DNA of 64,000 nucleotides from Candidatus Phoenicimicrobium oleiphilum (GTDB lineage: Bacteria; Atribacterota; Phoenicimicrobiia; Phoenicimicrobiales; Phoenicimicrobiaceae): positions 12,415 to 76,414 of the forward strand of contig JBDIWJ010000002.1 in the NCBI GenBank assembly GCA_039638295.1, written 5' to 3'. Positions 1 to 64,000 of the stretch are shown here, piece after piece; positions within the stretch are counted from its first letter, which is position 1; each line of letters starts with the position of its first letter. Made by a program: the position numbers and the translations under genes. The notes under the pieces are model-generated. The model saw only the letters and a program-made list of their open reading frames with translations. It made no database searches and was not told the DNA's origin.

Positions 1-757
1 AACGATGCCACTCTACCTCTCCTTCTCTAAGATCATCTGGTTTATAATAATCCCATTCTGTTTTTAGCCCTCTTACCTCTGTAATCTTTTTACCTGTCCT
101 ATTATCATAGCCCATAGACAAACATTTCATAACACGATCTGCTTCGAACATTACCATGCCCACGTGAGTGTCTTCTACATCACCACCATAATATACAATT
201 CCATATTTGTCCCAGTCTGCTTGATTGGGAGGAGGGTCAATGGTCTGCCAAATACAAAAATCTTCACTTTGGTAAATACCTCGTAGAATTATATAAATAT
301 CTTCCGGGAAATTGTGGAAGTCAATCTTTCTTTTCTCAACTACCGCATATATTTTACCATTATCAATAAATATACCTTTAAGATCTCCCTGGTTTCGAAT
401 ATTTTTGATTCTATTAAAAAAGAGTGAAGTTTCTCTTCTACCAGAAACAGGATCATATTCAATAAAATTACCCTTGATATCTCCGATTATTATTTTAAGT
501 TTAGGAAAGTGGTCTTCAGTATGTTTTGCTTCTCTCTTGTTTATATATTTTTCCAGCCATTCTTTATATGTAATATCTTCATTAGTAGAAATAAAATCAA
601 TAGGCTTATTTTCTATATATATTTTTGAATCTTGTGCAAAAATATTCAGATACAGAGATCCCAATAAAATATATACTACCAAAAAAAATACAACCTTCTT
701 TAAATTTGCCACCAAAACACCCCCTAAATAACAAGAATTGTAAAATTTATTATTCAT
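1..757 (-). CDS. hypothetical secreted protein (3' end beyond window start; N-terminal signal peptide)
   Basis: Reverse-strand reading from ATG at 757 gives MNNKFYNSCYLGGVLVANLKKVVFFLVVYILLGSLYLNIFAQDS... continuing to the window edge. It is absent from the ORF track because it is truncated. The hydrophobic N-terminus looks like a signal peptide. Confidence 0.55.
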   Translation of the reverse strand, partial: MNNKFYNSCYLGGVLVANLKKVVFFLVVYILLGSLYLNIFAQDSKIYIENKPIDFISTNEDITYKEWLEKYINKREAKHTEDHFPKLKIIIGDIKGNFIEYDPVSGRRETSLFFNRIKNIRNQGDLKGIFIDNGKIYAVVEKRKIDFHNFPEDIYIILRGIYQSEDFCIWQTIDPPPNQADWDKYGIVYYGGDVEDTHVGMVMFEADRVMKCLSMGYDNRTGKKITEVRGLKTEWDYYKPDDLREGEVEWHR

Positions 758-780
758 TATAAAAATTACTTTTTATCATA

Positions 781-1731
781 TTATGACCGAACAATAATTA
801 TTCTTGTTATAGTAGTCTTTGCGCCTTCATTATCTATTATTGCAAGCTCAACGTTATAAGTACCACTTGAATAAAAAGTATGTTTTACAATCTTCCCAGC
901 ATCTTTGTTCCCGTCTTTAAAATCCCACTGGTAAGTTTCAATTCTTCCATCAGGGTCATAAGATTCTGAGGCATCAAAGAAAACCTCTAAAGGCGCTTCT
1001 CCAGTTCTTGGGTCAGCAACAAATTTCGCAATAGGAAGTTGGTTAATATATTTCTCTGTCGGTGGTACTTCACTTTTAGATAAAGTACTTTTTTCTTGTA
1101 TTTCTGTCGAATTAAGTACGAGCATTTTTTCTTTTTTTAGTTCAGCAACTATTTTTTTTGCAAGTGAATTAGCTAAATTCCCATAATCCGCAAATGCATT
1201 ACCACTTGTAGTTGACGATACAAGCCATGCAACTTGTCCTGATTGCCTATCAAATAGGCGAGTTTCAAAACTAACATGAGGCTTAGAAACATAATATCCC
1301 CCATACTCTTGTGTATAACTTCTATAGTAAAGAGAATTTCCGTATAAACTTGCACTACCATGGGTTGAAGAACTTCTGGGTACATATGATTTCGTAGTCC
1401 AAAAATCCTTTAAAGCAACTGTCAGAATTCCATCTATTCTGTTTTGATCTAATATATTGAGTAATTCCTGATCAGTATATTCTTTTATCGGTGGAATTAA
1501 TTCTAGACTAGAGACCGCAGTCATATCAGCAGAAGCAAACTTTGAAACAAAAACATTTTCAGTCTGCCTTCTGAGTCCAATATCAGTAAATGGCGCAACA
1601 ATTAATATCTTTTCAAATTTTATGTGAGATAATTCTGGATTTTTAACAGTGTCAAGCTTTGTTTTTGCACATCCTATTAACCAAAGTGTAATTATAAGAA
1701 TTAAAATTAAAACAAAATATTTTCTTTTCAT
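781..1731 (-). CDS. lipoprotein with C-terminal PKD domain
   Basis: Signal peptide plus lipobox (LIGC). C-terminal segment FVADPRTGEAPLEVFFDASESYDPDGRIETYQWDFKDGN...GTYNVELAIIDNEGA is a typical PKD fold signature. Confidence 0.75.
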   Translation of the reverse strand: MKRKYFVLILILIITLWLIGCAKTKLDTVKNPELSHIKFEKILIVAPFTDIGLRRQTENVFVSKFASADMTAVSSLELIPPIKEYTDQELLNILDQNRIDGILTVALKDFWTTKSYVPRSSSTHGSASLYGNSLYYRSYTQEYGGYYVSKPHVSFETRLFDRQSGQVAWLVSSTTSGNAFADYGNLANSLAKKIVAELKKEKMLVLNSTEIQEKSTLSKSEVPPTEKYINQLPIAKFVADPRTGEAPLEVFFDASESYDPDGRIETYQWDFKDGNKDAGKIVKHTFYSSGTYNVELAIIDNEGAKTTITRIIIVRS

Positions 1732-1812
1732 TTTTATAAACTCCTTTAATTTTAATTTTTACTTTTTTATTAATCTAATGTGCCTTCAATGTCACACAAA
1801 ACTGCAGGTTAT

Positions 1813-2178
1813 CTATTGGTTTAGGCCTCTTGGTTTATTATAATCATATTTGACATTTCTTAATAATAATGTCAAATGTTGAGACATGAACCCTAGCCTT
1901 CCTTCTTTAAAAAAGGCTGATATTTGAACTTTTGGAGTCCTATCTCTTAATTCCTGAATTGTTATTTGTTTATTAAAATCATCTGTAGTCAGCCTCTTAT
2001 TTTTATCACTAAAAATAAGAGATAGTGCTTTTATTAAGTTATATTTTCCACTGTTATTAGCACCTATTATTATATTTATTCCCTCATGAAATTCAACAAT
2101 AACTGGATCTTTAAATCCCCTAAAATTACTTATCTGAATTTTAGATATATACATTTTTATTTCTCTCCCAAAATCCAT
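1813..2178 (-). pseudogene. N-terminal fragment of an OLD/AAA_15/AAA_21-type ATPase (truncated after about 120 aa)
   Basis: IQISNFRGFKD...IIIGANNSGKYNLIKAL is the Walker A / SMC-like N-terminus of OLD-family and abortive-infection ATPases. The protein stops far short of the usual 400-600 aa. Confidence 0.5.
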
Positions 2179-2184
2179 AATGAA

Positions 2185-2732
2185 TTAACCGAATGGCTTC
2201 TTTCCGGTGTTAATATGGTCATGGAGCCCTTGCAATTTTTTAGGTTTAATACAATACAATTGAATTGTTCCATAAGCCTCTAAAATAGAATAATCACCTA
2301 TCCATATTTCTAAAAATCCAGTTTCATTTATTTCTTTGATTATCTCATTGTCTAATAGTGACACTACATGGTCTATTGGAGAGTCCATTAATTGAAGTAG
2401 TAGTATAGTTTTATCTGGAAACTGCCAATTAGGTTTAGAAAGTTTTTTATCCTTATCGTAAATTAATTCTTGCAGATTCAAAGCACTCTCCAAAGGCTCA
2501 GCTTGTTCTTCACGATTGAGAACACGAGCCCAAAAAGCAGAATTTGGATCACGCATTATTTTAGTAAGCTCAATACCTAATTTCACGCCATCACTACGGT
2601 ACACAATAAAATCAGGGCGCTCAGCTGCATCAATGACATTAAACGATAAACCAGTAATTTGTTTATATTCCCTACTAAATAGTTCTAGGTCATTTTCTTC
2701 ATCCTTTTTTTACTAATTTCTTGATCTGACAT
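2185..2732 (-). pseudogene. hypothetical protein interrupted by a frameshift in a T7/A7 homopolymer
   Basis: ATG at 2732 with GGAGG RBS opens MSDQEISKK, then shifts frame at the A7 run (2705-2711). It continues as ...DEENDLELFSREYKQITGLSFNVIDAAERPDFIVYRSDGVKLGIELTK... to stop 2185. The ORF track only shows the GTG-started 139-aa piece. Confidence 0.4.
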
Positions 2733-3314
2733 TGAACTACCTCCATCACCAAATTTTCATAATGTCTTTACAATTTATCTATTTAACAACACCTTTTCCA
2801 AATTGTTAAACTAAATTTCATAGTCACTGGGATGTAGTAAATTAAATCAAAAGTATAGTAGATATAAATATCATCTCTAAAATCAGCTTCTTCATTAATT
2901 AAACCAATCGGATTGGTTTTTCTAAGTCACATATTTAACCTTTTAAAATGTTCTTTTGCTCATTTTTTCTTTTGCTCTGGTTGCTTCTTCCTGATCTTCT
3001 TCACTTTTTATTTCTACAATTTTTATCAGATTTTTTATGCCATGGTTCTATAAATCTTTTAATGCTTCTAATTCTTTTTATGTTATTTGGTTTTGTAATT
3101 TGTCCATATAATTCTGAATATTAATATTGATAAAGAAATTCAGATTAAAATTCCTTCTTATCCAATCTTTCTTTTTTAAGTGAGTTCATAGAACTTTACC
3201 CTGTATATTTATAAAACCTATAAATCTTTTTTACCTAAAGTGTAAACAGTACTCGAAAATGGTACACATAAATATAATTAAGGAAACTATTCCTTTTAGT
3301 TTTAGTTATATAAC

Positions 3315-4211
3315 TTATATCCACGGAAGTTCGTTAATCCTATTTTTTAGACCTTCAGAAAGTTTAATAAATCTTTCTAGTGAACCATCAAACATTCCTA
3401 ATTGCAATGGAGGCCATTTGTCTTTTCTTTTCTTGGCTTCTTCTGCCAACCTATTAATTGGTCCATTTTTTCTCTCCTGCCTGTACTTGTATCCAAATCT
3501 ACCTATGGGGTAATATTCACTTTTTGTAAAATCAGTATAAACGAGAGCATTGTATACTTCAAAATCATCAAAAAATCGCTCATAATCCCTACCCACAAAT
3601 AGAATTTCCTGAAATAATGGTTCTAAAATTTCAAAGAGATGTTCGCTTCGTGGAACATATTTTTGTTCTTGTCCAGGTATCCATTTAAACTCTTCGTTTA
3701 TACTAACAAGATTTTCATTTGCGGAAACTATAATTGGAAAATATTCATTCTTTATTGAAGAAGTTGGGATATTAGCAGAAGTTGTTAATGTTATTTTTAA
3801 CGCATAATAATTTTCAACAGATAAAGCAGCGATGCCTGATGAATACATAAGAACTTGAATGGGATACCACCTAAGGTTAGCCCAAAGACTTGATCCATAT
3901 GACCCGTTTTCTATTTCCGCTAAACGTGTAAATATCTTTTTAAGTAATAACAGTTGTTCATTATTACCCCATCGAGCAAGAAGTATAACAATTTTCTGAA
4001 AGTCTTTTAAAATTTCTTCATATCTTTGTAATCGATCTAAAAATTCATCTTTTTGTGTATTTGTATCCTGAACTGGAAATTTTTCCAAAGAAGTTTTATT
4101 TATAAATTTTTTTAATTGTTCTGTAACAAAATCATCTAATGTAATTCTATTTTTAGAGTCAGCTAGTAATCCTTTCGTCTTTTCTATAATAATAATTTTA
4201 GATTTTTCCAT
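3315..4211 (-). CDS. hypothetical protein (299 aa), downstream partner of the TIR-domain gene
   Basis: Start MEKSKIIII with AGGAGG RBS 6 nt upstream. Own TTGAAT..TATAAA promoter-like sequence in the 97-bp gap after the TIR gene. No recognisable domain. Confidence 0.7.
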   Translation of the reverse strand: MEKSKIIIIEKTKGLLADSKNRITLDDFVTEQLKKFINKTSLEKFPVQDTNTQKDEFLDRLQRYEEILKDFQKIVILLARWGNNEQLLLLKKIFTRLAEIENGSYGSSLWANLRWYPIQVLMYSSGIAALSVENYYALKITLTTSANIPTSSIKNEYFPIIVSANENLVSINEEFKWIPGQEQKYVPRSEHLFEILEPLFQEILFVGRDYERFFDDFEVYNALVYTDFTKSEYYPIGRFGYKYRQERKNGPINRLAEEAKKRKDKWPPLQLGMFDGSLERFIKLSEGLKNRINELPWI

Positions 4212-4314
4212 TATCAACCTCCTAACTTATTTAGGAGTATATTTTAATATAACCTCTATAAATATTTTTATAATCGACTCCTCTAATTCAAAAAAATATC
4301 ATATTTATATTTTT

Positions 4315-5262
4315 TTATCTCTTACAATATAAATTATTTGTAAAACGAATCCATAAATATTTTGCTGCTTCTTCAGAAGTTAGGATTTTATCCTCTTGAA
4401 ATTCTTTAATATACATTGAAGAAAATCCAAATGGTTTTAACCCCAAATTAAATCCATCATCATTCACAGTAAGCCAATCATTATATGAACCATCATTTCC
4501 ATAACTGAAATCGCCTTCACTATAAGAAATTCCAATGTCAGAAATTGGGCTACCAACCCAAATCTTACATTTATTAAGCAACCCCCCACTTTTATAAACT
4601 GCACAAATAAATTTAAACTTATCTATATCATCAATATCAAATTCTATTTCTTGATAACGAATCTTTAATTTATTTAAGGCATTTCTGAAATACTGCTTTA
4701 CAATACTGAAAGTATTTTTTATAAATCGATCTTTATCTAATTGTGAAAATTCTTTAGGTATTTTAGGTATTGGAATATCTAAATTTGATTCGCTATTATC
4801 CAAATTTTTATGCTCTATTTTTTTATTGCTCCTTCCAAGACATCTTTTTAATTCTTCAACTATTTTTTTAACATCTTTCTCCCAAATTATATATCGCTTA
4901 TCATTAAGAATTGGATATTGTAGCAAAATCTTATCCCTAACTTCCTTATTTCCAACAATCAAAGGGAGAACTTTTACCTCTCCAGCTGAAGACTCTATAT
5001 TTAATGCAGAGGTTAATTCTTTTTGTGGCCAGTTTTTTGATAAGAAAACATTACTAAGCACAACAATCACATAACGAGATATTCTCAAACCTTCATTGAT
5101 TTTATTAGGGATACTTTCTCCCCATTTAATTTCAGCCTCATCATACCAATAAGAAATACTTTCTTTATCCAAGGTCTCCAGTAATGGTTTAACAACGGAT
5201 TCTTTATCTTCACTTGCGTGACAGATAAAAATATCTTTTAACTTAACCATAAATAAACACAT
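4315..5262 (-). CDS. TIR-domain protein with unknown C-terminal domain of about 170 aa
   Basis: N-terminus DIFICHASEDKESVVKPLLETLDKESISYWYDEAEIKWGESI...VIVVLSNVFLSKNWPQKELTSAL is a canonical bacterial TIR (NADase) motif set including the conserved Glu. Confidence 0.8.
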   Translation of the reverse strand: MCLFMVKLKDIFICHASEDKESVVKPLLETLDKESISYWYDEAEIKWGESIPNKINEGLRISRYVIVVLSNVFLSKNWPQKELTSALNIESSAGEVKVLPLIVGNKEVRDKILLQYPILNDKRYIIWEKDVKKIVEELKRCLGRSNKKIEHKNLDNSESNLDIPIPKIPKEFSQLDKDRFIKNTFSIVKQYFRNALNKLKIRYQEIEFDIDDIDKFKFICAVYKSGGLLNKCKIWVGSPISDIGISYSEGDFSYGNDGSYNDWLTVNDDGFNLGLKPFGFSSMYIKEFQEDKILTSEEAAKYLWIRFTNNLYCKR

Positions 5263-5323
5263 CCTTAAAATTCATTTCTTTTTTTAATACTAATTACTTT
5301 TATTTTAACAATTTATTTATCTT

Positions 5324-8300
5324 TCATGCGAATGTGCCTTCATATATACTCTTCCCAGCACCGAAGTAAGAATCATAGATATGCTGATAGACCTGCTGGC
5401 ATTTTTCTTGGAAAATATCTTTGCTGTAGCTTATTGGCAAGTATTTATCCAATATCTCTTCTATAGTTACCTTTACACTTGCCCTGGCTTGTTGTTTTTT
5501 GCGCCATTCTAAAACTAATTTCTCTTGCTTTAATTTAGATAGTAATTCTTTAGATGCCTGTTTCACTTGCTTCTCCTCTTTTTTGCTGAGATCAGGTTTA
5601 TTCAATAAATCAAAAATAGCTAACTCTTCTTCAGTAAAACCCTCCCTGATATGCCTTTTATCCTCTTCATCTAATTGTTTAGCAAAATCTATCAGCTCTT
5701 TAAAAAGTATCTCTATATTTATAGCTCCGGAATTATATTCTTCAATCAACTTTTGAAACTTTTCCAAGAGATCCTTTCTTGATTTATTTAACATAACCAA
5801 TAAATTTATCTTTCTGCTTATTGCATTCTTCAATCTTTCTACTTCAATATGTTTGTTTCCCTCAAAGAATTTCTTTTTTATTCTTTCAAAATCTATCTTG
5901 CTTAAATCAATCTTATTCTTATAATATTTTTCTTTTTCCTTATTTATGTCCACTACACCTACGGATTCATCAAGTAAATTTTCTAATTTCCCCTTTATCT
6001 CTGAAATATCTACCTCGGGATTTAAAGAATAAATTTTCTCCTGAATTGCCCTAAATAGATCATGATAAATATGAAATTTATCTGCCTGAATATCTGGTAA
6101 TATGGCTTTATAGTTCTTTCTAATCTCATTTGCTAAAGACATATATTGATTTTTAACTTCATCACTAATTAGTACCTTATCAACTGCTTCATCAAGGTTT
6201 TTAACTCTTTCAAAACCCTGGCTGTCTAAAATACTCTGGATATTAATATTCTGTTCATGGCAAAAATTTAACATCTGATCTATAATGTCTTTCAGTTTTT
6301 TAATTAACTTTTCCTTGGGCACCACCGGATAATCAATTGCTTCATCTCCCGGGGTGTAAATAGCCAGAGCATTCTTTAAATTTCTAAAAATACCTATATA
6401 ATCTACTATTAATCCGTTCGGTTTATCTTTAAACACTCTATTAGCTCTAGCAATTGCCTGCATCAGAGTGTGATTTTTCATCGGTTTATCTAAATAAATT
6501 GTAGATAAACTTGCTACGTCAAAACCAGTGAGCCACATAGCACAGACAAAAACTAATCGAAAAGGATTCTTAGGATCCTTAAATTTATCATCTAAATTTT
6601 CTTTATTCATCCTTTCCCGATGTTTCTGAATGTCCAATCCCATTTTATTAAATTTTTTAATTTCGTTCTGTTCACCACTCACTACAACTGCCATATCTGT
6701 TTCTTTCATATAATTAATCTTTTTCTCTATCATTTCCCTTTCAAAATCATCTTCGCAATGCTCTAATTTCTTTTTTAAACTTTCAATATATCGATTCCAG
6801 TACTTTTGGACTTTATCATACATCCTAACAGTCGTAGGTTTATCAATAGAAACCACCATTCCTTTGCCTTGATACCCCCTGCTGACAAAATGCAAAACTA
6901 TATCTTCTGCTATTTTCTCCAACCTATCTTCTCTGGTTATAATTTGATATTCTTTGCTAAATTCACGACTCAGTTTTTCTTCTTGCCTGGCATCCAACAT
7001 CGCCTCATCCAGTAAATCTTCTAACCCTTCTGAAAATTTTTCTACATCCAGCTCAACTTCGGGAATCCTATTTTCATAATAAAGAGGGACAGTGGCTTTA
7101 TCATCAGTGGACTGTTTATAGCTATATATACTGACATAATCCCCAAAGGTTTCTTTGGTACGTTCTTCTCCAACGATTAAAGGAGTGGCAGTGAAGGCGA
7201 TAAAGGAAGCATTGGGTAAAGCTTTTCTCATATTTAAAGCAAGGGTATCATATTGAGTTCGATGAGCTTCATCGGTAATTACGATAATATCGTCACGTTC
7301 ATTAATCGGATAAATATTATCTTCATCTGAGCTAAACTTATGAATCAAAGTAAATATATTTCGATGGTCCTCTTTTAAAAGTTGCCTTAAATGACGACAA
7401 CTTTTAGCATGCACTTCATCTTCGGTAACCGCACCAACACTTAAAAAATTTTTGTATATCTGATCATCCAATGCTACACGGTCGGTAACAATTAAAAAAG
7501 TATAATTCCCGCTAAACTTTCTTAAGATCTTTTGGGAGAAAAATATCATGGAAAAACTTTTTCCACTTCCCTGAGTATGCCAGAAGACTCCCAGTTTTTT
7601 ATTTTCCTTAGATTTACTTCTAAGTTCCCTGAATTTTTCAATGGCTTGGTTAACCCCTAGAAATTGATGATTTTTTGCCATGATTTTTATCATTGAGCCA
7701 TCCATATTTTGATATAGAATGAAATTTTCCAGGATATCCAGAAACTTTCTCTTTTCACAAACTCCCTTTATCAGGGTATCCAGAGAAACAATTCCTTGCT
7801 CACCTTCTGAATTTATCTTTTTCCATTCAGTAAAATGTTCCCATTCTGAGGTAATTGTACCAACCTTTGCTTCTGAGGTATTGGATAAGATAATAAATGT
7901 ATTAAACCAGAATAGTTGTGGAATGGTATCTTTATAATCAGAGAGATTTTGATAGAAGGCATTTTCCAATTTTTTATGTGCAGTTTTTAATTCTATAAAT
8001 ATTAAAGGCAATCCGTTTACAAACCCTATCAGGTCAGCCCTTCTTTTATACATTTGTCCTGTTATCCAAAATTGGGAAGCAAGTAAAAAATCATTATTCT
8101 CAGGCTGTTCAAAATCAATAACCTTGATATTTTCAATTTCCAGCTCTCCATTATCTCTTCTAACTACAATATTGATACCTTTTACTAACATATTGTATAT
8201 TTCTTTGTTTGCCATAACCGGATTTAGATTGCTCAAATCCATAGTAATTTTTTCTATTGCCTGATCAATAATTTCAGGTAGGGTTTCTGGATTAAGAGAA

Positions 8301-8485
8301 ATTAATGCAGACCTTAAGCGAGGGATTAATACTACTTCCATAGATGTTTTTCTGCCCAGAGTTGCCAAGTCTGGATCTTCATTAAAAACTTCGTGATAGC
8401 AATTCAAGTATTCATAACCAAGAGATTGGAATGTTTCTATGGCAGGGATTTCTGCCAATTCCAATTCGGAATAACTTGAACTCAT
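5324..8485 (-). CDS. hsdR: Type I restriction enzyme R subunit
   Basis: 1053 aa, SF2 helicase motifs and HsdR N-terminal nuclease region. Overlaps hsdS by 4 nt. Confidence 0.9.
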   Translation of the reverse strand: MSSSYSELELAEIPAIETFQSLGYEYLNCYHEVFNEDPDLATLGRKTSMEVVLIPRLRSALISLNPETLPEIIDQAIEKITMDLSNLNPVMANKEIYNMLVKGINIVVRRDNGELEIENIKVIDFEQPENNDFLLASQFWITGQMYKRRADLIGFVNGLPLIFIELKTAHKKLENAFYQNLSDYKDTIPQLFWFNTFIILSNTSEAKVGTITSEWEHFTEWKKINSEGEQGIVSLDTLIKGVCEKRKFLDILENFILYQNMDGSMIKIMAKNHQFLGVNQAIEKFRELRSKSKENKKLGVFWHTQGSGKSFSMIFFSQKILRKFSGNYTFLIVTDRVALDDQIYKNFLSVGAVTEDEVHAKSCRHLRQLLKEDHRNIFTLIHKFSSDEDNIYPINERDDIIVITDEAHRTQYDTLALNMRKALPNASFIAFTATPLIVGEERTKETFGDYVSIYSYKQSTDDKATVPLYYENRIPEVELDVEKFSEGLEDLLDEAMLDARQEEKLSREFSKEYQIITREDRLEKIAEDIVLHFVSRGYQGKGMVVSIDKPTTVRMYDKVQKYWNRYIESLKKKLEHCEDDFEREMIEKKINYMKETDMAVVVSGEQNEIKKFNKMGLDIQKHRERMNKENLDDKFKDPKNPFRLVFVCAMWLTGFDVASLSTIYLDKPMKNHTLMQAIARANRVFKDKPNGLIVDYIGIFRNLKNALAIYTPGDEAIDYPVVPKEKLIKKLKDIIDQMLNFCHEQNINIQSILDSQGFERVKNLDEAVDKVLISDEVKNQYMSLANEIRKNYKAILPDIQADKFHIYHDLFRAIQEKIYSLNPEVDISEIKGKLENLLDESVGVVDINKEKEKYYKNKIDLSKIDFERIKKKFFEGNKHIEVERLKNAISRKINLLVMLNKSRKDLLEKFQKLIEEYNSGAINIEILFKELIDFAKQLDEEDKRHIREGFTEEELAIFDLLNKPDLSKKEEKQVKQASKELLSKLKQEKLVLEWRKKQQARASVKVTIEEILDKYLPISYSKDIFQEKCQQVYQHIYDSYFGAGKSIYEGTFA

Positions 8486-9651
8486 TTTATCTCCTCTGTT
8501 TTAATATCTAAATCTGACACATCGATAGTGCCGGAAATAAGTTTCGGGAGTAGGTAATCTCGATTTATTCTTAAAAAATCATTCTTTTCTTCCAAAATTA
8601 ACTTTAGCTGAAGGAGGGTAGAAACACATTTTTCAAAATCATAAACAATTTCTTTTCTTGGTATTAAAAATTTCATATATTTTCTTGAAAAACCTGCATG
8701 AATTATCGTGGTACCTGATGAATATGCTTTAATTGTTTCCTGAATTTGCTCAGATTTTAATAGAAAATAAAGATATGCCCACGTTATTTTTTTATCTTTA
8801 ATAACAACTTTTTGTATTCCACTGGAATATGCACCATGATTACCAATTTTAACAATTCCAGGTGTTCCATCTAAAGTAAGAGCTATATCCTTTTTATTTA
8901 GTATTCTATCTTTAGCAATATTTTTGTATATCCATATTTGTGATCGACGATCATTTAGATCTCCGACTCTTAAAAAAGGTATAGTATTTGGCATTTTTTT
9001 ATCTAGGTAATTTTTTGTTCCTGGCTCAAATCCTTTTATAAAATCTACAAAATCTTCAAGCTTTCTTACTTCCCATCCTTCGGGGATTTTACCTAATTCT
9101 GAATCAACCATTTTGACCTTTTCATGGCCGGGAAATCGAAAATGAACAAACCATTCTCGATAAATAAGCTGCGCCATTTCTTCAAGGATTTTTATCCGTC
9201 GGGTGTTGTTTTCAATGAGGTCGTCGTAAGCGGAGAGAATGGAGGAGATTTTGTTCTGAATATTAAGAGAGGGTAAAGAAATTTTTTGCTGATATGCAAC
9301 ATTTCTATTTAAACCAGGAACAGCTGCATCAGAATTTAATCTATACAAGCCTAAATCCAGTAATAAATAATACAAGAATCTAATATCATATACTTCTTTA
9401 TTTTCCGTTATATAGAATACTGTGTCGATTGGGAAAAAATTCTTTTTTTCAAAATACACACTTCCAATTGTTCCTTTCCTGCCAACTATTATTCCAGGAC
9501 CTTTTATGTAATATTCTTTGTTATAATCCACTATACCACCTGACCCATAAACAGGGTATATTCCATGTATCCGTTTTCGTTTAGGTAACCCTTTTCCATA
9601 ATTAAACTTGCAAATGTCACCTAATTCTGTGGTTTTCCACTTATTTTTCAT
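8482..9651 (-). CDS. hsdS: Type I restriction-modification specificity subunit
   Basis: Two target-recognition domains separated by conserved spacer helices. Typical HsdS architecture. Confidence 0.85.
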   Translation of the reverse strand: MKNKWKTTELGDICKFNYGKGLPKRKRIHGIYPVYGSGGIVDYNKEYYIKGPGIIVGRKGTIGSVYFEKKNFFPIDTVFYITENKEVYDIRFLYYLLLDLGLYRLNSDAAVPGLNRNVAYQQKISLPSLNIQNKISSILSAYDDLIENNTRRIKILEEMAQLIYREWFVHFRFPGHEKVKMVDSELGKIPEGWEVRKLEDFVDFIKGFEPGTKNYLDKKMPNTIPFLRVGDLNDRRSQIWIYKNIAKDRILNKKDIALTLDGTPGIVKIGNHGAYSSGIQKVVIKDKKITWAYLYFLLKSEQIQETIKAYSSGTTIIHAGFSRKYMKFLIPRKEIVYDFEKCVSTLLQLKLILEEKNDFLRINRDYLLPKLISGTIDVSDLDIKTEEIK

Positions 9652-9738
9652 TTATACTTTTTCCTCTTATATATTATCTCCCTGCTTTCCTTGCCGCTGC
9701 TTCAATCCAATCGCTAATATTATCCTACCCTCCACCTA

Positions 9739-10080
9739 CTATCTACCAAATTCCTCCAAAATCTTTGCAACATTTTCTGATACAATTTCTCCACAATTCG
9801 GGCAATGAAATATTTTGCCATTTTTCATTTCTTTAAACTTTAAGCCGGTACCTTTGTTTGGTGATTTCTTAAAAACAGTAAACAACCTGCCATAAGAATC
9901 TATATCTTCCATAAGTCCACATTTTGGACACTCAATTAATTCTCGGTCATCAACAAATATTCCAAGTGACCTGGCTTCTTCTTTTATTTTTATAAGTTGT
10001 TTAGTTGCTTTAAAAAGTTTGTCTGGAATAATGGTTCTTTTATCTGATATTTTCTTATTCATCTTTTGCTTTTTTATCAA
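9739..10080 (-). CDS. small zinc-ribbon protein (CPKC...CPNC) embedded in the Type I R-M operon
   Basis: 113 aa with two CxxC pairs (CPKCG, CPNCG). Overlaps upstream gene by 26 nt. Confidence 0.5.
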   Translation of the reverse strand: MIKKQKMNKKISDKRTIIPDKLFKATKQLIKIKEEARSLGIFVDDRELIECPKCGLMEDIDSYGRLFTVFKKSPNKGTGLKFKEMKNGKIFHCPNCGEIVSENVAKILEEFGR

Positions 10081-11518
10081 CTTTCCTCAATTTAGAGCCG
10101 TTTGTGAGCCCTTTATGAGCCATTTGAGCCGTTTGTGAGCCCTTTATCCGATAAAAGGTTCCCTTCCCAGTCATCCCGATTTGCTCAAATAGTAATAAAT
10201 TTACGAGTTGAGAAAGATGGCGAGTTGCTGTTGGTTTGGAAACACCTGCTAACTTTTGATATTCTTCATTAGTAATCTTACCTTTTTCTTTTACATACAT
10301 CACTGCTTTTATTTGTCTCTCATTTAATCCCATTTTTTCAAGATTCTTTTCAGTCCATTTATCCTTATAAAATATAACATTCATCGTGCCAAATTCTTCT
10401 ATAAAATCTGGCTCAGGGAGTTCTTGTTCTACACAATTTTCAACAATCTTGATTGTTCCTCTACCCCAGCTCTCTATAAAACCAGCAAAATAGAATACTT
10501 CAGCAAGTAATGTATTTCTTGGTTTGGAAAGATGTTTTGTTTTTAATTTCTCTACAGGAACTTCAGGAGGAAGTTTTCCTTCATTCATAATAATGAGTTT
10601 GTCTGAATAAACTCTTATTTGAATATTGGAAGTGCCAAGATAATCTCTGTGAATCAATGCATTGATGATTGCTTCTCTCAAGGATTCATAAGGATATTCA
10701 AGAATATCCCTTCGGTGAATACCTTCATATTTAATCTCACTTATAAGATACTTTGTCCTGAGTGTTTCAAGTGTCTTTTCTAATTGTTCAAATAAATTTC
10801 CTCTTATTAAATCTGAACTTAAAATTTCTGTTTCAGTTAAAAATTTACCTATTTTTACAATAGCAGGAATATAAAACTTTTGAGGATTTTTACCAAAAAG
10901 AAGTATCGCAGCTCTTTTCAGTCTATCGTTTTCTATAAGACCTAATTTATTAATCAGAGTTTTAATATTTGTTTCCTTGACAATTGATGGAATTCTATCA
11001 ACAGCATATTTTTTAAACTGTTGGACAGTTTCTATATCTATGTCATCAAAACTTGCCTGGGCTTCAATAAATTCATCCCATGTTTTTCCCGATTTTCTTA
11101 TCAAAAAATCAGTCAGTTGTTGCCCTTGTAATTGTTGAGTTGTACTTCCGCTCCTCATATAGTATCTTCCATCGTAAGATATTGGTACAGAAGATAATTC
11201 TGTTTTCACTATAATTATTTCTTTGCCTTTCTTTTTCTCTATCTTCACGGCAGGAATAATTCCAAGCTTGTCTTTTATTTTATTTGGCAAGTCAACGAGT
11301 AATTTTCTGGCGTTAATTATGCCCGATATATTTTTATTATCATCTACACCAATAATCAATTCACCACCCTTGGTATTAGCAAAAGCAGAAATAACTTTTA
11401 AGTAATCATCATTCCAATTTGACTTATATTCTATATTTTCTGACTCAGAATGCCTTAATCTCAACCCGGATTTAAACGGATTTGGTTTAATCATTTTTAA
11501 TCTCCAATATTTTCGCAA
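10055..11518 (-). CDS. AlbA_2 (Schlafen-like divergent AAA) / HATPase_c_4 domain protein with C-terminal wHTH
   Basis: [41 protein letters not shown] is the AlbA_2 signature. This class of gene is frequently inserted between hsdM and hsdS. Confidence 0.7.
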
Positions 11519-13051
11519 CGTTTTTTGATATTTGATCCTCTAACTCTTTTGCTTCTGCATTCAACATTTCCAGTTCCTCATTCAATTCTTCAAGCCGCTC
11601 TTTGAAATCAAACTCATCCTGTTCTTCTTCTGCAACGCCAACATACCTTCCAGGGTTTAAACTCCAACCATGCTCCTCAATCTCCTTTAATGTCGCCACC
11701 TTACATAAACCTGCAACATCCTGATATTCTCCTTGAGGAAAAGTTTCTTTCATAAGTTTTTCACTACCATGCACTATCTCAATATCCTCTCCACGATATA
11801 GTCGGACAATGTTTGCGATAAACTCTTCTGTTCTGGCGAAAATTCATTGTGAGCACGATCAACTGGTGTATATATATCTCGGGCATCAATAAAGAGTACT
11901 TGATTTTCTCTTTTCGTGTTCTTTTTACCACGATCAAAAAACCATAGTGTACAAGGCAGACTTACTGTATAGAAAAAATTCGGTCCAACTGCAATTATAA
12001 TATCTACTACTTTATCCTCAATAATTTTCTTTCTTATTTCTAGCTCAGAATATCCTGCATCAGCTGCAGAATTAGCCATAACAAAGCCAGCTCTGCCTTT
12101 TTCATTTAGAGAGTTTAAAAAGATTTGTATCCAAAGGTAATTGGCATTATCTGCTCTAGGTATGCCATAAGAAAATCTTGGATCATTTTTTAGCTTTTCT
12201 TTGTTAACTCCACTTACATTAAAGGGGGGATTGGACATCACATAATCAAAACGATAAAGAGAATGGTGAGTATCTTCATAAAAAGTATTCCCCTGCCTGA
12301 TATCCCCTTCCAGTCCCCTAACTACTAAATTCATTTTGCATAACTGGATAGTGGAGGCTACTTTTTCCTGCCCAAAAATAGCAATTTCATCAATGGGTTT
12401 TTTATGGTGGCGTTCTACAAACTTTGCACTTTGCACAAACATTCCTGCCGAACCACAAGCTGGGTCATACACCCTGCCATGATATGGCTCAATAATCTCT
12501 GTTATCAGTTTTACAATTGAAGTTGGAGTAAAAAACTCACCGCCTCGCTGACCCTCAGACATAGCAAAATTTCCTAAGAAGTATTCATATATCTTACCAA
12601 AGATATCGCCATCTATATCCATAGGAATTTCGGAAAAAAGCTTAAGAACTGCAATTAAGGTATCGTCATTTAAGCGATCATAACTTTTGGGTAAGACACC
12701 TTTGAGGTTATCATTTTGAGATTCTATCATCCTCATTGCTTCATTGATTGTTTTACCGATATTGGAACCTTCTGGAAGATTCAAAATAGCTGAATATCTA
12801 GCCTGTTCGGGAATATAGAGCATATTTAGAGCCTGATAATCTTCTTTTTTAATGGAAATTCGTCCTAAGCCCTGAGTTATTTTCTTTTTTAATTCTAATT
12901 CCGCTAATTGAAATTTATAATCAGAATATCTTAAGAAGATCAGACCTAATACCGGGATATAAAACTCATTAGGTCTCAAGGCAGTATTTGCCCTCAACTT
13001 ATCGGCAACATTCCACAATCTCTTTTCAATTTCATTATGATTATTTGCCAT
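11487..13051 (-). pseudogene. hsdM: Type I R-M N6-adenine methyltransferase, interrupted by a 1-nt frameshift near 11830
   Basis: The 425-aa ORF (11774..13051) carries the HsdM N-terminal and catalytic NPPF region. The canonical C-terminus ...[65 protein letters not shown] continues in another frame (95-aa ORF 11487..11774). Removing one nt in CCAGAACAGAAGAG restores ...[11 protein letters not shown]. Confidence 0.8.
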
Positions 13052-13072
13052 TTAACCCTCCTGAAATTATCT

Positions 13073-13774
13073 TTATAACATACCTTTATCTGCAAAACTA
13101 AAATAATCATTATCCCCAATAATTATATGGTCTAAAACTTCAATATTGAGAATATGCCCGCCTTGTTTTAACTCTGAAGTAAATTTTTTATCACGACTAC
13201 TCGGAGTGGGATTACCTGATGGATGATTATGAATACATATAATAGAAGATGCGTAATATTTAAGGCACTGATGGAATATTTCTCGCATAATAGGATTTGC
13301 CTGATCTACAGTGCCTTTTTCAATCTCTATGATATCAATCATTTTATTCTTTGAATTAAGAAGTATGGCTTTAAACACTTCTTTTTTCAAATCTCGCATC
13401 CTGGGCATCATAAGTTCTGCCACATCTCGCGATGATTCAATACTGGAATTCTCTTCTAATTTTTCATCTTCCCTAAATCTTCTACCAATTTCGATAGCAG
13501 ATTTAATCTGAGCAATTTTAGCAATGCCCATTCCTTTAATTTCTTTCCATTGTGAAATATCAGAATGGCTCATATTCCGAAAGGTTTTAAACTTATGTAG
13601 AATTCTCCTGGCTAAATCAATAGCACTTTCCCCTTTGCTACCATTTCTCACCAGAATTGCTAATAATTCAGAATTACTTAAAGTATGTTCGCCATTTCTA
13701 AGTAATTTTTCTCTTGGACGGTCGGTAGAAGGCCAATCTTTAATATGAGTGCTATATTTTTTTATTTTAGGCAT
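13073..13774 (-). CDS. radC: RadC-like JAB/MPN domain protein
   Basis: UPF0758 signature with HNHPSGNPTPSSRD (JAMM motif) and N-terminal HhH region. Confidence 0.8.
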   Translation of the reverse strand: MPKIKKYSTHIKDWPSTDRPREKLLRNGEHTLSNSELLAILVRNGSKGESAIDLARRILHKFKTFRNMSHSDISQWKEIKGMGIAKIAQIKSAIEIGRRFREDEKLEENSSIESSRDVAELMMPRMRDLKKEVFKAILLNSKNKMIDIIEIEKGTVDQANPIMREIFHQCLKYYASSIICIHNHPSGNPTPSSRDKKFTSELKQGGHILNIEVLDHIIIGDNDYFSFADKGML

Positions 13775-14811
13775 CTATTGAATATATCCTCATTATCTTA
13801 GTTAACCCATAATCATCAAAGATGTGTCATATTAAAATTAGAAATAATGGTTAATGAACAAAAATTATCCAGTTGTAATACTTCTATTTTCAAAATTTTT
13901 GCCTTATTTCATGTAAAAAAGAGTATTGGATTGCTTCGTATTTGCTGTGGAACAGGTTTTCTTATTTCTTTATAACTTTTTTAATTCTAACATATTTAGT
14001 AATTGATTTCTATAAGTCAGTGGTTGGTTTTCGGTTTTTACTTATAGTAAATAGAACATTTAGCCTATTTACCTTTTTGATTAGTTAAATTTTTAATCAA
14101 ATATTAAGGAAAAACAGATTTCAGGCTCTTAAATTTTACATGTAATATAAGGTAATACCTTTTATCATATAGGGGGATAGATTTTAGTTTTTGTGCTACA
14201 AAATATTCTTTAAAATAAAAATATATCATTTTATTTTACTTAACTATAATAGACCAGTCTCTAGATTGCTACTTCTCCCCTTTCTTCTCAGCAATCCCCT
14301 CTACAGTTTAATCTCTTAATGTATTTTAAAGCGATCCATAGGCTTCTCGATATTCAATTATCTTCTGAGTAATTACCAACTTACCCCTAGAGGATATTCA
14401 ATACTTCTAAAGCAACAGTGATAATATGGATAATTTTTTTTTCTACAATAAAATGATGGGTGCTTAAATTTTATTTATTATAGCAATATATTTTGGCAAT
14501 TAGCCGTCAGGAATATAAAAAAATTTTTTAATTTTTTATTCTAGTAGATTAGTCATCTGGTAGTACAAAAATAATAGCGGTTGGTATTACTTCAATGAGT
14601 GCGAAAACTATTTATATTATAACATAAGGAATGAAAATAATGAAGATTTTTTAGTTGTCAGTCTTCCGTTTTCAGTTCACAGAGAGATAAAGAAAAACAT
14701 AAATGCCAATTGACTGAATTTCATAACCAACTAATAAGTTATTAAACATTTTTTTCTTATTTTTGCTTTTATTCCGTTAATGTACTATTTTGTTTTCTGG
14801 ACAAAATTAGT

Positions 14812-15099
14812 TTATTGTATCTTAATTTGTCTTTTGTAGAATAAATTCAGGAGATAACAATATTTTTTGTGAATTTTCGGGATTAAATAAAAATTGTTTT
14901 CATATTCTACTAATTTCTTAAAATTCAATTCTTTGCAATTTGTTAATAACATAGTGGTGATTTCTTTTAAATAATCCTGAAATTTTAATCCTATCTTTTC
15001 TTTTAAATAACGATAATTTGGCTTTGCCCTGACAAACAAAAAGATAACATCATAGAAATCCCTGCCTATAGGTCGAGGTCTTTTTAAAATAGCTAACAA
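14812..15099 (-). pseudogene. C-terminal remnant of an AbiEii/DUF1814-type nucleotidyltransferase toxin
   Basis: ILKRPRPIGRDFYDVIFL matches the conserved GRDxYDl motif of the AbiEii C-terminal region. The upstream in-frame sequence has no start and hits a stop. It sits in a 2-kb stretch without other ORFs. Confidence 0.4.
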
Positions 15100-15387
15100 C
15101 TCTTTAGCTAATAGTATATCCGGTGGAATACTTTTTATTTTTAAGAGGAGTCAAATTTATTGAGAAAATAAGTGTCTGTCCCTATTATTAATATATAATT
15201 ATATCACAGGGGTTTGACTACAGTATGGCAACAATTGGTGAAAGTTTTTTTAAAAAATTAAAAATTATTATTTTTTTGTTATTTTTCTATTATTATATGA
15301 TTATAAATTAAAAAACCTTAAAAATATTTAAAAACTATTATATGTTGTAAGGGCACAATGAATTGTGACACTATATTGGAAAAAAAT

Positions 15388-15625
15388 AGAGATTGCCGCG
15401 CCCTGATAAACCAGGGCTCGCAATGACAATATATGCAGACGGGATGCTTGTCCTATGTGATTATTAGAGATTGCCACGCCCTGATAAACCAGGGCTCGCA
15501 ATGACAATATATACAGGCGGAATGCTTGTCTTATATGATTGTTAGAGATTGCCGCGTCGCTACGCTCCTCGCAATGACGAAATAGCCATTGTGGGCACGA
15601 TGCATCGTAAACCTATATTATTAAA
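15388..15625. repeat. three tandem copies (78-bp period) of a palindromic repeat unit GATTGCC(G/A)CGCCCTGATAAACCAGGGCTCGCAATGAC, plus a partial GGGCACGATGCATCG palindrome
   Basis: Direct inspection shows unit starts at 15388, 15466 and 15544. The inter-unit sequences are nearly identical (so not CRISPR spacers). Confidence 0.8.
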
Positions 15626-15787
15626 GATTGTTGAAAAAATTATTTAAAATAGTATAATCATAAATGTGTCTTCTGAAAAAATTATATATATTTTTTATTT
15701 AACCGGTCACTTAATTTTCCATTAATTCACTTAAGGAGATAATCTTGGTATTTAGTTGTAGAAAGACATAAAGAAAGGAATGTAGTA

Positions 15788-18736
15788 ATGTCTAAACTAA
15801 TGAAGATTAAAAACTTGAAGAATTATGGTATCCCCTCTTATATTTTAGATATCTGGAAAAAACATTATTCCCCTTATTTGCTACCAGTACAGGAGGAGGC
15901 GGTAAAAAATTTTGGGGTATTGGATTCCCGCTTCCGCGAGAATGATAGACATAAAAACCTTTTAGTGATCGCTCCCACCTCTTCAGGAAAGACCTTCATC
16001 GGAGAAATGGCGGCAGTGTATCAGGTAATCCATCAGAAAAAGACCATCTTTATAGTCCCCTCAAGAGCTTTGGCCAGGGAAAAATACTGGCATTTTAAAA
16101 ACCTTTATGAGTGCTGCGGATTAGAAACAGTCCTCTTCAGTCGAGACCGCAAGGAAGATGATTACCGCCTAATTATAGGTGACTATAAATTAGCGGTAAT
16201 GTCCTACGAAAAATTTTATTATTTCCTCTTGAAATTCCCCGAATTTCTAACTAGTGTCTCCTTGATAGTAATGAATGAAGTACAGATGATTGATAACCCC
16301 AGATGGGGACCTATCCTGAAAGAGGTGATAGACCTGCTGCGGGGAAAGTATATGCCAAATCTCAGGATTATCGCTCTTTCTACCTTAATAGAAAATCAAA
16401 AAGCCCTCTTAAAATGGTTTCCCGCTCATCCCTTCATTTCTCATCAGCACCCGCAAGAGATACGCAAAGGGATAGTAAGAAAGGGAGTTTTTAAGTATAT
16501 CACCTCAAATAAGAAGAAGACTTTCAAAAAAGAAATATTCTTTAAACCAAATGCCGTCCGGGATAATTGTTTTAAAGATTATCTTCTGGAAACAGTAAGA
16601 TACTTTGTAAATAAAGATGAGCCGACTCTGGTCTTCTTTACTACCTCAGCTGAGACCCGAAAGTGGGCCAAATGGCTAGCTTCTCAATTAGAAACCCCTG
16701 CTGCCTCTTCTGCCCTAAGGGAACTTGCGGAAATGGAAGAGACCCTATCCCGGGAGGAATTGTCTGAGCTATTAAAAAAGGGGATTGCCTATTATAGTCA
16801 GGACCTTTCCTGGGAAGAGAAAAATTTAGTCGAGACTTACCTCAAAAAGGGAGAGATAAAATTGGTCTGTTCTACTATTACCCTATCAACCGGGGTTCAT
16901 ATGCCTTTTAAGAATGTCATAGTTCCTCAAGATATGTTGAATAATTTTGATGAAAATTGTCCCCATAATTATCGAAGAGGTCTTACCTTTTTCGATATAG
17001 AAAATATGAGTGGAAGTGCCAGGGTATCAGGATTTGGTCGAGTAATCTTTTTAGCCTATTCTCTCCTCACTGAGACCATCTTTCATAATCTCTATTTCAA
17101 TTATAATCATAATTATAATCATTATAGGACTTCAAAAACTCAAATAAAAAAGGTAGATGACCTGCTCACTTTCTTGTTGTACTTACTGTCTAAATATAAC
17201 TGCCAACCAGAGAAGATAAAAAATTATTTAAGGGAAGGAAAATTTATCTTTCCCGGAAATCAGAATAAATCTGCTGAAAAAGAAGACTGCTTCTGTGGTT
17301 ACTGGCAGTTTAGCTTTAACCAGGATAATTTAGAGGAAAAGATAGATAATTATCTGAATATTTTAAAAGAGAATAAATTGATTAGAGAGAACAGAGACGG
17401 TATCTTATCTCCTACTATCAATGGTACTCTAATTACTGCTAAGAATATCAAGGTAGAAACTTATCTTTTTTTAAAAAACTGGATGAAACATAGTAAGAAG
17501 GGGGAAATCAGTGATCTGGAGATACTCCTTCTTTTAGCCTTTAGTCCGAATGGTATGGAAATTTTCCTCCCCTGCTCTTCTTCTTGCCGAGATACTTATA
17601 AAAAAGAAAGATATAATCTCGACTGGACAGGGAATTACTGGAACAAACTCCTACAACTGGTCTTTGAACAGGATGAAGAGGATAAGAAGATTTATCAGGA
17701 CATACTTATATTGAAGAAAGAAAAGGAAGAGAAGTTGGAATGGAAGGATTATCTAGCTTTTAAGAAGACTCATTTACTGTATGACTGGATAAAGGAGAGT
17801 AAGGATATTAAAACCCTGGAACAGGAGTATGACCTCTATGGAGGGACTATTCGGAGATTGGTAGATAATTTTTCCTGGCTGACTGATAGTTTGGCAGAAA
17901 TAGCAGAAAGCGAAGGCTGGGGTAAGGATAGAAAAGATGATTTAAATAAGATAAAGAGGCTATCCAAAAGATTGATTGATGGTGTAGAAGAAGATGGTCT
18001 GAATTTATCTCAGTTATATATCCCTGGATTAAGCCGATATTATATAAGAAAATTGGTAGAAGCAGGGTATAGTGATAAGAAATGTTTTAAGGAGACCTCG
18101 GAGGAAAAATTAAGGAAGGTACTGCCCGAGAGATTGGTTAAAAGGATTCAAAAGATGATAAAGGAAGAAAAAGAGATTTTGAAGGGTAAAAGACAAAAGA
18201 TGATGGTTGAGGTTAGAAAATTAGAAGATAGGAAGAGGGAATTAGAAACTAATAAACTTACACCTGAAGCTGGGAAACTAGAACCTGAATTTTATTCTTT
18301 AAAATCTGAAACTGAAAATTATAAATCCAGGCTAATAGCTGAAGACCAAGATGTTGCAATTCGTCAACCCCTGCCCAAAAAGAAAAACTATGAGCCAAAG
18401 ATTATCCTGGAAATTGATCAGCACCGCCCGGATAGGATTATTTTTGAGGAGAAAGAAATAAAACTCACCCCCTTAGCCTTTTCTCTTATCTATTTATTAG
18501 CACAAAACCGAGGAAAGGTATTGTCTTATAATTATATCTCGGATACTCTGTGGAAGGAAGACAAAGATGCTACATACCATCGTCTCTGGTATCATCTATC
18601 TAATGCAAAAAATAATATTATAAAAAGAATCGGTAAAAATAAAAAAAATCAAAATAAAATCAAAAATCTCCTTAAAGTAATTAGAGGAAGAGGCTTGATA
18701 TTGAATATTGAGGAAAAGCAATTAAAAATTCTATAA
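15788..18736 (+). CDS. Hel308/Ski2-like SF2 helicase with degenerate motif II, fused to coiled-coil and C-terminal OmpR/PhoB-type winged-helix DNA-binding domain
   Basis: Walker A APTSSGKT and motif Ia PSRALAREK are present. Motif II reads NEVQ instead of DEVH and motif III reads LST instead of SAT. RecA2 motifs (TLSTGVHMP) are retained and there is a Hel308-type HhH near 730. The C-terminal residues about 860-982 (KLTPLAFSLIYLLAQNRGKVLSYNYISDTLW...) are a trans_reg_C-like winged helix. Confidence 0.8.
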   Translation: MSKLMKIKNLKNYGIPSYILDIWKKHYSPYLLPVQEEAVKNFGVLDSRFRENDRHKNLLVIAPTSSGKTFIGEMAAVYQVIHQKKTIFIVPSRALAREKYWHFKNLYECCGLETVLFSRDRKEDDYRLIIGDYKLAVMSYEKFYYFLLKFPEFLTSVSLIVMNEVQMIDNPRWGPILKEVIDLLRGKYMPNLRIIALSTLIENQKALLKWFPAHPFISHQHPQEIRKGIVRKGVFKYITSNKKKTFKKEIFFKPNAVRDNCFKDYLLETVRYFVNKDEPTLVFFTTSAETRKWAKWLASQLETPAASSALRELAEMEETLSREELSELLKKGIAYYSQDLSWEEKNLVETYLKKGEIKLVCSTITLSTGVHMPFKNVIVPQDMLNNFDENCPHNYRRGLTFFDIENMSGSARVSGFGRVIFLAYSLLTETIFHNLYFNYNHNYNHYRTSKTQIKKVDDLLTFLLYLLSKYNCQPEKIKNYLREGKFIFPGNQNKSAEKEDCFCGYWQFSFNQDNLEEKIDNYLNILKENKLIRENRDGILSPTINGTLITAKNIKVETYLFLKNWMKHSKKGEISDLEILLLLAFSPNGMEIFLPCSSSCRDTYKKERYNLDWTGNYWNKLLQLVFEQDEEDKKIYQDILILKKEKEEKLEWKDYLAFKKTHLLYDWIKESKDIKTLEQEYDLYGGTIRRLVDNFSWLTDSLAEIAESEGWGKDRKDDLNKIKRLSKRLIDGVEEDGLNLSQLYIPGLSRYYIRKLVEAGYSDKKCFKETSEEKLRKVLPERLVKRIQKMIKEEKEILKGKRQKMMVEVRKLEDRKRELETNKLTPEAGKLEPEFYSLKSETENYKSRLIAEDQDVAIRQPLPKKKNYEPKIILEIDQHRPDRIIFEEKEIKLTPLAFSLIYLLAQNRGKVLSYNYISDTLWKEDKDATYHRLWYHLSNAKNNIIKRIGKNKKNQNKIKNLLKVIRGRGLILNIEEKQLKIL

Positions 18737-19084
18737 GGCAAAATTTATGTATCTATAATTTTTAACATTATTTCCAATTTTCTCTCTCATTTAAATTTAA
18801 TTTCACCCTTTTTTCAATCTTATCTTAATCCTCACTTTTAAATCATTCATTATTTTTAAAATCATAAATTTCTTGACTTTTCTTCTTCATTTTTTTTCAA
18901 AAAAACCATCCAAAATTACAAAAAATATTCAAAATAATTAATAATTTTTTTAATAGCTTACGATTAGGATTGAAAATAAAGGCTTACAAAAATATTTTTT
19001 ATCGAATGAAATTAGACTAAAATTTTAACAAAATTAGACTGAAATTAGACTACAAATCAGGGTCTTTTATGTTCTAATAAAAAG

Positions 19085-19440
19085 GGTTAGCCAAAATAGT
19101 CGTTAGTCGTTAGTAGGGCAGGCTCACCTGTCTAGGTAACTGTAGGGCTACGATGTATCTGCCCACATAATTGCTCAATGTCATTGCGAGCGACTATAGG
19201 GAGCGTGGCAATTTCAAATGTAGGGGTTCGATTCATCGAACCCGTTTCGGGGCAGATAAATTAGACCCCTACTTTAAATGTCATTGCGAGCCCTGATTTA
19301 TCAGGGCGTGGCAATCTCATAAGTGTAGGGGCACGATGCATCGTGCCCAGGAAAAACAAATGACCATAAAACAGGGAGGGCACAATTCATTGTGCCCCTA
19401 CAATAATCTCATCTCAAGCTAACCAAAACTTCTAACAGAA
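19085..19440. repeat. cluster of concatenated palindromic repeat units (all four core types)
   Basis: Contains GTCATTGCGAGCGACTATAGGGAGCGTGGCAAT, GTAGGGGTTCGATTCATCGAACCC, GTCATTGCGAGCCCTGATTTATCAGGGCGTGGCAATCTC and GTAGGGGCACGATGCATCGTGCCC...GGGCACAATTCATTGTGCCCCTACAA. Confidence 0.8.
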
Positions 19441-19451
19441 AGGGAAGATAT

Positions 19452-20432
19452 ATGGAAAAAGAAAGACCAAATATTAAAACTAAATTATCTGAAGAAGGTT
19501 ATGTTATTATACCAGCTTATTTTTTAAATAATTGGACCGAAGTATTAGGAACCGGGCCAAGTATGCTGTATATTCAATTACTTAATTACTGTTATAAGGG
19601 AAAGGATATAGCCTGGCCTACTTTGACTACCTTAAGTAAGAAGATGCAACTTACTCCCAAGACTATAACCAGATACCAGAAGGTATTAACCAAATATGGC
19701 TTGATTAAAAAGATAGTCAAGAGAAAGACTTCTTTAGGAAGTTGTAGGAGAAATATTTACCAAGTTACTCCCTTAGATAAGGTAAAAAATTCCCCCCTTA
19801 TGAGTAATTTTTTCCCCTATATAGAGGAAAAAATTACCCCTAATATAGGGAAAAATTTACCCCTAAAGCATAACAATATAAACAATACCAATACAACAAC
19901 AACAAAAGCTGCTGTTGCTGATTTTAAAAAAAGAAAAGGAGAAGAAAAGATGAAAACCCTAAGAGAACAACTACAGGATTTAGATTTTAAAGAAAGCTTT
20001 ATCGAGAAATTACTGAAAGATTTTGACCTTAAGAAGATTGAGGAGAAATTAGATCTGTTATTGGTAAGGAGGAATATCCAGAACCCTACCGGCTGGCTCT
20101 ATGCTGCCTTAAAGAATGATTATCAGGACCCCCAATCCTCTCTGTCCTTCCCGCCATCCCCTTTGTCATTCCCGCGAAAGCGGGAATCCATTAAATCTCC
20201 CCACCAGGAGTCTATGAAGCAAGGTAGGGGCACGATGCATCGTGCCCAGGAAAAACAAATAACCATAAAACAGGGAGGGCACAATTCATTGTGCCCCTAC
20301 AAAATCATAAGTAATGGCAATCTCAGAGAAAATCCTCCCGAACCAGCCTCCCGCCAGAAAGCCCTAAAGGCTATAAGACTCATCCGAAAGAATCTCTCTT
20401 CCCTCTCCCCGGGAGGGAGAGGACCAGGCTGA
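19452..20432 (+). CDS. HTH_36-type helix-turn-helix protein (phage/plasmid replication-organizer-like); C-terminal about 90 codons read through repeat elements
   Basis: N-terminus YVIIPAYFLNNWTEVLGTGPSMLYIQLLNYCYKGKDIAWPTLTTLSKKMQLTPKTITRYQKVLTKYGLIKK matches the HTH_36 pattern. After about residue 235 the frame runs into the repeat cluster at 20140-20430 without a stop. Confidence 0.55.
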   Translation: MEKERPNIKTKLSEEGYVIIPAYFLNNWTEVLGTGPSMLYIQLLNYCYKGKDIAWPTLTTLSKKMQLTPKTITRYQKVLTKYGLIKKIVKRKTSLGSCRRNIYQVTPLDKVKNSPLMSNFFPYIEEKITPNIGKNLPLKHNNINNTNTTTTKAAVADFKKRKGEEKMKTLREQLQDLDFKESFIEKLLKDFDLKKIEEKLDLLLVRRNIQNPTGWLYAALKNDYQDPQSSLSFPPSPLSFPRKRESIKSPHQESMKQGRGTMHRAQEKQITIKQGGHNSLCPYKIISNGNLRENPPEPASRQKALKAIRLIRKNLSSLSPGGRGPG

Positions 20433-20625
20433 GGATAGAATATATGAGTTTGATTCATCGAACCCGGTAATCGTAGGACAGGCGTCTCGCCTGTTTAGGC
20501 AAATGTAGGGGTACGATGTATCGTGCCCCCATAACAGCAATAGTGTCATTGCGAGCCCTGATTTATCAGGGCGTGGCAATCTCAAATGTAGGGGCTTTAT
20601 TTATCAAGCCCCCCAGAAAGGAGAA
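20140..20625. repeat. about 500-bp array of palindromic repeat units ending in an AGAAAGGAGAAGATTA ribosome-binding sequence
   Basis: GTCATTCCCGCGAAAGCGGGAATC, GTAGGGGCACGATGCATCGTGCCC...GGGCACAATTCATTGTGCCCCTACAA, CCTCTCCCCGGGAGGGAGAGG, GTAGGACAGGCGTCTCGCCTGT and GTCATTGCGAGCCCTGATTTATCAGGGCGTGGCAATCTC, followed by the GAAAGGAG RBS. Confidence 0.8.
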
Positions 20626-20631
20626 GATTAG

Positions 20632-20955
20632 ATGTCTGAACTAAAAGAACTAATTTTACAGGCCAAACAGAAAGACGTAAAGGCAATGGAGGAATTATTT
20701 CTAAAATTTAGACCCTTACTAAAATCCCAAGCCAAAAGGTATGCCAGAGCAGGATTAGAATATGAGGAGGTCTTCCAACAGGCCTCCTTACTCTTTATCC
20801 TGGCAGTCTATGACTACCAGGAAAAGGAAAGTATTCCCTTTGCCGGCTATGTTAAAAAGAGAATCAATTGGGGGCTGTGGATGTACTATCGGAAATATCT
20901 TAAACAAAGAATAGAGATCTCCTCTGGCCTAAAACCAGAAGAACTGAACCAGTAG
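20632..20955 (+). CDS. sigma-70 region 2-only protein (RsoA/co-sigma-like half of a split sigma factor)
   Basis: FLKFRPLLKSQAKRYARAGLEYEEVFQQASLLFILAVYDYQEKESIPFAGYVKKRINWGLWMYYRKY resembles sigma-70 region 2.1-2.4 (group 4/5 sigma). The stop codon TAG is supplied by the first bases of the inserted repeat. Confidence 0.65.
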   Translation: MSELKELILQAKQKDVKAMEELFLKFRPLLKSQAKRYARAGLEYEEVFQQASLLFILAVYDYQEKESIPFAGYVKKRINWGLWMYYRKYLKQRIEISSGLKPEELNQ

Positions 20956-21095
20956 GACAAGCATCTTGCCTGTCCAGGCAAATGTAGGGGCACGATGTAT
21001 CGTGCCCCCATAATGGCAATAATGTCATTGCGAGCGACTATAGGGAGCGTGGCAATCTCAACCGTAGGGACCTGTTTCATCAAACCCATAGAAAG
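20953..21095. repeat. palindromic repeat element inserted between the sigma region-2 and region-4 ORFs, carrying the AGAAAGGAGAAGATTA RBS at its 3' end
   Basis: GTAGGACAAGCATCTTGCCTGTCC, GTAGGGGCACGATGTATCGTGCCCCC, GTCATTGCGAGCGACTATAGGGAGCGTGGCAATCTC, then AGAAAGGAGAAGATTA. The same 16-mer precedes the ORF at 20632. Confidence 0.8.
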
Positions 21096-21105
21096 GAGAA
21101 GATTA

Positions 21106-21306
21106 TTGGATAGATTAGAACATATCTTAATAAAAATCGATCTAAAAGAAGCTTATAAACGACTAACCGAAAGAGAAAAGAAGATTATCACTCTTTATTA
21201 TCTGGAAGGATATAAAGATGAAGAGATAGCCAGATTATATGGAATCAATCGTCAAAATGTAAATCGTCAACGTAAACGAGGAATATCAAAATTAAAAATA
21301 TTTTAA
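21106..21306 (+). CDS. sigma-70 region 4-only protein (SigO-like half of split sigma factor), TTG start
   Basis: LDRLEHILIKIDLKEAYKRLTEREKKIITLYYLEGYKDEEIARLYGINRQNVNRQRKRGISKLK is a sigma region 4.2 HTH. The TTG start lies 8 nt after the GAAAGGAG RBS. The listed 103-aa ORF has a repeat-derived N-terminus. Confidence 0.6.
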   Translation: MDRLEHILIKIDLKEAYKRLTEREKKIITLYYLEGYKDEEIARLYGINRQNVNRQRKRGISKLKIF

Positions 21307-21393
21307 TTTTTTTTAAATAACTGTAGCGAAATCACCCCTTTTTTGCATCTATATAAATAGAGGGAGTTTTTAGTCAAACTAAAAACAGTAACC

Positions 21394-21464
21394 AGTAATG
21401 AGTAATAAGTAAAAGCCATAAAGATACAAAATTACCTTGTTTATCACTTATTACTCGTTACTTA
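21394..21464 (+). other. long imperfect inverted repeat (about 19-nt arms, 30-nt loop) between the sigma gene and DUF1659 gene; candidate terminator/attenuator
   Basis: AGTAATGAGTAATAAGTAA ... TCACTTATTACTCGTTACT. Confidence 0.35.
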
Positions 21465-21469
21465 TTACC

Positions 21470-21493
21470 CTAATTGACCTATAGGTCAATTAG
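21470..21493. promoter_or_regulatory. perfect 24-bp palindrome CTAATTGACCTATAGGTCAATTAG, candidate operator
   Basis: Perfect dyad 20 nt upstream of the DUF1659 gene RBS. It shares the GGTCAATT core with downstream AATTGGT iterons. Confidence 0.4.
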
Positions 21494-21514
21494 GCAGAAG
21501 GGAGGTGATTAATA

Positions 21515-21742
21515 ATGGCCACAGTCGTCATAGTTCCCCGAGATTCATCTTTACAACTAAGACTGGTAGCTGGCACTAATCCTACTACCGGAGCACCTAT
21601 CATTCAAGCCAAGACTTTTAATAAAATAAAGTCCAGTGCAATCGACCAGGATATCTATGATGTAGCTACTGCCTTGGTAGGGCTACAGAAGTACCCGGTA
21701 GATGAGATCAGACTGGAAAAAGAATCCCAATTAACTGAATAG
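21515..21742 (+). CDS. small protein, DUF1659-like
   Basis: 75 aa with GGAGGTG RBS. Resembles the Firmicutes DUF1659 family, which pairs with DUF2922. Confidence 0.45.
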   Translation: MATVVIVPRDSSLQLRLVAGTNPTTGAPIIQAKTFNKIKSSAIDQDIYDVATALVGLQKYPVDEIRLEKESQLTE

Positions 21743-21825
21743 TCGTTAGCTCAAAAGAAAGTAAATATTTAAAAATAAATCAATCAATCAACCTTCCCTA
21801 ATTGGCAATGGTCAACCATATTTAT

Positions 21826-21863
21826 GAATTGGTCAATTGGTGGATTGGTGAATTGGTCAATTG
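21826..21863 (+). promoter_or_regulatory. five direct AATTGGT iterons (GAATTGGTCAATTGGTGGATTGGTGAATTGGTCAATTG) immediately upstream of RBS
   Basis: Direct inspection. A similar triple iteron lies at 22919-22946. Confidence 0.35.
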
Positions 21864-21881
21864 ATAAGGAGGTGAAAACAG

Positions 21882-22154
21882 ATGGCTACCACTTTAGGAC
21901 AAGTAACCACATATAAGAGATTGTATATGCAGTTTAGAGATAGTGCAGGAAAATCGGTAAACCTTACCCTAAATAACCCTAAGACTGTAGAGGATGGAGA
22001 TTATGTGGATTTTGCAGCCCAGGATACCGCTATTGAGGGGGTAATGGATACCATCATTGCCAAGAACATCTTCCATAATAATGGTAATGACTTAGTAGCT
22101 AAAGTCAATGCTCGAATCCTTGATTACAAGTCTACTGATGTTATGGATGTATAG
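21882..22154 (+). CDS. small protein, DUF2922-like
   Basis: 90 aa with AAGGAGGTG RBS. Pattern ...LTLNNPKTVEDGDYVDFAAQD..IIAKNIF...LVAKVNARI resembles DUF2922. Confidence 0.45.
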   Translation: MATTLGQVTTYKRLYMQFRDSAGKSVNLTLNNPKTVEDGDYVDFAAQDTAIEGVMDTIIAKNIFHNNGNDLVAKVNARILDYKSTDVMDV

Positions 22155-22189
22155 CTCAGGGGCTACCACCCCTTGGCGGTTAGCTGGTT

Positions 22190-22345
22190 AGCTAGTTTAC
22201 CAGTTAAGTTCCTGGGGGAGGTAACTCCCTCAGGAACAGATATGTAGGGGTCTGATTCATCAGACCCGAACAATAATGGGTCGGATAAATCCGCCCCCCT
22301 ACCCTAAAAGTCATTGCGAGCGACTGAAAGGAGCGTGGCAATCTC
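22190..22345. repeat. palindromic repeat units (GTAGGGGTCTGATTCATCAGACCC, GGGTCGGATAAATCCGCCCCCCTACC, GTCATTGCGAGCGACTGAAAGGAGCGTGGCAATCTC)
   Basis: Direct inspection. Confidence 0.75.
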
Positions 22346-22380
22346 TTAAAAACTATTTTCGACTGAAAGGAGAAAATTAT

Positions 22381-22761
22381 ATGTTAGAAACAATTTTAAG
22401 TAAATATCTATTAAATGCCTTACTTATTGCTATCGTCTCTCTCGGTTATGGTCTCTTAAAAAACAGATTAGGAGAAGAGAGAGCTAACACCATTAAAGAG
22501 GCCATTCTCTCGGCTATGCTCTGGGCAGAAGAGGAATTGGGTATAGGCAATGGGAGTAAGAAATGGGAGATAGCCTGGCAAAAGCTTATAGAGATATTAG
22601 CCGAGAAGAATATCAGCCTGAGAAAGTCAGAGGAGAAAGCGGTAAAGACGATGATGAAAGCCAATATTGGGAAGATTAACCGACAGACCTATGATGTCTT
22701 ATTGAAGAAAAAACTTTTGAAAGACAAAGGTCCTGTTCAGCAGGCAATCCCCCTAAACTAG
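22381..22761 (+). CDS. phage holin, LL-H (Phage_holin_6_1)-like
   Basis: ATG at 22381 after CGACTGAAAGGAG RBS. N-terminal TM helix, then ...IKEAILSAMLWAEEELGIGNGSKKWEIAWQKLIEIL typical of LL-H holins. Confidence 0.5.
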   Translation: MLETILSKYLLNALLIAIVSLGYGLLKNRLGEERANTIKEAILSAMLWAEEELGIGNGSKKWEIAWQKLIEILAEKNISLRKSEEKAVKTMMKANIGKINRQTYDVLLKKKLLKDKGPVQQAIPLN

Positions 22762-22774
22762 CCATTGTTTAATA

Positions 22775-22900
22775 ATTGTCGGTTGGATAGGCGTCTCGCC
22801 TGTCTACAATGTCATTGCGAGCCCTGTTTTATCAGGGTGGTACAATCTCTACTGTAGGGAATCGATTCATCTAACCTGTCTTTTTGAGTCGGATAAATCC
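22775..22900. repeat. palindromic repeat units (GGATAGGCGTCTCGCCTGTCTACA, GTCATTGCGAGCCCTGTTTTATCAGGGTGGTACAATCTC, GAGTCGGATAAATCCGTCCCCTACA)
   Basis: Direct inspection. Confidence 0.75.
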
Positions 22901-22975
22901 GTCCCCTACATAATTAGACAATTGGTAGATTGGAGAATTGGTAAATTAACTAACGACTGAAAGGAGTTAGTTCTT

Positions 22976-23356
22976 ATGCAGATGTTAAATGAAGTAAATA
23001 ACATCGATATTGCTCCTTACTTTAAATTATCTGAATTTGCCTGCCCCTGTTGCCGACAGGTGATCTTACACCCTCTACTCTTAAAGAAACTCAGTAAGTT
23101 AAGAGAAACAGTTAATAGACCTCTCTACATTACCTCTGGCTATCGCTGTCTCGGGTATAATCGGAAAGTAGGTGGGATAAAGACCAGTTATCACCTTCTG
23201 GGTCTGGCCGCAGATGTTAGGGCAAAAGGGATGTCTGCCCTTGACCTTTTAGAATATGCGGAGATTATCAATTTTTCGGGAATCGGTTTTTACGAGAAGA
23301 GGAATTTCCTGCATCTGGATGTCCGACCTACTAAACAGAGCCGCTGGAGGGGATAA
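22976..23356 (+). CDS. peptidase M15A family (YcbK/DUF882-like L,D-peptidase; endolysin-type)
   Basis: SEFACPCC...ITSGYRCLGYNRKVGGIKTSYHLLGLAADV...LHLDVR carries the H-x6-D ... H zinc-binding pattern of M15 peptidases. Confidence 0.8.
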   Translation: MQMLNEVNNIDIAPYFKLSEFACPCCRQVILHPLLLKKLSKLRETVNRPLYITSGYRCLGYNRKVGGIKTSYHLLGLAADVRAKGMSALDLLEYAEIINFSGIGFYEKRNFLHLDVRPTKQSRWRG

Positions 23357-23384
23357 AATAGTCGTTAGTAGGAAAGAAGTTAAG

Positions 23385-23590
23385 ATAAGAGACGTAGGGG
23401 CACGATGTATCGTGCCCAGGATAAACAAATGACGATAAAGCAGAGAGGGCACAATTCATTGTGCCCCTACAAAATCATAATAAACAATAATGTCATTGCG
23501 AGCGACTATAGGGAGCGTGGCAATCTCATAATTTATTAGATTGCTTCGTCGTTACACTCCTCGCATTGACATTTTGAGATTGGTATATTG
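23385..23590. repeat. palindromic repeat units including an inverted pair of GTCATTGCGAGC...GCGTGGCAATCTC units
   Basis: GTAGGGGCACGATGTATCGTGCCC...GGGCACAATTCATTGTGCCCCTACAA then GTCATTGCGAGCGACTATAGGGAGCGTGGCAATCTC and a diverged reverse copy GATTGCTTCGTCGTTACACTCCTCGCATTGACATT. Confidence 0.75.
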
Positions 23591-23608
23591 AATTAAAGGA
23601 GGGAATAT

Positions 23609-23878
23609 ATGGATATAAAGACATGGTTAGATATAATTGCTAACCAGGGCTTCCCTATTGCCTTATCAATACTCTTAATTTTTCGTATCGACAGATTTAT
23701 GCAGGAGATAGTGACTGCCCAGAAAGAAGGCTATCGGCAAGTCCTGGAAAACACCAAGGAGATACACAATACTATCACTACTTTAAATCAGCAGAACCGG
23801 GAATATTATTCCTTGCGCTTCTCAGAAGTACAGAAGGAACTCTCTGGAATGAAGGTAGAACTGGGGAAAATTGAATAA
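23609..23878 (+). CDS. BhlA/UviB-family holin-like protein
   Basis: MDIKTWLDIIANQGFPIALSILLIFRIDRFMQE... has an N-terminal TM followed by a coiled coil, like BhlA/UviB bacteriocin-release holins. Confidence 0.55.
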   Translation: MDIKTWLDIIANQGFPIALSILLIFRIDRFMQEIVTAQKEGYRQVLENTKEIHNTITTLNQQNREYYSLRFSEVQKELSGMKVELGKIE

Positions 23879-23892
23879 TTTGGGGTAATAAT

Positions 23893-23940
23893 AAGAGCCA
23901 GGTCTTTTAAATATCAATAGATCTGGCTCTTATTATTTAA
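23893..23940. terminator. bidirectional rho-independent terminator between convergent genes
   Basis: AATAAGAGCCAGGTC...AGATCTGGCTCTTATT hairpin followed by a T-run. Confidence 0.6.
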
Positions 23941-23993
23941 AACACTATTTCTCTTCTATTTTTCTATGTTCTATTTAAATATTTTTGACTCAA

Positions 23994-25253
23994 TCATTCT
24001 GGAAGAGATTCTGGTATTTTCGATAATGGTACATCTATGTATGTTATTTCGCCTGCTGTTACTACAATTTCATATTCCTCAGAGTCAAGATAACCTTCTG
24101 CTGACACATTGAGTGTATATGTTCCAACTGGAAGCTGGTCGAAAGAAAATAGACCATCTTCATCAGTTATTATGGAGCTTTCGAAAGTATATATATTACT
24201 GTATAGACTAACAGTTACATTTGCTTCGTTAATTGGTAAACCACTTTCTAAATCTAACACGCTCCCTGATATTGCCCCAGTTTCTTCAAATAATAGTATT
24301 ACATTAACTTCTGTATCCTTATCTGCTGCCACTTCAATGCTTTCTGAATACTCATTAAAGCCATCAGCATATACATTTAAAATATAGTTGCCTTCTGGAA
24401 CATTATCTAAACTGAATGTTCCTTCTGAGCCTGGTTCTTCCGAAGTTGAAGTAGTATTATTAAAGATGTATTCTCCACTAGAAAGAATTACGCTCGCACC
24501 ACCTATTCCTATAAACCCCAAATCTCCTCCATCATAAGACACAGTTCCAGAAACTGAACCTGAACTCTCGGGAAGCTCTTCTTCTGAATAAGTTTCAACT
24601 ACCATACTAATAACCGGTTTTAATTTATATTTTCCATTACCTGTTTTTATTACAGATTTTTTAGCATCAAAATCTATAGTTAACTTAGTAATCATACCTG
24701 CAATAATTTCAAAAGGATGATTTAATTTTATTCCCGTTTGATAAACACTGGGGATTTCAAGAGGTTCTGTTGATGTTGGCTTTTCTGATCCTTCTGATCC
24801 TTCTGATCCTTCTATTACTATCCAAGCATCTTCTTCCTCACCAACCTTTAAATAAAGTCTGAGTTGAGTATATTTATTCGGTTCAAGTTCTAATGATGCT
24901 AATAGTATAGAAACATCCTCTAATTTTATAAGGTCAACCAACAGACCTTCATCCCATTCCTTCAATATTATCCAAGACCCTTCTCCTTCTTCTCCTTCTT
25001 CTTCCCCTTCTTCGCCATCAACAGCTATATGCCCTTCTATTTTAGAAATTTTTATATTTATTTCTGAATAATCTCCCGGTGCATCAGTAAGATAAATTTT
25101 TAGTGTTCCCTTTCCTGCTGTCACTCCATCCGTTTGAGTTGGAGAAGTTGAATCATTTTCAGTCCCCGGAGTCACCAAATCACTTGCACATCCTGAAAGA
25201 AAAATAATAGCCAGCACTAAAAATAATGTTAAACCAAAATACTTTTTCATCAT
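23994..25253 (-). CDS. secreted lipoprotein, DUF4382-like N-domain plus two carboxypeptidase-regulatory-like (CarboxypepD_reg) domains
   Basis: Lipobox LSGCASD and acidic GEEGEEEGEEGEG linker. Two repeats of the G(S/T)VxD...G...NV pattern with DGxF..D.LP.GxY.LNV.A.GY. Confidence 0.7.
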   Translation of the reverse strand: MMKKYFGLTLFLVLAIIFLSGCASDLVTPGTENDSTSPTQTDGVTAGKGTLKIYLTDAPGDYSEINIKISKIEGHIAVDGEEGEEEGEEGEGSWIILKEWDEGLLVDLIKLEDVSILLASLELEPNKYTQLRLYLKVGEEEDAWIVIEGSEGSEGSEKPTSTEPLEIPSVYQTGIKLNHPFEIIAGMITKLTIDFDAKKSVIKTGNGKYKLKPVISMVVETYSEEELPESSGSVSGTVSYDGGDLGFIGIGGASVILSSGEYIFNNTTSTSEEPGSEGTFSLDNVPEGNYILNVYADGFNEYSESIEVAADKDTEVNVILLFEETGAISGSVLDLESGLPINEANVTVSLYSNIYTFESSIITDEDGLFSFDQLPVGTYTLNVSAEGYLDSEEYEIVVTAGEITYIDVPLSKIPESLPE

Positions 25254-25929
25254 TCTTTCCTCCTATTTTATTTAATATTTTTTAAAAAATAAAAAAAGTC
25301 GGCAGTCTGGCGGTCATAGCAATAAATTGCCTTAGACCCATAACTTTGCGTCCTACCTTTTCAGATAGTTTGCCTTTATCAACTTTTTAAAGCTAATTAT
25401 TCAATTTTTATACTATTTAATAATATACTACACTTATTTTAAAAATCCTTCTTTTTTTAAAATAATTTTGAAATTTTTATTGATATAGGAGTAAGGTCTT
25501 CACATTTGACATTTCTTAATTTTTTAATAGAAACAAAGATGTCCTCTGTCTTATAAAATTAAATGAAATGAAAAGATAGAACTTATCCCTATCATTTTTT
25601 ATAAGCCCTTATACTTATATCGCAAATATATAAGTTCTTAGCCTTATAAAATAGGTTAATATTAATTAATGTATGCAGAATAAAAGAAGCCTACTATAAA
25701 CGAGATTTTTTATTGAACTTTTATAAGTGTGGTAATATATCTAAATTATAGTCGCATTTACTGAACGCAGTGCGAACCTATTTTGAGACATCAATAACAA
25801 ATATTTAATCTTTCCGATTCGGCTTTCGTCTGCCTTCCTGCCTGCACGGCAGGAAGGCATCCTTGCGTCCTCAACCTCGTAAAAAATCTTTTTTTATTTA
25901 AGAGCGTGCCGAACATTTTTTTAATTTTT

Positions 25930-26350
25930 AAAAAGGAATTATTTTTGCTCGGTCTCGTCCGCCTTTACCCTTAATCAAAGAAGCAAATATTTCTGTCGGG
26001 CAGAGAAACCGAATCTTCTCCCCACCCTCCTGCAGTCTCGGTGCTCGGACTTCATCCCGACTTTGTCGGGATTCCGTTGCCTGTGCTCCGAGCCTGCTCC
26101 CCCTTTTTGGGCGAAGCAGGAAGAAAAAACAAAATTCTTCTTTCCGCCACCTTCTTTTTTGGGCAAATTTTGGGTGGGGGCAAAATTTGCCTATCAGTTC
26201 TAAACTTGGTATCAAAAAACTACTTTCCCCAAAAATTCATACTCCTAACGTTCCCATCATATACGAGGTTTCAGCGTAGACGAAATTTGGTTGAACGAAG
26301 TGAGCCGTATATATTGTGTTATCTGCTGTTGCGGGCATTTCCACTCTCAA
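25930..26350. other. GC-rich non-coding segment with multiple perfect hairpins (possible structured RNA or decayed element)
   Basis: Local GC is far above the window mean. Hairpins include ATCCCGAC-TTTG-GTCGGGAT, GGCAAATTTTG-GGTGGGG-CAAAATTTGCC and CCTGC...GCAGG. The ORFs on both strands here are low-complexity, Arg/Gly-rich junk. Confidence 0.3.
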
Positions 26351-26363
26351 TACTATTACTTTA

Positions 26364-27137
26364 TTACTTGAATTTTGAAAAATACGCATCAATTTCTGGT
26401 CTTAATTCTATACCTACTCTTTCAAAACAATTTAATAATTCTTCATAAGCACCATCATTCCCGAGAAAGTCCCACAACTCTTCTGCAACTTTCAATTCAT
26501 TATCCAAATCTAACATACCTTTCAATGTCCATCTTTCATAAGGTCTTGGTTCGTATGGATTATAAGGAATTGCGATATATGACTTTACCTTTGCACTTGG
26601 ATTTTTCGCTAGAAAAATTGCTACCCATTCTAACAATGTTCTTTTGAAATCTTTAAAATTGCTGATATTTGGTTTTGTTGTTTTCAAGTCAAACAAATAG
26701 ACTGTTCCATCCGCTCTTTGGACAAACAAATCCACTTTTACAGTTTTTAATTTGTTCATTGTACCCTTGCTGCAAACTTTTCTTATTCTTTCAATTTCTT
26801 CCGTCTTATTTGGATTTTTCCCAATTGTAAGTTCGTTCATAATATGTTGAATTTCAGACTGAGCTTGTTCACTAATAGTATCACCGACCACATACTGTTT
26901 TTGTGCAAATTTAAAGTTCAGACTTGCTATCGTTTCAGCCACAGGTTCAAAAATAGATGTTCCAAAAGTAGTATTTAAAGAATGAATAAAAGAGAATAAT
27001 GCCATTCTATCCCTACCAAGTAAACGATAATGAAAAGGCATATTTTTTGTTTCTGGATTGTATGTTTGAAACTTTTTCCGTAGGCTATCTTTGATGGTAT
27101 TCTCGATTAATCTTATTTGTTCCTTTGTAAGTGACAT
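26364..27137 (-). CDS. putative Type II restriction endonuclease (PD-(D/E)xK)
   Basis: Co-oriented with, and 1 nt from, the DNA methyltransferase. Candidate catalytic VDLFVQRADGTVYLFDLK motif. Confidence 0.45.
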   Translation of the reverse strand: MSLTKEQIRLIENTIKDSLRKKFQTYNPETKNMPFHYRLLGRDRMALFSFIHSLNTTFGTSIFEPVAETIASLNFKFAQKQYVVGDTISEQAQSEIQHIMNELTIGKNPNKTEEIERIRKVCSKGTMNKLKTVKVDLFVQRADGTVYLFDLKTTKPNISNFKDFKRTLLEWVAIFLAKNPSAKVKSYIAIPYNPYEPRPYERWTLKGMLDLDNELKVAEELWDFLGNDGAYEELLNCFERVGIELRPEIDAYFSKFK

Positions 27138-27138
27138 T

Positions 27139-28743
27139 CTATCTCTCCTTTAGATGGAATATTGTTTCTGCATAGGCATTAGATCTATCTTTTTCCACTC
27201 TATTTAACACAGGACGCATAAATCTATTAATAATCTTCATCTCGGCTAGCTGAGCAATATCAGGATAAAGATTATATTTGTCATTGGCTACTAAAAAAAT
27301 GTCATAATCTTTTTGAAGATATTTTTTACAATTTCTTAAAGATTCTGCTATACCTTTAACATAGGCATCCCTTGCTTTTTTCCCTTGGCCTTTAGAAAGA
27401 GGACCGATTTCTAATTCATCTTTTCGTGTGAATCCAAATATTTCATATGCATATGCATGCTGTTCGTGATAATCAATAAGTCCAACATAAGGTGGACTTG
27501 AGAAAATACCTTTAATCTTTTGTTTCAGCAAAATTTTAGCAAACTCTGGATTCCTTTTTTTGATTTCTTCATAAATATTTAAGGTTCTGCTATCCCCTGT
27601 CAAACAGACTTGAAATGTTTCGGTTCTTAATTTATCAAATTGTTTAAAGCGATTTAATGTGTCTATAGTATATCTTTGCCACCACCCTTTAATGGAAAAA
27701 ATCGGTTTGCATATTTTTCCGTGTTTCTTGCAGTAATATGTAGTTGTGACAGGCTCTTTTAAGGTTGCTAAATCAGCATGAGTAGTTGCTCTGCAAGAGC
27801 GAACGGTTCTGCTTAAGATTATTGCTAATATTTTTTTAATATCCTTATTATCTATTTTTTTCAGTTCCTTAAATACAAAATCGATTTCTTCTCTTACTGG
27901 AAATAAGAACCACTTATCTAAGAAGGAACCATCTTTATCTTGTTTAATTTTAATTTTATATTTTTCCACTAAATCATAATAAATACTTAGAAAATTTTGT
28001 TCTTTATCTTTTGCATATTCTTTTTCGTTAATCTCTCCTTTTCTTACTTTCCTTTTATATTCTGGCGATGGGAAATATTTGTAATTAAATTTTGCAAGTT
28101 CTGAAAGTAGATATTCTTCAAAAGCAATATTATTTCTTGTTTTCTGAAAGTCTTCCAAGTTTAATGTGATATTGCGAATAGCTTCCCTAATCTCTGGGAT
28201 ATTATGTCTTTCAACTTTAGCGTTACTAATCATTGCATTAAACGCAGAAATGTCTACACCAATGGCATGCATTCCTAATTCATTTGCTTGAACTAATGTT
28301 GTTCCACTTCCACAAAATGGATCAAGTACTATATCACCTTTATTAAAATATATTTTTTGCTTGAATTCATCGGTATGAGAATCAAGAAAATATTCTACTA
28401 ATTGAGGAATAAATTTACCTTTGTAAGGATGCAATCTGTGAACGTGCTTTGTTCTTTCTGATTCTTTGTACTCTACAAAGGATAAATGCCAATTAAGGTC
28501 ATCACCTAATTTCTTTTTCCATTGCTTTTCTTTGTCATAAGAGTCGTAATAATCTTTAAGTTCTTTAATATTTATCAAAGGATTACCATTACTCCCATAC
28601 TTTTTTATTCTTCCGTATTGGAGTAAATATGAAATATTTGATATTGTAACTTTGCGATTTAAATATTGTGAAGCCCATTCGCTGGCTTCTTTTAGATTGT
28701 TTAGTTTTTTTTCTTCTTTTCCAAAAAGTGTTAGTTGATTCAT
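27139..28743 (-). CDS. DNA methyltransferase (N4-cytosine/N6-adenine class, motif order I...IV)
   Basis: SAM-binding DPFCGSGTT and catalytic SSPPY motifs (SPPY suggests N4-cytosine specificity). Confidence 0.85.
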   Translation of the reverse strand: MNQLTLFGKEEKKLNNLKEASEWASQYLNRKVTISNISYLLQYGRIKKYGSNGNPLINIKELKDYYDSYDKEKQWKKKLGDDLNWHLSFVEYKESERTKHVHRLHPYKGKFIPQLVEYFLDSHTDEFKQKIYFNKGDIVLDPFCGSGTTLVQANELGMHAIGVDISAFNAMISNAKVERHNIPEIREAIRNITLNLEDFQKTRNNIAFEEYLLSELAKFNYKYFPSPEYKRKVRKGEINEKEYAKDKEQNFLSIYYDLVEKYKIKIKQDKDGSFLDKWFLFPVREEIDFVFKELKKIDNKDIKKILAIILSRTVRSCRATTHADLATLKEPVTTTYYCKKHGKICKPIFSIKGWWQRYTIDTLNRFKQFDKLRTETFQVCLTGDSRTLNIYEEIKKRNPEFAKILLKQKIKGIFSSPPYVGLIDYHEQHAYAYEIFGFTRKDELEIGPLSKGQGKKARDAYVKGIAESLRNCKKYLQKDYDIFLVANDKYNLYPDIAQLAEMKIINRFMRPVLNRVEKDRSNAYAETIFHLKER

Positions 28744-28915
28744 ATCTGATTACCTTCAATTAGTTTTTATGTATAACATACCTTAATATTTGATTTTTTT
28801 CCCTTGCCCGCAATTGCAGATAACGTGTCCAGCATAAAAGAATTTTTTGCGAAGCAAAAATTTGGGTGAGTGCCGTAAGGCACGAACCTTTTATGCTTTG
28901 TTAGCTGAAGTTGGC

Positions 28916-29956
28916 TCATCTTTGCTTGAACTCAGTCAAATTTGCTAAGAATTTTTCAATTTGTTTTTCTTCTCTAAAAAATCCTCCACCGAATTCCCCC
29001 GCCCATTCCTCATACTCTGCTTTTTTCTCGTATGAGGGCAGGGCATCCATTGCGACCCTCTTTTCGATGTGAAAATAATCTGCGAACCTATCAATATAGA
29101 CCGTAAATCGCACACCTTTTTCTGAATCGCTCTCTTTAGGCAAAATACTAAAAATTGTATTTCTCGATTTTCTTTCACCCATGATACCGATGAATGCAAT
29201 ACTGCTCATCGTTGTGACGCTTTGATCGAAACATTTTGACAATTCTACAACAATTCTTTTGTAACTATCGCCAATGCCGTTCTTTTCAGCTATCTCTTGT
29301 AGCTCCTCGTAAGACAATGGCGGCTTTCTTTTCGAAGTGGATTTTGTCTGTATTCTGTATTCGGCTTCGCTCGGCTCAATCAAAAATACTTTTGCTAAAA
29401 ATTCTCTTCCTTCTTCATTCTGAAAGTACTGAAAAGTAATTGCGTTTATCCCAACGCCGTAAGAGTCCGAAAGATATTTGATTATCCTCTCGGAACTGCT
29501 ATCTATTTCGGAAGCTACAACCAGCATTTTGTGATGTTCGTTCAAAATCTCCGGGATTTCTGTGCCAAACTTTCTCTTGAAGGCTTCTTCAAGAGGACCT
29601 TTATCACCAAGATATCTATTGGCAATTTCAGTTATTTTCTCGTTTGACAAATCTTTTGTCCAAGATGCGTAATCTAATACTTGTGCAGTTATTTCTCTTG
29701 GAGTCTTATCACGTTTCAATTCAACGATGAGAATATCACCATTGTATTCAATGCACAAAAGGTCAATGATTCCCCCAAATCCTGTTTCTACCTGCCTGCC
29801 AATCACTAATAAGTCATTGGAAATTATTGAAATATCTTTTTCCAGCCAATCCTCTAATCGCTCTTCTAGATCAAGCTTTGATTTGCTGATTTCCTTTAAT
29901 GTGTCCCTATCAATGATTTCCCATACTTTTACATCTTGTGGCATTGTATCCTCCAA
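28916..29956 (-). CDS. NucS/DUF91-like PD-(D/E)xK nuclease-domain protein
   Basis: LEERLEDWLEKDISIISNDLLVIGRQVETGFGGIIDLLCIEYNGDILIVELKRDKTPREITAQVLDYASW is the conserved GxIDLL...ELKR...Q core shared by NucS/DUF91 and Shedu DUF4263 nucleases. Confidence 0.55.
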   Translation of the reverse strand: MEDTMPQDVKVWEIIDRDTLKEISKSKLDLEERLEDWLEKDISIISNDLLVIGRQVETGFGGIIDLLCIEYNGDILIVELKRDKTPREITAQVLDYASWTKDLSNEKITEIANRYLGDKGPLEEAFKRKFGTEIPEILNEHHKMLVVASEIDSSSERIIKYLSDSYGVGINAITFQYFQNEEGREFLAKVFLIEPSEAEYRIQTKSTSKRKPPLSYEELQEIAEKNGIGDSYKRIVVELSKCFDQSVTTMSSIAFIGIMGERKSRNTIFSILPKESDSEKGVRFTVYIDRFADYFHIEKRVAMDALPSYEKKAEYEEWAGEFGGGFFREEKQIEKFLANLTEFKQR

Positions 29957-29994
29957 TTCTTATGATGAGCCAATTTCTGCTAACTTAAAATAAC

Positions 29995-30052
29995 CGAAAT
30001 ACTTCGTTTATGCTCCAAAATTGGCATATTTTGCGAAATACTTCGTTTATGC
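29995..30052 (+). repeat. two direct copies of CGAAATACTTCGTTTATGC 39 bp apart, next to the integrase remnant
   Basis: Direct inspection. The position fits arm-type recombinase binding sites or an operator. Confidence 0.5.
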
Positions 30053-30132
30053 ACGACTCTAGGTGAAGCCTCAAGTTGTAACTTTTTGCTGTTTTCATTT
30101 CTTTCCAAAATCCAAAGGGCTTTTAATCCGTC

Positions 30133-30675
30133 CTATATCCCGCTGGCTAACGTAAGTATAAATTTCTGTTGTTTTTGAACTCTTATGGCCAAGTAACTCT
30201 TGAATATACCGTAAATCTGTACCACCTTCCAAAAGATGGGTAGCAAAACTATGGCGCAATGAAGCATATAATCTCTGATATGTTTTTCATCAAGCTCTTT
30301 TGGGTCTTTTGCAAAGTAGTTAATGTATCGTTCAATATGGTGTAGATATGCTTTTTGGGTTTTCTGGCTATATCCCTTTAATTTGAGCTCCTTCTTTACT
30401 ACCTCTGTAATCCTGGCTTGGTTTGGTACTTGTTTATCAGATTTTTGTTCAAAAGGAACTTGCAAGGTAGAGTTTACATAGATATTTTCATTCTTAAAAA
30501 CCGACAAAATCTTTTTTAAAATATCTTCCGAATGGGGAAAACTCCAATACTTTTTATCCGGGTGCCATCTATGGCCCTCAATGGATTTAACCATAGCAAC
30601 AAATTTAGGGTCATACGAAAAAGTAACGATAATTTTGCCTTCCTTTATATCTTTACTGATTCTTACGCTTGCCAT
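30133..30675 (-). pseudogene. int: tyrosine recombinase/integrase with large internal deletion and frameshift
   Basis: Intact N-terminal arm/core-binding region (RWHPDKKYWSFP...QKAYLHHIERYINYF). After DYMLH a +1 frame reads [39 protein letters not shown], which is box II with catalytic H/R/Y. The whole central catalytic domain is missing. Confidence 0.75.
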
Positions 30676-30679
30676 AAGT

Positions 30680-30871
30680 TTATTTTATTAAGTCCTCTAT
30701 ACTTATACCTAACGCTCTAGCAATCTTTGCTACTGTCTGAACAGAAGGTTTTTTAACAACATTGGACTCTAATTTTGTTAAGGTAGTGTAAGGAATACCA
30801 GCCTTCCTTGCAAGACCATCTTGTGTCAAGCCTTTCTTCTTTCTAAATTTCTTTACATTATCGCCAATCAT
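30680..30871 (-). CDS. XRE-family HTH transcriptional regulator
   Basis: 63 aa, GLTQDGLARKAGIPYTTLTKLES is a classic Cro/C1 HTH. Confidence 0.7.
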   Translation of the reverse strand: MIGDNVKKFRKKKGLTQDGLARKAGIPYTTLTKLESNVVKKPSVQTVAKIARALGISIEDLIK

Positions 30872-31243
30872 ATTTTATCCTCGACTTTGTTTCCATATAT
30901 TGATAGCATAGTTAGAGTAACCCTCTTTTACATTCAATATTATACTAAATCTAAAATAATTTTGCAATAAAATTTTGTGCGTTGTCCAGGAAATACTATA
31001 CAATTTTTAAATTATGGCTATTCTCAGTATATCAAAAAAGTATTAGAATTAGTAGAAATAAATCCTGATAAGATAGAATGGAAATTATATGAAGACTGGA
31101 CAGAAAAAATGCTTGCTCAGGTTTATGTGTGGGAAAAAGAACAAAGTCAGTCTTCGCAGTCTTTTGCTTATGAAGAGCGAAGCCGAGCGGAAGCGAGACT
31201 GAGCGAGCCTCAATTTTCCGCAAGAAAATCGCCAAGTTTCGTT

Positions 31244-31320
31244 TGGTCGGGGCGAGAGGACTTGAACCTCCGACCCCCTGAACCCCATTCAGGTGCGCTT
31301 CCAAACTGCGCCACGCCCCG
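31244..31320 (-). tRNA. tRNA-Pro (anticodon GGG), CCA encoded
   Basis: Manual fold of the reverse complement: acceptor CGGGGCG/CGCCCCG, D arm GCGC-AGUUUGGAA-GCGC, anticodon arm CCUGA-AUGGGGU-UCAGG, variable loop GGGUC, T arm GGAGG-UUCAAGU-CCUCU, discriminator A, CCA. Confidence 0.85.
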
Positions 31321-31430
31321 ACTTTATACATTATACTAAATAGTTATTATTATGGCAATAATTTTTTATCCGCATTATTAGATTATTTATTGGGAAAGTT
31401 GTCTTAATTATATTCGGGATATCTGTCCTA

Positions 31431-31560
31431 CTTTTGTAGGGGGCGGATTTATCCACCCCGGAATAAGCGGGTTCGATGAATCAAACCCCCTACAGTTGAG
31501 ATTACCACGCCCTGATAAATCAGGAGAGTGGGCGCGATGTATCGTGTATATATTAATGAC
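31431..31560. repeat. palindromic repeat units downstream of dprA
   Basis: GGCGGATTTATCCACCCC, GGGTTCGATGAATCAAACCCCCTACAGTTGAGATTACCACGCCCTGATAAATCAGG and GGGCGCGATGTATCGTG. Confidence 0.75.
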
Positions 31561-31583
31561 ATTGAATGATGCTGGTTGATAAA

Positions 31584-32726
31584 CTATAGTTTGATGAATT
31601 TTTTCCCTTCGATTTCTTTTATTAAATCTTTTAGTTCAAGGTTTAGCAATATTTCGCTAACTTTACTGGCAGATAGTTTACTTGCCTCAATAATTTCGTC
31701 TATTTGAACAGGTTCATTATTAATTATTTTATAGACAGTTTTTTCTTCTTCTGATAGAGAATATTGATTTATATTTATCTTCTCACCTTCTGGTTTTTGA
31801 TTCAATATAATAGAAAGTTCTTCTAAAATATCCTGAAAATTATTCACTAATTTTGCTCCTTGTTTTATCAGGTTATGGGTACCTTTTGATAAAGCAGAGG
31901 TTATATTCCCGGGAACCGCAAATACTTCCCTGCCCTGTTCAAGGGCAAAATCAGCAGTTATTAAAGCGCCACTCTTCTCTGCTGCCTCTACCACTACAGT
32001 CCCCCGGCTTAATCCACTGATAATACGATTCCTGCGGGGGAAATTCTGCCTTTCTGGTAGAGTAGAAAAAGAGAACTCAGTTATTACTGCACCTGATTCC
32101 TCAATCTCTCTTGCCAGTCTTCTATTCTCAGGTGGGTATATATGGTCAATTCCGCAACCCAATACCGCTATTGTTCTGCCCTTTACGGACAATGCTCCTC
32201 GGTGAGCAGCTGTATCAATTCCTCGAGCCATTCCACTAATTATAGTTAACCCAACTGAGGCTAAATCTTTACTTAAATTTTCAGCGACCATTTTTCCATA
32301 ATAGGTAGCTTTTCTTGAACCTACAATAGAAATAGAATTTTTATCATCCTTTATGATGTTTCCTTTGAAGTATAATAAAGGGGGCGGATCATGGATTTCC
32401 TTTAGATTTTCTGGATATAAGTCGTCTTCTATAGTCAAAACTTTGGTCTTGTATCTGTCTAATAAATCTAATTCTCTATTTAAGTTAATATTACTTTTCT
32501 TTTCGAAGATTCTTGAGGATATTTTAGGGCTTAAATTAAGAACTTTTGATATTTCTTCTGATTTTGCCTTCCAGGCATTTTCAGCAGTACCAAAATGTTT
32601 TATTAATTGGTAAAATCTTTTTGGGCCTATATCGGACATTTTGTTCCAGGCCAGCCAATATTTTAATTGTTGTTCATTCACCTGATATTCCTCCTCGATT
32701 ATTGGCGGGTTCGATAAATCGAACAC
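31584..32726 (-). CDS. dprA: DNA processing protein DprA/Smf
   Basis: Rossmann-like DprA core (SIVGSRKATYYG...GMARGIDTAAHRGAL) and C-terminal wHTH. Confidence 0.9.
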   Translation of the reverse strand: MFDLSNPPIIEEEYQVNEQQLKYWLAWNKMSDIGPKRFYQLIKHFGTAENAWKAKSEEISKVLNLSPKISSRIFEKKSNINLNRELDLLDRYKTKVLTIEDDLYPENLKEIHDPPPLLYFKGNIIKDDKNSISIVGSRKATYYGKMVAENLSKDLASVGLTIISGMARGIDTAAHRGALSVKGRTIAVLGCGIDHIYPPENRRLAREIEESGAVITEFSFSTLPERQNFPRRNRIISGLSRGTVVVEAAEKSGALITADFALEQGREVFAVPGNITSALSKGTHNLIKQGAKLVNNFQDILEELSIILNQKPEGEKININQYSLSEEEKTVYKIINNEPVQIDEIIEASKLSASKVSEILLNLELKDLIKEIEGKKFIKL

Positions 32727-32795
32727 CTACAGTTGAGATTGCTACACCTTGATAAATCAGTAAGGAGGGCACGATGCATCGTGCCCCTACAATTG
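32701..32795. repeat. palindromic repeat units upstream of dprA
   Basis: GGGTTCGATAAATCGAACACCTACAGTTGAGATTGCTACACCTTGATAAATCAG and GGGCACGATGCATCGTGCCCCTACAA. Confidence 0.75.
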
Positions 32796-32847
32796 AATCT
32801 TATTTCCTTTACGCAATACGCAATATTCTATACGCAATACAAGAATA

Positions 32848-33393
32848 CTAGTAAGTTCCTTTGCTGACCAACAAATTTACCGTTTTATCATTTATAGTTA
32901 CCTTCCCTGGCTCAGGCATCTGAGCAATTACTTTATCTTTAGGTATGGAAAAATGAGAAGCATAAGTAATCTTACCCAAAGTTAATCCATTTTTTTCAAT
33001 AATGGCGATAGCCTCTTTCAAATCTTTATTTCTGAGATCGGGGATATTAATCGTAAATAATTTACCCCCTTTACTCACTACTATATTTACTTCCCTCTGT
33101 TCTTTGACTTTGGAACCTGCAGCTGGGTCTTGTTTAATGATACAGTTCTTCGGAACTCTCTCATTAAATTCTTCACCAGAGATATATATCTTTAATCCAG
33201 CATTATATAATTTCTCCTGCGCAACTTCCAATTCATCACCAACCACTTCGGGAACAATAGTATCAGGAACATAGAATACATTTTGAAACACAAGAAAAGC
33301 ACATACTATCCCTGCTCCTACTATAAATATTATAAAAATTATAGTCGCAAAGGTTTTAAAAATATAATTAAATATTCTCCCTATCCAGTTCAT
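32848..33393 (-). CDS. PASTA domain membrane protein
   Basis: N-terminal TM plus two PASTA-like repeats (VPEVVGDELEVAQEKLYNAGLKI..., IPDLRNKDLKEAIAIIEKNGLTLG...). Confidence 0.7.
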   Translation of the reverse strand: MNWIGRIFNYIFKTFATIIFIIFIVGAGIVCAFLVFQNVFYVPDTIVPEVVGDELEVAQEKLYNAGLKIYISGEEFNERVPKNCIIKQDPAAGSKVKEQREVNIVVSKGGKLFTINIPDLRNKDLKEAIAIIEKNGLTLGKITYASHFSIPKDKVIAQMPEPGKVTINDKTVNLLVSKGTY

Positions 33394-33401
33394 CGATTGA
33401 C

Positions 33402-34784
33402 CTACTCTTTTCTCATCATTTTTGCCATAAAGAATCCGTCTAAATCTGAATTAGAAAGCCCAGGATATATCTGTAAAAATTTCTTCTGGTCTGATTTATA
33501 AACTTTTAATCCTCTTTCCTTAATAAAATCAGTCAAATCTTCTAATTCAAAATTAGGATTTTTGGCTAAAAATTTCTGGACTATCTCTTCATTTTCTTCT
33601 GGCTCAGTACTACAAGTGGAATATATTAACTTTCCACCAATTTTTACGTATTTTGAGGCAGTAGATAATATTTGTAACTGTAACCGGGATAATTTTTGAA
33701 ATCTATCTGTATTGAAGGATTGCCATTTTAAATCTGGCTTTCTCCGTAAAACTCCCAACCCTGAACAGGGAACATCTGCTAAAACTTTATCTGCTTTTCC
33801 TAAAAAATCTAAATTTAATTTAGTAACATCATTTTGTAAGGTTTTTACTATATCAATCCCCAATCTTTGACAATTTTCATCCACCATTGATAATCTTTCC
33901 TGGTTAGCATCAAGAGCTAAAATTGTACCTTGGTTATTCATTAATTGGGCAAGATGGGTAGTCTTCCCTCCTGGAGCACTGCACACATCGATTACCAACT
34001 CTTCAGGTAAAGGATTTACTAAGTAAGAGACTAACATTGAAGCTTCATCCTGGATTTGAAATAACCCTTCCTGATAAGCAGGAAATTTGGTAATATTCGG
34101 AAGGCCTTTGATATATAATGCCTCTTGGGCAAAAATACCTTCTTTCACCGATATATTTTTTTCTTCTAAAGCCTTTTTTAAATCAGAACGAGATATCTTC
34201 AAGGTATTAGTCCTGATTACCAGTGGGGGTATCTTATTATTTGCTTCACAAATTTTAATAGTATTCTTAAATCCGAATCTTTCCAGCCAACGCTTAATTA
34301 TCCAATAAGGATGGGAATAGACTATGGATATATATAATGCAGGTTCTTTATCTTTGTCTGGCCAGTAAATACTATCTTTGTTTTGGTTTATGTTTCTTAA
34401 AATACCATTTACGAATTTAGCTAATTTAGAATTTCCATATTTCTTTGCCAGTTGGACTGATTCATTGCCAACCGCATAATCAGGAATCCTCTCTAAAAAT
34501 AATAACTGATAGACTCCCATTCTCAAGATATTCTTTATCCAAACTGGTGTTCTATCAAAATCTTTTTTAGTAAATTGGGATATTATCCAGTCTAATTTAT
34601 TCCTGTTTCTTACCACTCCATAAGTTATTTCATTGATTAAAGCTGCATCCCTTATATCAACCTTTTCTTTTTCTAAAATTTCGTTTAGTATAATATTAAT
34701 ATAGCCCTTTTTACGGTGGATTTTTACTAAAATATTTAAGGCAATTTCTCTTATCTGGTCAACTTTTACTTTGCCTATGTCCAT
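33402..34784 (-). CDS. rsmB: 16S rRNA (cytosine967-C5)-methyltransferase
   Basis: N-terminal NusB-like domain and DVCSAPGGKT SAM-binding motif. Confidence 0.9.
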   Translation of the reverse strand: MDIGKVKVDQIREIALNILVKIHRKKGYINIILNEILEKEKVDIRDAALINEITYGVVRNRNKLDWIISQFTKKDFDRTPVWIKNILRMGVYQLLFLERIPDYAVGNESVQLAKKYGNSKLAKFVNGILRNINQNKDSIYWPDKDKEPALYISIVYSHPYWIIKRWLERFGFKNTIKICEANNKIPPLVIRTNTLKISRSDLKKALEEKNISVKEGIFAQEALYIKGLPNITKFPAYQEGLFQIQDEASMLVSYLVNPLPEELVIDVCSAPGGKTTHLAQLMNNQGTILALDANQERLSMVDENCQRLGIDIVKTLQNDVTKLNLDFLGKADKVLADVPCSGLGVLRRKPDLKWQSFNTDRFQKLSRLQLQILSTASKYVKIGGKLIYSTCSTEPEENEEIVQKFLAKNPNFELEDLTDFIKERGLKVYKSDQKKFLQIYPGLSNSDLDGFFMAKMMRKE

Positions 34785-34799
34785 TAGTTTAATCTATTT

Positions 34800-35513
34800 T
34801 TAACTCCTTCTATCTCTTAATACTATAAGTCTTAACAGTTGCAATACCGCAACTGCCGCAGCAGCCACATAAGTTAAAGCAGCAGCATTCAGGACCTTTT
34901 TAACAGAATTTATTTCTGCTTCAGAGATAATATTTCCTTTAACTAACAGAGTAACTGCCCTCTTGCTGGCATTAAATTCAATCGGTAAAGTAACTATTTG
35001 AAATAAAACTGCCAAAGAAAAGGCAATAATGCCGATATCCATTAAACTGGGGATACTAAATAGAAATCCCAGCAGGAACAGAGGTACAGCCATACGTGAG
35101 CCAATATTAGCAACAGGTATCAGATTGCTACGAAGAGCAAGGGGAAAATATCCTGCGGAATCCTGAATAGCATGGCCTATTTCATGAGCTACAATCCCCT
35201 GAGCCGCCAATGACCTACCATAATAAATATCTTTGGATAAACCCAATTTTTTCTGTCGAGGGTCATAGTGGTCAGAAAGACGTCCCTCTATCGGTTCAAT
35301 CTTAATATTTTCTAAATTGCTTTTCATCAACAGCTCCTCGGCTACTTCCCTTCCGCTTAATCCGTTTTTGGCTGATATTTTTGAATATTTTGCATAGGCA
35401 GTTTGTACTTTATATTGAGCATAAAGAGTTAGAATTATAGCTGGTATTAAGATAATCATTGTGCTGTCGAAAAAAAACATAAAATCCCTCCTATTTTTAC
35501 CATTATAATACAT
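34800..35513 (-). CDS. membrane zinc metallopeptidase (Zn_peptidase_2 family)
   Basis: HEIGH zinc motif with flanking TM segments. Confidence 0.75.
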   Translation of the reverse strand: MYYNGKNRRDFMFFFDSTMIILIPAIILTLYAQYKVQTAYAKYSKISAKNGLSGREVAEELLMKSNLENIKIEPIEGRLSDHYDPRQKKLGLSKDIYYGRSLAAQGIVAHEIGHAIQDSAGYFPLALRSNLIPVANIGSRMAVPLFLLGFLFSIPSLMDIGIIAFSLAVLFQIVTLPIEFNASKRAVTLLVKGNIISEAEINSVKKVLNAAALTYVAAAAVAVLQLLRLIVLRDRRS

Positions 35514-35540
35514 CGTGCGCCCGTTTTCACATATACTATT

Positions 35541-36494
35541 TTACGTACCCAATACTTCTCCCACTTTGATTTTATATCCATTGACAAATTGGTTCGCCGT
35601 CATTTCTTTTGAACCTGCAGGAATCAGCTTTAATATTTTTATAATCCCTTTATCACCGGTAGAAATTAGCAAGCTATCTTTTTCTATTTTAATTACACTA
35701 CCAGGAATTGAGGAACTTGCTTCGAGGCTATCGGGATAATTTTCTAAAAACCCTGCCCTGGTAATCTTGAGCTTCTTCCTTTTATAACTGGTAAAGGCAC
35801 CAGGGTAAGGAGTAGTTCCTCTTATTAAACTATATACTTTTTCTCCCTTATTGTTCCAGGTTATTTCTCCATCCTGCTTACTCATCTTCCTCGCATAAGT
35901 CGCTAATTGATTATCCTGGGGAATTCGTTTTATCTTCCCCTTCTTTATTTCTTCTAAAAATTCATTAATTACTTCTCCACTTAAGTTAGATAATCTTTCC
36001 CTGAGTTCACCATAGGTTTCATCTGGCAAAATGGTTATTTTTCTTTGATAGATAATATCACCTGCATCTACCTTTTCGCTCATAAACATAAAGGTAATTC
36101 CAGTCTCTTTTTCGCCATTAATAATTGACCAATTAATAGGAGATGCTCCTCGATATTTAGGTAGTAACGAGGCGTGAATATTTATACAACCTATCCTGGG
36201 GATATCCAAAATATCTTTAGAGAGAATTTGTCCATATGCAACTACTAAAATAATATCAGGATTAAATTTTATTATCTTTTTTATAGATTCCTCATCATTA
36301 ATATTTTCGGGCTGAAATACTTCTACCCCCCTATCCAGGGCTATTTTTTTAATGGGGGTGGGTAATATCTTTCTGCCCCGCCCCTGGGGACGATCCGGCT
36401 GAGTAATTACTTCTACTATATTTTCTTTACTGTCTAATAGTCTCTCTAAAACTGGCACCCCAAATTCTGCAGTTCCTATGAATATAATTTTCAA
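35541..36494 (-). CDS. fmt: methionyl-tRNA formyltransferase (TTG start)
   Basis: LKIIFIGTAEFGVPVLERL N-terminus with GAGGTGA RBS 8 nt upstream of TTG. The listed ORF extends spuriously into an upstream repeat. Confidence 0.9.
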   Translation of the reverse strand: MKIIFIGTAEFGVPVLERLLDSKENIVEVITQPDRPQGRGRKILPTPIKKIALDRGVEVFQPENINDEESIKKIIKFNPDIILVVAYGQILSKDILDIPRIGCINIHASLLPKYRGASPINWSIINGEKETGITFMFMSEKVDAGDIIYQRKITILPDETYGELRERLSNLSGEVINEFLEEIKKGKIKRIPQDNQLATYARKMSKQDGEITWNNKGEKVYSLIRGTTPYPGAFTSYKRKKLKITRAGFLENYPDSLEASSSIPGSVIKIEKDSLLISTGDKGIIKILKLIPAGSKEMTANQFVNGYKIKVGEVLGT

Positions 36495-36661
36495 AATGAA
36501 GATCACCTCTTCTTTTTTAATTTTTAATATTGAATTTTCTTTGCAATTCCAATGCTCTAAAAAGTAATGTAAGGGCACGATTCATCGTGCCCCTACAACC
36601 CAATTATAAATAACAATTCTAAAATTACTATAAAATAACTTGCGATACACCATATATTATA

Positions 36662-37186
36662 TTATGTTTTTGAGTATTTTTTAGCTTTTTGGGAAATAAC
36701 CATATTCTTTTTTGCTAATTGGTTTAGCAGCAACTGTCTTTTTGTCCTTCCTATCCTATCGATAAATAAAGTTCCTTCTAAATGGTCAATTTCATGTTGT
36801 AAAGCTCTGGCTATCAAATCTTCTTTAGTGATTTTAATCTGCTCCCCATCCAGATCTAAAGCTTCTACTGTTACTTTGGAAGAACGCTTAACATTGGCAT
36901 ATATATCAGGAAGACTTAAACAACCTTCCTCAGCAATACTCTCTCCCTCTTTATCCACAATTTTAGGATTTATTAAAGCTATTACTCCTTCTTCTCCACC
37001 ATCAACAATAATTATTCTTTTTAACACTCCTACTTGTGGTGCAGCAAGACCTACCCCTGAGGCAGCATACATCGTCTCTGTCATATCCTTTATAATATTT
37101 AATATTTCTGGAGTTATCTTTTCAACTGGTTGTGATTTTTCTCTTAAAACCGGGTCTCCATATACTTTAATTTCTAATATTGCCAT
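36662..37186 (-). CDS. def: peptide deformylase
   Basis: GVGLAAPQ, EGCLS and QHEIDHL motifs. Confidence 0.95.
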   Translation of the reverse strand: MAILEIKVYGDPVLREKSQPVEKITPEILNIIKDMTETMYAASGVGLAAPQVGVLKRIIIVDGGEEGVIALINPKIVDKEGESIAEEGCLSLPDIYANVKRSSKVTVEALDLDGEQIKITKEDLIARALQHEIDHLEGTLFIDRIGRTKRQLLLNQLAKKNMVISQKAKKYSKT

Positions 37187-37196
37187 CTTTTTCCTC

Positions 37197-39236
37197 CTAT
37201 AACATCTTTATGGGGTCCACATCTATAGTCAATCTATTTTCTTTATCAAAATAATTGGATACTATTTTATCAAGGCTTTTCTTAATGATTTTATTAAATT
37301 TTTCTAATTCTTTTACTTTTATTATGACCTGTGCACCAAAAATATTTCTGAATTTCCAGGCCTGTATATTTTTTGAACCTAACAATTTAAACTCCGGTGT
37401 TTCTTCATTTTCACATATTGAATCCAAGTAATCAATTAAAAGTTTCATCTTCTGTTCAACTTGTTCCTTTTCCTTACCCTTAACCTCAATTTTAATAAGA
37501 TGGGTAAACGGAGGATAATCCAGTTCCTTTCTTAAAGCAATTTCTCTCTGATAAAAATAATCGTAATTCTGTTCTTTCAGAGCAATTATACTATGATGGT
37601 CGGGATTAAAAGTTTGGATTATTACCTCTATGGGCGATTCTATCTTTTTAAAAGATGAAATAACCTCATATAATAATTGAAAATTTTTTTCACTTGAACG
37701 GTAATCCGGTAAATTCAACAAAGTATCAGCAGAGACAATCCCCACCAAATCTACATTTCTAAAATCAACTTCTTTTATTACCATTTGAGTTCCTATTAAT
37801 ATATCAATTTCTCCTGCTTTAAAATCTTTTAAAAGCTTGGTGTATTGCTCTTTTTGGGCTATTGTATCCTGATCTATACGCTTTATCTTGGATCGCGGAA
37901 ACATTTTTTTAATTTCGCTTTCCAATCTTTGAGTGCCTACCCCTAATGGTTTAATATCCTCACTGCCACATCGGGAGCAAATTTTTAACATTCTTATCCT
38001 TTTTCCACAACTATGACAAACCAATTGAGCTGTATTAAAAAAGTCTAAATGGTAAGAAAGAGTATGATTACAATCAGAACATTTAGGGACAAATCCACAT
38101 TTACGACAGATTACGAAATTCGAGAAACCCCTTCTGTTTAAAAAAAGAACAACTTGTTTCCTCTTCTTTAAACTTTTTGAAATAGATTCCTGGAGTTCAT
38201 AGCTTATTAACTTTTTCTTTGATTTTTCCTTATTCATATCTATTAATTTATTTTTTAATAAGCTATTCTCTTTTTTATCTGATATTAAATTTAGCTTTAG
38301 ATAATTGTTTTTTAGGGTATTCCAATAAGATTCCAGGGAAGGTGTTTCACTGCTTAATATTATCGGAACTTTTTCTAATTCCGCCCTCTTCAGGGCAACT
38401 TTTCGGGCATTATATCGGGGAGCTCTTTCCTCTTTGTATAAACCATTATGTTCCTGGTCAACTATGACCAGACCTAATTTATCAAAGGGTACAAATATGG
38501 TCGATCTCATTCCCAGAGCAATATCGATTTGTGAATTTCTTATTTTAAGCCATTTTATATATTTGTTCTTTTGACTGATATTCTCATCAAAGACTGCAAT
38601 TCTATCTCCAAATCTTCCTCTAAATATTTTAGCCAATACCGAAAGATGAGACTCTGAAGGGGTTAAAATAATTATTTGTTTGCCCTCTTCTAAGATTTTT
38701 TGAATAAATTTAAAATAAACTTCTATTCTTTCATCAAAATTTTCGGAACAAAAAAGTATGGGCTGATATTTTTTACTTTTTTTAATAAGTTTTTCTATAT
38801 CGGGAGAAATACATCTTTCTGCACTTTTTAAGGAAATATTTTTATCAACAAAAATATCATTATCTTCTATTTCTGCTTTTTCCAAACTTGAAAAACTGGA
38901 AATCCCTTTCCCTTTACTTTTAGGTATTACGTAATTTAATACCTTTCTCCAGGAACATAAATAATAATCTGAAATCCACTGAGTTAATTTTATAATATCA
39001 GGAGTAAGCAGGGGTTTAACATCTACCAATTGCGAAATATCCTTCAAGTTTTTGATAGCAGTTTTTTGAAGAAATCCTACTACACATCCGGTTACCACTT
39101 TATTTTTAAATGGTACAAGTACTCGGGCTCCCCAAGAAATGTCTCTTCTTAAATTTTCAGGTATATGGTAATGAAATATTTTATCAAGATTTACCTCTAA
39201 TAATACTATTTCCGCATATTTCTTTTCACCATACAT
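37197..39236 (-). CDS. priA: primosomal protein N' (replication restart helicase)
   Basis: SF2 helicase motifs plus Cys-rich zinc-binding insertion (CRKCGFVPKCSDC...CHSCG). Confidence 0.9.
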   Translation of the reverse strand: MYGEKKYAEIVLLEVNLDKIFHYHIPENLRRDISWGARVLVPFKNKVVTGCVVGFLQKTAIKNLKDISQLVDVKPLLTPDIIKLTQWISDYYLCSWRKVLNYVIPKSKGKGISSFSSLEKAEIEDNDIFVDKNISLKSAERCISPDIEKLIKKSKKYQPILFCSENFDERIEVYFKFIQKILEEGKQIIILTPSESHLSVLAKIFRGRFGDRIAVFDENISQKNKYIKWLKIRNSQIDIALGMRSTIFVPFDKLGLVIVDQEHNGLYKEERAPRYNARKVALKRAELEKVPIILSSETPSLESYWNTLKNNYLKLNLISDKKENSLLKNKLIDMNKEKSKKKLISYELQESISKSLKKRKQVVLFLNRRGFSNFVICRKCGFVPKCSDCNHTLSYHLDFFNTAQLVCHSCGKRIRMLKICSRCGSEDIKPLGVGTQRLESEIKKMFPRSKIKRIDQDTIAQKEQYTKLLKDFKAGEIDILIGTQMVIKEVDFRNVDLVGIVSADTLLNLPDYRSSEKNFQLLYEVISSFKKIESPIEVIIQTFNPDHHSIIALKEQNYDYFYQREIALRKELDYPPFTHLIKIEVKGKEKEQVEQKMKLLIDYLDSICENEETPEFKLLGSKNIQAWKFRNIFGAQVIIKVKELEKFNKIIKKSLDKIVSNYFDKENRLTIDVDPIKML

Positions 39237-39262
39237 ATTATCAAACTCATTAATTTATTTTT

Positions 39263-40459
39263 TTACTTTATCTTTAAAATCTCATCTAAGATTTTCTCAG
39301 CCATCTCCGTCTTGGGCATAAGAGGTAGTTCTTTATATACAATTCCTTCTTTATTTATAATCTTGGCTATATTTTTATCTGACCCAAATCCCGCATCTTT
39401 CGCTGATAAATCATTAGCAATAATCATATCTAATTTTTTCTCTCTTAATTTTTTACAGGCATTCTGGATTAAATTTTCAGTTTCTGCAGCAAACCCTACT
39501 AATATTTTATCCCCTTTCTTCTTCCCCAACTCAAATAGAATATCCGGATTTCTTTCCAATTCAATAGTCATCTTTTCAGTTTCTTCTTTTTTAATTTTTC
39601 CTGAAACTTTTTCTTTTGGCCGAAAATCAGCTACTGCTGCGGCGGAAATTACAATATCTGCTTCCTCAAAATATTTAAATACTTCACTTTTCATCTCCTC
39701 AGCAGTATTTACAGAAATTGTATTAATCCCACTTATAGCCGACAAACTGGTGGGCCCGGTAATTAGAATAACCTTTGCCCCTCTGGCCTGAGCTATTTTA
39801 GCTAAGGCAAAACCCATTTTACCTGTAGAATAGTTGGAAATAAATCTGACATCATCAATAGGTTCTCTGGTGCAGGAAGCAGTAATTAATACGGTCTTAT
39901 TTTTATAATCTTTTTTAAAATACAAGGTATTTTCTACCTTAGCGACAATTTCTTCTATATCTGCCAATCTGCCTTCCCCTACTTCTCCACAGGCTAAAGG
40001 ACCATATTCTGAATCTATAAATTCATAACCTAAGACAGCAAGCTTTTTAACATTTTCCTGGTAAATAGGATTTGATATCATATTTTTATTCATTGCCGGG
40101 GCAAAAATTACTTTGGATTTAAACGCCATTATAGTAGTAGTCAACATATCATCAGCAATACCATTGGCGATTTTCCCGACAATATTTGCCGTTGCAGGAG
40201 CAACTAATATCAAGTCAGCCCATTTAGAAAGAGAGATATGTTTTACCTCTATCTTGTCATTTGAAGAAAATAGATTAGTTATAACCGGGTGACCAGATAG
40301 AGTTGAAAAGGTTAAAGGTTGAACAAATTTTGTGGCAGATTCAGTCATAATTACAAAAACATCTGCCCCTTTTTTCTTTAATAAACTTAATATCTCAGCT
40401 GCCTTATAAGCAGCTATACTACCAGTAACCCCCAGTATAATCTTCTTCCCTTTTAACAT
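39263..40459 (-). CDS. coaBC: bifunctional phosphopantothenoylcysteine decarboxylase/phosphopantothenate-cysteine ligase
   Basis: Flavoprotein N-domain (GVTGSIAAYKA) and CoaB C-domain. Confidence 0.9.
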   Translation of the reverse strand: MLKGKKIILGVTGSIAAYKAAEILSLLKKKGADVFVIMTESATKFVQPLTFSTLSGHPVITNLFSSNDKIEVKHISLSKWADLILVAPATANIVGKIANGIADDMLTTTIMAFKSKVIFAPAMNKNMISNPIYQENVKKLAVLGYEFIDSEYGPLACGEVGEGRLADIEEIVAKVENTLYFKKDYKNKTVLITASCTREPIDDVRFISNYSTGKMGFALAKIAQARGAKVILITGPTSLSAISGINTISVNTAEEMKSEVFKYFEEADIVISAAAVADFRPKEKVSGKIKKEETEKMTIELERNPDILFELGKKKGDKILVGFAAETENLIQNACKKLREKKLDMIIANDLSAKDAGFGSDKNIAKIINKEGIVYKELPLMPKTEMAEKILDEILKIK

Positions 40460-40509
40460 CTTTTATCTCACCTTTCTCATATTAGGTAATACAATGCATA
40501 GGAAATGCT

Positions 40510-40761
40510 CTAAACACTGTTTTCTTTAAATAATTCCTCGGTTGTCTTGATTTCTTCTTTCTTTTTATGTTTTTCAGATTTTTCCAATGATGAAGTATTT
40601 TTTAGATATACCTTTCCCTCGTTAATCTCTTGCAAAGCAATTAATACAGCCTTTTTATGTTTAGGTTTTACCAAAGCTTTAGCACCATTTTGTAGTTGTT
40701 TCGCTCTTTTGGCAACCATCATAGCCAATAGATATTTATTTTCTTCCATATTCCCTTTCAC
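40510..40761 (-). CDS. rpoZ: DNA-directed RNA polymerase subunit omega
   Basis: YLLAMMVAKRAKQL core. Conserved position between gmk and coaBC. Confidence 0.8.
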   Translation of the reverse strand: MKGNMEENKYLLAMMVAKRAKQLQNGAKALVKPKHKKAVLIALQEINEGKVYLKNTSSLEKSEKHKKKEEIKTTEELFKENSV

Positions 40762-40779
40762 TCCTTTAATATATTGTCA

Positions 40780-41000
40780 TTTTTCTTTTATAGCCATTTC
40801 CCAGAAAGCCAAAATATTTTCCATAGCAAACGAGATATATATGGTACATTATCAAAATTTTATAACAAATTATGATTTTTTGGTTATAATTGTGTTGTAG
40901 GGGCACAATGAAGGACACGATGCATTATGCCCCCACATTTATAATGCATTATGCCTTATATTATCATTTTAGTCGCTTTTTGGGTTATAATTACATAATT
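40780..41000. repeat. composite about 200-bp repeat element (GGTTATTTCCC..AAAGC.AAAATA... TTTTGGTTATAATTGTGTTGTAGGGGCACAATGAAGGACACGATGCATTATGCCCCCACATT ... TTTTGGGTTATAATTACA)
   Basis: Shares left arm, central palindrome and right arm with copies at 59440-59700, 59745-59950 and 63285-63545. Confidence 0.8.
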
Positions 41001-41008
41001 ACTATCAA

Positions 41009-41650
41009 CTATCTTATTCTGCATCTTTCTGCAATTATTATAGATTCTATTTTTTTTACCGCATCCTCTATATTATCATTTACTACCAGATAATCATAAT
41101 TTTTCGCATACTTCATTTCATTAAATGCATCTTTTAATCTTCTTTCCAGGTCCTTTTCTGTTTCTGTTCTTCTCCCTCGTAATCTTTCTTCTAAATCTTT
41201 CCAGGAAGGAGGGGCGATAAAAATAAAAATCCCTTCTGGGAATTTATTCTTTATCTGAGCAGCTCCCTGAACATCTATCTCCAGCAATACATCTTCCCCT
41301 TTTTGTCTTTGCTCTATTAAAAAATCTAAAGGAGTCCCTTTATATTCTCCGTGGACAAGTGCCCATTCGGCAAATTTATTTTCCTCTATCATCTTTTTAA
41401 ATTCATCTTTAGATATAAAATAATAATCAATCCCGTTTCTCTCTCCTTTTCGAAGAGGCCGAGTAGTTACAGACACCGAGTATTTTAAATCTGGAAAAAC
41501 TTCAAATATCTTTTCCCTTATAGTTCCTTTCCCTACTCCAGAGGGACCAGAGACAACAAATAGTAAACCTCTCTTCTTTCTCTTATCTTCTATCTCGTAT
41601 CTCATATCTAATTTAGAGATAAAAGATAAAAAGTCTTTATCAGTACTCAT
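41009..41650 (-). CDS. gmk: guanylate kinase
   Basis: P-loop LLFVVSGPSGVGKGT and GMP-binding motifs. Confidence 0.9.
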   Translation of the reverse strand: MSTDKDFLSFISKLDMRYEIEDKRKKRGLLFVVSGPSGVGKGTIREKIFEVFPDLKYSVSVTTRPLRKGERNGIDYYFISKDEFKKMIEENKFAEWALVHGEYKGTPLDFLIEQRQKGEDVLLEIDVQGAAQIKNKFPEGIFIFIAPPSWKDLEERLRGRRTETEKDLERRLKDAFNEMKYAKNYDYLVVNDNIEDAVKKIESIIIAERCRIR

Positions 41651-41662
41651 TTTTAAAATTAC

Positions 41663-41944
41663 CTACTTTGTAATATTTTCTTTTGATTCTGGAACTTGAA
41701 GGGTAAGTCCAGTAAATCTTTGGGCTATGGTTTCGGGCTGGATAGATGATAAAATTATGTGATCACTGTCGGTAATTATTATCGCCCTTGTTCTCCTACC
41801 ATAAGTAGCATCAATCAACCTCTTTTGGACCTTTGCCTCTTCTTTTATCCTTTTCAAGGGTGCTGAATCTGGACTTAATATAGAAATAACCCTTGTAGAA
41901 TTTACAAAATTACCAAAACCAATATTTACTAAACTATTTATCAT
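41663..41944 (-). CDS. remA: RemA/YlzA (DUF370) family protein
   Basis: [17 protein letters not shown] signature. Conserved position between yicC and gmk. Confidence 0.8.
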
Positions 41945-41962
41945 TCTTATTTCCTCCTCGTG

Positions 41963-42844
41963 TTATTCAATATTGCGAGCCTGTTCTCTTATCTTTTCTA
42001 ATTCACTTTTCACAGCTATAACCAGAGAAGCTATCTTTAAATTATTATTCTTGGAGCCGATAGTGTTTGCTTCCCGGTTGATCTCTTGAATTATAAAATC
42101 CATTTTCCTGCCCATCGGTTCATCTGAACTCATCAAATCACTAAGTTGAGTTAAATGGCTTCTTGCCCTGATAATTTCTTCAGTTATATCGGTCTTTTCG
42201 GCAAATATGGCTGCCTCTAATTCAATTCTTCCTTCATCCACATTTAAACCATCAGTTAGATTTTTTATCTTTTTTAAAAATTCATCCTTATAGTCAGTTA
42301 AAGACAATTTTGAACATTTCTCAATCTTATCCAGTAACTTTATTATCTTTTTTGTCCTTTTCTTTATATCATTGGCAAGGACCTTGCCTTCTTTTTCCCT
42401 CATTCTTAATAATGATTCTAAAGCTTTATTTACGCTTTCCTCTATCAAGGGCCACATCTTATCAGTTTCTTCTTCTCTTACTACCTGAAAAATATCCTTG
42501 AATTTAATTATGGAATCCATATTTATTTCATCTTTGAATTTATATTTATCTTTTAAATTCTTTAGGGATCTATAGTAAGAATCACACAACTCTTCGTTTA
42601 TTATTACCTTCTCTTCCTCAGGACCATACTTATTTAATTTTATTAATACATTTACTTTTCCCCTGGATATCTTTTCCTTTATAAGTTTTTCGATTTTTTG
42701 TTCAATTTCTAAAGACTGGACAGAATTTTTTATAATAACATCACAATATTTGTTATTTAATGTTTTTATTTCTACCAAACATTCCTGGTCTGCTTTTTTA
42801 ATCTTTCCCACTCCATAGCCGGTCATACTTCTAACCAATTTCAT
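41963..42844 (-). CDS. yicC: YicC/YloC family stress-induced protein
   Basis: MKLVRSMTGYG N-terminus and YicC C-terminal domain. Confidence 0.8.
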   Translation of the reverse strand: MKLVRSMTGYGVGKIKKADQECLVEIKTLNNKYCDVIIKNSVQSLEIEQKIEKLIKEKISRGKVNVLIKLNKYGPEEEKVIINEELCDSYYRSLKNLKDKYKFKDEINMDSIIKFKDIFQVVREEETDKMWPLIEESVNKALESLLRMREKEGKVLANDIKKRTKKIIKLLDKIEKCSKLSLTDYKDEFLKKIKNLTDGLNVDEGRIELEAAIFAEKTDITEEIIRARSHLTQLSDLMSSDEPMGRKMDFIIQEINREANTIGSKNNNLKIASLVIAVKSELEKIREQARNIE

Positions 42845-43054
42845 TTCCCCTTTACACAATAGTTATTTTCCAAAAATAAAAAAATATTTCCCACAGGTTA
42901 TGTATCTGGTATATTATAGAGGCACAATGAATTGTGCCCTCTTATATTATTGCCTAATTTCTAAAATTATAAACTTCACATTAATTTTATGGTAATAGTC
43001 AAGGTATGTCAAATAATATTGTATAAAACCAGTATCAGACATATATTATCACAT

Positions 43055-43275
43055 AACCGTAGGACAGACGTCTTGCCTGTCAGGGTAGGGGTTCGATTCA
43101 TCGAACCCGAAAAAGTTACGATGTATCGTGCCCTTCTTTTATTTTCTTGATTATATTCCTCTAATAGATTATATTTATTATACAGGAAAATTTCTCTCCT
43201 GTAATCCTAATTAGCCTATAGGCAAGAGTACTAAATCAGGTAACGGGTCGGATAAATCCGACCCCTACATCATAT
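43055..43275. repeat. palindromic repeat units upstream of rqcH
   Basis: GTAGGACAGACGTCTTGCCTGTC, GTAGGGGTTCGATTCATCGAACCC, GATGTATCGTGCCC, GGGTCGGATAAATCCGACCCCTACA. A GGGCACAATGAATTGTGCCC copy lies at 42910. Confidence 0.75.
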
Positions 43276-43373
43276 TTGTGAAGAAACATAATAAGTTGAT
43301 AACTGACAATTTGTATTTAATACTAACGACTATTTACTATTCACTAACGACTAATTTAAACAAGGAGCCTAAA

Positions 43374-45206
43374 ATGTCCTTAGATAGTATTAGTTTGGCA
43401 GCAATTAAAAAAGAACTTATCGATATGTTTAAAGATGCAAAGATAGTAAACATATTTCAAGTTAAAAAATACAAAATTATTTTCGAAGTAAAACCTGTCA
43501 GAGCTTTACCCTCTTATAATAGTGGCAGTATAGCTAAAAGTAGGAAATTATTTCATATTCATATTTCGACAGATCCCTCAAAGATGGAAATCTATTTTTC
43601 AGAGGCAGAAAATATCAAAGAAACTATTAGTTCTCCTTTTTTAGCTTTATTGCAAAGCCAGCTCATCGGGGGGAAGATTTTAGATATAAAACACCCCGAT
43701 TTTGACCGAATATTGCATTTCATTATCCAGCCTTATCTTAAATTTGGTGAAACCAAAAACGTAACCCTGATTGTAGAGTTTATGGGCAAACACAGTAATA
43801 TAATTCTGCTTAATGAAAATAATTTGATAGAAGGAAGCATCAAATCGATAACTTCAAAAATCAACAGATACAGAGAGGTAATTCCTGGTAAATTATACAT
43901 TCCCCCTCCCTCTCAAAATAAATTAAACCCCTTAGAAATAAGTAAAGAAAATTTCTTTAATATCTTTTATTCCTGTACTGATAAAGAACTTAGTCTCGGC
44001 CAGCTTTTGCAAAATAAACTCAAAGGGATAAACCCCCAGAGTGCAAAAGAAATAATTTTCCAGGCAAATTTACTTCCAGACAAGAAAATTTTGGAAGTAT
44101 CACCCGAGGAATTAGAATCTTTATGGTCTTCTTTAAACAGAATTGCAGAAGAGATTAAACATCACCACCTTAATCCCACCGTCTTTTTAGACCCTCTATC
44201 AAAAAAGATAAAGACTTATTCCCTAATTGGATCCAGGCAATTCCCCCGATATAGCAAATTATCATTTAATGATGCAAACTCCTGCTTAAAATATTTCTTT
44301 ACTGAATGGGAAAAAGAAAGAGAAATTATTTCTTTAAAGAATAAATTAGAAAACATAATTAATAAAAATATGGCCAAACTAAATGCTAAGATGCAGGTTT
44401 ATCAGAAGAAAATCGAAGAAGTAAAAAATTGTGAGAGATATAAATTGATGGGTGAATTGATAAAATCAAATCTTGGCCATATTAAACGGGGAGATACAGA
44501 AATTACTACTATTAATTATTACTCTCCTCAGCAAGAAGATATAACTATTCCCTTAAATAGCAGTCTAACTCCCTTACAGAATGCTCAGTCATATTTTAAA
44601 AAATATAGAAAAACAAAAGATAGTCTGAAAGTAATTTCTGAACAATTAAACAGCAACCAGGTAAAACTCTCCCAATTAGAAGAACTTCAAGAATTATATA
44701 AGCAGAACAGTGATTCTCTTTCCAATCTGCATCAAATTTATAATAACTTAGTAAAATTGGGATTAGTCAAGAAAGTAATTACCCCCGCTAAAAAGCAGAA
44801 AAAAGAAATAAATAAATTAAGACCGGCAAAATATATTTCTAAAGATGGTTGGGAAATTTATGTAGGCAAAAACAACCAACAGAATGATTTTTTAACTCTA
44901 AAGCTCGCCTCAGGAAATGATATCTGGCTACATACAAAAACTATTCAGGGCGCCCATGTAATTATTAAAAATAAAGGTGGTAACCAGACTCCGCCACTAA
45001 GCACCTTACTCCAAGCTGCCCAATTAGCTGCTTATTTTAGTAAGGCTAAAAATGAAAATAAAGTGATGGTTGATTACACTCTTAAAAAATATGTAAAAAA
45101 ACCTAAAAATGCCAAACCTGGTATGGTTACTTATTCTCACGAAAAAAGTCTCATAATCAAAATAAATCCTCAGGATATTAAAGATATAATTTCTCCGGTG
45201 AATTAA
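43374..45206 (+). CDS. rqcH: ribosome quality-control factor RqcH (NFACT/FbpA family)
   Basis: Start MSLDSISLAAIKKEL with AAGGAG RBS. NFACT-N, coiled coil and NFACT-R (DIWLHTKTIQGAHVII) domains. Confidence 0.85.
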   Translation: MSLDSISLAAIKKELIDMFKDAKIVNIFQVKKYKIIFEVKPVRALPSYNSGSIAKSRKLFHIHISTDPSKMEIYFSEAENIKETISSPFLALLQSQLIGGKILDIKHPDFDRILHFIIQPYLKFGETKNVTLIVEFMGKHSNIILLNENNLIEGSIKSITSKINRYREVIPGKLYIPPPSQNKLNPLEISKENFFNIFYSCTDKELSLGQLLQNKLKGINPQSAKEIIFQANLLPDKKILEVSPEELESLWSSLNRIAEEIKHHHLNPTVFLDPLSKKIKTYSLIGSRQFPRYSKLSFNDANSCLKYFFTEWEKEREIISLKNKLENIINKNMAKLNAKMQVYQKKIEEVKNCERYKLMGELIKSNLGHIKRGDTEITTINYYSPQQEDITIPLNSSLTPLQNAQSYFKKYRKTKDSLKVISEQLNSNQVKLSQLEELQELYKQNSDSLSNLHQIYNNLVKLGLVKKVITPAKKQKKEINKLRPAKYISKDGWEIYVGKNNQQNDFLTLKLASGNDIWLHTKTIQGAHVIIKNKGGNQTPPLSTLLQAAQLAAYFSKAKNENKVMVDYTLKKYVKKPKNAKPGMVTYSHEKSLIIKINPQDIKDIISPVN

Positions 45207-45244
45207 GAAAATAAATTTTTTCTTGAAATCCCTTTGGCTTACAA

Positions 45245-45375
45245 TAGCTGCTAGTTATTACTGTATTGTAGGGGCACAATGAATTGTGCCCTTATTGTTT
45301 ATTACCTACTGTCTCTTGTGGGCACGATGCATCGTGCCCCTACATTCCTGATAATCTTGTGTGCTCTTTGGGTTA
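45245..45375. repeat. palindromic repeat element (GTAGGGGCACAATGAATTGTGCCC ... GTGGGCACGATGCATCGTGCCCCTACA ... GGGTTACAATCATTGATCA)
   Basis: A near-identical copy lies at 46320-46425 on the other side of rluD. Confidence 0.8.
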
Positions 45376-45378
45376 CAA

Positions 45379-46305
45379 TCATTGATCATTTTTTCTTAAA
45401 TAACTAATCAGTTCCTGCATATCAGTAGGTAAAGGAGCACTAAATTCCATATGTGTTTTGGTAAAAGGATGGGCGAAACCTAAAATATATGAATGTAAGG
45501 CTTGTCTATTTATATTTAATTCCTGCTTTCTTCGGCTATATACTTTATCACCGACCACAGGATGACCGATGAAAGATAGGTGAACCCTTATCTGGTGAGT
45601 CCTACCAGTGTAGATCTCTACTTCAAGTAAAGTATAATTTAAAAATCTCTTTAATACTTTAAATTTAGTAAAGGCATCCCTGCTCTTCCCTTCAGTTACT
45701 GCCATTTTTTTTCGGTCTCTTAAACTTCTACCGATTGGGGCATCGATAATTCCAGACTCATTTTCTACCTCTCCATAAACTAAAGCGAGGTATTTTTTAG
45801 TTATCTGACGATTTTTTATCTGGCAAGATAAATCAAGATGGGCAAAGTCATTTTTGGCAACCACCATTATACCTGAAGTATTTTTGTCTAGCCGATGAAC
45901 AATTCCCGGTCTAATTATCCCGCCTATCCCAGACAGTGAATCCTGGCAATGATATAATAAGGCATTAACCAGGGTACCAGAACGTACTTTCCCAGCTGGA
46001 TGAACTATCATTCCTGGCGGTTTGTTAACCACAATTAGATATTCATCTTCATAGATAATATCCAAGGGGATTGCTTCTGCTTTAATCTCTAATTCTTTCG
46101 CATCTGGAAGATATAAATCAATTTTATCTCCATTTTTTAATAGGTAACTTGGCTTCACAGAGTTATTATTTATTTTTATCTTGCCCTGGGTGATTAGATT
46201 CTGGACTTGGGACCTGGAGGGGAGTATTTCTTCTCTGGTTAAATAGGTATCGATTCTAATCCTATCTTCACCATCATAAAAGATAGTTTTTTCTTTTTCT
46301 TTCAT
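45379..46305 (-). CDS. rluD: 23S rRNA pseudouridine synthase, RluA/RluD family
   Basis: S4 domain N-terminus and HRLDKNTSG catalytic motif. Confidence 0.85.
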   Translation of the reverse strand: MKEKEKTIFYDGEDRIRIDTYLTREEILPSRSQVQNLITQGKIKINNNSVKPSYLLKNGDKIDLYLPDAKELEIKAEAIPLDIIYEDEYLIVVNKPPGMIVHPAGKVRSGTLVNALLYHCQDSLSGIGGIIRPGIVHRLDKNTSGIMVVAKNDFAHLDLSCQIKNRQITKKYLALVYGEVENESGIIDAPIGRSLRDRKKMAVTEGKSRDAFTKFKVLKRFLNYTLLEVEIYTGRTHQIRVHLSFIGHPVVGDKVYSRRKQELNINRQALHSYILGFAHPFTKTHMEFSAPLPTDMQELISYLRKNDQ

Positions 46306-46319
46306 CTATCAAAGACATC

Positions 46320-46425
46320 CTTTACATTGTAGGGGCACAATGAATTGTGCCCTTATTGTTTATTACCTACTGTCTCTTGTGGGCACGATGCATCGTGCCC
46401 CTACCTATTATAAATTACCTATTAC
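46320..46425. repeat. palindromic repeat element, near-identical to 45245-45375
   Basis: GTAGGGGCACAATGAATTGTGCCCTTATTGTTTATTACCTACTGTCTCTTGTGGGCACGATGCATCGTGCCCCTAC matches the other copy over more than 70 nt. Confidence 0.85.
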
Positions 46426-46431
46426 CTGTTA

Positions 46432-47259
46432 CTATTTTTCTATTATGTGCTCTTGAATATTTTGCTTTCTCTTCTTTAGAATATTCATAAAAATTAATGA
46501 ACAAAGGACAATAATAATGCAAATAGCTTGAGTAATAGTTAAATTAAAAAATATGTAATCATCTTCATAGAACCTAAAAAATTCTATGACAAAACGAGAT
46601 ATGGAATACAATATCAAGAAAGTCAAAAAAATGAATCCATCATATTTTTTATACTTTTTTATCCACAGAAGAATTATAAAAATTAAAAATCCATACAGGG
46701 AAGAATAAAGTTGAGTTGGAATTACCGGGAGAGTATGGGAGCTCCCAGAAGCAATCAATCCATCTTTTAAATGTTGCATATATACAGGAGGCATATTTAA
46801 AGCAGGAAACTTGATTCCACATTTTTCTGATACTATACCAAAACAACAACCATTTAAAAAACAACCTATTCTTGCAATTCCTAAGCCGAGAGCAATAGAT
46901 GGAGCTATAATGTCAGTATATTTCCAAAATGAAAGCTTACTCCTCTTAACATACCACGAACCAAGAATAAAGGCTAAAATAAAACCTCCAAAAAAGGCTA
47001 ATCCTCCTTGCCTGAAATAAAATATTTTCACAGGGTTTTTTAAATAATAATCAAGATAAAATATCACATAGCCTAATCTTCCCCCTATTAGAGCACCTAT
47101 AATAACATATAAACTTATATCTAAAATTCTCTCCGGGTCTTCTCCACACCTTTTTGCTTCTTTCATAGCTAATAATATTCCTGCTATAAAAGCTAAAGCA
47201 ATCATTACTCCATAAGAATAAATGGGAAATGAACCAATATTGAATAAAATTCTGTACAT
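46432..47259 (-). CDS. lgt: prolipoprotein diacylglyceryl transferase
   Basis: Multi-TM protein with IGGRLGYVIFY signature. Confidence 0.9.
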   Translation of the reverse strand: MYRILFNIGSFPIYSYGVMIALAFIAGILLAMKEAKRCGEDPERILDISLYVIIGALIGGRLGYVIFYLDYYLKNPVKIFYFRQGGLAFFGGFILAFILGSWYVKRSKLSFWKYTDIIAPSIALGLGIARIGCFLNGCCFGIVSEKCGIKFPALNMPPVYMQHLKDGLIASGSSHTLPVIPTQLYSSLYGFLIFIILLWIKKYKKYDGFIFLTFLILYSISRFVIEFFRFYEDDYIFFNLTITQAICIIIVLCSLIFMNILKKRKQNIQEHIIEK

Positions 47260-47265
47260 TATATT

Positions 47266-47739
47266 CTACTCCTTATTTTCTTCTTTGGTATAAAATAAAA
47301 AATAAACTAATAATATTAACATCCCGCATACTATTGCCGTATCGGCAAAGTTAAAAATTGGCCAAATTCGAAAATCTAAAAAATCTATTACCCTCCCAGT
47401 TCTCAGCCGGTCAATAAGATTCCCTACCGCCCCACCTAGAACGAGGGTTAAAGGAACATACATAATGGATTCTTTCTTAAAAACTATCTTTCTGGAAATT
47501 AGAATAGTCAAAATTACCGAGATTAAAATTGCTATTACCAAAAATATAGTTTGATATTGAAAAATTCCAAAGGCAGTTCGAGGATTTTCTATATAGGTAA
47601 TATGAAATATCCCTTTGATTATAGGTATAGATTCTCCGATTTTCATTTTTTGTTGAACAAGAAATTTGCTCCCTTGGTCGAATAGTATTACTAATATTGT
47701 CCAGACGATAAATTTCATTGTCCTTCCCTTTCTACTCAT
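47266..47739 (-). CDS. lspA: lipoprotein signal peptidase II
   Basis: IWPIFNFADTAIVCG motif. Confidence 0.85.
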   Translation of the reverse strand: MSRKGRTMKFIVWTILVILFDQGSKFLVQQKMKIGESIPIIKGIFHITYIENPRTAFGIFQYQTIFLVIAILISVILTILISRKIVFKKESIMYVPLTLVLGGAVGNLIDRLRTGRVIDFLDFRIWPIFNFADTAIVCGMLILLVYFLFYTKEENKE

Positions 47740-47740
47740 T

Positions 47741-50551
47741 TTACTTATTGAAGTGATTATGCATTACTCTGGCACACTTATGGCAAATAGTAGGATACTT
47801 TTGGTCTTTCCCTACTGTCTCACTATAGCACCAACATCTTTCACATTTATTACCTGGGGCTTTAGTCACTAATACTCTGATAACAGGCATTTCTTCTCCT
47901 TGATAGACATCGGATGCCAAATCTTTTTCTTCATAAAATAACTCTACTTTAGAGACAATAAAGATTGTTTCCAACTGTCCTTCAAAGGATTTCAAGTAGT
48001 CATATATTTCTCGATCTTCAGTATAGATATTTACTTTGGCTTCTAAAGAATTCCCTATATAACCTTGCTGTCTTTTTAGTTCTAATGCTTTTAATACATC
48101 TTTCCTGATCTTTAAAATATTATCCCATTTTTGCTCTAAATCTTTATCAATATATTTTTCGTTTATTTTAGGCCAGGAAGTAAGAAAAATACTTTCTTCA
48201 TCTTCTTTAATCTCTATTAAGTGTTGCCAGATCTCCTCTGCAGTAAAACTTAATATCGGAGCAATTAGTTTTACTAAATCATTTAATATCTGATACAAGA
48301 CCGTTTGGGCTGCTCGACGTTCTATAGAATTAGAAAAAGCAGTATATAATCTATCCTTAATTATATCTAAATAAAATGAACTAAGATTGATGGTACAAAA
48401 ATTATGAATTTCATGGTAAAGAGAGTGAAATTCAAATTTTTCATAATCTTCATTTACTCTTTTAATTAAACCTTGAAAATTACTCAAGACTAATCTATCT
48501 AATTCAGTTAATTTATCATAAGAAATTATATCGGTTTCAGGATTAAAGTCATATAGATTTCCCAAGATAAAGCGAGCAGTATTTCTAATTCTCCTATATA
48601 TTTCTACTAATTGATCTAATATTTTGTTAGAAATCCTGATGTCAGTCTGATAATCAGAGGAAGCAACCCATAATCTTAATATATCTGCTCCATATTTTTC
48701 AATAATCTCCTGGGGGGCAATAACATTTCCCAATGATTTGGACATTTTCTTGCCTTCGGCATCAACAATGAATCCATGAGTCAAAACAATTTTATAAGGA
48801 GCTTTTTCAAAAGCCGCCACTGAAGTTAAGAGAGAAGTTTGGAACCACCCTCTATGTTGATCTGTCCCTTCTAAATATAATTCTGCTGGCCAATGGAGTT
48901 CCTCTCTCTTCTTGAGTACTGCAGCATGACTACATCCCGAGTCAAACCAGACATCCATTATATCTTTTTCTTTCTCAAATTCCTGACTTTTACAGTGGGG
49001 ACATTGATAACCTTCGGGTAATATTTCTTTGGCAGACATAGCAAACCAGGAATTTGAACCCTTTTTTAAAAATAACTCTTTAACCTGATTAATAGTTTCG
49101 TTATTTACTATAATTTCTCTACATTTTTTACAGTAAAAAACAGGTAGAGGTACTCCCCATACCCTTTGGCGAGAAATACACCAATCGGTTCTATTTTCAA
49201 CCATACCATAAATTTTTTCTTCTCCCCACTTTGGAACCCATTGAACTTTTTTTATTTCTGATAAAGCTAAATCACGAAAAGCTTCTATTGATACAAACCA
49301 TTGTTCAGTAGCCCGAAACACTACCGGTTTTTTGCAACGCCAACAATGAGGGTAAGAATGAGTTATCTTTCCAACTTTTAATAAACTTCCGTTTTCTTTT
49401 AGTTCCTCTATTACAGCGGTATTCCCTTCCTGGTAAGTCAATCCCTCAAACTTTCCACCTTTCTGGTTAAATTTCCCCTGGCTATTAAGGGTGGTAAATA
49501 TCGGTATTTTATATTTAATTCCTATTTCATAATCTTCTTGTCCATGTCCAGGTGCAGTATGAACACAACCAGTCCCTTCTTCTAAAGTAGCATGTTCACC
49601 TAATATGATTACAGAATCTCTTTCAAAGATGGGGTGCTTACATTTTATACCTTCTAATAATTTACCTTTTTCTTTTCCAATAATCTGGTAATTCTTAACT
49701 CCAAATTCTTTCATCACTTTCTCTACTAAGGCAGAAGCTAATAAGAGATTTCCTTTTTCTGTCTTGACTAAACTGTATTCAATATCTGGATTAAGGGTAA
49801 TTGCCATATTCCCTGGAATAGTCCAGGGAGTAGTAGTCCAGATAACCACATAGTTTTCTCCCGAATTGCTCTCAGGAAATATTTTCTCCAGATTTTCCTT
49901 GACTAAGAATTTTACGTAAATAGAAAAAGATTCTTTATCGTGGTATTCAATTTCTGCAGCAGCTAAAGCGGTTTCGCAATCAGCACACCAATAAATGGGT
50001 TTTAACCCCTTATAGATATATCCTTTAGAATACATTTTTCCAAAAATATCTACCTGTTCTGCTTCATAAGCTGGATTAAAGGTTAAATAAGGATTGTCCC
50101 AATCACCCATTACTCCTAAACGTTTAAATTCTTCTCTCTGCACATTAATATAATGTTGGGCATATTCTTTACACTTTCTCCTTAATTCAACAGGGTCAAT
50201 CTCACTTAAGGATAATTTTTGATCTTTTATAACCTGGTATTCTATAGGTAATCCGTGGGTATCCCAACCAGGTACATAATGAGCATTATAATTATTCATT
50301 GATTTATATTTAGGAATTATGTCTTTCAATATTTTATTATAGGCAGTTCCTATATGGATATTACCATTAGCATAGGGAGGGCCATCATGTAAAATATATT
50401 TCTTTAGACCTTTCTTTTTTTTCAATATTTTTTTATATATTTCTTGTTCTTCCCAAAATTTTAGCATTTTGGGTTCTTCTTGAGCTAAATTAGCCTTCAT
50501 TTTAAATTTTGTTTTGGGTAAATTTAAAGTATCTTTATATTCTATTTCCAT
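47741..50551 (-). CDS. ileS: isoleucine--tRNA ligase
   Basis: HIGH (PYANGNIHIGTAYNK) and KMSKS motifs plus C-terminal zinc knuckles. ATG at 50551 with GGAGGG RBS. Confidence 0.95.
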   Translation of the reverse strand: MEIEYKDTLNLPKTKFKMKANLAQEEPKMLKFWEEQEIYKKILKKKKGLKKYILHDGPPYANGNIHIGTAYNKILKDIIPKYKSMNNYNAHYVPGWDTHGLPIEYQVIKDQKLSLSEIDPVELRRKCKEYAQHYINVQREEFKRLGVMGDWDNPYLTFNPAYEAEQVDIFGKMYSKGYIYKGLKPIYWCADCETALAAAEIEYHDKESFSIYVKFLVKENLEKIFPESNSGENYVVIWTTTPWTIPGNMAITLNPDIEYSLVKTEKGNLLLASALVEKVMKEFGVKNYQIIGKEKGKLLEGIKCKHPIFERDSVIILGEHATLEEGTGCVHTAPGHGQEDYEIGIKYKIPIFTTLNSQGKFNQKGGKFEGLTYQEGNTAVIEELKENGSLLKVGKITHSYPHCWRCKKPVVFRATEQWFVSIEAFRDLALSEIKKVQWVPKWGEEKIYGMVENRTDWCISRQRVWGVPLPVFYCKKCREIIVNNETINQVKELFLKKGSNSWFAMSAKEILPEGYQCPHCKSQEFEKEKDIMDVWFDSGCSHAAVLKKREELHWPAELYLEGTDQHRGWFQTSLLTSVAAFEKAPYKIVLTHGFIVDAEGKKMSKSLGNVIAPQEIIEKYGADILRLWVASSDYQTDIRISNKILDQLVEIYRRIRNTARFILGNLYDFNPETDIISYDKLTELDRLVLSNFQGLIKRVNEDYEKFEFHSLYHEIHNFCTINLSSFYLDIIKDRLYTAFSNSIERRAAQTVLYQILNDLVKLIAPILSFTAEEIWQHLIEIKEDEESIFLTSWPKINEKYIDKDLEQKWDNILKIRKDVLKALELKRQQGYIGNSLEAKVNIYTEDREIYDYLKSFEGQLETIFIVSKVELFYEEKDLASDVYQGEEMPVIRVLVTKAPGNKCERCWCYSETVGKDQKYPTICHKCARVMHNHFNK

Positions 50552-50574
50552 ATAAATCCCTCCTATAGACAGCA

Positions 50575-50700
50575 TTTAATTATACTACGGTTATTTCCCA
50601 AAAAGCTGTGATGGGCACGATGTATCGTGCCCCCGTTTTCACGGGGGCAGGCTCCTACATTACTATTTTGTGTACTTTCTGGGTTACAATCATAATATAT
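50575..50700. repeat. repeat element inserted between the T-box terminator and the ileS start
   Basis: GGTTATTTCCCAAAAAGCTGTGATGGGCACGATGTATCGTGCCCCCGTTTTCACGGGGGCAGG...GGGTTACAATCAT. Confidence 0.75.
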
Positions 50701-51000
50701 AATAAAACCCCTTGTCGCTCAAAAGGACAAGAGGTTTAAATTTCTTGTGGTACCACCTAATATTTTTCATTATCTCACGATAATGATCTCGAGGAGTAAA
50801 TATATTTAAATTTTTTAAATAAATTTTACTCCAAATTTTAACGATATTCACCGTTCTAATTTACTCTTTGATTAATTTCAATTAGAAATATGGAGAGGAT
50901 TTTCGATAGAAAAAAATTACAGGCTTGCACTATCCCTGCTCGCTATTAAATTATATCTACCTACTCTTTCTCTTAGAGAATAAACCAATATTTTTTATTT
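50700..51000 (-). promoter_or_regulatory. T-box leader (tRNA-Ile responsive) for ileS
   Basis: Minus strand has AUAUUAGGUGGUACCACAAG (T-box consensus AGGGUGGUACCGCG-like). It is followed by the terminator CCUCUUGUCC-UUUUGAGCG-ACAAGGGG plus a U-run. Confidence 0.6.
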
Positions 51001-51257
51001 TAAATCTACGTAATAATATCATATTAATTTAGCTTATGTCAATTATTCTCGCATTTCGTATATTGTACTTCATTCTGTCTCGTATTGCCTATTGTGTTCG
51101 GAATCTTTTTAAGAAAATAAAAAGTAGAGGTTAAATTCTTATTATTTAATTTGTGAATTGTATTTCACAAAGAAAAATTTGATGTAAGGGATTGGGTAAC
51201 AGGGCAACTGGTAAACAGAGCCCTATATATGATAATAATATCCTGACTCCTGAATTC

Positions 51258-51566
51258 TTAAACAATTTTTTCTATTTTATCTAAAAATTCTTTTGGGTTA
51301 ATATTGTTAATCCTAATAAGTTTGTTTTTGCTGTTTATTCCTGATATTATTTCAATCTTTGATTTTGCGATATCAAAGTATTTTGCTAAAAAAGATATAC
51401 ATTTTTTATTCGCTTTTCCTTCAACAGGTGGAGCGGCAATGGCAATCTTTAAAGCACTATTATGTATCCCTATAATTTTATCTTTAGATGAATTGGGAAT
51501 AATTTTCAATTTTATTATAATATTATTCCCAACTATTTTAAAAAAATCATTTGTGTTATCATTCAT
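51258..51566 (-). CDS. DUF167 (YggU) family protein
   Basis: AAPPVEGKANK motif. Confidence 0.8.
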   Translation of the reverse strand: MNDNTNDFFKIVGNNIIIKLKIIPNSSKDKIIGIHNSALKIAIAAPPVEGKANKKCISFLAKYFDIAKSKIEIISGINSKNKLIRINNINPKEFLDKIEKIV

Positions 51567-52128
51567 TTTCTGGTTCTTCTACATCAAGATCTTTTTCTGC
51601 TTTCACTTCATCTTCTACTTTCACTTCATCTATTTTTATATCATTAGTACTTTTCTTAGTAAACTCATAATCTCCCTGCGCTTCAAATTCTTCGGTTTCT
51701 ATCATATTTAGATACAGGTTCAACATTGACTTAATTCTTTCTTTAAAAATGAATTTATATCTTCTTAGATTATCAATTTCATTTTTTATTTCATCTCCTC
51801 TTTGGGTGGCCTGTTGTTTTATTGCTTCGGCTTCCATCTTTGCTTTTTCTATAATCATTTTAGCTTCATTTTCCACTTTTTCTTTCATTTCTTCGGCTGA
51901 TTTCTGGGCATTTAATAGGGCACTTCTTAAGGTTTCTTCAATATCTCTATACTCTTTCAGCCGTTCTTTCATTCTTTCAATTTCTTCATTAAGCCTGGCA
52001 TTTTCACTTATTAATTCCTCATAGTCTTTTACAATCTTATCTAAGAAATCATCTACTTCTTCCTCGTTGTATCCTCGAAAAGATCTACTAAACTCCTGCT
52101 GCTCAATATCTATTGGTGTAATCCTCAT
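51559..52128 (-). CDS. divIVA: DivIVA domain protein
   Basis: MRITPIDIEQQEFSRSFRGYNEEEVDDFLDKI N-terminus and coiled coil. Confidence 0.85.
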   Translation of the reverse strand: MRITPIDIEQQEFSRSFRGYNEEEVDDFLDKIVKDYEELISENARLNEEIERMKERLKEYRDIEETLRSALLNAQKSAEEMKEKVENEAKMIIEKAKMEAEAIKQQATQRGDEIKNEIDNLRRYKFIFKERIKSMLNLYLNMIETEEFEAQGDYEFTKKSTNDIKIDEVKVEDEVKAEKDLDVEEPENE

Positions 52129-52209
52129 TCAATTATCCCCCCTCATTTAATAATTCAACTCAACCCTAGCCCGTTTCCATAAACACAGGTATATTTTAAA
52201 GTATTTATG

Positions 52210-52479
52210 TTAAAGTACTAATCTAACAAGTATATTAATTACTGATCTATGAAGTAAATTCAGTAAAAAAAAGACAATTATCGGTGATAGGTCTAGCCCC
52301 ACGCTTCCCAAAGGTAAAATTATTCTAAAAGGTGCTAAAATAGGTTCTGTAATTCTATATATAAATTGTACTATTGGATTATAGCGATCCACTGGTATCC
52401 AGGATAAAAATATTCTTGCCAAAATTAAATAACCATATACTCTGAAAAGTGTATCGATTATCCGAATTAGTAAAAACAT
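52210..52479 (-). CDS. yggT: YggT/YlmG family membrane protein
   Basis: YGYLILARIFLSWIP motif. Confidence 0.8.
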   Translation of the reverse strand: MFLLIRIIDTLFRVYGYLILARIFLSWIPVDRYNPIVQFIYRITEPILAPFRIILPLGSVGLDLSPIIVFFLLNLLHRSVINILVRLVL

Positions 52480-52794
52480 AAAAAATATTCCTTCCGTTTA
52501 TTATTATTAAATTGATTAGCTGGTTTTCAAGTTAGCTAGTTAGCCAGTTTAATACTAATAAGTCATTAACCATTAATATGGTTGACAGATGAGCAAACTC
52601 CCCCTGAACCCCTTCTACTAACTTTTTTATTCCCTTTCGGTTTTATATAAATCTTTTCCTGACAATCTTGTTAAAATCCATTATTTTTATTTTAAACTTG
52701 TGCCCGTGAAACATGTACTCGTGAAAACGAGTAACGGGTATAAGAATTTATTTTGAAGCATCGGATTTTCTTTGAAATTCCAATTCACCACTAT

Positions 52795-52900
52795 ATCAAT
52801 TGTAGGGGCACGATGTATCGTGCCCATAGAAAATAATAGATAACAATTTACCGAGGGCACAATTCATTGTGCCCCTACATTCTGATTATAATCAAAAACT
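52795..52900. repeat. palindromic repeat element (GTAGGGGCACGATGTATCGTGCCC ... GGGCACAATTCATTGTGCCCCTACA)
   Basis: Direct inspection. Confidence 0.8.
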
Positions 52901-52961
52901 ATAAATCAATTAACAGCTGGATGATTAGTCAATGAATCAAATTAAAATTATAAATATTTTA

Positions 52962-53639
52962 CTAATGAAAACCAAATATTCCTCTGCCGATTCTAACCAT
53001 ATTAGAACCTTCCTCAATGGCGACTTCAAAATCATCTGTCATTCCCATCGAAAGGTATTCCATCTTTATATTTTTTATATTCATATTATTTATCTGTTTA
53101 CTTAATTCCCTAAGCTTCCTGAAATAAGGACGGACTTCTTCCTGGTTTTGGGCAATAGGTGCAATGGTCATTAACCCTTTTACTCTTATTCCAGAAAATC
53201 CAGATATTTCTCTTAAGAAAAGTTCCACCTCTTCAGGTTTAATTCCATATTTGGTTTCTTCACCAGATACATTTACTTCAACTAATATATCCGTAATTTT
53301 ATTAAATTGTAGGGACCGCCTATCTATTTCCTTAGCTAATTTTACACTATCTACAGAATGAATTAAATCAAACAATCCTACAGCGTATTTTGCCTTATTA
53401 GTTTGCAGGTGACCTACTAAGTGCCATTCTATATCATTAGTTAAAAGTTGATATTTTTTCTTCGCTTCCTGCACTTTATTTTCACCAATAATCTTTACTC
53501 CCGCATCTATTGCTTCTTTTATCTGGTCTATAGTGGCGGTTTTGGTAACTGCTACTAATTTTATTTCATCAGGATTTCTGTTTACTTTTAAAGCTGTTTC
53601 CTTTATCCTTTTGTTTATTATCTCAAGATTATCTTTAAC
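52962..53639 (-). CDS. yggS: YggS/YlmE family PLP-binding protein (apparently without a canonical start codon)
   Basis: The conserved N-terminal region (...VVKDNLEIINKRIKETALKVNRNPDEIKLVAVTKTATIDQIKEAIDAGVKIIGENKVQE, including the PLP lysine in AVTK) is in frame upstream of the listed GTG-started 170-aa ORF. There is no ATG/GTG/TTG before the upstream stop. ATT/ATA codons follow an AAGGA RBS-like sequence. Confidence 0.7.
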   Translation of the reverse strand, partial: VKDNLEIINKRIKETALKVNRNPDEIKLVAVTKTATIDQIKEAIDAGVKIIGENKVQEAKKKYQLLTNDIEWHLVGHLQTNKAKYAVGLFDLIHSVDSVKLAKEIDRRSLQFNKITDILVEVNVSGEETKYGIKPEEVELFLREISGFSGIRVKGLMTIAPIAQNQEEVRPYFRKLRELSKQINNMNIKNIKMEYLSMGMTDDFEVAIEEGSNMVRIGRGIFGFH

Positions 53640-53650
53640 TACCCCATAAA

Positions 53651-54352
53651 TTATAATTCCTTATTGCTATTTTTGAAGCATTTGTCTATTCTCTCTCCAT
53701 TAACGATGTATACTACTCGCTCAGCTAAATTTGTGGCATGATCAGCAATCCGTTCAATATTATCTGAAACAAAAATCAAATGAATTGCCCGGCTAATAGT
53801 ATGAGGGTCCTCCATCATAAAGGTTAATAGTTCTCGAAATATCTGTTCATTCAGGTTGTCAACTGTTTTATCTCTTAACCATACTTCCTTTGCCAGTGCC
53901 ACATCTCCATTAAAATACGCAGTTAAACCATCCCTTAACATATTTTGAGCAATTTCAGCCATTCGGGGAATATCTACTAAAGGTTTTACCATAGGTTTGG
54001 TAGACAAATATTGGCTCGCCTTAGCTATATTTACTGCGTGATCTGCAACTCTCTCTAAATCGGAAATAGTCTTAAATCCACATCCGATAATTCGCAAGGT
54101 CTTAGCAATGGGATGGCGTAGGGCAATCATCTGTAAACATTGTTCCTCGATATCAACCTCCATCTTATCAATTATATCATCATTTTGGATTACTTTTGCG
54201 GCTAAATCTAAATTTTGTTCAACTAAAGACCTTATTGACTTTTCAATTGCTTCTTCAACCAGATTTGACATCTTTATTAAATTTTCCTTTAAATCCACAA
54301 GCTCGTCATCAAAATATAATTTTTTATCTTTCGTACTCGTTTTTTTTATCAT
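53651..54352 (-). CDS. phoU: phosphate signalling complex protein PhoU
   Basis: Two PhoU repeats (ERVADHAVNIAK, ERIADHATNLAER). Confidence 0.8.
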   Translation of the reverse strand: MIKKTSTKDKKLYFDDELVDLKENLIKMSNLVEEAIEKSIRSLVEQNLDLAAKVIQNDDIIDKMEVDIEEQCLQMIALRHPIAKTLRIIGCGFKTISDLERVADHAVNIAKASQYLSTKPMVKPLVDIPRMAEIAQNMLRDGLTAYFNGDVALAKEVWLRDKTVDNLNEQIFRELLTFMMEDPHTISRAIHLIFVSDNIERIADHATNLAERVVYIVNGERIDKCFKNSNKEL

Positions 54353-54562
54353 AATTTGTCTATCCTTTGCATTATATTCGAAACTATCTCACCCTAATCC
54401 TCATACGAAATACTATATACTATTTTATGCTTAATATACCAAAAATATTAAAATTTTTCAATTATTTTAAAGAAAGTATCGAGTATATAATAAGTGCGGA
54501 GTTAAGAAAGAGAAAAAGATACAGACTTGTCCTTGCGAAAATGGGGTTATTAATTTTGTTCC

Positions 54563-55300
54563 TCATTTAATCTTTTTCAGGGCAGCGCCTCCCAAATAGG
54601 CCTCTTGAACTTTCTTGTTATTCTTTAATTCTGGGGATAGTCCGCTTATTGAAATATTTCCAGTTTCCAAAATATATCCTCTATGAGCTATACCAAGTGC
54701 TTTGCGGGCATTTTGTTCTACTAATAATATCGCAATACCCTGACTGTTGATTTCATAGATTATTTTAAAAATTTGTTTTACTAATAAGGGTGCTAATCCA
54801 AGAGAAGGCTCATCTAAAAGTAGCATCCGGGGATTACTCATTAAACCTCTTCCGATGGCTAACATTTGTTGTTCTCCACCAGAAAGTGTCCCTGATAATT
54901 GATTCTTTCTTTTTTCCAGAATTGGGAATAGATTATATACCCTTTCTTTCCTCTCACTAACTAATTTTGCATTTTTTCTATCGGTAAAAGCTCCTAAATT
55001 GAGATTTTCCTCTACAGTAAGAGTAGCAAATACTTTTCGACCTTCAGGGACATGGGAAATACCTCTCATAACTATTTCAAAGGCCGGAACATTATTAAGT
55101 TCTTTTTCTTCAAATTCTATTTTTCCCTTTTTAATAGGTAATAAACCAGAAATCGCCCTCAAAAGAGTACTTTTTCCTGCTCCATTTGCCCCCAAAACGG
55201 TCACTATTTCACCTTCGTTAACTTCCAGAGAAATACCTTTAAGTGCTTCGATAGAACCATAAAATATATGTAAATTATTAATTTTTAGTAGTGCACTCAT
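54563..55300 (-). CDS. livF: branched-chain amino acid ABC transporter ATP-binding protein
   Basis: Walker A GANGAGKST, LSGGEQQ signature and Walker B LLLDEPS. Confidence 0.85.
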   Translation of the reverse strand: MSALLKINNLHIFYGSIEALKGISLEVNEGEIVTVLGANGAGKSTLLRAISGLLPIKKGKIEFEEKELNNVPAFEIVMRGISHVPEGRKVFATLTVEENLNLGAFTDRKNAKLVSERKERVYNLFPILEKRKNQLSGTLSGGEQQMLAIGRGLMSNPRMLLLDEPSLGLAPLLVKQIFKIIYEINSQGIAILLVEQNARKALGIAHRGYILETGNISISGLSPELKNNKKVQEAYLGGAALKKIK

Positions 55301-55305
55301 ATCCT

Positions 55306-56157
55306 TTAGCTCTCCTCCTCTTCCTCTTTTCCAAGATATGCCTCAATTACAATTGGATTATGGTAAACTTCTTCTGGTTTACCTTCAGCAATTTTCTTTC
55401 CTTCGTCCATTACTGTTACCCAGTCAGAAATTCCCATAACCACATTCATATCATGCTCAATAAGCAAAATAGTTAGATTTTCTTTTAATAAATCTTTAAG
55501 AAATTTCACCAAATCTTCTGACTCTTTATCATTTAGGCCACTACTGGGTTCATCTAAAATCAATAAATCAGGATTAGAAGCTAAAGCGCGGGCAATTTCC
55601 AACAGCCTCTGATTACCATAAGCAATATTTTTAGCTAATTCATCTCGATATTTCCATAACCCTACCTGTTGAAGACGTCTTTTGGCAATTTCTCGAATTT
55701 CTGACTCTTCCTTCCTCTGAGAAGAAGTTCTAAAAATAGAAGACCTTACACCTTCTCTACTTCGACAGTGCTGACCAGCCATTACGTTTTCTAAACAAGT
55801 CATATTGTTAAATAATCTAATATTTTGAAAAGTACGGGCAATACCTTTTTCAATAATCTGGTGGGGTTTTTTCCCGGCAAGATCTTCCCCTTTAAAGATA
55901 ACTTTTCCCCCATCAGCCTGGTATATGCCGGTAACTACATTAAAAACAGTAGTTTTTCCCGCTCCATTAGGACCTATCAGACTACTAATTTCTCCCTTAT
56001 ATACTTTTAAATCAAAATTATTTACGGCGATTAAGCCACCAAATTTTTTGGTTAATTTTATGGTCTGCAAAACAACTTGATTAAGTTTATTGATTTCTTT
56101 AATTTCATTTTCAGTTTTGTTTATTATTTCAATATGACCATTGCTATCCTTAGACAT
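55306..56157 (-). CDS. livG: branched-chain amino acid ABC transporter ATP-binding protein
   Basis: GPNGAGKTT and LSYGNQRLLEIARAL motifs with LivG-type C-terminal extension. Start MSKDSNGH. Confidence 0.85.
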   Translation of the reverse strand: MSKDSNGHIEIINKTENEIKEINKLNQVVLQTIKLTKKFGGLIAVNNFDLKVYKGEISSLIGPNGAGKTTVFNVVTGIYQADGGKVIFKGEDLAGKKPHQIIEKGIARTFQNIRLFNNMTCLENVMAGQHCRSREGVRSSIFRTSSQRKEESEIREIAKRRLQQVGLWKYRDELAKNIAYGNQRLLEIARALASNPDLLILDEPSSGLNDKESEDLVKFLKDLLKENLTILLIEHDMNVVMGISDWVTVMDEGKKIAEGKPEEVYHNPIVIEAYLGKEEEEES

Positions 56158-57133
56158 TATCTTCTCCTGCCTTTGGTAAAAGTGATTTAAATTCAATTGC
56201 CCCCCTCTTCCTGGGCCAGATGCCACCAGGTCTAAAGATCATCATAACCACCATTGCTACTCCAAATATCAGCATTCGGTACTGGGCAAATGTACGAAAT
56301 ACTTCGGGGAAAAGACTGATAGCTGCAGAACCTATTAATACTCCAGGAATAGACCCCATTCCCCCGATAAGAACAATACAGAAAAGCATACAAGATTCCA
56401 TAAAAGTAAAACTCTCTGGAGATACAATCATTAATTTGCTGGCATATATATTGCCAGCTACTCCGGCTAAACCTGCACCTAGAACAAAAGCCAATAATTT
56501 ATAGTATCTGACATCAATCCCGGTCGATTCAGCAGCGATTTCATCTTCTCTAATACAATTCCAGGCTCGTCCAATCCGGGAACGCTGCAAATTAATAAGA
56601 CCGAGGATGCTCAATCCTACTATTATCCAAATTACAAAGTAAGATTCAATGGAAGTATCAATTACTAAAGGACCTCCAAAAGAAAGAAAATCTATTCCAA
56701 AAACTCCATTTGGTCCTCCAGTAATGCCAAAGGGATTATTGATAAGGGTCAATCTAACAATTTCTCCCATACCAATAGTAACAATACAGAGATAATCTCC
56801 TCGTAAATGAATGATAGGGGAACAGACTAACCAGGCAAAACCAGCTGCTGCCAGAGCACTAACTGGCATTAAAAAAATTATGGGAATACCAAAATGAGTA
56901 TTAAGAATTGCGGTAGTATAGGCACCAATAGCCATAAAACCCATATGCCCCAAATCGAATAACCCTACTTCACCTAAAACAATATTCAAACTTAAGCCTA
57001 AAAGAGCATAAATTCCAAAGAAAAAGAAGACATCAATCCAATAATTGTTCATCATAAAAGGGGACACTGCTAATAATGCTATCACTAAAAAAATAGGCCA
57101 GTTCTTTAAAATAGTATTTTCATTTAATTTCAT
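56150..57133 (-). CDS. livM: branched-chain amino acid ABC transporter permease
   Basis: Polytopic membrane protein of the LivM family. Confidence 0.8.
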   Translation of the reverse strand: MKLNENTILKNWPIFLVIALLAVSPFMMNNYWIDVFFFFGIYALLGLSLNIVLGEVGLFDLGHMGFMAIGAYTTAILNTHFGIPIIFLMPVSALAAAGFAWLVCSPIIHLRGDYLCIVTIGMGEIVRLTLINNPFGITGGPNGVFGIDFLSFGGPLVIDTSIESYFVIWIIVGLSILGLINLQRSRIGRAWNCIREDEIAAESTGIDVRYYKLLAFVLGAGLAGVAGNIYASKLMIVSPESFTFMESCMLFCIVLIGGMGSIPGVLIGSAAISLFPEVFRTFAQYRMLIFGVAMVVMMIFRPGGIWPRKRGAIEFKSLLPKAGEDNV

Positions 57134-57145
57134 TTGTTTACCCCT

Positions 57146-58057
57146 TTACACCTTTTCTGCAATTTTTTCACCCAAAAGACCTCTGGGACGAAAGATTAAG
57201 ACTAATATCAGGATTAAAAATACAAAAACATCTTTATAGGCTGTGGAAATATAGGCAGAGCCTAACATTTCAAAGATTCCTAAAAGAAGTCCTCCTACCA
57301 TTGCTCCTGGGATATTACCAATACCCCCTAAAATTGTGGCAGTAAAGGCTTTTAATCCATAGTTCCAGCCCATAGTAAAACTGATTTGACGATAATACAT
57401 TCCTACCATAACTCCTGCTGTTCCGCCTAAAGCAGGACCTAAAGCGAAAATAAAAAATATTACAGTATTTATATTTATCCCCATTAAGGCAGCAGTATCT
57501 CTATCTAGAGCTGACGCTCTGATAGCTGCCCCAAAAGTTGTCTTTTGAATTATGTAATATAAGAAAGCTAATAATATGAAAGACAGAATTAAAATAATTA
57601 TTTGAAGAAGAGTAATATGAATTCCACCTATTTCAAAACGTACTGTAGGTACAACATTTACAGGATAAGCCTGGTAACGTGGACCCCAGATTACCATAAT
57701 CATATTTTCCAAAAAAATTGATACACCTAAAGCAGAAACGACTGCAGGAAGCCGCCCTGCTGGATAAATCGGGCGATAGGCTATTCGCTCAACTAATATT
57801 CCAGCCATACCTATGCCGATTGCGGCTATTAACATAGCCGCAATCATTCCACCTGCTAAACCAAAGTTGGTGGTTACATAGGCATTTCCCCATACGAGGA
57901 GGGTAAATCCCAGGTAAGAACCCAGAGCAAATAAATCTCCATGAGCAAAATTAATTAGTTTCATTACTCCATATACCATAGAATACCCTAAGGCGATTAG
58001 AGCATAAAAAGACCCGATTGTTAGTCCATTTATCATCTGCTCTAAAAAAATTCTCAT
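57146..58057 (-). CDS. livH: branched-chain amino acid ABC transporter permease
   Basis: Polytopic membrane protein of the LivH family. Confidence 0.85.
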   Translation of the reverse strand: MRIFLEQMINGLTIGSFYALIALGYSMVYGVMKLINFAHGDLFALGSYLGFTLLVWGNAYVTTNFGLAGGMIAAMLIAAIGIGMAGILVERIAYRPIYPAGRLPAVVSALGVSIFLENMIMVIWGPRYQAYPVNVVPTVRFEIGGIHITLLQIIILILSFILLAFLYYIIQKTTFGAAIRASALDRDTAALMGININTVIFFIFALGPALGGTAGVMVGMYYRQISFTMGWNYGLKAFTATILGGIGNIPGAMVGGLLLGIFEMLGSAYISTAYKDVFVFLILILVLIFRPRGLLGEKIAEKV

Positions 58058-58075
58058 CTTTTACTCCTTACCCTT

Positions 58076-59242
58076 TTATTCTTCATAAATATCGAAGCCA
58101 CCTTCTTCGTTTACTACATACATCAGATACGGAACTCCTTCTCTATCTCCTTTTTCCGTAAAACCGATTGAACCAGTAATACCTGGAACACCATCAACTT
58201 CATTTCTAAGATACTCAGCTAAAATATCAGAATCGGTAGAACCAGTCTTATCGATGGCATAGGCAATAATATTTAAAGCATCAGCAGCATATACTGGCCA
58301 GGGACTGGAAGGAATTTCTCCGTATTTTGCTTTATAAGCTTCTAAGAATATCTTTGATTCTGGGTAAGGAAGTTCTGCCGGCATAGGTTCCTGAGTCATA
58401 AAACACCCTTTTGCCTTTTCTATTCCAGCAATCTTTACAAATTCATCATTGATAGCTGCATTACCACCTACGAAAGGACAATCGATACCTATGTCTCGTG
58501 CTTGAGATACTATTAATGCAGCTTCAGGGTAATAACCAGTAAAGTAGAGCACATCTGGATTGGTCTCCCGAACTTTAGTTAAAGGAACAGAGAAATCCTT
58601 CTCACCAGGAGTAATAGCATCATAATAAACTATCTCTACTTCCCCGGCATCAACCTTTGGTTGTAATGACTTTTTGGTCTCTTCGGCCACTCCCTTAGCA
58701 AAAGTAGTGTTATCATGCATAATAGCTATTCTTTTTGCTCCGAAAACCCGAGGTACATAATCCGCAAAGAAGATACCCTGAGCACTATCAATACCGCAAG
58801 TACGGAAAAAGTATTTCAATCCTCTTTCGGTTAAACGAACAGCGGTTGCCCCATAAGCAATATTAACTTTTTTGAATTTTTCATATAGATTAGAAGCAGG
58901 TTCACATACTGAGGAACCATACGTAGAAACAGAAGCCACTACATCCTTCTGAGAAATTAGCTTCATTGCTGCTAAGGCTCCTGCTTTGGGTTCACAAGCA
59001 TCATCAGCAACTCTAAGTTCAATCATTCTACCACCTAAAATACCACCCTTTTCATTAATTAATTGGGCTGCTATTTCACAAGATTGCTTTGCCATTTGCC
59101 CTTCATATGCCCAGGCTCCAGTTATTGGTCCCTGAAGTCCAATTACAACTGGTGGTTTCTCTGCTGCCATTACACCTGAATAAGTTACACCAAGAGCGAA
59201 TACTAATAAACTGATAATTAACAGATACTTGATACTTTTCAC
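58076..59242 (-). CDS. livK: branched-chain amino acid ABC transporter substrate-binding protein
   Basis: Signal peptide and periplasmic-binding-protein type I fold. Confidence 0.8.
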   Translation of the reverse strand: MKSIKYLLIISLLVFALGVTYSGVMAAEKPPVVIGLQGPITGAWAYEGQMAKQSCEIAAQLINEKGGILGGRMIELRVADDACEPKAGALAAMKLISQKDVVASVSTYGSSVCEPASNLYEKFKKVNIAYGATAVRLTERGLKYFFRTCGIDSAQGIFFADYVPRVFGAKRIAIMHDNTTFAKGVAEETKKSLQPKVDAGEVEIVYYDAITPGEKDFSVPLTKVRETNPDVLYFTGYYPEAALIVSQARDIGIDCPFVGGNAAINDEFVKIAGIEKAKGCFMTQEPMPAELPYPESKIFLEAYKAKYGEIPSSPWPVYAADALNIIAYAIDKTGSTDSDILAEYLRNEVDGVPGITGSIGFTEKGDREGVPYLMYVVNEEGGFDIYEE

Positions 59243-59439
59243 TTTTAATCCTCCTTTTATTTTTTTAAAATTAGAAAATTACTAAGACTTGTAGGCTTGA
59301 TAAGTTACCTTATAATCATATTTTCTTTTAATTTATTTTAGGTAAATACCTCACCTCCTTCTCATTTCCCAGTAGTTTCTTGCAAAATATTATTCCTTGT
59401 TAATTAATAGGTCTTCCCATAATGCAAGAAACTGTTTTT

Positions 59440-59700
59440 GGGCAACTTTCTATTGAAATCACCAATCTTATATTAAATATGGTTATTTCCCAAAAAGCTA
59501 AAAATACTTTCAATGGGTTATGTATATATTACGCCACAGCTAATTTTATAGCAAATTATGACTTTTTGGTTATAATTATGTTGTAGGGGCACAATGAATT
59601 GTGCCCTCGCTCTAATTGTTTAATTTCTCCTGTGGGCACGATACATCGTGCCCCTACCTTACAATTTTATCTACTTTTTGGGTTTCAATCAAATATATAA
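59440..59700. repeat. composite about 250-bp repeat element, copy A
   Basis: GGTTATTTCCCAAAAAGCTAAAAATACTTT...TTTTGGTTATAATTATGTTGTAGGGGCACAATGAATTGTGCCC...GTGGGCACGATACATCGTGCCCCTAC...TTTTTGGGTTTCAATCA. Tandem with copy B. Confidence 0.85.
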
Positions 59701-59744
59701 TTCTATATAAAATTAAAAAATCCTTCTTTTTGCTTATATTATAA

Positions 59745-59950
59745 TTGGTTATTTCCCAAAAAGCCAAAAATATTTTTAACGCATTATATTGATAGTATAT
59801 TTTAGATAATTTTATAATAAATTACAACTTTTTTGGTTATAATTAGGTAGTAGGGGCACAATGAATTGTGCCCTTGCCATATTGTTGCCTAATTTCTCCT
59901 GTGGGCACGATGCATCGTGCCCCTACTACATTACTATTTTGTGTGCTTTT
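59745..59950. repeat. composite about 200-bp repeat element, copy B (tandem to copy A)
   Basis: GGTTATTTCCCAAAAAGCCAAAAATATTTT...TTTTTGGTTATAATTAGGTAGTAGGGGCACAATGAATTGTGCCC...GTGGGCACGATGCATCGTGCCCCTAC. Confidence 0.85.
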
Positions 59951-61103
59951 AAACTACCGAAGGTTCAAGAATTAGTTCTCCCCTTTCAAATCTTCCAACA
60001 TCTAATTTATCTTCTATGGATAGAGAAGTCCTACCGGTTAATATTAATTCTGCAATTAATTTGCTGGTTACCGGGGCTAACATAAATCCATGTCCGCTAA
60101 ACCCTATTGCCATATAAAAACCGCTCATCTTGGGATGTTCCCCCAAGATTGGTTGGGCATCAGGACTCACATTATATAGACCAGCCCATTGTCTTACCAT
60201 ACTCACCTCTTTTAATAAAGGTACTACCGCAGTAATTTTTTGAGCCATCTCTCGAGCGAACTGCCAGCTTGAGCCCATATCATACCCTTTAGGTTCATTC
60301 GGGTCACCAAAGCCCATTATTATACTCCCATGAGGAGTCTGTTGACAATAGAAATTGTGAGAAAAAGACATTAGCATTGGCCGAAATAAAGGATCGACTG
60401 GTTCAGTAATTAAAATTTGATGTCGTTGAGAATAGACAGGTAAATCCAACCCTGCCATTTTTCCAATCACTCCCGAATATCCTCCGGCTGCATTTACTAC
60501 AATGGAAGTAAATATCTTCCCTTTATCTGTATTAACTGCCACTATTCTGTTGTTTTTTGTTTCAATCTCTTTTACTTCAGTAAAAGTATATATCTTTACT
60601 CCCAACCTTTTAGCTGCTTCCGCATAGGCAAAGTTTGTTTTAAAGGGATCTGCGTGACCATCGGTAGGACAAAAAGTTGCAGCTAATACACCTTCTGTAT
60701 TTAAAGGTGGAACAATCTCTTTGGCCTCTTTAACCGTGATAAATCTGGAATCAATACCTAAAGATTGTTGCAGAGCCACATTTTTCTTAAATTGATTAAC
60801 TTCTCTTTCGGTATAAGCCAGGATTAGATAGCCACCTTGATTAAGTTCGATCTCATAATCCAGTTCTTCACTTAAATTCTCAAAAATCTTAATACTCTCT
60901 CGGGCCAGGATACAGTTCATCTCAGTACCAAACTGCTGTCTGATTCCTGCTCCACATCTACCGGTTGAACCACTGGCTAAAGTATTCTTTTCTAATAATA
61001 CTATATCTTCAGCCCCTAATTTAGCTAAGTTATAGGCGATGCTGCAACCGATTACTCCCCCACCAATTATAACTATATCAGCATTTTTGATCATCATTAT
61101 CAC
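59949..61103 (-). CDS. FAD-dependent oxidoreductase (sarcosine oxidase beta / proline dehydrogenase beta-like)
   Basis: N-terminal FAD fold IVIIGGGVIGCSIAYNLA. DAO family. Confidence 0.8.
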   Translation of the reverse strand: MIMMIKNADIVIIGGGVIGCSIAYNLAKLGAEDIVLLEKNTLASGSTGRCGAGIRQQFGTEMNCILARESIKIFENLSEELDYEIELNQGGYLILAYTEREVNQFKKNVALQQSLGIDSRFITVKEAKEIVPPLNTEGVLAATFCPTDGHADPFKTNFAYAEAAKRLGVKIYTFTEVKEIETKNNRIVAVNTDKGKIFTSIVVNAAGGYSGVIGKMAGLDLPVYSQRHQILITEPVDPLFRPMLMSFSHNFYCQQTPHGSIIMGFGDPNEPKGYDMGSSWQFAREMAQKITAVVPLLKEVSMVRQWAGLYNVSPDAQPILGEHPKMSGFYMAIGFSGHGFMLAPVTSKLIAELILTGRTSLSIEDKLDVGRFERGELILEPSVV

Positions 61104-61359
61104 CTGCCAGGGTTCCTAATTTCACTGGTTTAGTGGGAGGTCTAAAGGTAGATATAGGCAGTTCGTCTATTTTCTTACGACAGAACCTGGCAATTTCATT
61201 AAGTATGATCCTCTGACAAGTTTTACCCTGACACCTTCCCATCCCAGCGCGAGTAATTCTTTTTATTTCATCGAGAGTAGTATAACCTTTTTCTAATGCT
61301 TTTCTTATATCCCCCCAGGTTATATCTTCACATCGACAAATTATGACCTCATCTTTCAT
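61078..61359 (-). CDS. BFD-like [2Fe-2S]-binding protein
   Basis: CRCEDIT...GRCQGKTC cysteine pattern. Confidence 0.7.
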   Translation of the reverse strand: MKDEVIICRCEDITWGDIRKALEKGYTTLDEIKRITRAGMGRCQGKTCQRIILNEIARFCRKKIDELPISTFRPPTKPVKLGTLAGDNDDQKC

Positions 61360-61852
61360 TTTTTTTGCCCTCCACTTTTATACTCCTAACTGTCATTGAC
61401 ATATTTTTGGGAACTAATATAGAAATTATGTTAGTCTTATTTTTAATCTTTTGAACCTTTACTACTTTAACCTTATCAACTACTTCCCCGGCTCTATCTA
61501 AGGCATAAACCTCTTCTCCCTTTTGGGGTAAGGGTAACATTTCATAAGGCAATTTAATTAAAGCTTCTTTATCTGAATAATTTTCATCTATCACAAATAT
61601 GGCAAGACCAGGACAAGAACTAATGCAGATTCCGCAACCAGTGCACTTATCAAAATCAACCTGGGGCAAATCATTAATGTCTTCAAATGGTTTTATTGCC
61701 CCAAATTTACAGGATATGGCACAAGGGTTACAGGGTATCTTCTGGAAACATTCCACAATAACTACCGGCCCTTTTGCCAATCTTTCTTTATCTGGGGTAA
61801 CTTTTTTTAAATCATCCTCAGTAGGAATACCAGTTCTTTCTAACATTATCAA
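61349..61852 (-). CDS. 4Fe-4S ferredoxin-domain protein
   Basis: CTGCGICISSCP and CNPCAISC cluster motifs. Confidence 0.7.
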   Translation of the reverse strand: MIMLERTGIPTEDDLKKVTPDKERLAKGPVVIVECFQKIPCNPCAISCKFGAIKPFEDINDLPQVDFDKCTGCGICISSCPGLAIFVIDENYSDKEALIKLPYEMLPLPQKGEEVYALDRAGEVVDKVKVVKVQKIKNKTNIISILVPKNMSMTVRSIKVEGKKNER

Positions 61853-62949
61853 TCCCCCTCCCCCTTAATTAAAACTTTTTTTATTCCTACCTTTACCTTC
61901 TTGCTTAAAGGGTTAGCGCGCAATTCTTTTAATTCTTCCTTTAATTTTCTATTTTGCTCTGGGTAATTAGCACATTTTAATCCTAAGCTAACAGCTGCAT
62001 TTAAGCCAGCAATTTGCCCTTCTAACATAGCACTACTGGCTTCTTCGATACCAGCTACATCACCGGCAATATAAATGTTATCTTTGGTTGTTTTCATATT
62101 CTCATCCCTTAGAGCAACATAACCACCGAGTTCAGGAATATATTTCATCTGACAACCAGCCTGCCAGAGGAGATCAGAAAGCGGAGATAGTCCCACAGCC
62201 AGGCAGATAGTGTCCACTTCGAGCTCTTTCTCTGTTCCCGGTATAAATTCAAAATTTTGATTAATTTCAGAAATTACTGCTTTTTCTACACAATCTGTAC
62301 CATACACTTCTTTTAAGGTATGAGAAGTATAGATAGGTACGCCTAAACGTCTAATTTTGGAGGCATGAACCAGATAACCACCTATCCTGGGGAGAGCCTC
62401 CACAATTGCTGCCACTTTAATACCTGCTTGCAAAAGTTGATAACTAACAATTAAACCTATATTGCCTGCTCCTATCATCAAAACATTATTACCCGGGACT
62501 ACTCCATAAAGATTCATTAGAGTTTGGACAGCTCCAGCTCCATAGACTCCTGGCAAATCATTATTTACAAAAGGCAGCATATTTTCTGAGGCACCAGTAG
62601 CTATAATAATTCTTTTAGCTTTTAGTTTTTTAAATATCTTACCATCAATTCCCTGGACAATGGTAATAACTTCATCTTCGTAATATCCAGTGACAGTTGC
62701 ATTGGTGATCAGTTCAATATTCTTGTATTTTTCGATTTCCTGAATCAATTTCTTAGCAATCTCTATTCCCCTAATCCCTGCAAATTGCGCCTCTGAACCA
62801 AAAAATTTGTGAGTTTGCTTGATCAATTGACCACCTAATTCTAAACCATCATCAATTAAGGTTATTTTTGCTCTTAAGGAGGCAGCATAAACTGCTGCTG
62901 ATAATCCTGCTGGGCCTCCTCCAATAATTGCTATATCAGTCTCTCTCAA
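61849..62949 (-). CDS. NAD(P)/FAD-dependent oxidoreductase (sarcosine oxidase alpha-like)
   Basis: DIAIIGGGPAGLSAAVYAA and a second GAGNIGL dinucleotide-binding motif. Confidence 0.8.
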   Translation of the reverse strand: MRETDIAIIGGGPAGLSAAVYAASLRAKITLIDDGLELGGQLIKQTHKFFGSEAQFAGIRGIEIAKKLIQEIEKYKNIELITNATVTGYYEDEVITIVQGIDGKIFKKLKAKRIIIATGASENMLPFVNNDLPGVYGAGAVQTLMNLYGVVPGNNVLMIGAGNIGLIVSYQLLQAGIKVAAIVEALPRIGGYLVHASKIRRLGVPIYTSHTLKEVYGTDCVEKAVISEINQNFEFIPGTEKELEVDTICLAVGLSPLSDLLWQAGCQMKYIPELGGYVALRDENMKTTKDNIYIAGDVAGIEEASSAMLEGQIAGLNAAVSLGLKCANYPEQNRKLKEELKELRANPLSKKVKVGIKKVLIKGEGD

Positions 62950-63251
62950 TTGAAATCACCTTTCCCTTTTTGAGTTTCAATCTTCATCCCTTCTTCCAAT
63001 TTAGTTACGCAGGTCCTTACATTAGGGATGCCATTTACTTTCATCAGACAGGATGAACATTTGCCTATGGCACAAAAGAATCCTCGAGGTCGATGATACT
63101 TAATACTCCTGCTTAATACCTTTACTCCTGCGGCAACTATGGCAGAAGCAATTGGTTCTCCTTCGTAGCCCTCCATCTCTTTTCCGTCTAAATAAAATCT
63201 TATTTTTTTACCTGGATAAAATTCTAAGATAGGATGTTCTTTTATCCGCAT
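62946..63251 (-). CDS. (2Fe-2S)-binding protein (Fer2_4)
   Basis: YHRPRGFFCAIGKCSSCLMKVNGIPNVRTC motif. Confidence 0.75.
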   Translation of the reverse strand: MRIKEHPILEFYPGKKIRFYLDGKEMEGYEGEPIASAIVAAGVKVLSRSIKYHRPRGFFCAIGKCSSCLMKVNGIPNVRTCVTKLEEGMKIETQKGKGDFN

Positions 63252-63284
63252 ACTATCCCTCCTAATTTTTTATAACATTTCATA

Positions 63285-63545
63285 ATATCGTAAAATATTA
63301 TATATGGTGTATTTCTAACAAATTTATAACAAATTTTGATTTTTTGCTTATAATTATATTGTGGGGGCACAATGAATTGTACCCTTCTTATTTTAATGCC
63401 CAGTCTCTCCTGTGGGCACGATACATCGTGCCCTACATTTATGATACATCGTGCCCTACATTTACAATGTCTCTGGCCCCGACATTTACAATGTCTCTTG
63501 CCTTTACATTACGGTTTTGTTTATTTTTTTGATTACAACCATTTT
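63285..63545. repeat. composite repeat element with internally triplicated half-palindromes
   Basis: TTTTTGCTTATAATTATATTGTGGGGGCACAATGAATTGTACCC...GTGGGCACGATACATCGTGCCCTACATTTATGATACATCGTGCCCTACATTTACAATGTCTCTGGCCCCGACATTTACAATGTCTCTTGCC...GATTACAACCATT. Confidence 0.8.
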
Positions 63546-63546
63546 A

Positions 63547-64000
63547 TTATTTCAACATAAAAATAGCAGCCATACGGCCTGTCTTCCCCTTATCTCTTCG
63601 GTAGGAAAAGAAAAGTTCAGGGCAATCAGCCGTGCAAATTTCATTAATAAAAATATTCTTTTTTTCTATTCCGCCTTTGATTAGCTGAAGATAGTTTGCT
63701 TTTTTTAAATCAAGACTTCGTTCATTTTCGTTTTGTATAGAGAATATTTTATGACTAAAATTATTTTTATTTGTCCAATAATCGTTAATTTGATTTTGAT
63801 TTTTAATCTTATAACAACACGGACCAATGGAAGGAAAAATAGCAGCTAAGCAGGATTGAGGATTTGTACCAAATATCTTTTGCATCTTATCCAAAGCCTT
63901 TGAAGTTATTTGCAGTTCCGTTCCTCTCCCCCCACTATGAATTAATCCAATTGCTTTCTTAACGGGGTCTAAAATAAAAATTGGCACACAATCAGCATAA
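63547..64000 (-). CDS. pgeF: peptidoglycan editing factor PgeF / YfiH (DUF152, laccase-domain) protein, 5' part beyond window end
   Basis: C-terminal half CTADCPELFFSYRRDKGKTGRMAAI matches the YfiH family. The N-terminal half must lie beyond 64000. Confidence 0.7.
   Translation of the reverse strand, partial: YADCVPIFILDPVKKAIGLIHSGGRGTELQITSKALDKMQKIFGTNPQSCLAAIFPSIGPCCYKIKNQNQINDYWTNKNNFSHKIFSIQNENERSLDLKKANYLQLIKGGIEKKNIFINEICTADCPELFFSYRRDKGKTGRMAAIFMLK

Follow-up and report, generated by a model that had tools for sequence, protein, structure and literature searches.

A putative two-gene sigma factor conserved across Atribacterota, its junction probably colonised later by GTAG-headed repeats

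The window analysed here, a 64-kb stretch of contig JBDIWJ010000002.1 of Candidatus Phoenicimicrobium oleiphilum, contains two adjacent genes that most probably (at a rough probability of 0.8) represent a sigma-70-family factor split by gene fission and conserved as a pair across Atribacterota, with GTAG-headed REPs colonising the junction at a later stage. The first gene (ORF1) encodes sigma region 2 and the second (ORF2) sigma region 4, and by analogy with SigO-RsoA of B. subtilis the two are likely to form a two-subunit sigma factor. The evidence comprises the domain identities of both products, the conservation of the two-gene arrangement, purifying selection on each gene, the synteny shared with fused relatives, and the composition and limits of the repeats, all of which are direct observations. 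The genes and their ribosome-binding sites are as follows.

20615 to 20630, + strand: Shine-Dalgarno region of ORF1, the 16-mer AGAAAGGAGAAGATTA, with the ATG 1 nt further on (exact match to the ORF2 16-mer)
20632 to 20955, + strand: ORF1, sigma-2 subunit (regions 2.1-2.4), 107 aa (Pfam, PDB profile, AlphaFold/Foldseek)
21090 to 21105, + strand: native Shine-Dalgarno region of ORF2, AGAAAGGAGAAGATTA, with GGAG at 21095-21098, 7 nt before the TTG (16-mer search, locus comparison)
21106 to 21306, + strand: ORF2, sigma-4 subunit (regions 4.1-4.2), 66 aa, TTG start (Pfam, NCBIfam, PDB profile)

ORF1 had been read as sigma region 2 only, and this assignment holds. Its match to Pfam Sigma70_r2 is borderline, falling 0.1 bit short of the cut-off (E 3.6e-5; 23.9 bits, cut-off 24), and it also matches HTH_16; the PDB profile search returns sigma-F (chain 1l0o_C, residues 14-86, E 6.5e-5), and the AlphaFold model (pLDDT 89.9) has top-50 Foldseek matches that are all sigma region 2 (TM 0.6-0.77, rmsd about 2 Å). 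Homologues of ORF1 form 606 clusters, the best 120 of which are all 104-111 aa long, and the aromatic and basic residues F70, Y73, W80 and R87 of regions 2.3-2.4 are invariant.

ORF2 had been taken for region 4.2 alone, an assignment that proves too narrow. Its Pfam matches to Sigma70_r4_2 (42.4 bits) and Sigma70_r4 (41.9 bits), both at about 5e-11 and above the cut-offs, span the full profiles, indicating that it contains all of region 4; NCBIfam TIGR02937 is also matched (52.9 bits, cut-off 42.9), as is region 4 of WhiG, FliA and sigma-F in the PDB. Its homologues fall into 484 clusters, mostly of exactly 66 aa, and the homologues of either half are nearly all stand-alone proteins. The alignment begins at residue 1 of ORF2 in nearly all loci, with TTG as the start codon in 47, ATG in 24 and GTG in one. 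These results amend the public annotation, which labels ORF1 'hypothetical' and starts ORF2 at an ATG at 20995 within the repeat, giving a protein of 103 aa.

The arrangement of the two genes was compared in 82 sources (81 fetched loci and the window), ten of which offered no informative pair, the sequence ending too early or, in one case, the gene being broken. The genes are adjacent and co-oriented in the other 72, which is every informative locus. The spacer between them varies from -4 to 340 nt, and all three relative frames are used (22/21/29 loci). The dN/dS ratio is 0.11 for ORF1 and 0.24 for ORF2 at a dS of about 1-1.5, values that place both genes, as judged from sequence comparison, under purifying selection. 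The neighbours of the pair include a helicase, a DnaD-like HTH protein, DUF1659, DUF2922, a holin-like protein and an M15 peptidase. No known RNA families were detected in 18700-23700.

The two halves align in order to single-chain sigmas of 179-192 aa, for example P0262 (179 aa), in which ORF1 corresponds to residues 5-89 (E 3e-17) and ORF2 to residues 114-174 (E 1e-12); the suggestion that they are contiguous pieces of one sigma, for which alignment had been proposed as a check, is therefore borne out. The nearest fused relatives share 33-39% identity with ORF1, with E-values down to 1.6e-10 in a search of 1.8 billion proteins, and are Firmicutes single-chain sigmas (e.g. Cellulosilyticaceae MEG0708439.1) that contain both halves in order. 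As at the present locus, DUF1659 and DUF2922 genes lie downstream of them; this pair adjoins four of the seven intact fused relatives examined as well as the frameshifted P0280/L082, mostly together with YvrJ. In the Firmicutes loci, by contrast, the sigma is one polypeptide rather than two, about 40-120 nt separate it from the downstream genes, with which it is probably co-transcribed, and YvrJ is found in place of the holin-like gene and M15 peptidase of the Atribacterota cassette. P0280, from outside Atribacterota, was considered as a sigma-2-only protein and rejected, since it comes from a fused gene that is interrupted at an A7 run. Since the split form was observed only within Atribacterota, fission rather than fusion is the likelier direction of change. 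The downstream cassette in the window consists of the following elements.

21328 to 21364, + strand: conserved motif GAAATCACCCCTTTTTTGCATCTATATAAATAGAGGG, a possible promoter for the DUF1659 operon at which the split sigma might act
21515 to 21742, + strand: DUF1659 gene (Pfam 2.7e-21; syntenic in related loci and also found after single-chain relatives)
21882 to 22154, + strand: DUF2922 gene (Pfam 2.1e-17; 83-94% identical across loci)
22381 to 22761, + strand: holin-like membrane protein (Pfam Phage_holin_6_1, E 1.7e-5, just above the cut-off; syntenic)
22976 to 23356, + strand: Peptidase_M15_3 cell-wall peptidase (Pfam 8.4e-23; syntenic)

The motif GAAATCACCCCTTTTTTGCATCTATATAAATAGAGGG lies 25-26 nt 3' of the ORF2 stop in most of 62 loci, is never separated from that stop by repeats, and occurs once in the window. 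It resembles neither a sigma-70 promoter nor a terminator, and is likely to be the promoter at which the split sigma would transcribe the DUF1659-DUF2922-holin-peptidase genes. Autoregulation through a second copy of GAAATCACCCCTTTTTTGCATCTATATAAATAGAGGG 5' of ORF1 was considered and rejected, as no such copy was found in the window or in the other loci.

In single-chain group-4 sigmas the linker between sigma-2 and sigma-4 runs through the RNA exit channel, and because the split form lacks it, assembly of the two halves is not guaranteed. They are nevertheless predicted to come together on RNA polymerase and act there as a single sigma. Alternatively they might have separate roles, the sigma-4 protein acting as a small HTH regulator and the sigma-2 protein as an RNA-polymerase-binding modulator or decoy; small stand-alone region-4 proteins do occur elsewhere, such as a 60-aa one in L092, whose gene precedes that of the fused sigma P0269. 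Separate roles are unlikely given the strict adjacency and co-orientation of the genes in all informative loci, their in-order alignment with fused sigmas that have the same genes downstream, and the invariance of the four residues in regions 2.3-2.4.

Between ORF1 and ORF2 lies an array of hairpin units, to which two further arrays in the window are related.

20952 to 21088, + strand: four GTAG-type REP-like hairpin units, 137 nt, between ORF1 and ORF2 (sequence, hairpin scan)
20952 to 20975, + strand: unit A of this array
20984 to 21008, + strand: unit B
21024 to 21059, + strand: unit C
21064 to 21088, + strand: unit D
20473 to 20612, + strand: paralogous A-B-C-D array 5' of ORF1 (array comparison)
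19113 to 19244, + strand: third A-B-C-D array, running on into further hairpin units, with no 16-mer (array comparison)

The sequence-only reading had described the intercistronic element as a 140-bp palindromic repeat. A repeat is indeed present, consisting of four hairpins in one orientation over 137 nt; a single large palindrome or MITE is excluded, since only local hairpins occur and the ends of the array are not complementary. The sequence shows neither terminal inverted repeats of the array nor a target-site duplication flanking it. In units A, B and D a 5' GTAG leads into a short imperfect palindrome, and unit C (GTCATTGCGAGC...GGCAATCTC) has no GTAG head. The GTAG at 20952 provides the TAG stop of ORF1 (20953-20955), as had been recognised. 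TAG terminates ORF1 in 57/82 loci, often in the form GTAGGACAGG..., compared with 2/67 for ORF2, and GTAG or TAGG stands at the ORF1 stop in 42-49 of the 82, indicating that repeats at this junction are old and widespread.

A scan of the window for GTAG plus hairpin gave 49 candidate matches, compared with a mean of 11.2 in simulated windows, and about 35 GTAG hairpin units are present in the 64 kb. They share with GTAG-tagged REP/BIME elements (PMC3733652, PMC2817692, PMC3333891) the 5' GTAG followed by an imperfect palindrome of 20-25 nt, and likewise occur in many copies, in both orientations, in clustered intergenic positions and as inverted doublets, which are found at eight sites in the window. 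They differ from them in the array of this locus, whose four units all point the same way in a recurring A-B-C-D order, and in the headless unit C. Donation of TAG stops by GTAG REPs has already been described (PMC3733652), making the repeat side of this locus ordinary. No REP-associated tyrosine transposase (RAYT) was found among ten window ORFs of 120-188 aa scanned with Pfam. The + strand of the spacer contains no sigma-70-type promoter or intrinsic terminator. ORF1 and ORF2 are presumably co-transcribed, and the hairpins may merely modulate mRNA stability or subunit ratio.

The spacer of the window, 150 nt in length, recurs in L002 (94% aa identity) and in no other locus. The 155-nt blocks before ORF1 and before ORF2 are about 85% identical, their C units being of different subtypes, and they end in the same 16-mer, AGAAAGGAGAAGATTA, which was correctly seen to precede ORF1 as well. 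Among 71 loci, ribosome-binding sites that agree at 16/16 positions are restricted to the lineage of the window and L002, in which the array may have been duplicated together with the adjoining Shine-Dalgarno. The idea that gene conversion is still going on between the two arrays was considered and rejected, the orthologous arrays of the window and L002 being more alike than the paralogous ones.

The 16-mer had been regarded as the 3' end of the repeat, placed 8 nt before the TTG of ORF2. It directly abuts the TTG, its GGAG core ending 7 nt before it, and in a search of the whole window it occurs exactly only at 20615-20630 and 21090-21105. No other copy of the repeat units in the window is followed by it, including the third array, and it thus lies outside the repeat, to which family it does not belong. 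ORF2 has a Shine-Dalgarno of its own in 70/72 loci, of the GAAAGGAG type at 7-nt spacing in 55/71 regardless of the upstream sequence or repeat, and the commonest form for ORF1 and ORF2 alike is the 9-mer AGAAAGGAG. Within the window, GAAAGGAG occurs five times, four of them as the Shine-Dalgarno sequences of four cassette genes, two of which are away from any D unit. A hairpin precedes the Shine-Dalgarno in 20% of cases for ORF1 and 29% for ORF2, which is not clearly above the window background. By these comparisons the Shine-Dalgarno before ORF2 appears to be the gene's own rather than repeat-borne.

These observations bear on the proposal that insertion of a mobile palindromic element split a once single sigma gene, or keeps it split, by bringing in a stop codon together with a portable Shine-Dalgarno. 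This proposal agrees with the GTAG-derived stop of ORF1, with the prevalence of TAG stops that marks a widespread junction repeat, with the occurrence of array and 16-mer as a block before both ORFs in this lineage, and with the Shine-Dalgarno-like CGACTGAAAGGAG found in the centre of some repeat units (e.g. 22320-22335). It is improbable all the same, and for the array of the window it is largely refuted. Besides the uniform spacing of the Shine-Dalgarno, the third array that lacks the 16-mer and the distribution of GAAAGGAG, the split is present in loci whose spacers are unrelated to each other and in loci with no repeat at all (L005/6, L019, L028, L046, L009 and L016), in which the genes overlap or lie 0-30 nt apart. 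The tight repeat-free junctions have a TTGA overlap or a gap of 0-4 nt, and in L005/6, L019, L028 and L046 the last codons of ORF1 encode the Shine-Dalgarno of ORF2. Judged by their dS, which is at or above 1, the genes also diverged long before the appearance of this array, which only the window and L002 have in common. Comparison with orthologous loci lacking the repeat, which had been suggested as a check, therefore finds them still split, and on this sequence evidence the repeat neither created the split nor is needed to maintain it; repeats probably entered a pre-existing gap between the two genes.

An earlier insertion, in which a GTAG REP entered the sigma linker of an ancestral member of Atribacterota and itself caused the fission, with the ribosome-binding site coming from or with the repeat and the tight junctions arising by later deletion, is no more probable. 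If true, a miniature repeat would here have split a gene in nature, and the hairpin-plus-Shine-Dalgarno blocks before several cassette cistrons would be portable translation-initiation units. In a neighbour-joining tree rooted on the fused sigmas, calculated without support values, the repeat-free loci are basal.

It is very improbable that the locus is a decaying pseudogene in which a repeat insertion inactivated the sigma and left ORF2 as an untranslated remnant. The single in-frame stop between same-frame halves and the 'hypothetical' label of ORF1 are what such decay might produce, but hundreds of homologues of each half at fixed lengths, the low dN/dS of both genes and the conserved Shine-Dalgarno and start of ORF2 oppose it. 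Among the 22 same-frame loci with a spacer, only the window has a single stop between the halves, indicating that the shared frame is due to chance. Read-through or recoding of that one TAG, giving a 224-aa protein with a repeat-encoded linker, is excluded in practice by the frame and stop statistics, as the relative frame is 0 in only 22/72 loci, is open among these only in the window and in L046 (which has no spacer), and contains a TGA in the closest relative, L002.

The evolution of the locus by fission with later repeat colonisation would have begun with a single-chain sigma of about 180-190 aa, cut within the linker between sigma-2 and sigma-4 to give the pair, whose gene order is the domain order of an ordinary sigma; Firmicutes relatives of this ancestor would be those that still precede DUF1659-DUF2922(-YvrJ). 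At first the two genes probably lay close together, with the Shine-Dalgarno in the last codons of ORF1 and the stop codon of ORF1 either overlapping the start of ORF2 or lying within a few nucleotides of it. GTAG-headed hairpin units, abundant in the genome, would then have entered the one place that tolerates them, which lies between the conserved GL(K/N)P end of ORF1 and the Shine-Dalgarno, removing a few tail codons of ORF1 and donating its TAG stop, and in the lineage of the window this insert would have become the four-unit, 137-nt array. The stand-alone sigma-2 protein (104-109 aa) is predicted to bind the RNA polymerase clamp and to recognise and melt the -10 element; the stand-alone sigma-4 protein (66-69 aa) would contact the flap and read the -35 element.

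The phage T4 late sigma gp55 acts together with gp33. This system resembles the present pair in promoter recognition by a region-2-only protein and in the binding of a second small protein to the flap site of region 4, and differs in that gp33 is not a sigma-4 DNA-binding domain, in its dependence on the sliding clamp and in being a phage system. A functional link between a small alternative sigma and the DUF1659 and DUF2922 pair is known from S. aureus, in which the ECF sigma SigS induces that pair (sroAB) about 1000-fold (bioRxiv 10.1101/2022.10.19.512975). SigS is a single chain, and a position of sroAB next to sigS is not reported in that study (bioRxiv 10.1101/2022.10.19.512975), so the parallel is offered as an analogy only. 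A re-classification of ECF sigmas leaves split-domain factors still to be surveyed (PMC7826278).

The closest known system remains SigO-RsoA, a resemblance that the sequence-only reading had pointed out and that stands as regards separate, adjacent sigma-2 and sigma-4 genes, and fails as regards gene order and the RsiO neighbour. In B. subtilis the membrane anti-sigma RsiO and oxdC are located near sigO-rsoA, whereas no RsiO-like membrane anti-sigma was seen beside the present pair. No NCBIfam model named for SigO or RsoA was among the matches. In SigO-RsoA, sigma-4 and sigma-2 reside on separate proteins that are both needed (PMC8103513, PMC10028694), just as the two regions here are on separate polypeptides from adjacent co-oriented genes; yvrJ belongs to the SigO-RsoA regulon, and YvrJ genes lie beside fused relatives of the present pair. 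The order in that operon is sigma-4 then sigma-2, in keeping with its name, sigO-rsoA (PMC10028694), compared with sigma-2 then sigma-4 here. The host phylum also differs, and unlike SigO-RsoA the present pair shows a clean linker cut, its 107 + 66 = 173 aa being set against 179-192 aa for a normal small sigma. The comparison concerns domain organisation.

A limited literature search found no paper on a split Atribacterota sigma and no natural two-subunit sigma other than B. subtilis SigO-RsoA. The locus would accordingly be a second such case, conserved across a phylum and cut exactly in the linker, with a fused ancestor type still recognisable by the common neighbours DUF1659 and DUF2922. 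It opens to test both the function of sigma-2 and sigma-4 without a linker and the candidate cognate promoter 25 nt downstream of ORF2, and, as with the SigO-RsoA AND gate, the pair could possibly serve as a part for two-input genetic logic.

The locus holds a sigma factor that is cleanly divided into two genes throughout the phylum, its junction occupied by ordinary REP elements; the observation made in the sequence-only reading was largely right, the mechanism it proposed was not. Both genes have the coordinates, starts and lengths first assigned to them:

20632-20955, + strand: ORF1, sigma-2 gene, ATG start, 107 aa
21106-21306, + strand: ORF2, sigma-4 gene, TTG start, 66 aa

ORF1 scored 23.9 bits against Pfam Sigma70_r2 (cut-off 24), while ORF2 covered the full Sigma70_r4 and Sigma70_r4_2 profiles (E ~5e-11). 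In the sigma-F chain 1l0o_C, residues 14-86 were matched by a profile of ORF1 homologues and residues 189-240 by ORF2, and the AlphaFold model of ORF1 (pLDDT 89.9) retrieved PDB structures of sigma region 2 only (TM <=0.77, rmsd ~2 Å). Given these profile and structure matches, ORF1 is a complete sigma-2 domain and ORF2 a complete sigma-4 domain; ORF2 is indeed a region-4 protein, but the whole domain and not region 4.2 only. Values of dN/dS against the window (ORF1 0.11, ORF2 0.24; dS ~1-1.5) rule out pseudogene fragments, and by sequence comparison both appear to be old, functional genes. Public annotation lists ORF1 as 'hypothetical' (HBY57029.1/MEN3189320.1) and ORF2 as a 103-aa 'sigma-70 family' protein (MEN3189321.1) whose start, ATG 20995, falls within the repeat and so lengthens the protein by 37 repeat-encoded residues (20995-21105). 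The conserved 66-aa homologues and the Shine-Dalgarno (SD) point to TTG 21106, not ATG 20995, as the true start.

ORF1 was searched exhaustively with HMMER against 1.8 billion representative proteins; outside the Atribacterota cluster its nearest relatives proved to be single-chain sigmas (~180-200 aa, 33-39% identical, E-values down to 1.6e-10). The concatenated halves aligned with these in order, with only a ~15-column gap in the linker, and their summed length (107 + 66 = 173 aa) fits the single-chain size. In the single-chain relative P0262 (179 aa), residues 5-89 correspond to ORF1 (E 3e-17) and residues 114-174 to ORF2 (E 1e-12). DUF1659 and DUF2922, which also follow the split pair, lie directly after P0255, P0258, P0262 and P0268 (Cellulosilyticaceae), with YvrJ nearby. 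Homology to fused sigmas and these common neighbours show, on the sequence evidence, that ORF1 and ORF2 descend from one gene, as expected if the halves were contiguous pieces of one sigma. Fission is the simpler direction than fusion, because the split form is seen within one phylum only.

Another relative, P0280 (locus L082, 1373-1910), looks sigma-2-only, yet is fused: the gene is broken at an A7 run, past which the sigma-4 part is read in the +1 frame. Its neighbours are DUF2922, DUF1659 and a YvrJ-like gene, the first two being those of intact fused relatives. Misassembly, a pseudogene or slippage could account for the frame change. On a non-Atribacterota contig (L092, 161-343), a 60-aa sigma-4-only ORF just upstream of the fused 189-aa P0269 may be another stand-alone region-4 protein.

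Homologues formed 606 clusters for ORF1 and 484 for ORF2; the best 120 matches of each were all 104-111 aa and mostly exactly 66 aa, respectively, and named sources were Atribacteria or Atribacterota. The two genes were adjacent and co-oriented in 72 of 82 sources (81 fetched related loci plus the window), the remainder being contig ends or, in L029, a pair broken by unrelated DNA. Spacers ranged from -4 to 340 nt (median 110), with relative frames of 22 / 21 / 29 and sequences unrelated between lineages, and the window's array was common to L002 only (94% aa identity). Eight loci had spacers <=30 nt, six of them without any GTAG hairpin unit (L005/6, L019, L046, L028, L016):

L005/6, L019: TTGA stop/start overlap, no GTAG hairpin unit
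L046: TAA then TTG directly, no GTAG hairpin unit
L028: 4-nt gap, no GTAG hairpin unit
L016: 30 nt, no hairpin unit
L009: 22 nt, also without hairpin unit
L060: 17 nt, ORF1 continuing through repeat-derived sequence up to its stop

The genes are thus separate in orthologous loci without the repeat, as in the TTGA overlaps, which argues against the proposal that the repeat created or maintains the split. Repeat-free loci were basal in a neighbour-joining tree rooted on fused relatives and carrying no support values. Nor does the repeat bring the SD: ORF2, starting with TTG (47), ATG (24) or GTG (1), is preceded by an SD in 70/72 loci, exactly 7 nt from the start in 55/71, and in L005/6, L019, L028 and L046 the SD lies within the last codons of ORF1 (e.g. 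QERK = CAGGAAAGGAAA).

In the window, 150 nt separate the ORF1 stop from the ORF2 start and comprise four distinct hairpin units, each in + orientation, followed by a 16-mer containing the SD:

20952-20975, + strand: unit A, GTAGGACAAGCATCTTGCCTGTCC
20984-21008, + strand: unit B, GTAGGGGCACGATGTATCGTGCCCC
21024-21059, + strand: unit C, GTCATTGCGAGC...GGCAATCTC
21064-21088, + strand: unit D, GTAGGGACCTGTTTCATCAAACCC
21090-21105, + strand: 16-mer before ORF2, AGAAAGGAGAAGATTA, abutting TTG, its GGAG ending 7 nt upstream
20615-20630, + strand: 16-mer before ORF1, identical to the ORF2 copy

What had been described as a 140-bp palindromic repeat does consist of palindromic units, but these are separate hairpins, and no terminal inverted repeats were found in the array. 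The ORF1 stop is supplied as proposed, its TAG lying within the GTAG of unit A. The 16-mer has only two exact copies in the window, confirming the identical one before ORF1, and directly abuts the TTG instead of lying 8 nt before it. The ~155-nt blocks upstream of the two genes are ~85% identical. In a third A-B-C-D array (19113-19244), what comes after unit D is a further hairpin unit instead of the 16-mer; the repeat therefore stops at unit D, and the 16-mer, taken earlier for its 3' end, lies outside it. Full 16/16 identity between the ribosome-binding sites of the two genes is confined to the window lineage, 2-10 of 16 positions differing in the other 69 loci, and AGAAAGGAG is the most frequent SD form at both genes. 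In this lineage, joint copying of the array with the SD next to it may explain the identity, as may convergence of both SD sites on a common consensus. Between the window and L002, orthologous arrays resemble each other more closely than the two paralogous arrays do, so this comparison gives no sign of ongoing gene conversion. All five copies of GAAAGGAG in the 64 kb lie at 20.6-23.0 kb: four (20616, 21091, 22365, 22959; + strand) serve as SDs for ORF1, ORF2, the holin-like gene and the M15 peptidase, and the fifth (22326) sits at the centre of a C-type repeat unit. This repeat centre has CGACTGAAAGGAG in common with the holin and peptidase SDs.

Across the 82 loci the ORF1 stop was TAG in 57 and GTAG in 42, compared with TAG in 2/67 for ORF2, and the ORF1 tail past the invariant G-L-x-P comprised 2 to 8 residues, ending at the repeat's beginning. 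REP insertion would have shortened this tail and donated the TAG stop, a known property of GTAG REPs (PMC3733652); the earlier point on the stop codon therefore stands, those on the origin of the SD and on causation do not. The best reading is that REP units settled, repeatedly or anciently, in the sole tolerant spot, the gap between conserved ORF1 coding sequence and the ORF2 SD. REP elements near stop codons in E. coli are reported to have effects of this kind on mRNA stability or product ratio, and the junction hairpins may likewise influence how stable the mRNA is or in what ratio the subunits are made.

The 64 kb contain ~35 GTAG-plus-palindrome units in both orientations, many as inverted doublets (a repeat scan gave 49 candidate hits, where simulated windows averaged 11); they belong to the GTAG-type REP elements and form BIME-like clusters. 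REPIN-like inverted doublets (GTAGGGGCACGATGCATCGTGCCC, ~30 nt, GGGCACAATTCATTGTGCCCCTAC) recur with constant spacing at eight sites (19325/19401, 20224/20300, 23394/23470, 45268/45343, 46329/46404, 52802/52878, 59583/59657, 59850/59926). A DnaD-like HTH_36 ORF (19452-20432) stays open in frame across several repeat units, among them a REP doublet (20217-20325), so that repeats encode its final ~110 residues (e.g. SFPRKRESI, GTMHRA); either repeats were inserted in frame or the ORF has been called too long.

Downstream of the pair, in the window as in dozens of Atribacterota loci, come DUF1659, DUF2922, a holin-like gene and an M15 peptidase; upstream lie a DnaD-like HTH gene and a helicase whose C-terminus carries a Trans_reg_C DNA-binding domain. 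The cassette is syntenic in dozens of Atribacterota contigs. In the window it forms a + strand island (15788-23356) with reversed GC skew amid - strand housekeeping genes (def, lspA, divIVA and others).

On its + strand the spacer contains neither a sigma-70-like promoter nor an intrinsic terminator, so ORF1 and ORF2 probably share one transcript, on which translation starts separately at each SD. In most of 62 loci a motif, GAAATCACCYCTTTTTTGCATCTATATAAGTAGAGGG, lies 25-26 nt past the ORF2 stop, never separated from it by repeats. The motif occurs once in the window (21328-21364), is not sigma-70-like, and stands out as the candidate cognate promoter of the DUF1659-DUF2922-holin-peptidase genes. 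Among the targets of the small sigma SigS in S. aureus, a DUF1659/DUF2922 pair ranks as the strongest (bioRxiv 10.1101/2022.10.19.512975). The promoter-like motif is followed by a conserved hairpin, GTTTTTAGnnnnnCTAAAAAC (both within 21328-21378), and a 100-350-nt leader up to DUF1659, in which repeats sit in many loci. A 10-N4-10 palindrome (window 21471-21494; usual form GCAATTAACC-N4-GGTTAATTGC, window form CTAATTGACC..GGTCAATTAG) ends 0-8 nt from the SD of DUF1659 in 40/53 loci and of DUF2922 in 24/38. Its arms co-vary between lineages, it had no match in Rfam, and it could be an RNA 5' hairpin stabilising the cistron or a DNA operator.

A limited keyword search of the literature found no paper on a phylum-wide split sigma. 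The split extends the two-subunit kind of sigma factor with a further variant. In SigO-RsoA of B. subtilis, sigma-4 and sigma-2 act on core RNA polymerase without a covalent linker (PMC8103513, PMC10028694), and by analogy the products of ORF1 and ORF2 would bind it as sigma-2 and sigma-4 in the same way.
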